Part shown: in pieces, positions 1-39,692 of the stretch
Layout of the letters: each line of letters starts with the position of its first letter
Numbering within the stretch: position 1 is the stretch's first letter
NCBI GenBank assembly: GCA_018710835.1
Contig: DVJC01000034.1
Location: forward strand, 1 to 39,692
From: Candidatus Limadaptatus stercoravium
Lineage (GTDB): Bacteria > Bacillota > Clostridia > Christensenellales > CAG-917
Direction of reading: 5' to 3'
Length of the DNA: 39,692 nt
Position numbers and translations under genes: made by a program
The notes under the pieces: generated by a model
What the model was told of the DNA's origin: nothing
What the model saw: only the letters and a program-made list of their open reading frames with translations
The model's database searches: none

Positions 1-533
1 CGGTGGCTGACGGAGTTCTTTTCGTCGGGAGAGGCCTCCGCGAAAGTCTTGCCCAGCTCCGGCGAGAAGAAGAGGGGATCGTAGCCGAATCCGCCTTCGC
101 CGCGTTCCGCGTCGAGGATGACGCCGTCCACGCGTCCTTCCGCGGTGAACTCTCTGCCGTCGGGCAGACACAGCGCGATGACGGAGCAGAAGTGCGCGGA
201 TCTGTCCCTGCCGGCGAGATTTGCGATGAGCAGGGCGTTGTTGGCTTTGTCGTCGTGCCCTTCGCCCGCGTATCTTGCCGAGTAAACGCCGGGCGCGCCG
301 TCCAGCGCGTCGCACATCAGCCCGCTGTCGTCTGCGAGAGAGGCAAGCCCCGTCATGCCTAGTATCGCGCGCGCCTTGATGAGCGCGTTTTCGGTGAGGG
401 TGGCGCCGGTTTCCTCTATCTCAACGGAGATGCCGAGGTCGTCGAGGGAGTACATTTCCTCGAAAAAGCCGCCGAGGACGGTGCGGATCTCGGCGAGTTT
501 CTTGCGGTTGTTGGTTGCGATAGCTATCTTCAT
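1..533 (-). CDS. rdgB: dITP/XTP pyrophosphatase (RdgB/HAM1 family); 3' end cut by the window edge
   Basis: Absent from the ORF track because it runs off the edge. Reverse-strand translation from the ATG at 533-531 reads MKIAIATNNRKKLAEIRTVLG...LADDSGLMCDALDGAPGVYSARYAG...GFGYDPLFF...EKNSVSH, which are typical RdgB/HAM1 blocks. Confidence 0.88.
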   Translation of the reverse strand, partial: MKIAIATNNRKKLAEIRTVLGGFFEEMYSLDDLGISVEIEETGATLTENALIKARAILGMTGLASLADDSGLMCDALDGAPGVYSARYAGEGHDDKANNALLIANLAGRDRSAHFCSVIALCLPDGREFTAEGRVDGVILDAERGEGGFGYDPLFFSPELGKTFAEASPDEKNSVSH

Positions 534-540
534 ATTCACC

Positions 541-1773
541 TCATCTTTTGAAGGGCAGGAAATCGTCGTCCTCATGCAGATTGGTCGCGAGATCGTTTTT
601 CAGCATGAGTCCGCGTTTTACCGCCTTGTATCCGTATTTGCCGCGTATGCGGTCAATGCTTTTTCCGAGATTGGTTTCTTTTTCGTCATTTTCCCCGTCG
701 AACAGCGAAAGCTGCGTCATGCTTCCGTCCGTGAGCCGCGTCGCGGCGACGGTCACCGCGCGGAGCGGCTGTGGGAATGCGTGTATCTTGGGGAGCAGCG
801 CGATGGCGCGCTCCGCGATTTCGGAGGCGGCGCACGTCGCCGACGGCAGGGTGCACTGCGCTGATTTGTGGTGCAGAGTGGTCGCTTCGCGCACGGAAAG
901 ACCTATGCCTTCCGCCGAGAGTCCGTAACGGCGCAGGCGCATGGCGACAAGCTCCGCGAGAGCGTACACCACGATCTTGAAATCCTCCTCCGAGGTGATG
1001 TCGCGCGGAGTGGTGGTGCCGTGGCTCACGCTTTTCGGAGTGCGCTTGTCGTAGTACAGCCGCACTTCCTCGCTCTCTATACCCCGCGCCGCGTCGGACA
1101 TTTTGTCCGCGACGACGCCGAAGTGCTCGCGCAGCATCCCTCTGTCGGCGGCGGCGAGAGCGCGTATGGTGCGTATGCCGAGGAGTTCGAGCCTGTGCGC
1201 CGTGCTTTTGCCTATCATGATAAGCTCGGACGGAGCCATTCCGCCGATGATGTCCATATAATGCGCGCGGTCGAGCACGACGGTGGCGTCGGGCTTCTTG
1301 AGGTCGCTGCCGAGCTTTGCCAGCACTTTCGTGAACGACACGCCGACGGAGATGGTGAGTCCCGTGCGCTCTTTCACCGTTTCGCGTATTCTGTCCGCGA
1401 GCCCCTTGCCGTCGCAGCCGAAGAGTTTGAGCGATCCCGTGACGTCCAGCCAGCATTCGTCCAGCCCGAAACTTTCCACCCTGTCGGTGAACTCGGTGTA
1501 AATGCCGAACACCTGTTTGCTGTACTTCACGTATTCGTCGTAGTGCGGCGGCACGAGAACTATGCCGGGACACTTCTTTTTCGAGATCCATACAGCTTCG
1601 CCCGTGGCGACGCCGGCTTGTTTCGCGAGCATGTTTTTTGCCAGGACGATGCCGTGTCTGACTTCGGGATCGCCGCATACGGCAAGCGGCATCCCGTCGT
1701 ATTCGGGATGCGCCTTCTGTTCCACCGATGCGTAGAAATTGTTCAGATCGCAGTGCAGGATCGTCCTGTCCAT
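541..1773 (-). CDS. dinB: DNA polymerase IV (Y-family translesion polymerase)
   Basis: ORF 541..1848 minus. The family-typical N-terminus MDRTILHCDLNNFYASVEQ begins at the internal Met (ATG 1773-1771). The 25 upstream codons have no RBS. Thumb and little-finger regions are present. Confidence 0.92.
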   Translation of the reverse strand: MDRTILHCDLNNFYASVEQKAHPEYDGMPLAVCGDPEVRHGIVLAKNMLAKQAGVATGEAVWISKKKCPGIVLVPPHYDEYVKYSKQVFGIYTEFTDRVESFGLDECWLDVTGSLKLFGCDGKGLADRIRETVKERTGLTISVGVSFTKVLAKLGSDLKKPDATVVLDRAHYMDIIGGMAPSELIMIGKSTAHRLELLGIRTIRALAAADRGMLREHFGVVADKMSDAARGIESEEVRLYYDKRTPKSVSHGTTTPRDITSEEDFKIVVYALAELVAMRLRRYGLSAEGIGLSVREATTLHHKSAQCTLPSATCAASEIAERAIALLPKIHAFPQPLRAVTVAATRLTDGSMTQLSLFDGENDEKETNLGKSIDRIRGKYGYKAVKRGLMLKNDLATNLHEDDDFLPFKR

Positions 1774-1779
1774 ACGCGT

Positions 1780-1808
1780 ATTATACACAATTTCCTGTTG
1801 CAAAACAA
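1780..1808 (-). promoter_or_regulatory. Putative sigma-70 promoter for dinB (ttgttt, 17 nt spacer, TG-extended tataat)
   Basis: The minus strand reads ttgttt-tgcaacaggaaattgtg-tataat. The -10 ends only 6 nt before the dinB ATG. Confidence 0.45.
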
Positions 1809-1826
1809 TATGTCGGGGGATATAAT
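1798..1826 (+). promoter_or_regulatory. Putative sigma-70 promoter for galE (ttgcaa, 17 nt spacer, tataat)
   Basis: ttgcaa at 1798-1803, a 17-nt spacer, and tataat at 1821-1826. A GC hairpin gcgcgc-ttcggt-gcgcgc and the RBS gaggagg follow before the ATG at 1878. Confidence 0.55.
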
Positions 1827-1877
1827 TGTAAAAGAATAATTTCTGCATGCGCGCTTCGGTGCGCGCGAGGAGGCTAT

Positions 1878-2861
1878 ATGATACTCGTCACGGGAGGAGC
1901 AGGCTACATCGGGTCGCATACCGTAAGAGAACTGCGCTCAAGAGGCGCGGACGTCGTCGTCTACGACAACCTCGTTACGGGGCACATCGAAGCGGTCGGG
2001 GACGCGCCGTTCGTGAAAGGCGACATCTTCGACAAGGATCTGCTCGTGAAAACTTTTCAGGATTACAATGTGGATTCGGTGGTGCATTTCGCCGCCTATT
2101 CGCTCGTGGGAGAGAGCATGACCAATCCCGCCAAATATTACCGCAACAACGTCGCCGGCACTCTTTCGCTGCTGGACGCGATGCTGGAAGCCGGCGTGAA
2201 ATACCTGGTGTTCTCTTCCTCCGCCGCCACCTACGGCGACACGGGGGACGGGCTCATCACCGAGGACAGCCCCCAGCGTCCCACCAGCGTATACGGTCAG
2301 ACCAAACTCATGATGGAACAGCTCATGAGCGACTACGACAAGGCGTACGGCATGAAATACGTCGCTCTGCGCTACTTCAACGCGGCGGGCGCGCATATCA
2401 GCGGCGAGATAGGAGAGGACCACCATCCGGAGTCCCACCTCATCCCGATCATCCTGCAGGCGGCGCTCGGACTGCGCAGCCACATAGGCATATTCGGCGA
2501 CGACTATCCCACGCGCGACGGCACCTGCATCCGCGACTATATCCACATCACCGACCTTGCGGACGCGCACATCCGCGCTCTGGACTATCTGAAGAGCGGC
2601 GGGAAATCCACCTACTACAACCTCGGCAACGGCAACGGATTTTCCGTGAAAGAGGTCATTGAAACGGCGCGCCGCGTCACGGGCATTGACATTCCGGCGA
2701 AAGTCGAGGGCAGACGCGCCGGCGATCCCGCCACGCTCGTCGCTTCCAGCGAAAAGATAAAACGCGAACTGGGTTGGGATCCGCAGTTCGACACGCTGGA
2801 AGAGATCGTCGCCTCCGCATGGAAGTGGCACAGTTCCCATCCGCACGGATTTGCGAAATGA
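1878..2861 (+). CDS. galE: UDP-glucose 4-epimerase
   Basis: MILVTGGAGYIGSH Rossmann motif, the YGQTK catalytic Tyr-x3-Lys and the C-terminal WKWH motif. The start at 1878 is preceded by gaggagg. Confidence 0.95.
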   Translation: MILVTGGAGYIGSHTVRELRSRGADVVVYDNLVTGHIEAVGDAPFVKGDIFDKDLLVKTFQDYNVDSVVHFAAYSLVGESMTNPAKYYRNNVAGTLSLLDAMLEAGVKYLVFSSSAATYGDTGDGLITEDSPQRPTSVYGQTKLMMEQLMSDYDKAYGMKYVALRYFNAAGAHISGEIGEDHHPESHLIPIILQAALGLRSHIGIFGDDYPTRDGTCIRDYIHITDLADAHIRALDYLKSGGKSTYYNLGNGNGFSVKEVIETARRVTGIDIPAKVEGRRAGDPATLVASSEKIKRELGWDPQFDTLEEIVASAWKWHSSHPHGFAK

Positions 2862-3205
2862 GCGTGATCTGCGACCTTTGCGGGCAGCGGCCCGGAGTGC
2901 TGACGGACAGGACGGTCGTCAACAACGGTATGGTGGAGTTCCACTTCTGCGAGCAGTGTTACGCCGGGATAAGGCGTTCCGGGCTGACCACCGTCGAGGT
3001 GATGAGCCGCGTGACGGCAAGGCTGGGAAAAGAGTGTCCCGTGTGCGGCACTGCGGCGGAGGATTTTGCGAAAAATTTCGAATTCGGCTGTCCCGAATGT
3101 TATGTGCATATGAGAAAAGTCGCGCTTTCGGCGGCTTCGGCGGCGCAGGGCGGCAAGGTGCGGCACACCGGCAAACGCCCGAACGACAGGAGAAGGAATG
3201 GATAG
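2858..3205 (+). CDS. mcsA: Protein-arginine kinase activator McsA-like zinc-finger protein (short form)
   Basis: Four CxxC pairs (CDLC, CEQC, CPVC, CPEC) sit directly upstream of mcsB. The start overlaps the galE stop (ATGA). The protein is only 115 aa and has no recognisable UVR domain. Confidence 0.72.
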   Translation: MSVICDLCGQRPGVLTDRTVVNNGMVEFHFCEQCYAGIRRSGLTTVEVMSRVTARLGKECPVCGTAAEDFAKNFEFGCPECYVHMRKVALSAASAAQGGKVRHTGKRPNDRRRNG

Positions 3206-4219
3206 CGCGGCACGGGAACTCACACGCCACAACGTCATATCATCGCGCATAAGGCTTGCGCGCAACGTGCGCGGCATGTCTTTTCCGCACGTCGGCAGAC
3301 GGACCGATCCGGCTGCGCTCGCCGCATTGGAGAGAGCGGCGGTGCGCGCGGCGCAAGGGGTATTCGACTGCGAACTCCTGCGCATGAGCGGGCTGGACTC
3401 CGTCAAGAAGACCGCGCTTGTCGAGCGGCACCTCATTTCTCCCGCGCTGACGGCGAACACCGCCTCCGGCGCGGTGCTTCTGGAGCGCAGCGAGAGCGTG
3501 TCCGTCATGCTCAACGAAGAGGACAGGATAAGAGAGCAGTGCATAGTGCACGGTTTCGATCTGCCGCACGCTTACGGACGGCTGAACGTCTACGACGACA
3601 GGCTGCTTGACGAGATACCCGTCGCGTACGATCCCGAACTGGGTTTTTTGACCGCGTGCCCCACCAATCTCGGCACGGGGATGCGCGCATCCGTCATGCT
3701 CTTTCTGCCCGCGCTCAAACTCGCCGGAGCGATAGAGGACGAAGTGAACAGGTTCGTGCGCGAGTACGGCATGACCGTGCGCGGAGTTTACGGCGAGGGA
3801 AGCGAAGCGAAAGGGGATATGTATCAGATCTCCAACACGCGCACCCTCGGCGTGACGGAAGAGGAGATCATCTCCTCCGTCGAACGCGCGGCGCTTGAAA
3901 TGTGCCTGAGGGAGAGCGAGGCGAGAGAGAAGCTCGTGAGGCGCAAAGGCGCGGCTCTTTACGATAAAGTGGCGCGCAGCTACGGCATACTCACCAACGC
4001 CTACAAGCTCACTTCCGCAGAACTGATGAACATGATCTCCGACGTGAAACTCGGAGTCATTCTCGACATACTGCCGCTTAAAGACACCGAAACGCTGGAT
4101 AAACTGCTTGTTTGGTGCTCGGCGGCAAATCTCACTGCCGTCACGGGAGAGTGCTCCCCGACAGAGAGGGACATCCGCCGCGCGGCGATAGTGAAAGGCA
4201 TACTGCAAAAGGAGAAACT

Positions 4220-4223
<4 letters not shown>
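3198..4223 (+). CDS. mcsB: Protein arginine kinase (ATP:guanido phosphotransferase)
   Basis: SSRIRLARN, LTACPTNLGTGMRASV and TVRGVYGEGSE motifs of the McsB/phosphagen kinase catalytic domain. RBS aggagaagg. Confidence 0.93.
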
Positions 4224-6772
<2,549 letters not shown>

Positions 6773-6799
6773 GCTTACACGCATTAAAAAGCGCACACC

Positions 6800-6838
6800 C
6801 GCGCCGAGGCAAATCAGCCTCGGCGCGATTTATATGCT
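6800..6838 (+). terminator. Intrinsic terminator after clpC
   Basis: An 11-bp GC stem cgcgccgaggc / gcctcggcgcg with loop aaatca, followed by atttatat. Confidence 0.7.
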
Positions 6839-6857
6839 TCACGTCCCCCAATCTAAG

Positions 6858-7505
6858 TTAAAAAAATTCGCATTCTAGAAACTTTGGAATGTTGTGCCCC
6901 CTCCTTCCCTACGGGCTTTCCTCCCCCGTGCAGAATGTATTGTCGTACTCCCAAAATGCGGGACTAACGCCGTACCTCTGCAAGAGTTTTTAATATCGCA
7001 CTAACATAATCAAGCGGAGAACGGTAATCACCGAAATCCCTGCACGGGCGGAGGAAGGCGACTCGACGCGCAAGACGCCCGTGTCTACTTAGTGTTACGT
7101 CTAGCTTGCGAGGTCGCGGAGCGCGCCGCGGCGTTCAAGCGGCGGCTACGCCGCCTGTGAACGCTTGGGGTCCCCGCAAAAAATCTTCGTATTTTTTGTG
7201 GGGCTCCCTTGGGTGAGCGGCGCGTAGTTCCGTTTTCAAACGAGCAAACGTTAAGAAAAATAGTTTTCTTTCGTCTCCGAACAAATGAACGCTGGGTATG
7301 GGTTTTTCTTTTCCGTCTTTGAACGGGCAATCGTTAAGAAATGTTTTATTCCGTCTTCGGACAAGTGAGTGTTGAAAATAAGTTTGTTTTTCATCTTCGA
7401 ATGTGTGCTCGTCGTACTCAAGAACACTCCAAACAGGAGCGCCTAGCTCCGTTATTGAACTTGAAAATTTTCTTAAACACATTTTGCAAAAGGGGCGCGT
7501 CCCAA
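6858..7505 (-). repeat. Copy A of a dispersed ~0.6-kb modular non-coding element (inverted relative to copies B and C)
   Basis: The reverse complement is collinear with 30371-30876. Identical runs include ttcctccgcccgtgcagggatttc, gcgttagtcccgcattttgggag, cattctgcacgggggaggaaagcccg and agggaaggagggggcacaacattcc. It has five tandem ~40-nt sub-repeats (7200-7409). No reading frame is conserved. Confidence 0.85.
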
Positions 7506-7590
7506 ATTCCCGGGGGAATGGACGTCATTCGTTTGCGCTTTGCGCGCGTGTGTGATACAATGCATTAAGTCTTTATTTTTCATATCGCTA

Positions 7591-7619
7591 TTGAATCGGG
7601 CGGGGAAGTTTGGTATAAT
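7591..7619 (+). promoter_or_regulatory. Sigma-70 promoter for hpf (ttgaat, 17 nt spacer, TG-extended tataat)
   Basis: ttgaat at 7591-7596, a 17-nt spacer, and tggtataat ending at 7619. RBS aggagg at 7634-7639. Confidence 0.65.
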
Positions 7620-7647
7620 GTATATATCAAATCAGGAGGTCCGAGAT

Positions 7648-7986
7648 ATGAAATTCGAAATCTTCGGAAAAGACTACAACGTCAGCGATTCGCTGAAAGC
7701 GATCACCGAGAAAAAGTGCGCCAAGCTGGACAAGTATTTCCACGACGACGCGGACGCGACGGCGAAATTCATCGTCACGCTCGAGGGCGGCACTTACACC
7801 ACGGATATGACGGTCGTCTATCGCAGTCAGACTTACAGGGCGGAGGCGTCCTCCGATTCGCCGTTTGACAACATCGACCTCGTCATTCCCAGGCTCCTCG
7901 GACAGATACGCAAGCAAAAGGACATCTGGGGTAAGACCAAACGCGGCTCCGAGAATGTCTACGAAGAGGAAGCAGACGAAGAATGA
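7648..7986 (+). CDS. hpf: Ribosome hibernation factor / ribosome-associated inhibitor (short HPF/RaiA type)
   Basis: MKFEIFGKDYNVSDSLKAITEKKCAKLDKYF is the S30AE/HPF N-terminal domain. The protein is 112 aa with an acidic tail. Confidence 0.88.
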   Translation: MKFEIFGKDYNVSDSLKAITEKKCAKLDKYFHDDADATAKFIVTLEGGTYTTDMTVVYRSQTYRAEASSDSPFDNIDLVIPRLLGQIRKQKDIWGKTKRGSENVYEEEADEE

Positions 7987-8777
7987 TGAAAGTAGGCATC
8001 TCCACAGCGACGTTTTTTTCTAAAGTATTGACCGAGGATTCGTTCTCGGTCATTCAGCGTTGCGGGGGAGAATGCGCGGAAGTTTTTCTTACCACCAGAT
8101 ACGAATACGAACCTTCTTTCGGCGACTTGCTCGCCGAAAGAAGGGGCGGGCTTGACATCTATTCCGTCCACGCGCTCAACACCCAGTTCGAGCCGGAGCT
8201 TTTCAACGCCGTGCAGCGCACGCGCCGGGACGCGGAGGAGCTTTACCGCAAAGTCCTTGACGTCGGACGCAAGATGGGCGCGCGGTTTTACACTTTCCAC
8301 GGCAGGATGCGGCTGAAGCGCAATATGGTCGTCTCTCCGGAGGCGGCGGGCAGGCGCATGAGGGAGCTCGGCGACATCGCGCGGGAGTATGGCATAACCC
8401 TGTGTTTCGAGAACGTGCACTGGGCGATGTTCAACAGTCCGGAATTTTTTGCCGAAGCGAAAGAGTATTGCCCGAACGTAGGCGCGGTGCTGGACATCAA
8501 ACAGGCGCGCCAGAGCGGCAGGGACTGGCGCGAGTACGTCGCCGTCATGGGGGACAGACTCATGAACGTGCACGTGTCGGACTGCGACGACACGGGCGCG
8601 ATAAAACTCGTCGGCAGGGGGACTTTCCCCTTTGACGAACTTGTCCGCACGCTCGACGGCGTCGGGTACGGCGGACCTCTTATGATCGAACAATACGCGG
8701 ACAACTACGGCGACGTCGCCGAAGTGGCGGACGCGGTCACATATCTCAAACACATTGTCGGAGGCATTTATGCTTAA
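7983..8777 (+). CDS. Sugar phosphate isomerase/epimerase (xylose-isomerase-like TIM barrel)
   Basis: Pattern typical of the AP_endonuc_2/TIM-barrel family (FENVH, HVSD). The ATG overlaps the hpf stop. Confidence 0.72.
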   Translation: MMKVGISTATFFSKVLTEDSFSVIQRCGGECAEVFLTTRYEYEPSFGDLLAERRGGLDIYSVHALNTQFEPELFNAVQRTRRDAEELYRKVLDVGRKMGARFYTFHGRMRLKRNMVVSPEAAGRRMRELGDIAREYGITLCFENVHWAMFNSPEFFAEAKEYCPNVGAVLDIKQARQSGRDWREYVAVMGDRLMNVHVSDCDDTGAIKLVGRGTFPFDELVRTLDGVGYGGPLMIEQYADNYGDVAEVADAVTYLKHIVGGIYA

Positions 8778-10158
8778 ATTCGATTTCAACAACATGATGG
8801 AAAAATACGTCGGAAAGGACGGTTTCACCGACGCGGAACTCGCTGCGGCGGAAGCGGAAGCCCGTGCGGCTTTCGATAAATTCGCAGCCGTGCGCGGCAC
8901 GGGCATGACCGAATGGGCGGATCTTCCCTATACGCAGGACGCTGTCGTGGAAGACATTCTCGCCTGCGCGGAGGAAGTCAGAAACAATTTCGACAATTTC
9001 GTCGTGCTGGGCATCGGCGGCAGTGCGCTCGGTCCCATAGCGGTGTTCACGGCGCTCTGCCATTTCAGGTACAACGATCTGCCTGCGGAAAAACGCGGAG
9101 TGAAGTTCTTTGTGGAGGACAACGTCGATCCGGAGCGCATGCTTGCGCTTCTCGACGTCATCGACGTGAAACGCACGGTGTTCAACGTCATCACCAAGAG
9201 CGGCGCGACCAGCGAGACCATGAGCCAGTATCTCATCATCGCCGACATCCTGAAAAAGGCGGTGGGAGATGAGTGGAACAGGCACATCATCGCCACCACT
9301 TCCGAAAAGAAGGGCAATCTCATCAAACTTGCGAAGAAGGAAGGGTTCAGGACGTTCTACATTCCGGACGGCGTGGGCGGCAGATTCTCCGAGCTGTGCC
9401 CCGTGGGGCTTCTGCCGGCGGCGGTGCTCGGCATCGACATCAAGGGGCTGCTCGCGGGCGCGGCGGCTATGGACAAACGCTGCTCCGATGGCGATATGCG
9501 CTCCAATCCCGCGCTGACCGCGGCGGTGCTGCAATACCTCGCGATGAAGAAGGGCAAGAACATCACGGTCATGATGCCGTATGCGGATTCTCTCAAATAC
9601 ATGGCGGACTGGTACTGCCAGCTGTGGGGGGAGAGCCTCGGCAAGGCAGTTGACCTCGACGGCAGGGTAGTGCATGCGGGACAGACGCCCGTCAAGTCCC
9701 TCGGCGTGACCGACCAGCATTCGCAGGTGCAGCTTTACACCGAAGGCCCGTTTGACAAAGTCATCACGCTCATCGGAGTGGAGAAGTTCCGCGGCGACGT
9801 CGCCATTGCGGAGGGCGCGGAGGAGTTCCCGGACGTGCATTTTCTCTCCGGACATACGATGGGCGAGCTCATCAACACCGAACGCGTGGCGACGGAATAC
9901 GCTCTGACGCGCTCCGGACACATGAACAACACCGTCATGCTCCCGGAGGTGAACGCGGAGTCCGTGGGCGAACTGCTCATGTTCTTCCAACTGCAGACCG
10001 CATACTGCGGCGCGCTGCTCAATGTGAACACGTTCGACCAGCCCGGCGTGGAGGAGGGCAAGAACGCGACTTACGCGCTCTTCGACCGCCGCGGGTACGA
10101 GGCAAAGAAGGCGGAGCTGGAAGCCGCGCCCAAAAAGGACGCGAAATACATTATCTGA
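8770..10158 (+). CDS. pgi: Glucose-6-phosphate isomerase
   Basis: VVLGIGGSALGP, ITKSGATSET, GGRFS and DQHSQVQLY motifs. I prefer the ATG at 8770 (ggagg 6 nt upstream) over the TTG at 8755. Confidence 0.92.
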   Translation: MLKFDFNNMMEKYVGKDGFTDAELAAAEAEARAAFDKFAAVRGTGMTEWADLPYTQDAVVEDILACAEEVRNNFDNFVVLGIGGSALGPIAVFTALCHFRYNDLPAEKRGVKFFVEDNVDPERMLALLDVIDVKRTVFNVITKSGATSETMSQYLIIADILKKAVGDEWNRHIIATTSEKKGNLIKLAKKEGFRTFYIPDGVGGRFSELCPVGLLPAAVLGIDIKGLLAGAAAMDKRCSDGDMRSNPALTAAVLQYLAMKKGKNITVMMPYADSLKYMADWYCQLWGESLGKAVDLDGRVVHAGQTPVKSLGVTDQHSQVQLYTEGPFDKVITLIGVEKFRGDVAIAEGAEEFPDVHFLSGHTMGELINTERVATEYALTRSGHMNNTVMLPEVNAESVGELLMFFQLQTAYCGALLNVNTFDQPGVEEGKNATYALFDRRGYEAKKAELEAAPKKDAKYII

Positions 10159-10193
10159 ACAAAGTCCGGCGGCGCACGGCGCGGAGGTGAGGG

Positions 10194-10772
10194 ATGTACA
10201 CGTTTTACGCACTGCTCAACAGAATGAAACTCATTGCCAGGTGGAGCCTTATGCGCTCCACCACCAAGGAGGATCTCATGCAGCATGCGGCGCATGTCGC
10301 GATAGTCGGTCAGGCGCTGGGGATCATCCGCAACACCTATTTCGGCGGAAACGTCGACACCGACAAGATAGCGGCGCTCGCGCTGTATCACGATACGGCG
10401 GAAGTCGTCAGCGGCGACCTGCCCACGCCGATAAAGTATTACAGCCCGCGCATAAAGAGCGCGTACAGCGAGATAGAGGACGTCATCAACGGCAAGCTGC
10501 TCGAATCTCTTCCCCCCGAAATGGCGGAGAAGTATGCCGAATACATACGTCCCGACACGGACACGATCGAGTACAAGCTCATGAAAGTCGCGGACAAGGT
10601 GTCCGCCTACATCAAGTGCATAGACGAACGCCTCAGCGGCAACAAGGAGTTCGACACCGCCTTCAGACGTCTGCAGAAACAGCTCGATACGCTGATGCCC
10701 GAATACCCGGAGCTGAAATTCTTCCTCGACAACTTCGGGGAAGGATACGGGCAGCAGCTTGACATACTGTGA
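10194..10772 (+). CDS. HD-domain 5'-deoxynucleotidase (YfbR-like)
   Basis: RWSLMR...EDLMQHAAHVA...LYHDTAEVVSGDLPTPIKY, the YfbR-type HD motif. Confidence 0.8.
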   Translation: MYTFYALLNRMKLIARWSLMRSTTKEDLMQHAAHVAIVGQALGIIRNTYFGGNVDTDKIAALALYHDTAEVVSGDLPTPIKYYSPRIKSAYSEIEDVINGKLLESLPPEMAEKYAEYIRPDTDTIEYKLMKVADKVSAYIKCIDERLSGNKEFDTAFRRLQKQLDTLMPEYPELKFFLDNFGEGYGQQLDIL

Positions 10773-11842
10773 TGCTGACTCTCGACGGATTTGCGGTGCA
10801 GTATCTCTACGGCGCGCGGCTGTTCGGCGGCGTTGACGCGGAGTTCCGCGACGGCAAGATCGTCGCCGTTTACGGCGGCGAAGGCAGCGGAAAGACCTCT
10901 TTTCTCAAAGCGCTGTGCGGCGCGGAACGCGCGGAGGGCAGTGTGCTCCTCGACGGAGAGCCGGTCGTGCCGAAGACAGATAAAATCGTTATGGTGTTCG
11001 ACGACGGCGCGGTGTTCGCGTCGAAAAGCGTGTACGACAACCTCGCCTATCCTCTGAAGATCAGAGGGTTTGACCGGGCGGAGATCGCAGTCCGCGTGAC
11101 TGCGGCGGCGGAGGAGACGGGCATAAGCGCATGCCTGAATATGCGCGCGCGCACGCTCTCTCCGGCGGACAGGCGGCGGATGTCGCTGGCAAGACTGCTT
11201 GTGAGAAAGGCGCGGCTGTACCTTGTCGACGAACCGGCGAAGGGATTGACGCGTGAGGACGCGGAGGGCGTGTTCGGCGATTTCATGTCCGCTGCGCGCA
11301 GACTCGCAAAAGACGGCGCGACGGTGATATATTCCACGTCCGACCGCGCGGAAGCGCTTGCTGCCGGCGGCAGAATCGCGGTGCTTGTGGACGGAGAGGT
11401 CAAGCAGATAGGGACATATGCGGACATACGCCGCGCGCCCGACAGCATATGGGCGGCACAGGCGATAGATCCGTATTACAATTTTCTGCCGTGCATCCTC
11501 GAAGAGCAAGACGGAGTGCCCCTCCTCGTGTTCGGAGAGGGTGACGCCGTTCGGGCGGATGCGCTCCGCGGCAGGACGGCGCCGGGATACATGCACCGCG
11601 AAGTGTATGCCGGGTGGTATCCGGGTGACGCGGACAGGAGCGGTAAGACTGCGCCGACCGACTGCGTGTCATGCGACGTGTCGGGCTATATACTGCGCTC
11701 CGCGGACGGGATATACGAGAGGTGCGGCGAGAGAAGGGAGCGCGTGTTCGTGCGGCCCGACGCGGCGAAGGTCACCCTTTTCGACCGCGCGAACGAGTGC
11801 AGTATAATGACGGACGGAGAAGTCGCGGAGGAGAAAGCATGA
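10769..11842 (+). CDS. ABC-transporter-like ATP-binding protein (MalK/UgpC-like) with degenerate catalytic motifs
   Basis: Walker A GGEGSGKT and Walker B LYLVDEP are present. The signature reads LSPAD, the Q-loop Gln is absent and the H-loop His is absent. A C-terminal regulatory-type domain is present. Both ends overlap the neighbouring genes. Confidence 0.7.
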   Translation: MMLTLDGFAVQYLYGARLFGGVDAEFRDGKIVAVYGGEGSGKTSFLKALCGAERAEGSVLLDGEPVVPKTDKIVMVFDDGAVFASKSVYDNLAYPLKIRGFDRAEIAVRVTAAAEETGISACLNMRARTLSPADRRRMSLARLLVRKARLYLVDEPAKGLTREDAEGVFGDFMSAARRLAKDGATVIYSTSDRAEALAAGGRIAVLVDGEVKQIGTYADIRRAPDSIWAAQAIDPYYNFLPCILEEQDGVPLLVFGEGDAVRADALRGRTAPGYMHREVYAGWYPGDADRSGKTAPTDCVSCDVSGYILRSADGIYERCGERRERVFVRPDAAKVTLFDRANECSIMTDGEVAEEKA

Positions 11843-12336
11843 TCATTCTCGGTATAGATCCGGGGCTTGCGACCATGGGCTACGGAGTGGTGGAAAGCGT
11901 GAAAGGCAACGTGTCCGTCGTGGACTACGGCGTCGTCACCACGCCTAAGGACCTCACTCTTCCGCAGCGGCTCAGGCGTATAGAAGAGGGCGTGACCGCG
12001 CTCATCGAAAAGTTCCGTCCCGAAAACATCGCCATAGAGGAGCTGTTCTTCTCCAAGAACATCACCAACGGCATCATGGTGGCGGAGGCGAGGGGAGTCA
12101 TTCTGCTCACTGCGGACAAGCTCGTCGGAGAGGAAGTCTACGAATATACGCCCAACCAGATCAAGCAGGCTATCACGGGCTACGGCGGCGCGGACAAAAT
12201 GCAGATGCAGCTTATGGTGCAGGCACTCCTGCGTCTAAAAAAGGTGCCGCGTCCCGACGACGCGGCGGACGCGCTCGCAGTCGCCCTATGCCATGCCCAT
12301 ACGAGCAGATTGTCCACGCAGTTCAAGGTAAGGTGA
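11839..12336 (+). CDS. ruvC: Crossover junction endodeoxyribonuclease RuvC
   Basis: MIILGIDPGLATMGYGVV...IEELFF...PDDAADALAVALCH carries the catalytic acidic residues. The ATG at 11839 overlaps the upstream stop. Confidence 0.93.
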   Translation: MIILGIDPGLATMGYGVVESVKGNVSVVDYGVVTTPKDLTLPQRLRRIEEGVTALIEKFRPENIAIEELFFSKNITNGIMVAEARGVILLTADKLVGEEVYEYTPNQIKQAITGYGGADKMQMQLMVQALLRLKKVPRPDDAADALAVALCHAHTSRLSTQFKVR

Positions 12337-12372
12337 TGAGCGGGGAAGATGTCGGAGTACGGTCGTCAGCGC

Positions 12373-12447
12373 GCGGCGGATGCGCTCGCAGTCGCCCTAT
12401 GCCACGCCCACACGAGCAGACTGTCAACGCAGTTCAAGGTAAGGTGA
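12373..12447 (+). repeat. Second, displaced copy of the last 24 codons plus stop of ruvC
   Basis: 70/75 identical to 12262-12336 at an offset of 111 nt, so it is in the same frame. All 5 differences are synonymous. Confidence 0.9.
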
Positions 12448-12572
12448 CCTGACCGCAAACAGACAAACGACGTGCGCCGGCACGCGGAAGTAACACCGCG
12501 TTTGCGCTGCGCGCATACAAGAAGAACGCGCCTGCGGAAGCGGAGCGCGGTCGGATACGAGAGGAGGAATAT

Positions 12573-12962
12573 ATGCCGCTTGCGCCGAATGTGATCGCGG
12601 TCATTCTCAATCTTTTGCTGCTTGCGCTTACCCTTCCGCTTGCTTTCCGTATGGTGCCGATCAACTATCTTTTCGGTTACAGGACATCGGGAAGCACTGC
12701 GGACGAGAAGTCGTGGTGCGCGGCAAACACCGCGTTCGGAAGGACGGCGGCGGTCATATCGGCAGCCGCGCTCGCCGCGGGAGCGGTGATGCTGGGAGTG
12801 CGCTACGGCACCGACCTTCCTTTCTGGGAATACGGGTTCGCGCTCCTGTACATTCCGGTCGCGCTTTGCGTGGTGTGCGGACACATCGCGGCGAAACGCG
12901 CGCTTGCGAAACTCGCGGCGGAGCGCGAAAGCGCGGAAAGCCAGGAGAAGAGCGAGGGCTGA
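12573..12962 (+). CDS. SdpI/YhfL-family small membrane protein
   Basis: Three predicted TM segments and the family motif PINYLFGYRTSGS...W. Strong RBS gaggagg. Confidence 0.68.
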   Translation: MPLAPNVIAVILNLLLLALTLPLAFRMVPINYLFGYRTSGSTADEKSWCAANTAFGRTAAVISAAALAAGAVMLGVRYGTDLPFWEYGFALLYIPVALCVVCGHIAAKRALAKLAAERESAESQEKSEG

Positions 12963-13068
12963 GAGCGCGAACCGCGCACAGACGATACTGCCGCCGGTCG
13001 TCGGGATTCGGATGACGGCGCGGAAAAACCGGGAAAGAAAGTATTCTGCCTTTAAGGCGGGAGGGAAC

Positions 13069-13653
13069 ATGTACAATTATATCAAGGGCACGCTTGTCGC
13101 GGCTGAGCCGGGCATGGTGGTGCTGGAGAACAACGGTATAGGTTACGAACTGGGCGTGAGCGGCAACACTCTCGCCGATGCGGACAAGATAGGCAAGGAG
13201 ATGAAGCTCTACACCTATCTGTATGTGAGAGAGGACGTCTTTTCGCTTTACGGGTTTTCGCGCGCGGAGGAAAAGACGCTGTTCATGCGCCTCATCGACA
13301 TCAGCGGCGTCGGACCGAAGCTCGCCATGCAGATCCTGGGCGGCTACGACCTCGGCACGCTCACCGTTGCCATCGCGACGGGGGACATCAAGACGCTGTC
13401 CAAGATAAAGGGACTGGGCAAAAAGACGGCGGAACTCATTGTGCTCAATCTCCGCGAGCAGGTGGCTGTCGATATGGCGGACGCGTCGACGGAGATAGGC
13501 GGCAGCATGGATGCGGACGTGTCCGACGCGGTTTTCGCGCTCGTGTCGCTAGGTGTGTCCAACACCGAGGCGGTGCGCGCGGTGCAGAAGGCGAAGGAGA
13601 CCGCAAGCGGAGTGTCCGACCTCATCGCCACCGCGCTCAAATTCATAGGATAA
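13069..13653 (+). CDS. ruvA: Holliday junction branch migration complex subunit RuvA
   Basis: MYNYIKGTL...NGIGYEL N-terminus, the HhH motifs ISGVGPKLA and IKGLGKKTAE, and a C-terminal domain III. Confidence 0.93.
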   Translation: MYNYIKGTLVAAEPGMVVLENNGIGYELGVSGNTLADADKIGKEMKLYTYLYVREDVFSLYGFSRAEEKTLFMRLIDISGVGPKLAMQILGGYDLGTLTVAIATGDIKTLSKIKGLGKKTAELIVLNLREQVAVDMADASTEIGGSMDADVSDAVFALVSLGVSNTEAVRAVQKAKETASGVSDLIATALKFIG

Positions 13654-13715
13654 AGCAATATTTTGCAAAAACGGCGGTTTATTCCGTCGAAATATGCCGT
13701 TGAAACGGCGATACG

Positions 13716-14765
13716 GTGATTATGGACGACGAAAGAATTGTCAGCAGTCTGACGCTGGAAGACGATGAATCCGAGGTGACTCTCCGCCCGAAGTGCATGG
13801 CGGACTATGTCGGGCAGGACAAGATCAAGCTCAACCTCGGCATATTCATTTCCGCGGCTAAGGCGAGGGGAGAGGCCCTCGACCACGTTTTGCTGTACGG
13901 CCCTCCGGGACTCGGCAAGACCACGCTCGCGCACGTCATCGCCAACGAGCTCGGCGCGCAGATAAGAGTGACGTCCGGTCCGGCGATAGAAAGGCCGGCG
14001 GATCTTGCCGCCATTCTCACCAATCTCGAAAAGGGCGACATACTTTTCATCGACGAGATACACCGTCTCAACCGCAGCATAGAAGAAGTGCTGTATCCCG
14101 CAATGGAGGACTACTCGCTGGACATCGTATCCGGCAAGGGTCCCATGGCGCGCAGCATACGCATACCGCTCAAGAAGTTCACGCTCATCGGCGCGACGAC
14201 GCGGGCGGGGATGCTGTCCAGCCCGCTCCGCGACCGCTTCGGCATGCTGATGAGGCTTGAGATGTACACGCCTGCCGAGCTGGCGAAGATAATAAGGCGG
14301 TCCGCCGGCATTCTCGGCGTGAGCGTTGACGCGGACGCGGCGGAAGAGATCGCGCGGCGCAGCCGCGGCACTCCGCGCGTGGCGAACAGACTGCTGCGCC
14401 GTGTGCGCGATTTCGCGCAGGTGGAGGGGCTGGACGCGATCCCTCTCGGAGTCACGCGCAAGGCTCTCGAACATCTCGACGTGGACGAACTCGGACTCGA
14501 CGTCGTGGACAAGACGGTGCTCGAAACCATAGCAGGCAAATTCGGCGGCGGTCCCGTGGGACTGGATACGCTCGCCGCGGCGACGGGGGAGGAAGCCACC
14601 ACCATAGAGGACGTGGTGGAGCCTTTCCTCATTCAGCTGGGATTTTTGAGCAGGACGCCGCGCGGCAGGATGTGCACGGACAGCGCATACAGACATCTCG
14701 GCATGCCGCTGCCTCCCGGAAGGGGCGGCAACGTCGTGCAGACGAGCATCTTCGACGGAGAGTGA
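13716..14765 (+). CDS. ruvB: Holliday junction DNA helicase RuvB
   Basis: [12 protein letters not shown], Walker [18 protein letters not shown] and [10 protein letters not shown]. The start is the GTG at 13716 or the ATG at 13722. Confidence 0.95.
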
Positions 14766-14766
14766 T

Positions 14767-16997
<2,231 letters not shown>

Positions 16998-17032
16998 TTA
17001 GGGTTGAAACGCTAATTCGTGCCTTGATTCGG

Positions 17033-17060
17033 TTGATTTTGTCAACAAATCGTGTATAAT
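17033..17060 (+). promoter_or_regulatory. Putative sigma-70 promoter for yajC (ttgatt, 16 nt spacer, tataat)
   Basis: ttgatt at 17033-17038 and tataat at 17055-17060. RBS aaaggag lies before the ATG at 17117. Confidence 0.5.
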
Positions 17061-17116
17061 CGTTAGTATAACCCGAAAATAAACCCGTCCTATACGGAAA
17101 AAGGAGAAACAAATTT

Positions 17117-17521
17117 ATGGGCAACTGGTGGATTTATATAGTTATCGGCGTCATCCTCGTGGCGATGATCCTGCTCACCATCATTCCGCAGAAGAAGAGG
17201 CAGAAACAGCAGCAGGAGATGATGAACAGCCTTGCCGTCGGCACCAAGATCATGACGATCGGCAGACTCGTCGGCAAGATCACGCAGGTCAACCCCGACA
17301 ACACTCTCTATGTCAACGTCGGTACGGACGAAAACCCCACCATCATCGTCATTGACAGGAACGCGGTCGGTCTTGTGCTCGAGAACGTAGCCGCTCCCGC
17401 CGCTCCCGTTGCGGAGTCCGCCGCTCCCGCCGAAGAACCCAAGGCGGAAGAGGTGTTCACCGAAGAGAACGTGTCCGCACCCGAAGAGTCCGCCGGAGAC
17501 TCCGAGGAAAAGAAAGACTGA
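17117..17521 (+). CDS. yajC: Preprotein translocase subunit YajC with an acidic Ala/Pro/Glu-rich C-terminal extension
   Basis: One N-terminal TM segment followed by PQKKRQKQQQEMMNSLAVGTKIMTIGRLVGKI, the YajC core. Confidence 0.9.
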   Translation: MGNWWIYIVIGVILVAMILLTIIPQKKRQKQQQEMMNSLAVGTKIMTIGRLVGKITQVNPDNTLYVNVGTDENPTIIVIDRNAVGLVLENVAAPAAPVAESAAPAEEPKAEEVFTEENVSAPEESAGDSEEKKD

Positions 17522-17543
17522 ACGTTACACCCGTGAAAGAAAG

Positions 17544-17572
17544 AACCGCTCGAAAGAGCGGTTTTTCGTTTT
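17544..17572 (+). terminator. Intrinsic terminator after yajC
   Basis: aaccgctc-gaaa-gagcggtt followed by tttcgtttt. Confidence 0.8.
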
Positions 17573-17679
17573 AACGGCGCGTTCGGACATGATAAACCCG
17601 TGGAAAAGCGGCGCGTTTTACGCGGGTGCGGTAGACTACGGCAGAGTGGGACGCCGTCCGCGGAACGGGAGCATCCCCG

Positions 17680-18078
17680 TCACCTGTTCCGGCGTTCGCG
17701 GCGGGGGAGATTGACGGCGATGATGCCCGCGATGATCCCCGTGACGACGGTGGTGAGGAAATCGGCGAAATTGAAGTTCGCGCTCCTGAATCCGTCCGCC
17801 GCGGCGAATACGAACACGCACAGCAGAGTGTAGAGTATGCCTGTGACCGCGCCTTTGACCGCGCCGCCCGTCTTTGAACGGAAGCCGACGGTCACGCCGA
17901 CGAGCACGGAGATCGCCTTGATGACATAGTTGCCCACGGTGAGTGCCGTGCCGTCCAAAGACGCCCATCTCACGATGAGCGCGAATACGAGCACCAACAG
18001 GAGAGAGAGGATGAGAGCGATGAGCGAGGCGCGCAGAATGTCGGCGGCGTCTTTTTTGAGCAGTTCGGAGTTCTTCAT
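17680..18078 (-). CDS. Small integral membrane protein (YrzE/TIGR04086-like)
   Basis: The Met at 18078 gives a 132-aa protein with four hydrophobic segments (MKNSELLKKDAADILRASLIALILSLLLVLVF...). In Firmicutes the position next to yajC/secDF is typical for this family. Confidence 0.62.
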   Translation of the reverse strand: MKNSELLKKDAADILRASLIALILSLLLVLVFALIVRWASLDGTALTVGNYVIKAISVLVGVTVGFRSKTGGAVKGAVTGILYTLLCVFVFAAADGFRSANFNFADFLTTVVTGIIAGIIAVNLPRRERRNR

Positions 18079-18180
18079 ACCGAATTTTATGCCCGGAGGC
18101 GCGGAGATATGAGCGTGCGTGCGCGGAGAGTGCGGCCGCTTTCCGCGAGCATAAAAAACGCCGGAACACCGTGAAGAAAG

Positions 18181-18209
18181 TTGACTTAAGTGCATTATAT
18201 GGCTATAAT
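18181..18209 (+). promoter_or_regulatory. Sigma-70 promoter for secDF (ttgact, 17 nt spacer, tataat)
   Basis: ttgact at 18181-18186, a 17-nt spacer, and tataat at 18204-18209. A leader hairpin cacgcgcg-tagc-cgcgcgtg follows. Confidence 0.7.
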
Positions 18210-18292
18210 AAACAAAGCTGTGCACGCGCGTAGCCGCGCGTGGGCGCGTTATCAAGACCAATTTATTGCGCTTCGGCGCAGGAGTAAGCAAA

Positions 18293-19663
18293 GTGAATCT
18301 GAAGAAATCGATTGTGATTCTGACCGTGATCGCCGTGTTCATCATTCTGATGTCGGTGTTTGCGCTCGTGTCTTTCCCGGTGGCGGGCACGGTGTACGAC
18401 TATCACGGTTATGCAACGACCATTGACCTCGGTCTGGATCTGTCGGGCGGAATTTCCGCCGTGTTCGGAGTGCAGGACGACGGACTCGGCAACCTCGAGT
18501 CCAGAGTGGACGGCGCGGTGTCGACGCTGCAGAGCATGCTGGCGTCCGAAGGGTTTGCCGAAGCGACGGTGGCAAAGACGTCGAGCGACGGCAGCTATGC
18601 CATCCGTGTGGAGACAGCCGACGTGAGCGGCGCGGAAGACATGCTCGATCTGCTCGGACCCGCAAGGCTGCAGTTTGTCGGTTCGTCCTCGCAGGGGACT
18701 TCCGGCAGCACGCTTCCTTCCGACGCGAAGGTGGCTCTCGAAGGCAGCCAGCACCTTGCGGACGCGTACGTCACCATGCAGAACACCGGCAATGGCAACT
18801 CATACGCGATCGTTCTCCAATTCAACGAGGCGGGCACGCAGGCGTTCTCGGACCTTACGGGCGACTCCAGTTACGTCAACATTTACTTCAACGGCTCGCT
18901 GCTCACTTCCGTTAAGATCAGTTCCCAGATCACCAACGGCGTTGCCGTCATATCGGGCAGCTGGGATTACAATACCGCCAACGATTACGCGATGCGTTTC
19001 AGACTCTCCACTCTCGGCGTCACGCTTGACGACGGCGAGGTGGTGTCCGTATCTCCCACCTTCGGCGACGGAGCGGTGCTTGCCGCGATAATCGCCGTCG
19101 CGGTGTGCGTGGGCGTCGCGTTCATCGTGCTCGCGGTCATGTACAGAGGGCTCGGACTTGCGGCGATCATTTCCGTCGCCGTGGACGCGCTCGTGCTGAT
19201 ATGGTTCTGCGCGGTGCTCCCGTGGGTGCAGCTCACCATCGCGGGCATTGCGGGACTTGTCCTTTCCGTATTCTTTGCGGCGGACGCTAACATCGTGATC
19301 CTCGAAAGGATCCGCGGCGAATACCGCAATAGCCTGAAGCCCATTCCTTCCGCGGTGAAGGCGGGGTTCAAACGCTCTCTCGGCGCGGTCATAGACAGCT
19401 GCGTCGCGGTGCTCGTGTTTGCGATCATGCTTTGGGCGATAGGCTCCGCGGCGTCGGTCGGACTTGCGGTCACGCTGCTTGTGGGCATCATTCTCGCGGC
19501 TGTCTCGTCGCTCCTGCTCACCCGCGTCATCATCAACTGCTTCCTGCCCGTTAACAGCACCAGCGAGAAGTTCTACGGTCTGAAGAGAGCGGAGGAGGAA
19601 GAGCATGAACAGGAAAGCGATTTCCTTAAAAACGACGTTGTTACGGGAGGTGAGGTGAAATGA
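18293..19663 (+). CDS. secD: Protein translocase subunit SecD
   Basis: N-terminal TM segment, periplasmic P1-type domain and a C-terminal 5-TM block (LAAIISVAVDALVLIWF...ILERIR). The GTG at 18293 lies 8 nt after aggag. Confidence 0.9.
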   Translation: MNLKKSIVILTVIAVFIILMSVFALVSFPVAGTVYDYHGYATTIDLGLDLSGGISAVFGVQDDGLGNLESRVDGAVSTLQSMLASEGFAEATVAKTSSDGSYAIRVETADVSGAEDMLDLLGPARLQFVGSSSQGTSGSTLPSDAKVALEGSQHLADAYVTMQNTGNGNSYAIVLQFNEAGTQAFSDLTGDSSYVNIYFNGSLLTSVKISSQITNGVAVISGSWDYNTANDYAMRFRLSTLGVTLDDGEVVSVSPTFGDGAVLAAIIAVAVCVGVAFIVLAVMYRGLGLAAIISVAVDALVLIWFCAVLPWVQLTIAGIAGLVLSVFFAADANIVILERIRGEYRNSLKPIPSAVKAGFKRSLGAVIDSCVAVLVFAIMLWAIGSAASVGLAVTLLVGIILAAVSSLLLTRVIINCFLPVNSTSEKFYGLKRAEEEEHEQESDFLKNDVVTGGEVK

Positions 19664-20883
19664 AAAATGCCGCATTTTCCGCAGGAATGAAACATTTCAA
19701 GGTCAGCAGACTCGCAAAGTTCGCGGCGGTATTCTCCGTACTCATCGTGCTTGTCGCGGTGGCGGTCATCATCGGCGTGGGTGAAACGACGGGCAATTAC
19801 ACTTCCGCCGTCGGCATAGGCATCGACTTCCGGGGCGGCACCATCCTCACCGTAAACGATCTCGCCGACGACGAAAATCTCGCCGACAGGATAGACGCTA
19901 TCGAGAACGCGATCGAGAGCGTGCGCGACGTCAACGGCAGCACCGTCACGATCAGCTATGTGCAGCGTCTCGGCGGCAGCGGCGGAGTGGACGTGATCTT
20001 CCGCTATCAGAACGTATCCGGCGACGAGAGCGCGATCGACGGGCTCAACGCGGACATCGTTTCCGCCGTGAACGGACTGCTTTATCCCGACGGGGAAGCC
20101 CCGGCGGACGCGGTCACGACCGAGTTTATCGGCGCGACGGCGGCGGACGACCTTATCATGAGGACGGGAGTCGCATTCGCGGTGGCGGCGGTGATAGTCG
20201 CACTCTATGTGCTCATCCGCTTCAAACCCGCGGCTGCAGTGTCCGTACTCATAGTGCTCATCCACGATATCGCGGTAATGTTTGCGCTCACCGTCATTTG
20301 CAGAGTGCAGATCAACACCCAGTTCATTGTCGCGCTGCTTGCGATGATGGTGTTCTCGGTCGCAAGTGCGCTCGTCCTCTACGACCGTTGCCGCGGGCAC
20401 GTTAAACCCCTCAAGGGCATGAAGAACATTGATTACGCAGCCGTAGGCGACGCCGCGGTGCGCGAAAATATGCGCAAGAGCGTCATTGCGGCGGTCATTC
20501 TGCTGGCGGCTGCGGTGCTCCTTTCCGCGCTCGGAAGCGCGTCCATGAGAGAGTTCAGCATCCCGTTCATGCTGGGAGTGCTCACCGTGCTCTATTCCTC
20601 GGTGTTCGTGTCCGCGCCTCTCTGGGCGGCTCTGTCCGACGCGTTCGACAAGCTGAATGCCAAGCGTACCGCCGGAGCCGTTTACGCAGGTGCGTCCTCC
20701 GACGATGACAAAGAGCAGATCGTTGCCGTGAAGAAAGACGAGGACGATGACGGGGACGGCTTTGCCCCCCAAAAGACTCGGAAGAGCAGCGGGTCCGACG
20801 GAAGCAAACCCGACGGAAACAAACCCAAGGGCAAGCCGATCTACAAATATTCGAAGAAGAACACGACGTTCAAGAAGAAGTAA
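19660..20883 (+). CDS. secF: Protein translocase subunit SecF with a Lys/Asp-rich C-terminal tail
   Basis: SecF topology and the GIDFRGGT motif. The ATG overlaps the secD stop. The last ~85 aa are low complexity. Confidence 0.9.
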   Translation: MKNAAFSAGMKHFKVSRLAKFAAVFSVLIVLVAVAVIIGVGETTGNYTSAVGIGIDFRGGTILTVNDLADDENLADRIDAIENAIESVRDVNGSTVTISYVQRLGGSGGVDVIFRYQNVSGDESAIDGLNADIVSAVNGLLYPDGEAPADAVTTEFIGATAADDLIMRTGVAFAVAAVIVALYVLIRFKPAAAVSVLIVLIHDIAVMFALTVICRVQINTQFIVALLAMMVFSVASALVLYDRCRGHVKPLKGMKNIDYAAVGDAAVRENMRKSVIAAVILLAAAVLLSALGSASMREFSIPFMLGVLTVLYSSVFVSAPLWAALSDAFDKLNAKRTAGAVYAGASSDDDKEQIVAVKKDEDDDGDGFAPQKTRKSSGSDGSKPDGNKPKGKPIYKYSKKNTTFKKK

Positions 20884-20889
20884 GACGAA

Positions 20890-20915
20890 AACGCCTCCCC
20901 ACGGAGGCGTTATTC
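20890..20915 (+). terminator. Hairpin after secF (weak T tract)
   Basis: aacgcctcc-ccac-ggaggcgtt followed by attcg. Confidence 0.45.
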
Positions 20916-20994
20916 GCAAGCTATACGGTATGCCGTGAAGAGGCTGTGCGCAGACGCACAGACGCACATCGGCGGAAAACATCGGAGGAAAGAG

Positions 20995-23268
20995 ATGACA
21001 GACGGAAAGTTCGGTGCGGAAGAAAGGGAGGCGGCGAAGAAACTCGGCATTTCGGCGCGTTTTCTCCGCCTGCTCAGAAGCCGCGGTCTTTCGGACAGGG
21101 AGATACCCTCGTTCCTGCATCCGTCCCTCGACGCGCTGACTTCGCCGTACGACATACGCGGCATGAAAGAGGCGGCTGAACGCGTTCGCCGCGCGGTAGA
21201 CCGCAAGGAGAAGATACTCGTATTCGGCGACTATGACTGCGACGGCATATGCGCCATATCCATTCTCATGCTCGCCCTCAAGGGCAGGGCGGACGTTGAT
21301 TTCTTCATTCCCAACCGCGCCACCGACGGCTACGGCATGAACATTGCCGCCCTGGAGCGCATCATAGCGCACCGCCGTCCCGATCTCGTGATAACGGTGG
21401 ACTGCGGCATCACCGCCGTGAAGGAGGCGGAATATCTTAAAGCGCAGGGCATAGATCTCGTCGTCACCGACCACCACGAACCGCAGGACGAACTTCCGGA
21501 CTGCATTGTCGCCGACGCGAAGATAGACAGACAAGGTTTCAGCGATCTTTGCGGAGCGGGCGTCGCGCTTAAGCTCGTCGCCGCGCTGTTCGGGAAAGAG
21601 TACGAAAAATATCTTGACATATGCGCCATCGCCACCATCGCGGACGTCGTGCCGCTTGTGGGCGACAACAGGATCATAGCTTATCACGGACTGCGGCAGT
21701 GCGCCAACTCGCCGCGCCGCGGTATAAAGATGCTCGCGGGTACGGAAAAACTTTCCTCTCAGGACGTAATGTTCCGTCTTGCGCCGCGCATCAACGCCGC
21801 GGGCAGGCTGGGATCCGCCATGAAAGCGGTGGGACTTTTCCTCGACGAGGACTATTTCATGCTCAAAAGCCTTGCGGAAGAGCTCGAACGCGACAACGCG
21901 CGCAGGCAGGAGATCTGCGAGCAGGTGGTCGCGGACGCGAAGCGCGCGCTCAAAGGCATAGACTTCGATACCACGCGGATCATCGTACTTCACGATCCGA
22001 CGTGGGAGGCGGGAGTGCTGGGTATCGCCGCCGCGAGGCTTGCGGAGGATTTCAAGTGTCCGGCTATACTTTTCTCCGGAGAGGGGGACGAGTATAAAGG
22101 CTCGGCGCGCTCGGTGAAGAGCGTGAACATATTCGAACTGCTGTCACGGCACACGGAGCTGTACACCACCTTCGGCGGACACGCGCAGGCTGCCGGCGTG
22201 GGACTGAAAGCGGACAATTTCGCCGCTTTCCGCGAAGCGCTCGTCAGGGATGTGGAGGAGAGTTATCCCGCCGGGGACTTTCTGCCGCAGGAGCCCGCGG
22301 CGCAGCGGCTCGCCGCCGATGAGGATTTCCTCGCCCTCGCGCAGGAACTTGAGATGCTCGAACCCACCGGTTACGGCAATCCCAAGCCGGAGTTCGTGCT
22401 GGAGGAGAGCGGCATGCGTTTCGAGCGCATAGGGTTCGGACCGCACGTCAAATTCACGGGGAAGGGACTCGAACTCATGGGGTTCTCGCGTTTTTCGGGG
22501 CTTGTCGGCACGACGAAGGGAAGGACTTCGTTCGAGTTTTCCTTGGGAGTCGGCTGCTTCCGCAACAGGCTTTACGCGCAGGGGATACTGCGTTCCGTCA
22601 CGGCGCGCACGATAGACATCGCCGACTCCGACGCGCGCATGATGTGTCTGCATCAGCTGGGGCGCACCGGGAACGGAAAAGTCGGACGGATGACGTTGGA
22701 GCAGGCGCGCGGTTTTGCGGCGCGACCTTTCGGGACGGCGTTCGTCGTCTATTCGCAGGCGGAGTACGAACGGCTTGTTGCCGACGTGCCGGAATGCGCG
22801 GCTCTTCCGGTGTCTGTCGGAGCGCAGAAGTGGCTCAATCCCGCAAGCTGTGTGGTGTTCGCGCCGAACGGAAAGTTCGATTTCTCTTATTTCAAACGAG
22901 TGATCTCCGCCGGCAGACCGCTGTCGGGCAGCTATCTCCCGTACATCGCGGAGAGCATGTGCGAGTGCTTCGACCTGTACGGCGAGGAAGCCGATCCGCC
23001 GCTCGTGTCGGACGGGAAGGTCCGTGCCGCTTTTGTGGCGTTCGACATGATGGCGAGGCGCAACGAGCATGCGCGTACGCCGCACGATCTCGCCGCCGCG
23101 GTGCGCGCCCAGGCGAAACTCACCGCCGAGGAATACGAACTCGCCAGACTCATTCTTGAAAATTTGGGATTGATTTCGGTGTCGGATAGGGGTATCATTA
23201 CCGTATCCAGACAAAAGACCGAGCTTTCGCGCTCGGCGTATTACGTAAATGCGAGGCATGTGAAGTGA
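20995..23268 (+). CDS. recJ: Single-stranded-DNA-specific exonuclease RecJ
   Basis: DHH motifs VFGDYDCDGI, VTVDCG and VTDHH, and the DHHA1 motif GGHAQAAG. The ATG at 20995 lies 6 nt after ggagg. Confidence 0.92.
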   Translation: MTDGKFGAEEREAAKKLGISARFLRLLRSRGLSDREIPSFLHPSLDALTSPYDIRGMKEAAERVRRAVDRKEKILVFGDYDCDGICAISILMLALKGRADVDFFIPNRATDGYGMNIAALERIIAHRRPDLVITVDCGITAVKEAEYLKAQGIDLVVTDHHEPQDELPDCIVADAKIDRQGFSDLCGAGVALKLVAALFGKEYEKYLDICAIATIADVVPLVGDNRIIAYHGLRQCANSPRRGIKMLAGTEKLSSQDVMFRLAPRINAAGRLGSAMKAVGLFLDEDYFMLKSLAEELERDNARRQEICEQVVADAKRALKGIDFDTTRIIVLHDPTWEAGVLGIAAARLAEDFKCPAILFSGEGDEYKGSARSVKSVNIFELLSRHTELYTTFGGHAQAAGVGLKADNFAAFREALVRDVEESYPAGDFLPQEPAAQRLAADEDFLALAQELEMLEPTGYGNPKPEFVLEESGMRFERIGFGPHVKFTGKGLELMGFSRFSGLVGTTKGRTSFEFSLGVGCFRNRLYAQGILRSVTARTIDIADSDARMMCLHQLGRTGNGKVGRMTLEQARGFAARPFGTAFVVYSQAEYERLVADVPECAALPVSVGAQKWLNPASCVVFAPNGKFDFSYFKRVISAGRPLSGSYLPYIAESMCECFDLYGEEADPPLVSDGKVRAAFVAFDMMARRNEHARTPHDLAAAVRAQAKLTAEEYELARLILENLGLISVSDRGIITVSRQKTELSRSAYYVNARHVK

Positions 23269-25394
23269 ACGAATTGCTCGTCAAACTCCGTAAGGCCTAT
23301 CCGGATAAGTATGCGGATCTCAAAAAGGCCTACGAATTCGCCGAAAAGGCGCACGCGGGACAGAAGCGCAGCTCGGGGGAGGACTATTTCATCCACCCCT
23401 GCGCCGTCGTGGATATTCTTGCGAATTACGGGTTTGACAGCTCTACGCTCATAGCCGCGTTTCTTCACGATGTGCTGGAGGATACTTCCGTTACGCCCGA
23501 GGAGCTTGCCGCCGAGTTCGGACAGGAGATCCTCGAACTTGTGCAGGGCGTGACAAAGCTCGACAAACTGCAGTTCCACAACCGGGAGGACGCGCAGGCG
23601 GAGAACTTCCGCAAGTTCTTCATGGCAATGGCTAAGGATCTGCGCGTCATCATAATCAAACTTGCGGACAGGCTGCACAACATGCGGTCGCTCGGCTACC
23701 TTCCGCCGGAGAAACAACAGCGAATCGCGCGCGAAACCCTGGATATATATGCGCCGCTCGCAGGCAGGCTCGGCATATCCTTCTTCAAGTGCGAACTCGA
23801 AGACCTCGCCATGCAGTATCTCTATCCCGACGAGTACAAGTACATCACGGAGTGCATCAAGAAAAAGAGCGGTGAAAGGCAGGCTCTTCTGGACGGGATA
23901 ATGGCGCAGATACGCGAAAAAATGGGGGAACTGGGCATCGAAGGCGAGGTGAACGGGCGTCCGAAGCACTACTATTCCGTATATAAGAAGATGCACCAGC
24001 TCCATATCGACGTGGATCAGATCTACGATCTGCTCGCGGTAAGGATAATAGTGCATACGGTCAAGGACTGCTATACCATGCTCGGAGAAGTGCACACCAT
24101 GTGGAAGCCCATTCCCGGCAGGTTCAAAGACTACATCGCCATGCCGAAGGCCAACAACTACCAGTCCCTGCACACCACGGTGGTCGCGGACGGCGAAACG
24201 TTCGAGATACAGATCCGCACCTACGAAATGCACCGCATAGCGGAGTACGGCATCGCGGCGCATTGGAAGTACAAAGAGGGCACAACCGGCGTGGACACCG
24301 ACCTCGACAACAAGGTCAGGTGGCTAAGGGAGGTAATGGACGCGGAAAAGAACGTCGGCGACGCAAAGGAGTTCATGGACGCGATCAAGATCAACGTCTT
24401 TGACGACGAGGTGTTCGTGTTCACTCCCAAGGGCGACGTCTACGACCTGCCCGTAGGTTCGACTCCCGTCGACCTGGCCTACAAGATACATTCCGCGATA
24501 GGCAATAAGTGCACGGGCGCGAAGGTCAACCGCAAGATTGTGCCGCTTTCCACCAAACTTCAGACCGGCGACATTGTCGAGATTCTCACCCAGAACGGGA
24601 AAGGTCCCAGCCTCGACTGGCTCAAATTCGTCAAGACGTCTTCCGCGCGTGCGCGCATACGTCAATATTTCAAAAGAGAACAGCGCGAGGAAAACGTCCG
24701 CCGCGGCAAGGAAATGCTGGAGCGCGAAGCGCGCAGGAGAGGGTACAGCCTCAGCGACCTTTTGCAGACGGATTCGCTTGAGGCGATACTCCAGCGCATG
24801 TCCCTCGCCGGCGAAGAGGACATGTACGCGAACGTCGGTTTCGGCGGCGTATCCACCGCGCAGGTGCTGACTAAACTCGTCGACGCGTTCAGAAAACAGC
24901 ACCCCGAAGAACATGCCGAAGTAGTCGTGCAGAGCGGCGCGGGCAAGCGCGAGCACTCGAAAAGCGGCGTGCTCATCAACGGCAACGCGAACTTCACCGT
25001 GCGTATGGCGCATTGCTGCACACCGGTCCCCGGCGACGAGATCATAGGCTACATTTCACGCGGCAGGGGAGTGTCCGTACACCGCAGGGACTGCCCCAAC
25101 GTGAAATCCATGGAGCCGGAAAGGCTCATCGAAGCCGTATGGGACACCGGCGGCGACGAGAGTTTCAACGCCACGCTGTACATCACGGCGGAGAACTCCG
25201 GCGGCATGCTTGCGAGCGTCACCGCCTATATTGCGGCGGCGAAGATGCAGATCACGGGCGCGAACGTCAAGGTGGATCAGAAGGAGCACATCGCGGATAT
25301 GACCATCAGCGTAATGATAAAGAACGCGGACGATCTCGAGGACCTCGTGAAGAAGATCAAGAGCATCCACGGCGTCATAGACGTGAGGAGATAA
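23265..25394 (+). CDS. relA: Bifunctional (p)ppGpp synthetase/hydrolase (RelA/SpoT homologue)
   Basis: HD hydrolase motif (HDVLEDT), synthetase motif (YQSLHTTV, EIQIRT), and TGS and ACT domains. The GTG start overlaps the recJ stop. Confidence 0.95.
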   Translation: MNELLVKLRKAYPDKYADLKKAYEFAEKAHAGQKRSSGEDYFIHPCAVVDILANYGFDSSTLIAAFLHDVLEDTSVTPEELAAEFGQEILELVQGVTKLDKLQFHNREDAQAENFRKFFMAMAKDLRVIIIKLADRLHNMRSLGYLPPEKQQRIARETLDIYAPLAGRLGISFFKCELEDLAMQYLYPDEYKYITECIKKKSGERQALLDGIMAQIREKMGELGIEGEVNGRPKHYYSVYKKMHQLHIDVDQIYDLLAVRIIVHTVKDCYTMLGEVHTMWKPIPGRFKDYIAMPKANNYQSLHTTVVADGETFEIQIRTYEMHRIAEYGIAAHWKYKEGTTGVDTDLDNKVRWLREVMDAEKNVGDAKEFMDAIKINVFDDEVFVFTPKGDVYDLPVGSTPVDLAYKIHSAIGNKCTGAKVNRKIVPLSTKLQTGDIVEILTQNGKGPSLDWLKFVKTSSARARIRQYFKREQREENVRRGKEMLEREARRRGYSLSDLLQTDSLEAILQRMSLAGEEDMYANVGFGGVSTAQVLTKLVDAFRKQHPEEHAEVVVQSGAGKREHSKSGVLINGNANFTVRMAHCCTPVPGDEIIGYISRGRGVSVHRRDCPNVKSMEPERLIEAVWDTGGDESFNATLYITAENSGGMLASVTAYIAAAKMQITGANVKVDQKEHIADMTISVMIKNADDLEDLVKKIKSIHGVIDVRR

Positions 25395-25452
25395 ACTGAC
25401 AAAACGCACGGTTGATCATACCGAAAAGCTAAGATAAAACACGGAATATGTT

Positions 25453-26064
25453 ATGAAAATACTCACTTTCCACACCACCGAACTCGAAACCGACACCTAT
25501 CTCGTCACCAACGGCAGCGAGGCTTTCGTCGTGGATCCCGGCGACGGCGCGGACATGCTGACCGCGGCGGCGGAAGCGGAGGGGGCGAAGATAGGCTGGG
25601 TGCTGCTCACGCACGCGCACTTCGACCATATAGGCGCGGCGGCGGAGCTCCAGCGCGGCGGCGCGCTCGTCATCATGCACCGTGACGACGTGCCGCTGGT
25701 GGGTTCTTTCAAGAATCTCGCATTTTACGCGGGGAAGAAGGTGGAGCATTTCACTCCCGACGTCACGGTGTCCGGCGGCGAAACGCTGGACGTCGCGGGC
25801 ATCGCGGTGAAAGTCATGCACACCCCTGGGCACACCGCGGGCGGAGTGTGCTACATCGCGGAGGACTGCATCTTCTCGGGCGACACGCTCTTCGAGCTGT
25901 CCTACGGCAGGACGGATTTCCCGACGGGGAGTTTCAAGGAGCTCAAGAATTCGATCGTCAACAAACTTTTCGCCCTCAAAGGGGACTACAAGGTTTTCCC
26001 CGGGCACGGCGCGCCCACGACGCTGCAGTTTGAGCGGGAACACAATCCCGTCCTCACGGACTGA
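25453..26064 (+). CDS. MBL-fold metallo-hydrolase (hydroxyacylglutathione hydrolase-like)
   Basis: THAHFDH metal motif, HTPGHT and later GDTLF/PGHG. Confidence 0.82.
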   Translation: MKILTFHTTELETDTYLVTNGSEAFVVDPGDGADMLTAAAEAEGAKIGWVLLTHAHFDHIGAAAELQRGGALVIMHRDDVPLVGSFKNLAFYAGKKVEHFTPDVTVSGGETLDVAGIAVKVMHTPGHTAGGVCYIAEDCIFSGDTLFELSYGRTDFPTGSFKELKNSIVNKLFALKGDYKVFPGHGAPTTLQFEREHNPVLTD

Positions 26065-26082
26065 GCGGAGGAGTGCGCGCGG

Positions 26083-27486
26083 ATGATAAACTTTTCCTGC
26101 AACGACGCCGCCTATCTCAACGACCTCATGGAGCTCGTCCGCGCCTTCGAACAGCGTACGGACGAGGACGTCGCGCTATCTCTTTCCTATTTCCGTCTGC
26201 CCGGCGAGTTCAGGGCGGAACTGCATTCGGACAAGTTGGGCGGTTTTGTGAAATTCCGCCGTTTCCCCTACACTCCCGCGGACGGCATGGAGGCGAAGCG
26301 GCTGGAAAAACGCTTTCTCAAGATGGCGATTTATGACGCGCTGGTGTTTCTCACCGGAGCGCAGCTGCCTTACGGCTGCCTTACGGGCATACGTCCGACA
26401 AAACTCTATGCCGAGCTCGGCGATGCGGCGCACGACACTTTCCTCAAAGACTTTTCCGTCCGTCCCGAGAAGGTGGAGCTCATCGAACGCATCGTGAAAG
26501 AGCAGCGCGGAGTGCGCAATCCCGATCCGGAGAAGGCGGCGGATCTTTTCGTGTTCATACCTTTCTGTCCCACGCGGTGCGCTTATTGTTCGTTTGTATC
26601 CATGCCCGTGGACAGACAGCGGAAACTCCTGCGCCCTTACACGGATGATTTGAAGGAAGAGATACTTTATCTGCGCGAAACGGCGCGTAAAAAGGGTTTT
26701 TCGGTGAGAGCGGTGTATATCGGCGGCGGTACGCCGACCGCATTGCCGCTTGAGATGCTGGACGAAGTCCTCGCCGCATGCGGCGGCACGGGGGCGGAAG
26801 AGTTCACCGTTGAGGCAGGGCGCCCCGACACCATCACGCGCGATGCGCTCGCGCTTTTCAAGGAAAGGGGAGTCACGCGCGTTTCCGTCAATCCGCAGAC
26901 TTTCAGCGACGAAACCCTCGTGCGCATAGGCAGACGTCACACGTCCGCGGACGTCGTGAAGGCGTACGCCGCAGCGAAGAAAGCAGGCTTCGATGTGAAT
27001 ATGGACCTCATCGCCATGCTCCCCGGTGAGAGCGCGGAGGATTTCTTCCGTTCCGTAGACCGCGCGGCGGAGCTTTCGCCGGCAAACGTCACCGTGCACA
27101 CTCTCTATCTCAAGAAAGGTTCCGACCTCCGTACGGGCGGCTACCGCAGCACGGAGAACGCGGAGGCGGAGCGTATGGTGGATTACGCTCTCGCAAAACT
27201 CTCCGCGGAGGGTTACGAGCCGTACTACATGTACAGACAGAAGTACACCAGCGGCAATCTCGAGAACGTGGGCTACACCAAACCCGGCAAGGCGTGCCTC
27301 TACAACATGGACATCATGGAGGAGGATACGACCATATTTGCCGCGGGCGCGGCGGCGATAAGCAAGCGCGTCACCCCCTCAAAGAACCTCATCGAACGCT
27401 GCGCGAATTATAAAGAACCTCTCGAATACGTCAAGCATTTCGACGCCGTCATGGCGCGTCAGCGCGCCTTCTGGGGAGAGGAATAA
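26083..27486 (+). CDS. hemZ: Radical SAM coproporphyrinogen dehydrogenase-like protein (HemZ type)
   Basis: Radical SAM cluster motif CPTRCAYCSF, the HemN-like core, and an N-terminal extension typical of HemZ. Confidence 0.75.
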   Translation: MINFSCNDAAYLNDLMELVRAFEQRTDEDVALSLSYFRLPGEFRAELHSDKLGGFVKFRRFPYTPADGMEAKRLEKRFLKMAIYDALVFLTGAQLPYGCLTGIRPTKLYAELGDAAHDTFLKDFSVRPEKVELIERIVKEQRGVRNPDPEKAADLFVFIPFCPTRCAYCSFVSMPVDRQRKLLRPYTDDLKEEILYLRETARKKGFSVRAVYIGGGTPTALPLEMLDEVLAACGGTGAEEFTVEAGRPDTITRDALALFKERGVTRVSVNPQTFSDETLVRIGRRHTSADVVKAYAAAKKAGFDVNMDLIAMLPGESAEDFFRSVDRAAELSPANVTVHTLYLKKGSDLRTGGYRSTENAEAERMVDYALAKLSAEGYEPYYMYRQKYTSGNLENVGYTKPGKACLYNMDIMEEDTTIFAAGAAAISKRVTPSKNLIERCANYKEPLEYVKHFDAVMARQRAFWGEE

Positions 27487-27790
27487 TCCCGCGCCCGTGC
27501 TCCCGGGTGTGCGTGCGGAAAAGCAGGGACTTCGGTCCGGCGGCGTACGCTCGTCGGCGCGGGAACGCGATACACCCGTGCACGGGGCGAAGAGCGGCGC
27601 AGGGCGCGCGGAACGGTTTGTCTTTCTTCCGCGTAATACGAAAATTATCCGAAAGTGGTGGGCGAAAACGTTTTACTTTGTTTTTTATTTGTGATAATAT
27701 AGGCAAGGTACTTCTCACGAGGTCCGTCCGAAACTCCGTGGTCGGACTTGGTCTGAAGCGAATCATTTATCCAACGAAGGAGGCTAAACA

Positions 27791-28054
27791 ATGGATAAAC
27801 TTCAAAAACAGGAAATCATCGCAAAGTACGGTCGCAAAGAGGGCGACACCGGTTCCCCCGAAGTGCAGATCGCGCTTCTCACCGGCAGGATCCAGGAGCT
27901 CACCGAGCACCTCAAGGTCCACACCAAGGACCACCATTCCAGAAGAGGTCTGCTCATGATGGTCGGTCAGAGAAGAAGTCTGCTGGACTATCTCAAGAAG
28001 ACGGACATCGAGCGTTACCGTGCCATAGTTGCGGCGCTGGGTATCAGAAAGTAA
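27791..28054 (+). CDS. rpsO: 30S ribosomal protein S15
   Basis: [14 protein letters not shown]...[26 protein letters not shown] aaggagg. Confidence 0.96.
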
Positions 28055-28059
28055 AAAGG

Positions 28060-28088
28060 TCGGGTGCGTTTTGCGCACCCGATTTTTA
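28060..28088 (+). terminator. rpsO terminator/attenuator upstream of pnp
   Basis: tcgggtgcg-ttttg-cgcacccga followed by ttttt. Confidence 0.8.
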
Positions 28089-28127
28089 TAAAAACGGGGC
28101 ATGACGGAATGCCCGGAAGGAGTTAAT

Positions 28128-30242
28128 ATGGAAAGAAAAATTTTCAAGACGACAGTCGGCGGCAGAGAGATGAGCGTTGAAGTCGGCGCTTACTGCGGTC
28201 AGGCGAACGGCAGCTGCATAGTGCGCTGCGGCGACACGGTGGTCATGGTCAACGCCACCATGGCGAAAGAGCCCCGCGAGGGAATGGACTACTTCCCCCT
28301 CAGCGTGGATTACGAAGAGAAGATGTACGCCGTGGGCAAGATCCCCGGCGGCTTCAAGAAGAGAGAGGGCAGAGCGAGCGACAAGGCGATCCTCACGGCG
28401 CGTCTTATCGACCGTCCCATCCGTCCTCTGTTCCCCAAGGGAATGTACAACGACGTGTCCGTGGTGGCGACGGTGCTCTCCGTGGACACCAACATTCCTC
28501 CGGAAGTTTTCGGAATGATCGGTTCGTCGATCGCGCTGTCCATATCGGACATTCCCTTTGCCGGTCCCACCGGCTCCGTGGTGGTCGGACTCGTTGACGG
28601 ACAGTACGTCATCAACCCCGACAGCGCGCAGAGAGCGAAATCCAAGCTGCACCTCAGCCTTTCCGGCACGCGCGACGCGATCATGATGGTCGAGGCGGGC
28701 GCGGACGTCGTCACCGAGCAGGAAATGCTGGGAGCGATCCTCTTCGGACACGAAGAGATCAAGAAGATCGTTTCCTTCATCGACGGCATTGTCGCGGAAG
28801 TCGGCAAGCCCAAGGTGGAGATCGAGCTGGAGACCATCCCCGCGGACATCGACGCGGCGGTGCGCGCGTATGCGGACAAGAAGATGGACTATGTCCTCGA
28901 GAGCTTCGACCGTACCGAGAGAGATCAGCGCGAGGACGCCCTCAACGAGGACGTGCTGGCGCATTTTGCGGACGAGTTCAACGACGTCGCCAAAAAGACC
29001 AAGTTCATTCTCGACAGCCTCTACTACCTCAAGAAGGAGAAGGTCCGCGCAAAGATCCTCGACGGCGGCGTGCGTCCCGACGGCAGAAGCCTTACGGACA
29101 TCCGTCCCATTTGGTGCGAAGTCGGTCTGCTCCCCAGAGCCCACGGCTCCGCGGTGTTCACCAGAGGACAGACTCAGGCGATGACCGTCGCCACCCTCGG
29201 CACCATCTCCGAAGTGCAGAAACTCGAAGGTCTTGACGACGAGTATTACAAGAGGTACATGCACCAGTACAACATGCCCGGCTATTCCACGGGCGAGGCG
29301 AAGCCTCTCCGCAGCCCCGGCAGACGCGAGATCGGTCACGGCGCACTCGCCGAGCGCGCTCTCGAACCCGTGCTCCCGAGCGAGGAAGAGTTCCCGTACG
29401 CGATCCGCACGGTCAGCGAGATCCTGAGCTCCAACGGTTCCACTTCCCAAGCTTCCGTGTGCGGCAGCACCCTGTCGCTTATGGACGCCGGCGTGCCCAT
29501 CAAGGCGCCCGTCGCGGGCATTGCAATGGGACTCATCAAGGACGCTGACCATCACAGAGTCGCAGTGCTCAGCGACATCCAGGGGCTTGAGGACTTCCTC
29601 GGCGACATGGACTTCAAGGTCGCAGGCACAGCCGAAGGCATCACCGCCATTCAGATGGACATCAAGATCAAGGGCATCGACGAGGAGATCCTCACCAAGG
29701 CGCTCGAACAGGCGCGCAAGGGCAGACTCTTCATCCTCGACAAGATGCTGAGCGTACTTCCCGAACCCCGTAAGGAACTCAGCAAGTGGGCGCCCAAGAT
29801 CGTGTCCTTCTCCATCGATCCCGACAAGATCCGCGACGTCATCGGCAGCGGCGGCAAGACAATCAACAAGATCATCGACGAGACCGGCGTCAAGATCGAC
29901 ATCAACGACGAGGGACAGATCTTCATCGCTTCCAACGATATGGACGCGATCGCGCAGGCGCGTAAGATCGTCGAGAACATCGTCCGCGACGTCGAAGTCG
30001 GCGACGTGTACGAGGGCAAGGTGGTCAAGATCATGGAGAACGACAAGGGACAGTTCGGCGCGAGCGTCAACTTTGCTCCCGGCAAGGACGGCATGATCCA
30101 CATCTCCAAGCTCTCCAAGGAGAGAGTGGACAAGGTCACCGACGTCGTCAACGTGGGCGACATCGTCCTCGTCAAGGTCATCAAGATCGACGAGAAACAC
30201 CGCGTGGATCTGCGCCTGAAAGAAATCATCAAAAAAGCCTGA
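28128..30242 (+). CDS. pnp: Polyribonucleotide nucleotidyltransferase (PNPase)
   Basis: Two RNase PH domains, a KH domain (GSGGKTINKI) and an S1 domain (GDVYEGKVVKI). The ATG at 28128 follows ggaaggag. Confidence 0.97.
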   Translation: MERKIFKTTVGGREMSVEVGAYCGQANGSCIVRCGDTVVMVNATMAKEPREGMDYFPLSVDYEEKMYAVGKIPGGFKKREGRASDKAILTARLIDRPIRPLFPKGMYNDVSVVATVLSVDTNIPPEVFGMIGSSIALSISDIPFAGPTGSVVVGLVDGQYVINPDSAQRAKSKLHLSLSGTRDAIMMVEAGADVVTEQEMLGAILFGHEEIKKIVSFIDGIVAEVGKPKVEIELETIPADIDAAVRAYADKKMDYVLESFDRTERDQREDALNEDVLAHFADEFNDVAKKTKFILDSLYYLKKEKVRAKILDGGVRPDGRSLTDIRPIWCEVGLLPRAHGSAVFTRGQTQAMTVATLGTISEVQKLEGLDDEYYKRYMHQYNMPGYSTGEAKPLRSPGRREIGHGALAERALEPVLPSEEEFPYAIRTVSEILSSNGSTSQASVCGSTLSLMDAGVPIKAPVAGIAMGLIKDADHHRVAVLSDIQGLEDFLGDMDFKVAGTAEGITAIQMDIKIKGIDEEILTKALEQARKGRLFILDKMLSVLPEPRKELSKWAPKIVSFSIDPDKIRDVIGSGGKTINKIIDETGVKIDINDEGQIFIASNDMDAIAQARKIVENIVRDVEVGDVYEGKVVKIMENDKGQFGASVNFAPGKDGMIHISKLSKERVDKVTDVVNVGDIVLVKVIKIDEKHRVDLRLKEIIKKA

Positions 30243-30876
30243 GGACACTATTTAGCGATCTGCTTTGTCAGCCCCCGTATTCAGACCTCTCACGTACGAT
30301 AAGTACGCTACGAGTCCTGAATACGGGGGCTTTCGCGCATATCATCTAAATATCGCGCCCTCAGATGACGTGCGCTTATTCAGGGAATACTTGAGTACGA
30401 CGATTGCTCGTTCGGAGACGGAAAAGAAAACTTATACCTGATGTTTACTCATTCGAAGACGGAATAAATCATTATTTTCTTGACGTACACTCGTTCGAAG
30501 ATGTTCCCACGCGCCGCTCAGCCAAAGGAGCCCCACAAAAATTCAAAGACTTTTTGTGGGGACCCCGGACTTGCACAGGCGGTGTAACCGCCTCTTGCAA
30601 GTCGCGGCGCGAAAAGTGAGTGCCGAGCACTAGACGAATACTTGAGTAGACACGGGCGTGAGTGTGCGAGCGCCGAATTCCTCCGCCCGTGCAGGGATTT
30701 CAGTGGGTACCGTTCTCCGCTTGGTTATGTGAGTGCGATACCAAAATTTTGGTATTCGTATAGCGTTAGTCCCGCATTTTGGGAGCACGGCACTCCATTC
30801 TGCACGGGGGAGGAAAGCCCGAAGGGAAGGAGGGGGCACAACATTCCCCGTGTGATTGCGGAGTTTATTGTTTTTT
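30243..30876 (+). repeat. Copy B of the dispersed ~0.6-kb modular non-coding element, starting directly after the pnp stop codon
   Basis: The 5' hairpin module is shared with copy C. The sub-repeats, two hairpins and the 3' domain are shared with copy A. No conserved ORF. Confidence 0.85.
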
Positions 30877-30983
30877 CAGTTCCGTGACATAAAAGTTTGA
30901 TTGCAGGGCGGCCGGGGGAGTATTTTCTTCTCGCCGCCGCGGCTCTCTCCGTCCGCGCAAATACGCAGAAGGAGACAGCAGCA

Positions 30984-31208
30984 ATGGACAAGAAAAAGAT
31001 CGCATTTATTGTCATCACCGCAATTTCCGTCGCGGCGTCGCTCGTCGCGTGTGCGCTGGGGATCCCGTACGCTCCCGTGGACGTCGGCTACGACTATGTA
31101 CAGCCCGACGCCGCGGAAACCGACGCGGAAGAATGTGCGGATGAGGCGGCAGCCGCCGCACATGCGGTGACATCGCGCGGAGTCTCCGCCGAAACGGGGA
31201 CGGACTGA
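30984..31208 (+). CDS. Small putative lipoprotein (hypothetical)
   Basis: MDKKKIAFIVITAISVAASLVAC has a signal peptide with lipobox LVAC. RBS aaggag lies 9 nt upstream. The acidic C-terminal half is low complexity. Confidence 0.5.
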   Translation: MDKKKIAFIVITAISVAASLVACALGIPYAPVDVGYDYVQPDAAETDAEECADEAAAAAHAVTSRGVSAETGTD

Positions 31209-31251
31209 CTCCCGCGGCGGCGCGTACCTCCGCGACGGGCGGAGGGTGAAC

Positions 31252-31286
31252 GGGCGCGGAGCGTGGGCTCCGCGCCCTTTGAAATT
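31252..31286 (+). terminator. Intrinsic terminator
   Basis: gggcgcggagc-gtgg-gctccgcgccc followed by tttgaaatt. Confidence 0.65.
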
Positions 31287-31406
31287 GCGGCGCTCCGAAC
31301 GGCGGCGTAAAAAAACGGCGGTCTGCGCTCCCTCTTCCGTGCGGCGCGGTTCTGTCTGCCGCGCTCCGGCATATGATGATAAGAATAAACGTATAGCGAG
31401 GTGGAT

Positions 31407-32462
31407 ATGAAAACGAAAGTCTGGTTGGTGGAAAGCGCGTTCTCGGGACGTGTGATCCTGGGGCGCAGGGCGGAGGATTATCTCGCGGCGGAATTTGCCG
31501 CCTTCGACTGCGAGAGGGTTAAATGCGCGGAGGAATGCGACTTTTCCGACGACGCGCTGCATGCGGTCATTCCGCTCGATATGCCTCTCATCACCGCCGA
31601 TGACGTGGAGAGGGGCGCGGAGTACGTCAGAAAGCACGGGCTGGGCACGCTGTCCCTGGGCGGCAGCGGTTCCGGCGCGAAAATCGTGAGGGCTGCGGAG
31701 GGCAGGAAAGGGTATTTTCTCACTTCGCCGCACTTTGTAAAAGCAGATAGTGCAAAAAATCTGTCTTTGGTGTATAATCAAATGAAAGAAAGGATAATCG
31801 ACCGTCTGCTCGCATCGGGCGTGACGGTGACCGATCCGTCCAACACCGTCGTGGACGACACCGTCAGCATCATGCCCGGCGCGGAGATCCTGCCCTTTTG
31901 CAGGATAGAGGGAGCGACGAGGATAGAGAGCGGCGCGCGTATAGAAGGAGCTTATCTGAAGGACTCCGTCATAGGGCGCGGCGCGCGTATCGTCATGTCC
32001 TATCTCACGGATACGCGCGTGGGAGAAGGCAGCGAGGTCGGTCCTTTCGCGCGTCTGCGCGGCGCGGAGATCGGCGCGGGGTGCAGAGTGGGTGACTTCG
32101 TGGAGATCAAGAACTCCGCCTTCGGCGACGGCGCAAAGAGCGCGCATCTTGCCTACATCGGCGACGCTGAAGTGGGCGCGCGCACCAACGTGGGATGCGG
32201 AACGGTGTTCTGCAATTACGACGGCAGGCGCAAACACCGCACGTCCGTGGGAGAGGATTGCTTCATAGGCGCGAATGTAAATCTCGTCGCGCCCGTGAGC
32301 GTGGGCGACGGAGCGTTCGTTGCCGCCGGGACCACCGTCACCGACGACGTCGAGGACGGCGCGTTCGTCATAGGCAGGAGCAGACAGACCGCAAAGCGCC
32401 GCCGGGAACCGGACGTGGAGGGCGGCGCGGACAAAACAGACAAAACTCGGACGGAGAAGTGA
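31407..32462 (+). CDS. GlmU-like protein: intact left-handed beta-helix acetyltransferase domain, reduced N-terminal domain
   Basis: The C-terminal hexapeptide-repeat region matches GlmU (SHLAYIGDAEVG..NVGCGTVFCNYDG..KHRT.VGEDCFIGANVNLVAPV). The N-terminal part is only ~110 aa and lacks the LAAGxGTRM loop. It sits in the glmU position upstream of pth-mfd. Confidence 0.72.
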   Translation: MKTKVWLVESAFSGRVILGRRAEDYLAAEFAAFDCERVKCAEECDFSDDALHAVIPLDMPLITADDVERGAEYVRKHGLGTLSLGGSGSGAKIVRAAEGRKGYFLTSPHFVKADSAKNLSLVYNQMKERIIDRLLASGVTVTDPSNTVVDDTVSIMPGAEILPFCRIEGATRIESGARIEGAYLKDSVIGRGARIVMSYLTDTRVGEGSEVGPFARLRGAEIGAGCRVGDFVEIKNSAFGDGAKSAHLAYIGDAEVGARTNVGCGTVFCNYDGRRKHRTSVGEDCFIGANVNLVAPVSVGDGAFVAAGTTVTDDVEDGAFVIGRSRQTAKRRREPDVEGGADKTDKTRTEK

Positions 32463-32484
32463 CCTTCCCGTCGGGGGAGGCAAT

Positions 32485-33063
32485 ATGTACGTCATTGTCG
32501 GGCTCGGCAACCCCGGGACCAGGTACAGGAACACTTATCACAACATCGGATTCATGGTCGCGGACGCGGTCGCAAAGAAGTGCGGGCTGCGTTTTTCGGG
32601 CAAGGAATGCGCCGCGCTCACCGCAAAGGGAAAGACGGGCGGCGTGCCTTTCGTCATAGCCAAACCGCAGACTTTCATGAATCTCTCCGGCGGGAGCGTG
32701 AAGCAGCTGGCGAGGAAGTACTGCGACGACGAGAGCGAACTCGTCGTGGTGTACGACGACGCGGATCTTCCCGTGGGGCGCATGCGCTTCCGCGAGGAAG
32801 GCAGCGCGGGCACGCACAACGGAATGAGGAGCATCGTGAGCGAGCTCAACACCACTTCGTTCAAGCGGCTGCGCATAGGGATAAAAACGGAAGAACTTGC
32901 GGCAAAAGAGGTTGATATAGTCGATTTGGTGCTTTCAAAGGTCGATTACGCCGATAAAGCCGCCATAGACAAGTGCGTGGACGAGGCGGCGCAGGCGGTG
33001 CTCGACCTCGTCGCCGGGACGGATGTGCAGCGCATAGAGGAGAGGATAAACAGAAGAAAATGA
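32485..33063 (+). CDS. pth: Peptidyl-tRNA hydrolase
   Basis: VGLGNPG..Y..T.HNIGF, MNLSG and DD.DLP.G..R....GS.G.HNG motifs. Confidence 0.95.
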   Translation: MYVIVGLGNPGTRYRNTYHNIGFMVADAVAKKCGLRFSGKECAALTAKGKTGGVPFVIAKPQTFMNLSGGSVKQLARKYCDDESELVVVYDDADLPVGRMRFREEGSAGTHNGMRSIVSELNTTSFKRLRIGIKTEELAAKEVDIVDLVLSKVDYADKAAIDKCVDEAAQAVLDLVAGTDVQRIEERINRRK

Positions 33064-36000
33064 AGCCGGAAATGCTGGACATCAGACACTTCGGAGAAGG
33101 GCTCAGCGACCTCGCCGTGCTGGATTCGCCGCGCATTCCCGGCAGGCTTTCCGGCGTGTCCGTCGTCCGCATAACGGACGGCGCGAAGGCTCATCTCGCG
33201 GCAGCCGTACCGGGCAGGAAGATCTACGTCGCGCCCGATCCGCCCGCGGCGCGGAGCATGCTGACGAAGATATCGTCTTTCCCCGGAGTGAGGGCGGTGT
33301 TCCTCTCCCACCGCGACGACGTGCTGATGTGCCGGGGCAGCTTTTCCGTGCGCGGCGCAATGGACCGCGCCGCGGCTCTCGGGAAGCTCGCATGCGGAGA
33401 AGCGGACATAGCGGTCGTGTGCGCGGACGCGCTGCTGCAGAAGTTTCCGCGCGCGGATCTCGTGCGCGCCCTCACCGTGCGCTTCGAGCGTGAGGACGTC
33501 ATCTCTCCCCAGGACGCGGCGGACAAGCTCGCCGCGGCAGGGTATGTGCGCCGCGAAATGGCGGCGGATCCCGGCGAATTCGCTTTGCGCGGCGACATTC
33601 TGGACATCTGCACCGCGGACGGCGCGTTCAGGGTGAACTTTTTCGACGAACTCGTCGAGAGTGTGAAGAGTCTGGACCTTTCCAGCATGCTTTCCGTGGA
33701 CGATCTCGACGGGGTGACCGTATATCCGGCGACGGACGTGCTCTTCTCGGAGAGGGACGCGGAGCGCGTATACGCCGCGCTGTGCGCGCACGGGGGCAAT
33801 CCGGCGGCGGTGTCCCTTGCGGACAGAGTGCGTGCCGGCGCCGCGCCCGCCGAACTTGCGTGGGCGCAGGTGTTTTCGGAGGACAATTCCTCCTTCCTTT
33901 TCGACTGTTTCGGCGGGAGCGCGGACGTTCCGCCCGTGGTCATTTTCGACGAGCCGAAGATAATTGCGGACAAGATCGACATCCTCACCAAAGAATTCCG
34001 CGGCAGGATAGAGCCGCTTTCCGCGGCGGGGGAGATCCTGCCCGAACATGCGGACGCGCTGTTCACACCCGGTGAGGTGCGGCGCAGGATAATGCTTGCG
34101 CGCAAGGTGTCTTTCACCGCGCTGGATCTGGGCAATCCGCTGTTCGAACCCACCGAACTTCTCACCCCGAAGACGCGTCCCGTCACCAAGTATTACCTCG
34201 CGCCGGACAGCGTGGGGCAGGATCTGAAAAACTTCGTGATAAGCGGATTCAGAGTGCTGGTGTGCGCAGGCGGCGCGGAGCGCGCCAAGAGCGTCATGGA
34301 GAGCCTTGCGGAGCAGGAAGTCGGTTCGGAGTATTCCGCCGACGGAGAGGGGAGCGCGTCCGTGCAGGTGACGCCGCTGGGGATAGAAACGGGCTTCATA
34401 TACCCCGCCGAGAAACTCGCCGTCATCGGCGTGTCGGAGTGCGTGGGCAAGCGGCGCGGATCAGGCATAACTTTGCCGAAAACGCAGTTTACCGCACCGA
34501 AAGCGGGTGATTATGTGGTGCATCGCGTACACGGCATAGGTCTGTGCGAGGGCACCACGATAATGAAAGCGGGGGAGTTCGAGAAAGAGTACGTCGTACT
34601 CCGCTACCGCGACGGGGACGTGCTCTACGTCGCCACGGACCAGATGGACAATCTGCAGAAGTTCGTGGGAGAGGAGCACCCCAAGCTCAACAAGATAGGC
34701 GGCAAGGAATTCGCGCGCGAGAAGGAAAAGGTGCGCAAGTCCGTGCGCAAACTCGCCATCGATCTTCTGAAACTTTACGCCGAACGCGAGAAGAAGAAAG
34801 GACACGTTTACTCTCCCGACACCGTGTGGCAGAAGGAGTTCGAGGACGCGTTCGAGTACGAGGAAACGGCGGATCAGCTCAAGGCGATCGAAGCGGTCAA
34901 ACAGGACATGGAGCAGGGCAGGATCATGGACCGGCTGCTGGTGGGCGACGTCGGATTCGGCAAGACGGAGGTCGCATTCCGCGCCATGTTCAAGACGGTG
35001 ATGGACGGCAAGCAGGCTGTGCTCGTCGCGCCCACCACCATACTCGCCCGTCAGCATCACGAAAACCTCGTGAAACGGCTGGAGCCTTTCGGCATAGAAT
35101 GCGCGCTGCTCACGCGCCTGCAGACCTCGTCCGAGAATGCGGAAACGGTAAGGCGCCTCGGCGACGGGACGCTGTATATGGCGATCGCCACGCACAAGGT
35201 GCTCTCGCGCGGAGTGGAATTCAAGGACCTGGGGCTTCTCGTCCTGGACGAGGAGCAGCGTTTCGGAGTGGAGCACAAGGAGACGCTCAAGGCGCGCAAT
35301 CCGCTTGTCAACGTGCTCACCCTTTCCGCCACGCCCATACCGCGCACGCTCAACATGGCGCTTTCGGGAGTGCGTGACATCTCTCTTCTGGAAACCGCGC
35401 CGCGGGGCAGACTGCCGGTGCAGACGTACGTCACGCCGTATTCCGACGCGCTGGTGGCGGACGCGGTGACGAGGGAGTGTGCCAGGGGCGGACAGACGCT
35501 GGTGCTGCTCAACGACATCAACGCCCTCGACGGCTTTGCGGAGAAGCTCCGCGCCATGCTCCCGGCGGGGACGGGCATAATCACCGCCCACGGACAGATG
35601 GCGGGCGGAGAGCTGGAAAAGCGCATCGCGGCGTTTTACGAGAAAAAGTACGACGTGCTGGTCGCAACGACCATCATCGAGAACGGCATAGACCTCCCGG
35701 ACGCAAACACGCTCGTGGTAGTGGATTCGGGACGTTTCGGGCTGTCGCAGCTTTATCAGCTGCGCGGCAGAGTGGGACGGCGCGGAGTGCTGGCGCACGC
35801 TTATTTCACCGTGCCCGAAAACGGGGTGCTCACGGCGGACGCGGACAAACGTCTGCGCGCTCTCATGGAAAATACCGAGATAGGCAGCGGATTCCGCATC
35901 GCGCTGTCCGACTTGTCCATACGCGGCGCGGGCACGCTGCTCGGAGCGGAACAGCACGGGCATATAGAGCGCGTGGGCTACGAGATGTACATCGAACTGC

Positions 36001-36509
36001 TCAACGAGGCGGTGGAAGAGATGCGCACGGGCAGAAAGCCGGAAGAGGTGCGCGAAGTGGAGATGAAGGTGGACGTGCCGGCATACATACGCGAAGGATA
36101 CGTCAGCGGCAGGGACAAGCTGCGCATATACAAGCGGATGGCGGGAGTGGCTACCGCGGCGGAAAGGAACGCCGTGCTGTCCGAACTGACCGAGGTGTAC
36201 GGCGCGCCGGACGCGGCGCTTGTCAATCTGGTCGACGTGGCTCTTCTCAAGAACCTCGCAAGGGGATTCGGAGCGGCGCGCGTCATCGTCAACCGCAACG
36301 GCGCGGGTGTGGTGTTCGCCGACGCCGGCGTATTCGGCGACGAAACGCTGATGAAGACCGTGGCGGCGCACCGCTCGGACGCCGTGCTCACGAGCACCGT
36401 GCCGCCCTCTCTCGTGTTCGACGTCAAGGGGCTGCCCAACACCGAAAAGCTGGCAAAACTCATCGCGTTTTTCGAGGAGGCGGTGTCGTCGGGCGGTTCC
36501 GCGGCGTGA
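33060..36509 (+). CDS. mfd: Transcription-repair coupling factor
   Basis: UvrB-homology N-terminus, the CarD-like RID (GDYVVHRVHGIG), helicase motifs (GDVGFGKTEVA, DEEQRFG, QLYQLRGRVGR) and the TRG/D7 region. The ATG at 33060 overlaps the pth stop. Confidence 0.95.
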   Translation: MKPEMLDIRHFGEGLSDLAVLDSPRIPGRLSGVSVVRITDGAKAHLAAAVPGRKIYVAPDPPAARSMLTKISSFPGVRAVFLSHRDDVLMCRGSFSVRGAMDRAAALGKLACGEADIAVVCADALLQKFPRADLVRALTVRFEREDVISPQDAADKLAAAGYVRREMAADPGEFALRGDILDICTADGAFRVNFFDELVESVKSLDLSSMLSVDDLDGVTVYPATDVLFSERDAERVYAALCAHGGNPAAVSLADRVRAGAAPAELAWAQVFSEDNSSFLFDCFGGSADVPPVVIFDEPKIIADKIDILTKEFRGRIEPLSAAGEILPEHADALFTPGEVRRRIMLARKVSFTALDLGNPLFEPTELLTPKTRPVTKYYLAPDSVGQDLKNFVISGFRVLVCAGGAERAKSVMESLAEQEVGSEYSADGEGSASVQVTPLGIETGFIYPAEKLAVIGVSECVGKRRGSGITLPKTQFTAPKAGDYVVHRVHGIGLCEGTTIMKAGEFEKEYVVLRYRDGDVLYVATDQMDNLQKFVGEEHPKLNKIGGKEFAREKEKVRKSVRKLAIDLLKLYAEREKKKGHVYSPDTVWQKEFEDAFEYEETADQLKAIEAVKQDMEQGRIMDRLLVGDVGFGKTEVAFRAMFKTVMDGKQAVLVAPTTILARQHHENLVKRLEPFGIECALLTRLQTSSENAETVRRLGDGTLYMAIATHKVLSRGVEFKDLGLLVLDEEQRFGVEHKETLKARNPLVNVLTLSATPIPRTLNMALSGVRDISLLETAPRGRLPVQTYVTPYSDALVADAVTRECARGGQTLVLLNDINALDGFAEKLRAMLPAGTGIITAHGQMAGGELEKRIAAFYEKKYDVLVATTIIENGIDLPDANTLVVVDSGRFGLSQLYQLRGRVGRRGVLAHAYFTVPENGVLTADADKRLRALMENTEIGSGFRIALSDLSIRGAGTLLGAEQHGHIERVGYEMYIELLNEAVEEMRTGRKPEEVREVEMKVDVPAYIREGYVSGRDKLRIYKRMAGVATAAERNAVLSELTEVYGAPDAALVNLVDVALLKNLARGFGAARVIVNRNGAGVVFADAGVFGDETLMKTVAAHRSDAVLTSTVPPSLVFDVKGLPNTEKLAKLIAFFEEAVSSGGSAA

Positions 36510-36681
36510 CACCGCGGCGGACTTGCGCGGGGCGGTTTTTGTCCCGCGTCCGCCGGATAAGCCTAGGATATCCGGGTCGAAAAGAGGGGCGGAACGCCTC
36601 ATTTCGGCGCCGCGGAACGCGAAAACGCGCACGATCCCGCTCCGCAGGCAGGGTTAAACACCCGTTTTGTGTTGAAAACGC

Positions 36682-36710
36682 TTGCGGGCGCGCTTGCGTG
36701 TGTGTATAAT
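36682..36710 (+). promoter_or_regulatory. Putative sigma-70 promoter (ttgcgg, 17 nt spacer, TG-extended tataat)
   Basis: ttgcgg at 36682-36687 and tgtgtataat ending at 36710, 45 nt upstream of the ATG at 36756. Confidence 0.5.
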
Positions 36711-36755
36711 ATTCGTACTGTTGCAATCAATCTGCGATAACTATTCGGAGTGTAT

Positions 36756-39110
36756 ATGAAGAAGAAAGTAACGATATTGCTTGTTCTCGTACTCGCGCTT
36801 TCCGTGCTTGTCGGTACGCTCGTCGGGTGCAATTCCATCATCACCCTCAACGAGGAAAGGGACGCGAATCAGGTGGTCGCCACCGTGAGTTACGCCGGAC
36901 AGACCTCGGAGATCTACAAGTATGAGCTGGCGATGAGTTTCAACTCCTACGCCTACATCTACCATGCCTACTACGACATGACCTATCAGGAAGCGGCGGA
37001 CTACATCCTGCAGTCGCTTGCCCAGCGCGAACTGCTCGTGCTCTTTGCCAAGGACGAACTCGTCAGCCTGCGCAACGAACGCGAGGGCAGGAACGATTCC
37101 CCCGCGGGCGTCTCCGTGGCGGACCTTCTCTCCGGCAGCGAGCTTGACCGCGCGATCGACAACGTCAACGACGACATCGTTTCGGCTATCAACACCGCGC
37201 TCGAGACTCTCATCAGCGCCAACAATCCTTCCTCTTCCACCGGCGGCTCTTCCGCCGAGTACGAGGAGTACAACGGTGCGGACGCGATCACGATCCGCTT
37301 CGATTCCAGGGGCGGCAGCACGGTTGACCGCGAGCGCATCCAGAACGGCACCGCGATCTTCGAACCTGCGGAACCCACTTACGACGGATACACATTCTAC
37401 GGCTGGTCCACGGAGCCTATCTCCGTTGACGAGGACATCGACACTTCTCTCATATGGGATTTCGACGACGAAGTCACTCTCGACATCGAAAACGGCGAGA
37501 AGAGCATGACTCTTTATGCGGTGTGGAAGCCCTATCTCGAACCCCGTCCCGTGCGCGAAGCGGCGGAGGAAGATCCCGACGCGGATTACGACCCCGACTA
37601 CGACATGCCAGAGGCGGAGTTCTCTCCCCACGCGCTCGGAGAGGACGGCAAGCTCACCGCCGCTTTCAGGGAACTGATCATGAACGGCGAGGTGGAGTTC
37701 GACTGCCTGGCGTCTTACTCCTCCGAGAAGAAGACGGAATATCTCAACGAATATCTCGACGACGCGGCGAAGAACGTGGCGGACGATTTCGCCTCTCTGC
37801 GTACGGATTACGACTATTATCTCGAAAACGAGATGAACACCCTGCTCATCACCAGACTGGAGCGCGAGATAGGCTCTTCGGCGTCCGTCAGCGACGAGGA
37901 AGTGCAGGCGCGCTTCGATCAGATGGTGGCAGCCAACCGCGAAGCCTACGGCGGCAACCGCACCTCTTACGAGTCCGCGCTGACCGGCGCGCTCTCCTCC
38001 GCTTATTACCACGAGTACACCTCCGCGGACGAGCGTTACGGATTCGTGCTCAACATTCTGCTGCAGCTGCCCGAAGAAGACCTCGCCGAGCTCACGCAGT
38101 GGGTCGAGGACGGGATCTATTCCGACAAGTCCGCCGTCATAGACAAACGCGACGAGCTTCTCCGTGCGCTTGAGATCAACGTCAGCAACCCCGATTACGA
38201 TCCCAACTACGTCTGCGACAACCATACCTGCGAGGCAGGCTCCGACTGCGATCCCATGACATGTCCGAATCACGCCTGCAAGGATAAGGTGAACGAGGAC
38301 GCGGATTGGAACCGGATCGTGGAGTTCGTCTACGATAAAGACACAGGCACGGCGGAGATCAGATACAACGTGACGGCGTGCCCGTCCATGGCGTATCTGC
38401 CCGGCACCGTCCCCGCGTTCACGCAGGAAGGAGAGAAGACCGGCATAGTGGAGCAGATCTACAACAGCCTCGCGCAGGTGACTCAGGCGGTGAAGGACGG
38501 CATGCCCGCAGTGCTCGGCGTCTACTGGACGCGCGAAGTCGCCACCGCATGGCTCTACCTCGTCGGCGACGACGCGGGCGGCACGTCCTCCGACTCCAAC
38601 AACGGCGGACTCGGCTATCTCGTCACCCCCGAAGGCACCGACTCCGGCTACATCGACGCTTTCACCGAACAGGCGCGCGCGCTCATCTCGGGCGGCGGCA
38701 CCGGCGCGTACACAACGGGCGGGCTTGAAGGCTCCTATGTCTTCGGCGACAACTTCATCGAGTCCGGTTCCACCAGCGGCGCGTATGCCGGCATCTTCAT
38801 CATTGTGGTGTCCGACGTGCCTTACGACACCGGTCTCAAAGGCGTGACGACGGACGCCGACGGCAATGCGAGTCAAATTGATCTTGCGTTCGGCGACGAC
38901 GGCATTCTGCCGCTCGATTACGTCATCGAATACGGTCCCACCCTTGAGGACTGCGTGACCATCCGCGAACAGATCAAGGACACCATCCTCACCAGCCGTC
39001 AGTCCGCGCTCTACGAAGAGAAGGTCAACGCCTTCGGCGTGGAGCACTACGAGAGCAACATTTCTTACAACAGAGGGGCGTACGAGTCGCTCTGGAAAAA
39101 CCTCGACTGA
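36756..39110 (+). CDS. Large PrsA/SurA-like lipoprotein with an inserted InlB-type B-repeat domain and a degenerate parvulin-like C-terminus
   Basis: Signal peptide with lipobox LVGC (Cys25). The SurA-N-like start reads NEERDANQVVATV...EIYKYEL. A Listeria-Bacteroides repeat signature is present (ITIRFDSRGGS...DGYTFYGWST...LYAVWKP). The C-terminus is parvulin-like (NNGGLGYLV...AFTEQARAL...GIFIIVVSD). The position after mfd is typical for prsA-like genes in Clostridia. Confidence 0.62.
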   Translation: MKKKVTILLVLVLALSVLVGTLVGCNSIITLNEERDANQVVATVSYAGQTSEIYKYELAMSFNSYAYIYHAYYDMTYQEAADYILQSLAQRELLVLFAKDELVSLRNEREGRNDSPAGVSVADLLSGSELDRAIDNVNDDIVSAINTALETLISANNPSSSTGGSSAEYEEYNGADAITIRFDSRGGSTVDRERIQNGTAIFEPAEPTYDGYTFYGWSTEPISVDEDIDTSLIWDFDDEVTLDIENGEKSMTLYAVWKPYLEPRPVREAAEEDPDADYDPDYDMPEAEFSPHALGEDGKLTAAFRELIMNGEVEFDCLASYSSEKKTEYLNEYLDDAAKNVADDFASLRTDYDYYLENEMNTLLITRLEREIGSSASVSDEEVQARFDQMVAANREAYGGNRTSYESALTGALSSAYYHEYTSADERYGFVLNILLQLPEEDLAELTQWVEDGIYSDKSAVIDKRDELLRALEINVSNPDYDPNYVCDNHTCEAGSDCDPMTCPNHACKDKVNEDADWNRIVEFVYDKDTGTAEIRYNVTACPSMAYLPGTVPAFTQEGEKTGIVEQIYNSLAQVTQAVKDGMPAVLGVYWTREVATAWLYLVGDDAGGTSSDSNNGGLGYLVTPEGTDSGYIDAFTEQARALISGGGTGAYTTGGLEGSYVFGDNFIESGSTSGAYAGIFIIVVSDVPYDTGLKGVTTDADGNASQIDLAFGDDGILPLDYVIEYGPTLEDCVTIREQIKDTILTSRQSALYEEKVNAFGVEHYESNISYNRGAYESLWKNLD

Positions 39111-39692
39111 GAGGGCGCTATTTAGCGAATAACTTTGTCAGGCGCATCAACGCGACCGCTTACGTACGGAAAGTACGCCGCGCGTCCGCGTTGATGCGCC
39201 TTTCGCGTTCTTCATCTAAAGGGGCTCCCCGCAAAATGTACATTTTGTGGGGTCCCCAGATCGCCCTCTCAGTTGACGTGCACTTATTTGGAGCGTCTTT
39301 GAGCACGACGTTCACTTGTTCGAAGCGTTCTTATACACGACGTGCGCTTTTCCGGGGCTGGAGCCGCCCAGCCAAAAAATACCCCACAAAAAATCCTTGC
39401 AGATTTTTTGCGGGGGCCCCGGACTTGCACATTGGACAGGGACAGAGTGCCGAACCGAAGGTCCAGCGATTGTTACGCGCGCAGCGCGTCAATCGCGTCG
39501 GGCAAGAAGTGCCGTACGCCGGCAATGCGCCATCTCTTCGCGAAGCGGGCGCATTACAAGTGGCATAATTTGCGGCACCGCAAAGGTGCCGCAATGCCGT
39601 CGCTCGTGCCCGAGCGCCGATGGTGTCCCCCGAAATGGTGGGTTCCCTGCAAGGGGGAACGATTTCGGGGGAAACCCGAAGGAAGGGGGTAA
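39111..39692 (+). repeat. Copy C of the dispersed modular non-coding element, starting directly after the stop codon and truncated by the window end
   Basis: It has the same 5' module as copy B (ctatttagcga...ctttgtcag, long hairpin, ctttcgcg...catctaaa). It also has 32-nt sub-repeats ending in acgacg, the ccccacaaaaaa/ttttttgcgggg hairpin and the 3' motif cgggggaaacccgaaggaaggggg. Confidence 0.8.

Follow-up and report, generated by a model that had tools for sequence, protein, structure and literature searches.

Three intergenic regions in the 39,692-nt window (the whole stretch of DNA that was analysed) carry related repeats, termed here copies A, B and C (Table 1). Copy A separates clpB (+) from hpf (+) and is antisense to both, while copies B and C each begin at the stop codon of the gene upstream, which for B is pnp. 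Self-BLASTN of the window returned the A/B pair as its strongest repeat, with 6886-7334 (-) aligned to 30400-30847 (+) (alignment length 458 nt, identity 78.6%, E = 3.8e-96). This bears out the initial annotation, which had read A on the minus strand as a homolog of B, and the five identical runs listed there were each found in both copies. Copy C had been counted as a third homolog of the same kind. It is homologous in parts, sharing with B only 69 nt (80%) and a 110-nt 5' hairpin (68%), but judged by its sequence it is assigned to a second subfamily, type 2, with A and B forming type 1. The purine tract cgggggaaacccgaaggaaggggg, once taken for the 3' end of C, is an internal tract: full type-2 copies run about 90 nt further 3' to the canonical terminus CACGGGGGAGGAAAGCCCGAAGGGAAGGAGGGGG, which for C falls beyond the window end.

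Exact occurrences of YTTGAGYACGACG in the window are limited to 7410-7422 (-), 30390-30402 (+) and 39298-39310 (+). All window matches to TTCGRAGACGGAA or YTTGAGYACGACG with zero or one mismatch lie in the three regions, with only weaker two-mismatch matches elsewhere, and all exact matches to the hairpin pattern CCCC..AAAA/TTTT..GGGG are likewise inside them. The part that B has in common with most of the ~130 copies found elsewhere spans only about 30509-30870. Most of the B tail, from ~30848, also occurs in a core-less strain allele (L127), so it is part of the locus rather than of the core.

Table 1. Features of the three copies, in window coordinates. SPE, small palindromic element.
Feature	Position	Strand	Remarks
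Copy A type-1 core	6897-7225	-
Copy A SPE	7167-7203		within the type-1 core
Copy A motif ii and sub-repeats	7226-7433	-	motif ii 7410-7433; five tandem sub-repeats 7226-7409
Copy B module i	30239-30364	+	~125-nt palindromic hairpin; outer stem CTGAGG 30239-30244 / CCTCAG 30359-30364
pnp stop codon	30240-30242		TGA, inside the outermost stem of copy B module i
Copy B motif ii	30375-30402	+	cttattcagggaatacttgagtacgacg
Copy B sub-repeats	30403-30508	+	three in tandem, ~41, 42 and 23 nt, around TTCGRAGACGGAA; the last abuts the core
Copy B type-1 core	30509-30836	+	ACGCGCCGC to GGAGGGGG; 328 nt with the inserted mini-hairpin
Copy B core helices P1 and P2			P1, CGCGCCGC/GCGGCGCG; P2, hairpin
Copy B core long-range helix			UUCCUCC.CCCGUGC/GCACGGGGGAGGAA
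Copy B SPE	30531-30566	-	GGGGTCCCCACAAAAAGTCTTTGAATTTTTGTGGGG on the minus strand; in the P1/P2 junction; hairpin iv of the initial annotation
Copy B conserved 3' purine tract	30803-30836	+	in the core
Copy B tail	30837-30876	+	terminator-like hairpin 30848-30861, then a T-run
Copy C module i	39107-39272	+	outer stem CTGAGAGGGC 39107-39116 / GCCCTCTCAG 39263-39272
Stop codon upstream of copy C	39108-39110		TGA, within the outer stem of copy C module i
Copy C SPE in module i	39227-39257		inserted
Copy C motif ii and sub-repeat	39283-39342	+	motif ii 39283-39310; one 32-nt sub-repeat
Copy C type-2 core	39360-39692	+	ended by the window edge before the terminal purine tract
Copy C SPE in type-2 core	39382-39420
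Copy C optional module X	39454-39499		in the type-2 core

Module families and their folds

The initial annotation took the regions for one ~0.6-kb element whose six modules follow the same order. They are instead composites of at least four module families, namely the ~125-nt palindrome, the 32-42-nt sub-repeats, the 31-39-nt mini-hairpins (SPEs) and the core of ~305 nt (type 1) or ~400 nt (type 2), which keep a preferred order and are also found solitary. The shared module order first noted holds to the extent that it is non-random: hairpin i, detected by BLAST, lay within 500 nt upstream of 26 of 91 cores, on the same strand in 26/26. The modules are nonetheless optional and separable, and six related contigs have hairpin i without a core 3' of pnp. 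Homology between copies drops off at several discrete points on either side, in keeping with modular flanks.

Type-1 cores are 303-314 nt long when free of insertions (63 cores). The core conserves a multi-helix fold through compensatory changes. In our core alignment (A4) 77 pairs were 91.6% paired, against 40-51% in slid controls; 23 pairs showed changes on both sides (3-8 in the controls), and the covariation score was 0.208 (0.03-0.07 in the controls), with no equally good result among 500 shuffles. The copy B core had an RNA fold z-score of -5.0. Type-2 helices covary too, with loops that are UUCG or GNRA-like. When C was aligned with nine other type-2 copies, it and its closest relatives (L045/L047/L051) differed from the rest by compensatory changes, for instance GGCGCC/GGCGCC versus GGCACC/GGUGCC, and CCCCCUAAAACC/GGUUUUUGGGGG versus CCCCCGAAAUGG/CGAUUUCGGGGG. 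Covariation across many aligned copies, which the initial annotation had wanted tested, was statistically supported in both the core and the hairpin i alignment (A5, below). The original description of the regions as non-coding was also sustained, as no frame is open in more than two of 48 diverse cores; a coding reading is rejected.

Cores carry extra hairpins at fixed sites, and on the purine-tract strand their helices end in UUCG, CUUG or GNRA-like loops. The 3' tract of 31 nt hardly varies, with at most one mismatch in 24 of 38 copies ascertained by their 5' end, and its mini-hairpin covaries. Alifold energies weakly favour the purine-tract strand (-54.2 versus -44.0 kcal/mol). Counts of G-U versus A-C were uninformative on strand because the predicted structure of each strand absorbs its own wobble pairs.

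For hairpin i, the alignment of 19 diverse copies (A5) had 33 pairs, 22 of them with compensatory changes, and 97.1% of paired cells were filled by pairs, compared with 33-48% in slid controls. The variable stems of B and C differ throughout and are both fully paired. Among 79 copies, 48 start 3-13 nt after a stop codon. The initial annotation saw no terminal inverted repeats; that is correct for the core, but module i has inverted ends (CTGAGG...CCTCAG). A ~125-nt palindrome that takes the upstream stop codon into its stem could make the coupling of translation termination and 3'-end structure directly testable.

Motif ii, assigned a 5' place in the original module order, does occur upstream of the core (33 of 83 copies) but recurs downstream (38/83), and the family consensus has it both upstream and ~35 nt downstream. 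As first noted, sub-repeat number varies: upstream of the 83 cores there were 0 to 5 units resembling TTCGAAGACGGAA, with five in A, three in B and one or two in C, where Tandem Repeats Finder reported 39275-39349 (period 32, 2.3 copies). The junction ...TTCGAAGACGGAAyA, followed directly by ACGCGCCGC, is present in nearly all copies. Because the 32-42-nt sub-repeats directly follow one another with no unique spacers in between, a CRISPR array was rejected.

The SPEs are REP-like mini-hairpins of 31-39 nt (GGGGnCCCC, A-rich arm, loop, T-rich arm, GGGG) inserted into other modules. Four lie in the window, and a regular expression found 38 in 722 kb of related loci. Hairpin iv, formerly treated as a regular module, is such a small insert in the core and is missing from most copies. 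The SPEs share the traits that define REPs (imperfect palindromes of 20-40 nt, high copy number, extragenic location) and are polymorphic between strains: a related SPE sits in the core of strain contig L124, at a position that is empty in L125, L131 and the window.

Copy number, strain alleles and genomic context

The family was found in eight species-level MAGs, every one of them from the Candidatus Limadaptatus clade, and a diverged relative occurs in Christensenella. CP091723.1 is among the element-positive genomes as a diverged case. At least 33, 23, 17, 16, 14, 8, 3 and 3 copies were counted per MAG; the genome collection gave more than 114 matches, and an independent 5' motif led to 59 further human-gut metagenome loci. 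Copies had a median identity of 87% inside a MAG and 73.5% across MAGs. Those in the CALVKQ MAG are 95-97% alike, and its housekeeping genes are ~81% identical to those of the window. The plasmid and phage collections gave no BLASTN match to the element, and two motif scans of viral contigs gave none either. A literature search on the conserved tract and the host genus found no description of these repeats, and the first 200 files in the supplement of PMC8040213 did not contain the tract.

Strains with identical proteins, and ~98% nucleotide identity as measured at the pnp/dUTPase locus, have several alleles at both locus B and the dUTPase-ftsK spacer. At locus B, a 39-nt SPE is inserted in the core of one strain, and exchange of the core cassette also occurs. 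Neither site showed a target-site duplication (the initial annotation had seen none in the window) or a clean filled/empty insertion. The strain alleles are replacements or cassette swaps and so do not demonstrate transposition, and gene conversion could account for the similarity within a genome.

Between species, copies are retained at orthologous positions where genes are ~81-82% identical. The orthologous clpB-hpf spacer of two species holds the element in opposite orientations. Orthologous sites may also hold different subfamilies: the window has type-2 copy C where contig L029 has a type-1 copy (~3 kb past the aligned mfd segment, where the position of C would fall), and a similar switch separates L015/L020 from L045.

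Core copies are concentrated at transcription-unit ends, without a common adjacent protein gene. With genes called by a codon log-odds model trained on called genes, 45 of 82 copies (55%) lay in convergent spacers, 32 in tandem and 5 in divergent ones, against expectations of 11.9, 58.8 and 11.3 (chi-square p = 4e-24). Orientation relative to the local gene strand was not significantly biased, either overall (52 versus 36, p = 0.11) or in tandem spacers (20 versus 12). Unrelated neighbours, the scarcity of copies in divergent, promoter-side spacers (5/82) and the antisense position of A led us to reject a cis-regulatory leader or riboswitch.

When ORFs within 1.5 kb of ~130 copies were clustered, no neighbouring protein recurred. 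The initial annotation saw no transposase, integrase or reverse transcriptase gene near the window copies; none recurs beside these ~130 GTDB-locus copies, and no recurrent ORF that might mark an autonomous relative adjoined them in the genome fragments covered. Tblastn of the related loci (partial genomes) with approximate IS200 TnpA and E. coli RAYT queries found, besides matches in Streptomyces, a truncated IS200-like Y1 transposase gene (L081:6783-7028), decayed, in an AT-rich island and unlinked to the repeats. Within copies A and B, the element strand had no match to a consensus sigma-70 promoter; the sole match, at 7591-7619 (+), lies outside A on the hpf side. Rfam 15 gave no match at gathering thresholds in the whole window, and E-value scans of A, B, a typical type-1 and a typical type-2 copy gave chance-level matches only (E at least 0.12, far below gathering), in agreement with the first impression that no Rfam family was recognisable.

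Interpretation and relation to known elements

We consider it somewhat probable that the three regions are local instances of lineage-specific, non-autonomous, structure-dependent interspersed repeats of the BIME/BOX/ERIC kind. The family tends to behave like selfish intergenic repeats of the REP/BOX type, with one unusually large and ornately folded unit of ~305 nt. Of the two identities first suggested, a new structured RNA or a new non-autonomous element, both stand, and population-level evidence leans towards the repeat element: copies number dozens per genome and have been amplified within genomes, strains are polymorphic for them, their placement is biased towards convergent spacers, and neither A nor B has a consensus sigma-70 promoter match. 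The modules would be non-autonomous selfish repeats in which selection maintains a single-stranded fold, as RNA or ssDNA, perhaps because the fold is needed for copying, conversion or tolerance. Spread and homogenisation might be due to a trans-acting enzyme encoded elsewhere, to homologous recombination between copies, or to both. The modules would be retained chiefly at the 3' ends of genes, probably as 3'-UTR structures transcribed along with the gene, and might have a secondary effect on mRNA decay or termination, as with REP and BOX. If so, a small clade of abundant uncultured Clostridia of the chicken and human gut gives a visible share of its intergenic DNA to layered structured repeats, the largest of which rivals ornate RNAs in complexity, yet shows selfish-DNA behaviour. 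The family would then be a test case for the upkeep of complex nucleic-acid folds in multi-copy elements that encode no protein.

Known mosaic repeats had been judged unlike this element, which overstates the difference; in organisation the element comes close to BOX (A-B(n)-C), BIME/REP and ERIC. The BOX elements known from Streptococcus pneumoniae (boxA-boxB(n)-boxC) likewise occur in Firmicutes, in roughly a hundred intergenic copies that encode no protein, and consist of modules in fixed order with variable tandem sub-repeats of ~40 nt, predicted stable folds and incomplete combinations. The BOX-like layout holds here as an analogy of organisation only (0-5 sub-repeats; hairpin i and core co-oriented 26 to 0). 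BOX modules measure 59, 45 and 50 nt, nothing among them corresponds to the 305-400-nt multi-helix core or the 125-nt stop-codon palindrome, and the host lineage is another. ERIC/IRU elements of Enterobacteria are imperfect palindromes of ~127 nt that lie between genes in transcribed DNA, and some variants, to which the SPE-bearing module i of copy C is comparable, have additional inserts at set internal positions; their sequences and host lineages are unrelated to ours, and ERICs are not known to embed the upstream stop codon in their stem. REPs have a GTAG-type 5' tetranucleotide and, within BIMEs, are regularly spaced in alternating orientation with defined linker motifs. SPEs resemble REPs of Enterobacteria and Pseudomonas, which are mobilised by RAYT Y1 enzymes, in size, palindromy, copy number, extragenic location and strain polymorphism, and BIMEs, too, combine palindromes with other motifs in mosaics that are enriched at the 3' ends of genes (BIMEs and RAYTs are described in PMC2817692). 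In contrast, the approximate queries found no RAYT in the genome fragments here, and BIME linker motifs are short, none being a 300-nt structured unit. The core is unlike a MITE in that it lacks inverted termini and that neither locus B nor the dUTPase-ftsK spacer shows a target-site duplication.

Besides the failure to find a mobilising enzyme or a clean insertion in the loci covered, two features run counter to the selfish-repeat reading. The 305-nt core, with its predicted long-range helices, fixed length and tetraloop-type caps, appears more elaborate than the described REP, BIME and BOX modules, as might be expected of a functional RNA. Copies have also stayed at orthologous sites in species with gene identities of ~81-82%, where they may be functional and not just tolerated. 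The core might accordingly be a multi-copy gene family for a trans-acting RNA, protein-binding or catalytic, with the flanks as processing or termination signals and the copy number serving dosage or diversification. We hold this to be unlikely. In its favour are the elaborate fold with its 23 covarying pairs, the constant length, the extra hairpins placed like expansion segments, the cap types and near-invariant 3' tract on the purine-tract strand, and the slightly better folding of that forward strand. Its features recall OLE, ROOL, GOLLD and the raiA motif/ModT, which are RNAs of 200-800 nt that occur in Firmicutes and have many covarying helices and GNRA/UUCG-type caps, and whose function was likewise not known at discovery. 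Those RNAs, however, are single- or low-copy and have characteristic gene neighbourhoods or prophage contexts, whereas the repeat cores number dozens per genome in unrelated contexts and match none of those Rfam models. A gene family is also hard to reconcile with the lack of an element-strand promoter match in A and B, the absence of a conserved neighbour gene, placement on either strand mostly between convergent genes, and tolerance of strain-level loss, cassette swaps and SPE insertions into helices. Its copies would moreover have to change subfamily at orthologous sites, as at C and L029 and at L015/L020 and L045.

Placement at gene 3' ends suggests another role, in which the modules are cis elements domesticated by the host as a barrier to 3' exonucleases, a terminator substitute, or a signal for translation termination or ribosome stalling, as reported for stop-proximal REPs. 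We regard this as distinctly unlikely. Hairpin i does begin just past the stop codon in most of the copies located and takes it into its stem, convergent spacers are strongly enriched, a terminator-like hairpin follows copy B, and the dUTPase-ftsK spacer has an intrinsic terminator in its element-less allele but none in the element-bearing one. However, copy A is antisense to both neighbours and 12 of 32 tandem copies are anti-oriented; the core has no U-tract, closely related strains lack the element at the same loci, and the 305-nt multi-helix fold is left unexplained. Such roles are compatible with selfish repeats as a secondary effect, and so do not form a true alternative.

The cores could also be an ornate structured RNA that is itself mobile, either SINE-like or ribozyme-bearing and spreading through an RNA intermediate, or integrating itself next to the TTCGRAGACGGAA sub-repeat; the palindrome and mini-hairpins would then be separate parasites of the same 3'-end niche. 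We deem this improbable.

It is very improbable that the cores are stand-alone RNAs of the guide or scaffold sort (omega-RNA, bridge-RNA or retron-like), or derivatives, without an ORF, of an RNA-dependent mobile element. They would be served by a protein encoded elsewhere (TnpB/IscB, an IS110 recombinase or a reverse transcriptase), and would account for a core without terminal inverted repeats or target-site duplication, its structured scaffold and highly conserved 3' end, the sharp constant 5' junction to a specific sub-repeat motif, and amplification within genomes. No such protein gene stands beside the copies in the ~130 neighbourhoods, though, nor did the Rfam models for omega-RNA/HEARO, group II introns or retrons match, and the viral, plasmid and phage collections hold no copy. 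There is no guide-like variable segment either, because the sequence adjoining the conserved ends is subfamily-specific, not copy-specific. PATEs, which are non-autonomous elements derived from IS200/IS605, are similar in lacking terminal inverted repeats and target-site duplications, in their single-strand hairpins and in a constant short upstream junction motif; they differ in that the core is far larger than PATE ends, no intact tnpA/tnpB is associated and there is no significant orientation bias.

That the copies, or their arrangement in the window, are assembly artefacts is scarcely credible: many copies do lie at contig ends (for example L009, L014, L017, L027 and L040), but the family structure is consistent across many samples and pipelines (ENA, NCBI MAGs, JGI) whose assemblies are independent, the 875-nt clpB-hpf spacing is identical in independent contig L121, L125, L130 and L131 contain the B core and tail at 97-99% identity, and misassembly cannot produce covariation. 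One junction may nonetheless be a recombinant or chimeric join, at 30239-30364 between pnp and the element. The join of pnp, hairpin i and the rest of B is unique to the window; the six contigs with the same PNPase continue to DUF3784 after the hairpin, and ten contigs with the same pth have a deaminase gene (nine) or a his operon (one) ahead of the core side. Identity of ~98% to L001, L003, L004 and L005 extends to 30364 and ends there, while that to L002 and L006 ends at 30252. Either a chimeric join or real recombination is plausible here, since the two hairpin i copies are 93.5-96% identical. As many contig breaks coincide with the repeats, and at least one join may be chimeric or recombinant, the repeats are likely to contribute to assembly fragmentation. 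The strain-variable spacers could be of use as typing markers for these MAGs.

Three copies and their modules

The window has a G+C content of 59%, with densely packed housekeeping genes, nearly all on the plus strand. Copy A is antisense to both of its neighbours, since it reads on the minus strand and they on the plus strand. In a self-BLASTN of the window, copies A and B aligned over 458 nt (78.6% identity, E = 4e-96). Similarity between B and C was confined to two stretches, a hairpin region of 69 nt (80%) and the 5' hairpin of 110 nt (68%). The identical runs quoted by the initial annotation were confirmed to be present, and its description of the copies as non-coding and outside any Rfam family held up: there was no conserved reading frame across 48 diverse copies, and Rfam 15 returned nothing for the window copies and typical relatives at either gathering or permissive thresholds.

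Repeat copies and modules in the window
Feature	Position	Strand	Context
Copy A	6858-7505	minus	between clpB (4112-6772, +) and the hpf/S30AE gene (+)
Copy B	30243-30876	+	after pnp
Copy C	39111 to window end	+	after the gene for a 786-aa Flg_new-repeat protein
Hairpin i, copy B	30239-30364	+	outer stem CTGAGG 30239-30244 / CCTCAG 30359-30364
Hairpin i, copy C	39107-39272	+	same palindrome type, stop codon in stem
Small palindromic elements (four)	7167-7203, 30531-30566, 39227-39257, 39382-39420		inserted into other modules

The initial annotation had described a single ~0.6-kb element of six modules. Instead we observed a mosaic whose modules are unequally covered and occur separately. Matches from ~120 related loci covered ~30580-30847 of copy B 100-130-fold, and its upstream 340 nt merely 2-24-fold. 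Anchored all-against-all comparison placed the region common to copies between about -325 and +90 relative to the conserved 3' purine tract, tapering on both sides. Hairpin i was missing from 71% of cores, and a core from 56% of hairpins i; when less than 500 nt apart, the two were co-oriented in 26 cases and opposed in 0.

Hairpin i is a ~125-nt palindrome, with 81 copies collected among related loci, whose outermost stem contains the stop codon of the upstream gene (TGA or TAA). This placement in the CTGAGG...CCTCAG stem means that the module shows a stop codon read inward from either side. It starts 3-13 nt past the stop codon in 48 of 79 copies, behind unrelated genes, and a second distance cluster at 133-186 nt represents second copies in tandem. 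Among 19 diverse copies, compensatory changes were seen at 22 of 33 pairs, and 97.1% of cells were paired, versus 33-48% in slid controls that ignore phylogeny. Unpaired motifs are conserved and G-U pairs nearly missing from the stems. The module also occurs without a core, single or as a tandem double, after pnp in six contigs with identical PNPase.

Next come motif ii and the 32-42-nt sub-repeats around TTCGRAGACGGAA, which number 0 to 5 units upstream of the core; motif ii is repeated ~35 nt downstream of it in 38 of 83 copies. The hairpin listed by the initial annotation as its fourth module is real, but it is not a fixed module: it is an inserted small palindromic element (SPE), missing from most cores. 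SPEs are REP-like mini-palindromes of 31-39 nt (GGGGnCCCC, A-rich arm, loop, T-rich arm, GGGG). One lies within the core of strain contig L124, with none there in L125, L131 or the window, and such variation between strain alleles otherwise 97-99% identical suggests recent mobility.

Sequence and fold of the core

Type-1 cores (A and B) span 303-314 nt excluding insertions, starting with ACGCGCCGC and ending with GGAGGGGG. The type-2 core of C has the same 5' stem and terminal tract around a different, longer middle. What had been taken for the 3' end of C is an internal tract; the window end cuts C before its terminal tract. Among copies ascertained via their 5' end, the 31-nt tract was exact in 17 of 38 and had at most one mismatch in 24 of 38, and its mini-hairpin covaried (GCCC..GGGA, UCCC..GGGG, UGCC..GGCG). 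An optional, expansion-segment-like module of ~45 nt (ACCGAAGGTCCAGCGATTG, hairpin, CAATCGCGTC) was noted centrally, before the long-range helix, in some cores of both types (39454-39499 and related loci L018, L049, L086 and L031).

Covariation was assessed in an alignment of 48 type-1 copies with less than 93% mutual identity, with an invariant 8-bp helix P1 enforced in the consensus structure. Relative to controls with slid partners, which ignore phylogeny, the 77 pairs had 91.6% versus 40-51% paired cells, changes on both sides at 23 versus 3-8 pairs, and a covariation score of 0.208 versus 0.03-0.07. None of 500 shuffles, likewise ignoring phylogeny, matched the real alignment in the share of paired cells, in the number of cells with double changes or in covariation score, and one attained 23 double-change pairs. 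Helices supported by covariation included hairpin P2 (e.g. CUUGCA/UGCAAG versus CGUUCA/UGAACG) as well as a long-range helix of 17 pairs, UUCCUCC.CCCGUGC/GCACGGGGGAGGAA, enclosing a multi-stem domain. Type-2 copies show compensatory changes of their own, with UUCG or GNRA-like caps.

Fold z-scores were good for both strands (-5.0 and -6.9), and the alignment fold weakly favoured the purine-tract strand (-54.2 versus -44.0 kcal/mol). With both strands folding well and so weak a bias, either strand, and either RNA or ssDNA, is possible.

Placement, distribution and strain alleles

Gene strands were called by a codon log-odds model that reproduced the known gene strands of the window. The 82 copies with both flanks called lay in 45 convergent, 32 tandem and 5 divergent spacers, against 11.9, 58.8 and 11.3 expected (p = 4e-24). 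Tandem-spacer copies were co-oriented in 20 cases and anti-oriented in 12, and copies showed no significant orientation bias (52 versus 36) with respect to the strand of most genes nearby. The element strand of A and B gave no consensus sigma-70 promoter match, and the terminator-like hairpin after B is part of the locus, not of the core. As the initial annotation had stated for mobility genes near the copies, no protein family recurred beside them. Among the loci collected, a Y1-transposase search using E. coli RAYT and IS200 probes left a single trace, a truncated IS200-like tnpA (L081:6783-7028, on a related contig; 81 aa, then frame-shifted). It lies in an AT-rich island beside a 250-aa ORF of unknown function, with no repeat module adjacent.

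Scanning GTDB, one genome per species, for the conserved 3' tract as an exact pattern matched at least 114 stretches; the matches listed fell in eight species-level MAGs of uncultured Clostridia, with six isolated exceptions in other lineages. The element-bearing MAGs include Candidatus Limadaptatus stercoripullorum and stercorigallinarum, and the eight held at least 33, 23, 17, 16, 14, 8, 3 and 3 copies. In human-gut metagenomes, a second scan with the 5' core motif found copies in at least 59 loci; viral contigs, plasmids and phages yielded zero. The whole composite is also present, diverged and with lower GC, on chromosome CP091723.1 of a Christensenella sp. represented by a complete MAG (L090:5210-5725). 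Its order is unchanged: hairpin i comes first, then motif ii, the sub-repeats and a core of ~220 nt with GGGGAAAGCCCGAAGGGAAGGAG at its end, so the family reaches beyond the Limadaptatus clade. True contig ends coincide with many copies. Assembly artefact was rejected as an origin of the family.

Median core identity was 87% within and 73.5% between MAGs, and the closest relative was in the same MAG for 42 of 63 core copies. Copies from different loci of MAG CALVKQ are 95-97% alike and share ~82% identity with those found elsewhere; for housekeeping genes, identity between the window and CALVKQ is ~81%. Homology between the most similar copies begins sharply at core base 1 and stops in discrete steps, which is consistent with modular flanks.

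Contigs with identical Pth had copy-B spacers of 455, 745, 893, 901, 988, 1003 or 1030 nt; a tenth had 83 nt and a different upstream gene. Alleles included an eroded relic without a core, a swapped core cassette (68% identity) and one with an SPE in the core. In the locus-B allele of L126 (2108-3000), the core end GGAGGGGGCACAACATTCCCCGCG precedes ~215 extra nt ending in a second copy, GGAGGGGGTACAACATTCCCCGCG, a direct repeat of the terminal motif that encloses a partial second element. Two alleles of the dUTPase-ftsK spacer, with identical flanks in ~98% identical strains (L001:15887-16170 and L005:15663-16279), had 205 nt with an intrinsic terminator versus ~500 nt containing a core and lacking an obvious terminator. 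The change was a replacement, with no target-site duplication. Element orientation is opposite in the orthologous clpB-hpf spacers of two species.

Among contigs compared, the join of pnp side to core side at 30239-30364 was found in the window alone. A DUF3784 gene follows instead in six contigs with the same PNPase, and in ten with the same pth the core is preceded by a deaminase gene or his operon. Because the join is unique and falls in a hairpin-i repeat ~95% identical between two loci, it is possibly recombinant or chimeric; it may reflect deletion or recombination between two such hairpin-i copies, or chimeric assembly.

Affinities of the repeats and further observations

The system fits lineage-specific, non-autonomous, structure-dependent interspersed repeats, which would be amplified or homogenised within genomes and survive mainly at the 3' ends of genes. 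BOX, BIME/REP and ERIC appear closest in organisation; by comparison, the present core is larger and more complex, and the palindrome embeds a stop codon. Secondarily, the repeats could plausibly act in cis within 3'-UTRs. We doubt that the core is a functional multi-copy RNA. Guide-RNA-type readings are unlikely, because flanks are not specific to each copy.

An MmeI-type restriction-modification gene lies between a radical-SAM gene and rpsO on related contig L003 (6770-9514). It is missing from L001, L002 and L004-L006, and the window aligns to L003 only flanking that segment. The window also contains a tandem duplication at 12260-12487 (111-nt unit, 2.1 copies; best pair 12261-12336 and 12372-12447, 93% identical), whose first unit shares its terminal TGA with ORF 11671-12336 (+).

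Follow-up and report, generated by a model that had tools for sequence, protein, structure and literature searches.

Directly behind the stop codons of two unrelated genes, pnp and the gene for a 786-aa Flg_new-repeat protein, a 39,692-nt contig of Candidatus Limadaptatus stercoravium (the window, meaning the whole stretch analyzed) carries two long hairpins, B and C, which raise the question of whether such structures reached these gene ends by targeted insertion of DNA or serve there as 3′-UTR elements. The question concerns Christensenella-like Clostridia, which are common, health-associated, and little-studied gut bacteria; to our knowledge, nothing is known in this group about how mRNA 3′ ends are made or protected. 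Here, dozens of core genes share one conserved ~125-nt structure behind them, with the stop codon base-paired into it, which offers a testable handle on 3′-end formation, on the coupling between termination and mRNA fate, or on a new mode of persistence of DNA palindromes. Repeats of this family also break short-read assemblies and mark rearrangement points, and their annotation would help both the assembly of metagenome-assembled genomes (MAGs) and the calling of gene ends.

Architecture of elements B and C and of their family

B and C are members of a previously undescribed family of palindromic elements, ~125-135 nt in length, in Christensenella-like gut Clostridia, of which 66 further genome copies (set 1) and 117 metagenome copies (set 2) were collected from many Clostridia MAGs and human-gut metagenomes. 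The covariance model built in the present analysis detects family copies specifically; B matches model R1 with 107 bits (E = 1.8e-27) and C with 100 bits. Rfam 15, searched with the window, both repeat regions, and 18 related loci, gave no match over the element (around B and around copy A of a neighbouring ~600-nt repeat, only noise at E <= 10), while BLAST of B plus the neighbouring repeat returned no match in phage and plasmid collections, and two scans of viral contigs did not detect the family. A literature search for a Christensenella or Firmicutes repeat of this kind found none described.

Family copies are found where ordinary chromosomal genes end, on the coding strand, and each forms a rod of ~50 bp. 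The outer helix, P0, is A/U-rich and locus-specific in sequence, and its 5′ arm includes the stop codon of the gene. It is followed by two conserved helices, P1a and P1b, with fixed pyrimidine-pyrimidine mismatches, by a conserved junction (GUCA/CUUUC), and by P2, a G+C-rich helix of free sequence capped by an apical domain that comprises P3, a UCA, and the P4 hairpin. The conserved arms are asymmetric, with GCGAATAACTNNGTCA on the left and TTYCNNGTTCTTCATC on the right. Truncated variants at loci L008 and L029 (L numbers designate related loci and the strains that carry them) consist of the left flank, a plain hairpin, and TTTTAT. Genomes contain tens of copies, approximately one array per 49 kb, and contigs often break at these repeats.

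In the window, B and C each form an imperfect palindrome of ~125 nt with five helices (P0, P1a, P1b, P2, and the P3+P4 apical part; Table 1). The predicted folds reach -48.1 kcal/mol for B (z = -8.0) and -51.0 kcal/mol for C (z = -5.0), and none of 200 shuffles folded as well in either case. The P2 arms are exact reverse complements in both elements, 9 of the 14 stem positions are unlike between B and C, and the insert between the arms is 32 nt in each and contains cgtac-N5-gtacg; the coordinates and sequences of stem and insert given in a preliminary description of this DNA were all correct on rechecking. Other statements in it require revision. The element begins at the stop codon itself rather than 1-3 nt past it, and the flanks, held to be single-stranded, form the helices P1a (tatttag/ctaaata) and P1b (gaataac/gttcttc), which covary family-wide. 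The apical hairpin, described as invariant, is indeed so between B and C, but covaries across the family, where CGTAC/GTACG, TTTAC/GTAAA, CATAC/GTATG, and TGTAC/GTACA are found. The P0 arms pair imperfectly in B and perfectly in C, where pairing reaches 8 nt into the coding sequence if two mismatches are allowed. The nested insertion in C is a hairpin of ~38 nt from a different repeat family, and at the same point strains L004 and L006 show presence or absence of an insertion of this type. In an exact-protein look-up, pth and a radical-SAM protein were matched, whereas the products of pnp and the Flg_new gene had no record, probably because of start-codon choice.

Table 1. Positions of elements B and C and of their parts in the window
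Feature	Position	Strand	Basis or content
Whole element B	30240..30363	+	pnp stop codon to outer-helix 3′ arm; sequence, fold
B, P0 5′ arm TGAGGACA	30240..30247	+	contains pnp stop TGA 30240-30242; outer helix covaries family-wide
B, conserved left flank CTATTTAGCGATCTGCTTTGTCA	30248..30270	+	5′ arms of P1a (TATTTAG) and P1b, plus junction GTCA
B, P2 5′ arm, variable 14-bp stem gcccccgtattcag	30271..30284	+	sequence, fold, covariation
B, apical domain	30285..30316	+	P3 (ctc/gag), conserved TCA, P4 hairpin cgtac-gataa-gtacg
B, P2 3′ arm ctgaatacgggggc	30317..30330	+	sequence, fold
B, conserved right flank TTTCGCGCATATCATCTAAATAT	30331..30353	+	3′ arms of P1b and P1a
B, P0 3′ arm CGCGCCCTCA	30354..30363	+	
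Whole element C	39108..39271	+	stop codon of the 786-aa Flg_new-repeat protein gene to outer-helix 3′ arm; sequence, fold
C, P0 5′ arm TGAGAGGGCG	39108..39117	+	includes stop TGA 39108-39110
C, P2 arms and 32-nt apical domain	39141..39200	+	arms 39141-39154 and 39187-39200; sequence, fold
C, nested small palindromic insertion GGGGCTCCCCGCAAAATGTACATTTTGTGGGGTCCCC	39221..39259	+	between P1a 3′ arm and P0 3′ arm
C, P0 3′ arm CGCCCTCTCA	39262..39271	+	

Covariation and the link to stop codons

The helices remain paired while their sequences change. In set 1, 96.4% of alignment cells are paired, compared with 33-49% when partners are slid, and double changes occur at 30 of the 34 pairs, a result equalled by none of 500 shuffles; the independent set 2 yielded 95.3% paired cells and double changes again at 30 of 34 pairs. 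The pattern first noticed at two loci is therefore repeated, in architecture as well as covariation, in 183 further copies from independent assemblies (95-96% of cells paired), in agreement with the earlier view that it does not resemble neutral decay. That compensated changes point to structure-specific recognition is upheld insofar as the helices stay paired across the family, whereas the comparison of B with C carries less weight, because the two represent long-diverged types swapped as whole cassettes rather than one drifting stem, and because hairpin-templated resynthesis of an arm also occurs at such loci (L041/L048).

The view that the copies resemble each other by chance, or reflect neutral decay after duplication of a segment or faulty assembly, is accordingly refuted for the family as a whole and retains almost no credibility otherwise, given that no shuffle folds as well as B or C and that the element follows pnp not only in the window but also at L011, L015, L018, L039, L042, and L045, in at least six other species. 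What this reading can draw on, apart from the frequent contig breaks, concerns the junction at B. In L051, a near-identical strain, pnp is followed by just the left half of a module and then by unrelated sequence, strains L001-L006 carry the stem type of B after a deaminase gene instead, and a metagenome scan for the pnp-B junction gave no match; the join at copy B may be recombinant or chimeric.

The position of the elements relative to stop codons is tightly constrained, in line with the preference proposed from the first two copies. An ORF stop codon falls within the left arm in ~90% of 120 gene-adjacent copies, beginning 9-12 nt before P1a in 37 of 43 copies of set 1 and 8-12 nt before it in 56 of 77 copies of set 2, with 18 more of the latter having the stop within P1a or P1b. 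Covariation links the second base of the stop codon to a partner ~120 nt downstream (pair 8/145; A-U in 66 copies, G-C in 23, unpaired in 5), and base pairing is maintained where TAA has changed to TGA. The element always lies on the strand of the upstream ORF, and head-to-head pairs do not occur. The upstream genes have housekeeping functions or are strongly expressed; among them are pnp, fusA, rplA, groEL, gap, guaA, dnaN, dnaB, ssb, and others of this sort.

The identity of the strand that folds was addressed in two ways. In functional RNAs, G·U is as a rule much better tolerated than A·C, and the ratio of G·U to A·C mismatches in the helices is 55:34 in set 1 and 74:79 in set 2 (129:113 overall), or 34:10 and 43:43, respectively, within P1 and P2. 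An excess of G·U as evidence for a sense-strand RNA was therefore dropped, the hint in set 1 being unrepeated in the larger set 2; the near-equality points instead to a constraint on Watson-Crick pairing in DNA or to arm-to-arm copying, and argues against an RNA reading. Folding of the antisense strand is more favourable than that of the sense strand by 3.3 kcal/mol on average, which was likewise counted against an RNA rod, although folding energy proved uninformative as a strand test, antisense being favoured only via purine-purine mismatches.

Evolution of the copies and readings at the DNA level

The hairpin had been regarded as the 5′ module of the ~600-nt repeat that adjoins it. This is contradicted by copy A of that repeat, which has no hairpin, and by the occurrence of the family in dozens of genomes without the repeat, which is restricted to this species and absent from L007-L050, all of them hairpin carriers. 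In L003, L005, and L006, the ~600-nt repeat is inverted, and the left flank of the hairpin remains with the gene.

Orthologous copies behind pnp, fusA, and DUF1292 genes are 96-100% identical, compared with 87-95% for the last 240 nt of the coding sequence, a pattern not expected of decaying selfish DNA. Across loci, orthologous copies are either conserved in this way or replaced wholesale. The family persists through purifying selection at each locus and diversifies through tandem duplication and through wholesale swapping of P2 plus the apical cassette between copies; one such cassette (GGCACGGCTTG...) occurs after fusA (L007), gap (L028/L035/L037), and groEL (L024). Arrays grow by tandem duplication of a unit that includes the stop-codon helix P0. 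Close strains differ in the number and type of modules, with gain, loss, halving, and rearrangement at element sites, behaviour that is typical of unstable or mobile DNA palindromes and weighs against an RNA rod. The breakpoints of half modules vary (between GT and CA in L003, in the apical loop in L051), and a synteny break and the inversion of the neighbouring ~600-nt repeat are located exactly at element sites. At pnp loci, the downstream flank carries an inverted copy, up to ~20 nt long, of the 3′ end of the coding sequence, and the right arm at L041/L048 reproduces the left arm almost perfectly in inverted form; both findings have the look of DNA-level, hairpin-templated synthesis.

Such observations bring into play a DNA-level palindromic repeat, REPIN- or MITE-like and active as single-stranded DNA or as a cruciform, which we regard as a serious but on balance unlikely explanation. 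Its spread and upkeep would depend on a hairpin-specific enzyme, such as a Y1 HUH transposase/RAYT or another nuclease or recombinase, or alternatively only on replication template-switching, tandem duplication, and gene conversion between copies; the pairing of the arms would be kept through arm-to-arm copying together with the hairpin requirement of the enzyme, and the link to stop codons would reflect the survival only of insertions or duplications that leave the ORF intact. The equal frequency of G·T and A·C mismatches, the inverted gene ends downstream of arrays, the resynthesized arm, the variation among related strains including half modules, the sharing of one cassette among different genes, the rearrangements exactly at element sites, and the copy number and array density all agree with this explanation, as does a tag-like YGTC just 5′ of the G+C-rich stem, which recalls the CGTC-tagged REPs (PMC3733652). 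However, arm-to-arm copying has not erased the conserved asymmetry and the fixed mismatches, and the conservation of orthologous copies beyond that of adjacent coding DNA argues for a function at each locus. Target-site duplications are absent, and the true outer end has no conserved terminus, P0 being locus-specific. The strict co-orientation with the upstream gene contrasts with head-to-head pairs of the BIME/REPIN kind, no family copies were found on the phages or plasmids searched, and no transposase or recombinase gene was noticed beside the copies in a non-systematic reading of ORFs at the loci examined.

Targeted insertion, one of the two readings initially suggested, is not supported: no target-site duplication is seen, and arrays grow through tandem duplication that includes the stop-codon helix. 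The elements lack the conserved terminal inverted repeats and the flanking direct repeat of a MITE; strains differ in module number, and the boundaries fit tandem duplication including P0 rather than clean insertion. The IS200/IS605 ends proposed as a parallel, and likewise PATEs, have distinct subterminal left- and right-end hairpins with cleavage tetranucleotides, whereas the family consists of a single composite palindrome. REPINs resemble it in being hairpins of ~100 nt with co-evolving arms, in forming a related population within a genome, and in having a centre less conserved than the arms. Nevertheless, REPIN arms are two copies of one REP, while the arms of the family differ from each other and carry fixed mismatches; P2 is fully different between copies instead of lying a few mutations from a master sequence, P0 is derived from the gene end, and no flanking RAYT was noticed in a non-systematic survey of family loci.

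A folded single-strand recombination site, similar to integron attC or to CTX attP/dif and used by a tyrosine recombinase, is very improbable. As in attC, the elements are folded imperfect palindromes defined more by structure than by sequence, with AAC and GTT boxes, fixed unpaired bases, and a variable middle (here the central stem), located directly 3′ of ORFs and sometimes arrayed, and rearrangements and cassette swaps occur at their sites. Yet the boxes read GAATAAC/GTTCTTC rather than RYYYAAC/GTTRRRY and form the inner pair, the outer helices being TATTTAG/CTAAATA and P0; the apical part is conserved, and the stop codon lies in the stem as a rule. Furthermore, the elements follow core housekeeping genes, located at orthologous positions, and not promoterless cassettes, half-module breakpoints fall at no single fixed position (L003, L051), and no integrase was noticed nearby in the loci examined, again by non-systematic ORF reading. 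Membership among attC sites, which the first description had mentioned, is not supported by the features examined.

Possible roles at mRNA 3′ ends

The best reading, which we adopt tentatively and with somewhat less than even confidence, is that of a REP/ERIC-like 3′-UTR rod at the ends of housekeeping genes. The early suggestion of a REP-like or 3′-UTR element pointed to the right neighbourhood, being borne out by the structured nature of the element and its strict link to the stop codon. The rod is further favoured by the co-orientation with the upstream ORF, the conservation of orthologous copies, the recurrence of the element behind the same genes across species, the asymmetry of the conserved arms, the housekeeping or highly expressed genes upstream, and the rarity of canonical terminators after arrays. 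The element would be transcribed as the tail of the upstream mRNA, and the rod would act as REP, ERIC, and BOX do, that is, as a stable 3′-UTR structure that defines or protects the mRNA 3′ end. While the comparisons above establish the family itself, its structure and position, its conservation, and its mode of evolution, we infer action at the RNA level, with a role as stabilizer, terminator, or coupler to translation termination. Since the stop codon lies inside P0, a terminating ribosome would have to melt P0 and P1a, and translation termination would be coupled to the state of the rod. In E. coli, REPs located closer than 16 nt to a stop codon cause ribosome stalling and reduce translation (PMC12306157, citing its ref. 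17).

Among A+T-rich relatives, the rod may also bring about weak termination through P2 followed by CUUUCUUGUUCUUC, and at L010 the sole terminator-like signal between rplA and the L10-leader promoter is inside the element. Taken further, this leads to an elaborate, lineage-specific intrinsic terminator, in which P2 and the apical part would be the hairpin, the pyrimidine-rich right flank the U-tract, and the left flank the complementary A-rich tract, with arrays as tandem terminators behind strongly expressed genes. We consider this improbable as the general function. G+C-rich P2 runs directly into the U-rich tract in most A+T-rich relatives, and a simple scan flags the element at 12 of 25 module-bearing gene ends, as well as at L010; the truncated L008/L029 forms amount to the left flank, a plain hairpin, and TTTTAT, the element precedes independent transcription units at some loci (L10 leader, L21 leader, SRP RNA), and canonical terminators follow arrays in only 4 of 42 cases. 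However, a U-run is missing from G+C-rich copies, those of the window among them (UUUCGCGCAU), although every other feature is retained; because the window copies have no usable U-run (CUUUCGCG), termination is not the conserved function. Termination at the U-rich tract would, moreover, leave the 3′ arms of P1 and P0 outside the RNA, yet both covary strongly, a point that counts against the RNA rod as well. The conserved junction sequence, the mismatches, and the apical UCA would be superfluous for a terminator, and ordinary terminators exist in the same genomes (e.g. L003, L045). Comparison with intrinsic terminators in general gives the same picture. A G+C-rich stem at gene ends, a pyrimidine- or U-rich tract after it, and a complementary A-rich tract before it are shared, and a hairpin with U-run is loosely recognizable in A+T-rich relatives (CUUUCUUGUU), but the U-run is missing in G+C-rich members including B and C, and the family has further conserved sequence, a large apex that is itself structured, and helices past the U-tract that covary.

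The proposed 3′-UTR rod can be compared with two groups of known repeats. ERIC (IRU), Correia/NEMIS, BOX, RUP, and EFAR are imperfect palindromes of 100-170 nt in transcribed intergenic DNA that form RNA hairpins; a number of them adjoin or overlap a stop codon, with effects on mRNA stability or on termination. BOX is modular, and the termini of these families are conserved, with a TA target duplication in Correia and ERIC. The present family consists of comparable imperfect palindromes and shares a modular build with BOX, but it has no conserved outer terminus, no target duplication, and no sequence similarity to these elements, and it swaps whole internal cassettes while its flanks stay fixed. 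REP/BIME elements, too, are imperfect palindromes outside genes, in the 3′ untranslated stretch of operons, with tens to hundreds of copies and frequent clustering, and REPs have been proposed as stabilizers of mRNA 3′ ends or as attenuators. For many REPs, the distance to a stop codon is no more than 15 nt, and ribosomes stall there (PMC12306157). A short unpaired tag precedes the G+C-rich stem in both (GTAG/CGTC in REPs, PMC3733652; YGTC here, appearing before P2 as CGTC, TGTC, or TTGTC). Unlike REPs of 20-40 nt, however, the family elements are 3-5 times longer (125-135 nt), with five helices in a single composite structure whose outer helix is locus-specific and includes the stop codon. 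They are co-oriented with the gene, without alternating orientation and never in inverted pairs, they are conserved at orthologous gene ends across species, and they occur in Clostridia, where tagged REP superfamilies are not reported (PMC3733652).

The two levels could also be combined, in that a transposase-independent, self-propagating DNA palindrome has been co-opted by the host as a stop-codon-anchored RNA rod, a joint reading to which we give only a small probability. Template-switch synthesis at the rod would copy the end of the upstream gene in inverted form, and this copying would build the stop-codon helix, perfect the arms, and seed tandem copies; the co-opted rod would then be read by a hypothetical lineage-specific protein that links translation termination to the fate of the mRNA 3′ end.

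Several other identities were considered for parts of the element. A GNRA-like or boxB-like pentaloop at the apex was rejected, the first loop base being G in only 62% and the last A in only 53% of copies. A group II intron domain V, to which P2 (GAGCCG…ACGTACG) is similar, was rejected in view of the absence of an intron match in Rfam. A retron msr/msd, suggested by the likeness of TTAGCGA to the branching-G motif, was discarded because there is no reverse transcriptase and the many copies lie after core genes. The right flank (GTTCTTCATC/GCTCTTTATC) shows what we take to be a resemblance to the NusB/NusE boxA, at a site that is base-paired in the predicted rod.

Collection, covariation and position of the hairpin family

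The hairpin found in the window as copies B and C is not confined to these two loci, as the collection by flanking motifs called for in the preliminary description made clear. Species-representative genomes scanned with a left-flank pattern yielded 44 loci, one a chance match in Herpetosiphon and the remainder Clostridia MAGs labelled Christensenella sp., Clostridiales or Firmicutes CAG, with a few binned under other names. Related loci carry L numbers; L001-L006 are strains of the window's species, and L051 is a near-identical strain. Hairpin copies in the scanned loci share one architecture and a near-constant length, with helices termed, from the outside to the apex, P0 (which holds the stop codon), P1a, P1b, P2 (the variable 14-bp stem), P3 and P4. 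The RNAalifold consensus of 40 aligned copies comprises 34 pairs, 22 with compensatory changes, and a covariance model built from this alignment recovered 66 sense-strand copies in the genome-scan loci (E below 1e-13), many lacking the search pattern and many standing in tandem arrays of two or three modules. A second, looser pattern run over metagenome contigs returned at least 120 stretches; among the matches listed, all stretches come from human-gut assemblies, and the model found at least 117 copies in 80 of them.

Standard pairs occupy 96.4% of cells in the 66 genome copies and 95.3% in the 117 metagenome copies among the matches listed, against 33-49% and 36-47%, respectively, when partners are slid by 1-3 columns; many copies are kin by descent, so that these cell counts overstate independent events, a problem from which pair and pair-type counts are free. 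By the latter measure, 30 of 34 pairs changed on both sides in the genome set, and 30 of 34 likewise among the metagenome matches listed, while 0 of 500 shuffles matched the observed values in either. P1a, which the second pattern left free, covaries at all five pairs in the metagenome matches listed. The stems, initially seen to be compensated between two copies, thus stay paired in 95-96% of cells across the further copies.

Both collection scans were pattern-based, and positions within the patterns are conserved by construction; conserved positions were judged on copies not selected by those patterns. These comprise GCG-AATAAC-TNN-GTCA in the left arm, the pyrimidine-rich TTYC-NN-GTTCTTC-ATC in the right arm, and, at the apex, UCA immediately before the P4 hairpin and T.GG after it. 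Certain mismatches are fixed as well: C·U where P0 meets P1a, C·A and U·C within P1, and U·U or C·U at the junction. P0, P1a, P2, P3 and P4 are free in sequence and keep their pairing, the lower helices being A/U-rich and P2 G+C-rich.

Every first-in-array copy sits on the strand of an upstream ORF, and its position relative to the stop codon is constrained rather than random. The first base of the stop lies 8-12 nt before the first P1a pair in 37 of the 43 genome copies whose ORF measures 100 aa or more (all at 9-12 nt) and in 56 of 77 metagenome copies among the matches listed; it falls inside P1a or P1b in 2 and 18 copies, respectively, and further upstream in 4 and 3. The inner stops are the TAG of TATTTAG, the TGA of TGATTGAG and the TAA of GAATAAC. 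The stop codon is itself part of P0, and covariation links its middle base to a partner ~120 nt downstream (A-U 39 and G-C 14 in the genome set; A-U 66, G-C 23 and unpaired 5 at pair 8/145 in the metagenome matches listed). P0 usually starts 0-8 nt upstream of the stop's first base and sometimes extends ~10-20 nt back into the coding sequence. In its commonest form (e.g., window 30240-30262), the left arm offers stops in all three frames, namely TAA or TGA in P0, TAG in TATTTAG and TAA in GAATAAC; the right-arm complement likewise offers TAG and TGA in TATTTAGATGAAG, and some ORFs end at inner stops, such as that of V-ATPase D in L027.

The upstream genes are ordinary core genes, including pnp, fusA, rplA, groEL, gap, guaA, guaB, recR, dnaN, dnaB, ssb, V-ATPase subunit D, nifU, POR gamma, rubrerythrin, upp and metA, and the element recurs behind one and the same gene in several species (pnp in the window, L011, L015, L018, L039, L042 and L045). 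With the copy that served to retrieve each locus left out, arrays occur about once per 49 kb, which amounts to tens per genome; the window holds two in 40 kb. The element belongs to no Rfam family in searches of the window, the repeat regions and 18 related loci, and it is absent from phage records, plasmid records and viral contigs. Contigs often end inside or just after hairpin arrays, particularly after fusA (L009, L024, L037, L055, L016, L033, L038), and short-read assemblies are broken by the hairpin repeats or by what follows them.

Anatomy of copies B and C

The stem sequences and coordinates first reported for B and C are exact. The stems differ at 9 of 14 positions and both are perfectly paired; the inserts they enclose are each 32 nt long and include cgtac-N5-gtacg. 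In isolation, the 110-nt stretch of B folds at -48.1 kcal/mol (z = -8.0) and that of C at -51.0 kcal/mol (z = -5.0), with 0 of 200 dinucleotide shuffles as good as either, and DNA folding parameters agree with the RNA fold. Comparison with relatives revised two points of the preliminary description: the supposedly single-stranded flanks are helices, P1a (TATTTAG/CTAAATA) and P1b (GAATAAC/GTTCTTC; in B, ATCTGC/GCATAT), and the element, described as starting 1-3 nt after the stop, has an outer helix, P0, with the stop codon at the head of its 5' arm.

Coordinates of the hairpin copies, neighbouring genes and other repeats (window unless a locus is named)
Feature	Position	Strand	Remark
pnp (polynucleotide phosphorylase), upstream of B	28101-30242		
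786-aa protein with Flg_new repeat, upstream of C	36750-39110		
B, P2 5' arm gcccccgtattcag	30271-30284	+	perfect reverse complement of 30317-30330
C, P2 5' arm ggcgcatcaacgcg	39141-39154	+	perfect reverse complement of 39187-39200
B, P0 TGAGGACA with CGCGCCCTCA	30240-30247 with 30354-30363	+	imperfect pairing
C, P0 TGAGAGGGCG with CGCCCTCTCA	39108-39117 with 39262-39271	+	perfect pairing
Nested ~38-nt palindrome in C	39221-39259		between P1a and P0 3' arm; small palindrome family
Other small palindromes	30527-30570; 7160-7210; 39378-39425; L001:7629-7660, 8283-8312		
~600-nt repeat, copies after B and C	30364-30860; 39272-39692	+	second cut by window end
~600-nt repeat, third copy	~6880-7480	-	between Clp ATPase gene (Pfam ClpB/AAA domains) and hpf-like gene
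76-nt direct repeat	12261-12336; 12372-12447		
Synteny difference at B	30240-30370		versus L051:14158-14359 and L001:7494-7620
Gut-1 RNA (RF01706)	L017:3999-4081; L042:1015-1095	-	directly downstream of hairpin arrays
Gut-1 RNA (RF01706)	L045:~600-700		

The difference between B and C is that between two old cassette lineages, a cassette being P2 with the apical part. Copy B may have arisen by recombination or through chimeric assembly: in the near-identical strain L051, pnp is followed by the left half of a module only, B's stem type is found after a deaminase gene in L001-L006, and the specific pnp-B junction had no match in the metagenome collection. Family-level conclusions are unaffected by this doubt, because pnp with the element is conserved in other species. 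A synteny difference falls exactly at B and reflects either modules that recombined with one another or a chimeric assembly: the window runs from pnp through a full module to 74-aa, glmU-like, pth and mfd genes, L051 from pnp through a half module to unrelated DNA, and L001-L006 from the deaminase gene through B's module to the same downstream genes as the window.

Evolution of the element and its possible roles

Orthologous copies are either conserved above the gene end or replaced. Conserved elements show 98-100% identity versus 92-95% for the last 240 nt of the gene at pnp and fusA, and 96% versus 87% at a DUF1292 gene; replaced ones carry another cassette and show 73-76% identity versus 90-92% for coding DNA. 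One cassette recurs behind different genes in different genomes, and strains of the window's species vary in module number and type at the same two gene ends, with at least five stem types. From their sequences, arrays look like the product of tandem duplication in which the entire unit, P0 included, was copied: in L004, compared with L006, the second unit retains AGAGGGCGCG where the first has TGAGGGC, and at pnp loci gene-end relics (AAAGCCTAA) stand before second modules, the last ~20 nt of pnp recur as an inverted copy beyond the array, and module order varies between species. Half modules whose left flank stays with the gene occur in L003/L005/L006, L051, L008/L029 and L041/L048; in the last pair, the right arm repeats the left almost perfectly in inverted form, GTCAG included, which is the signature of hairpin-templated resynthesis.

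By analogy, the element appears to work most like structured extragenic palindromes (REP/BIME, REPIN, ERIC, Correia, BOX), which bears out the earlier likening to REP elements, although on the features compared it did not pass as a member of any of these families. Its length is three to five times that of REPs, the collected copies never stand in inverted pairs, and the element lacks a conserved outer terminus and target duplication and carries different conserved sequences in its two arms. The tag-like YGTC before P2 is reminiscent of CGTC-tagged REPs, which are reported from five phyla, Firmicutes not among them, with no known transposase (PMC3733652). Two other likenesses first proposed did not hold: the end architecture of IS200/IS605 is absent, and a role as an attC-like recombination site is highly improbable, neither the attC consensus nor its cassette context being found.

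Four readings were ranked on the RNA points, the DNA points and the limits of a terminator taken together. We lean tentatively, at somewhat under an even chance, towards a REP/ERIC-like rod in the 3'-UTR. The element always runs in the direction of the gene and keeps its place relative to the stop codon, its two arms differ from each other and are conserved, and sequence comparison points to purifying selection at each locus. Also on the RNA side, canonical terminators seldom follow arrays (4 of 42), and in L010, between rplA and the L10 leader promoter, the only terminator-like signal is inside the element. Stalled ribosomes and lowered translation are described for E. coli REPs less than 16 nt from a stop codon (PMC12306157), which sets a precedent for action through the ribosome by a hairpin so placed. 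A specialised terminator is unlikely: the window copies, lacking a U-run, do not fit a pure terminator role, and such a role leaves the covariation beyond the U-tract unexplained. A REPIN-like palindrome acting at the DNA level is possible, at a lower probability than the 3'-UTR rod: G·U and A·C mismatches occur with equal frequency (55:34 in the genome set; 74:79 in the metagenome matches listed), the antisense strand folds slightly better than the sense strand, it is on DNA that gene ends are duplicated in inverted form and arms resynthesised, and the sites are hot spots of gain, loss and inversion, with one synteny break.

Neighbouring repeats

A ~500-600-nt non-coding repeat follows both B and C, and the hairpin had been taken for its 5' module. 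This does not stand: the minus-strand copy has no hairpin, and the repeat, confined to this species (the window and L001-L006), is absent from 43 other-species loci that all have the hairpin. The two are independent elements, neighbours here by happenstance. The repeat copy that follows the Flg_new gene is inverted in L003/L005/L006, with the hairpin left flank still joined to the gene; this opposite orientation behind the same gene marks the repeat as invertible or mobile. The three copies are 74-79% identical, have no Rfam match, and contain 1-5 tandem ~40-nt units (…GTTCGAAGACGGAA…), a hairpin CCCCACAAAAA…TTTTTGTGGGG-N-CCCC and a conserved ~300-nt tail ending in GGGGGAGGAAAGCCCGAAGGGAAGGAGGGGG.

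A second family of small palindromes (~35-40 nt; GGGG-N-CCCC(R)C-AAAA…TTTT-G(Y)GGGG-N-CCCC) varies between strains, with copies inserted or missing at exactly defined sites, among them sites within the ~600-nt repeat and within C, whose nested copy is present or absent at exactly that point in related strains. The copies of the 76-nt direct repeat, 93% identical at 111-nt spacing, each end in TAAGGTGA at the junction of two opposite-strand ORFs. In the region of the Gut-1 RNA matches, short hairpins stand in an array, with AATATCAC after each one.
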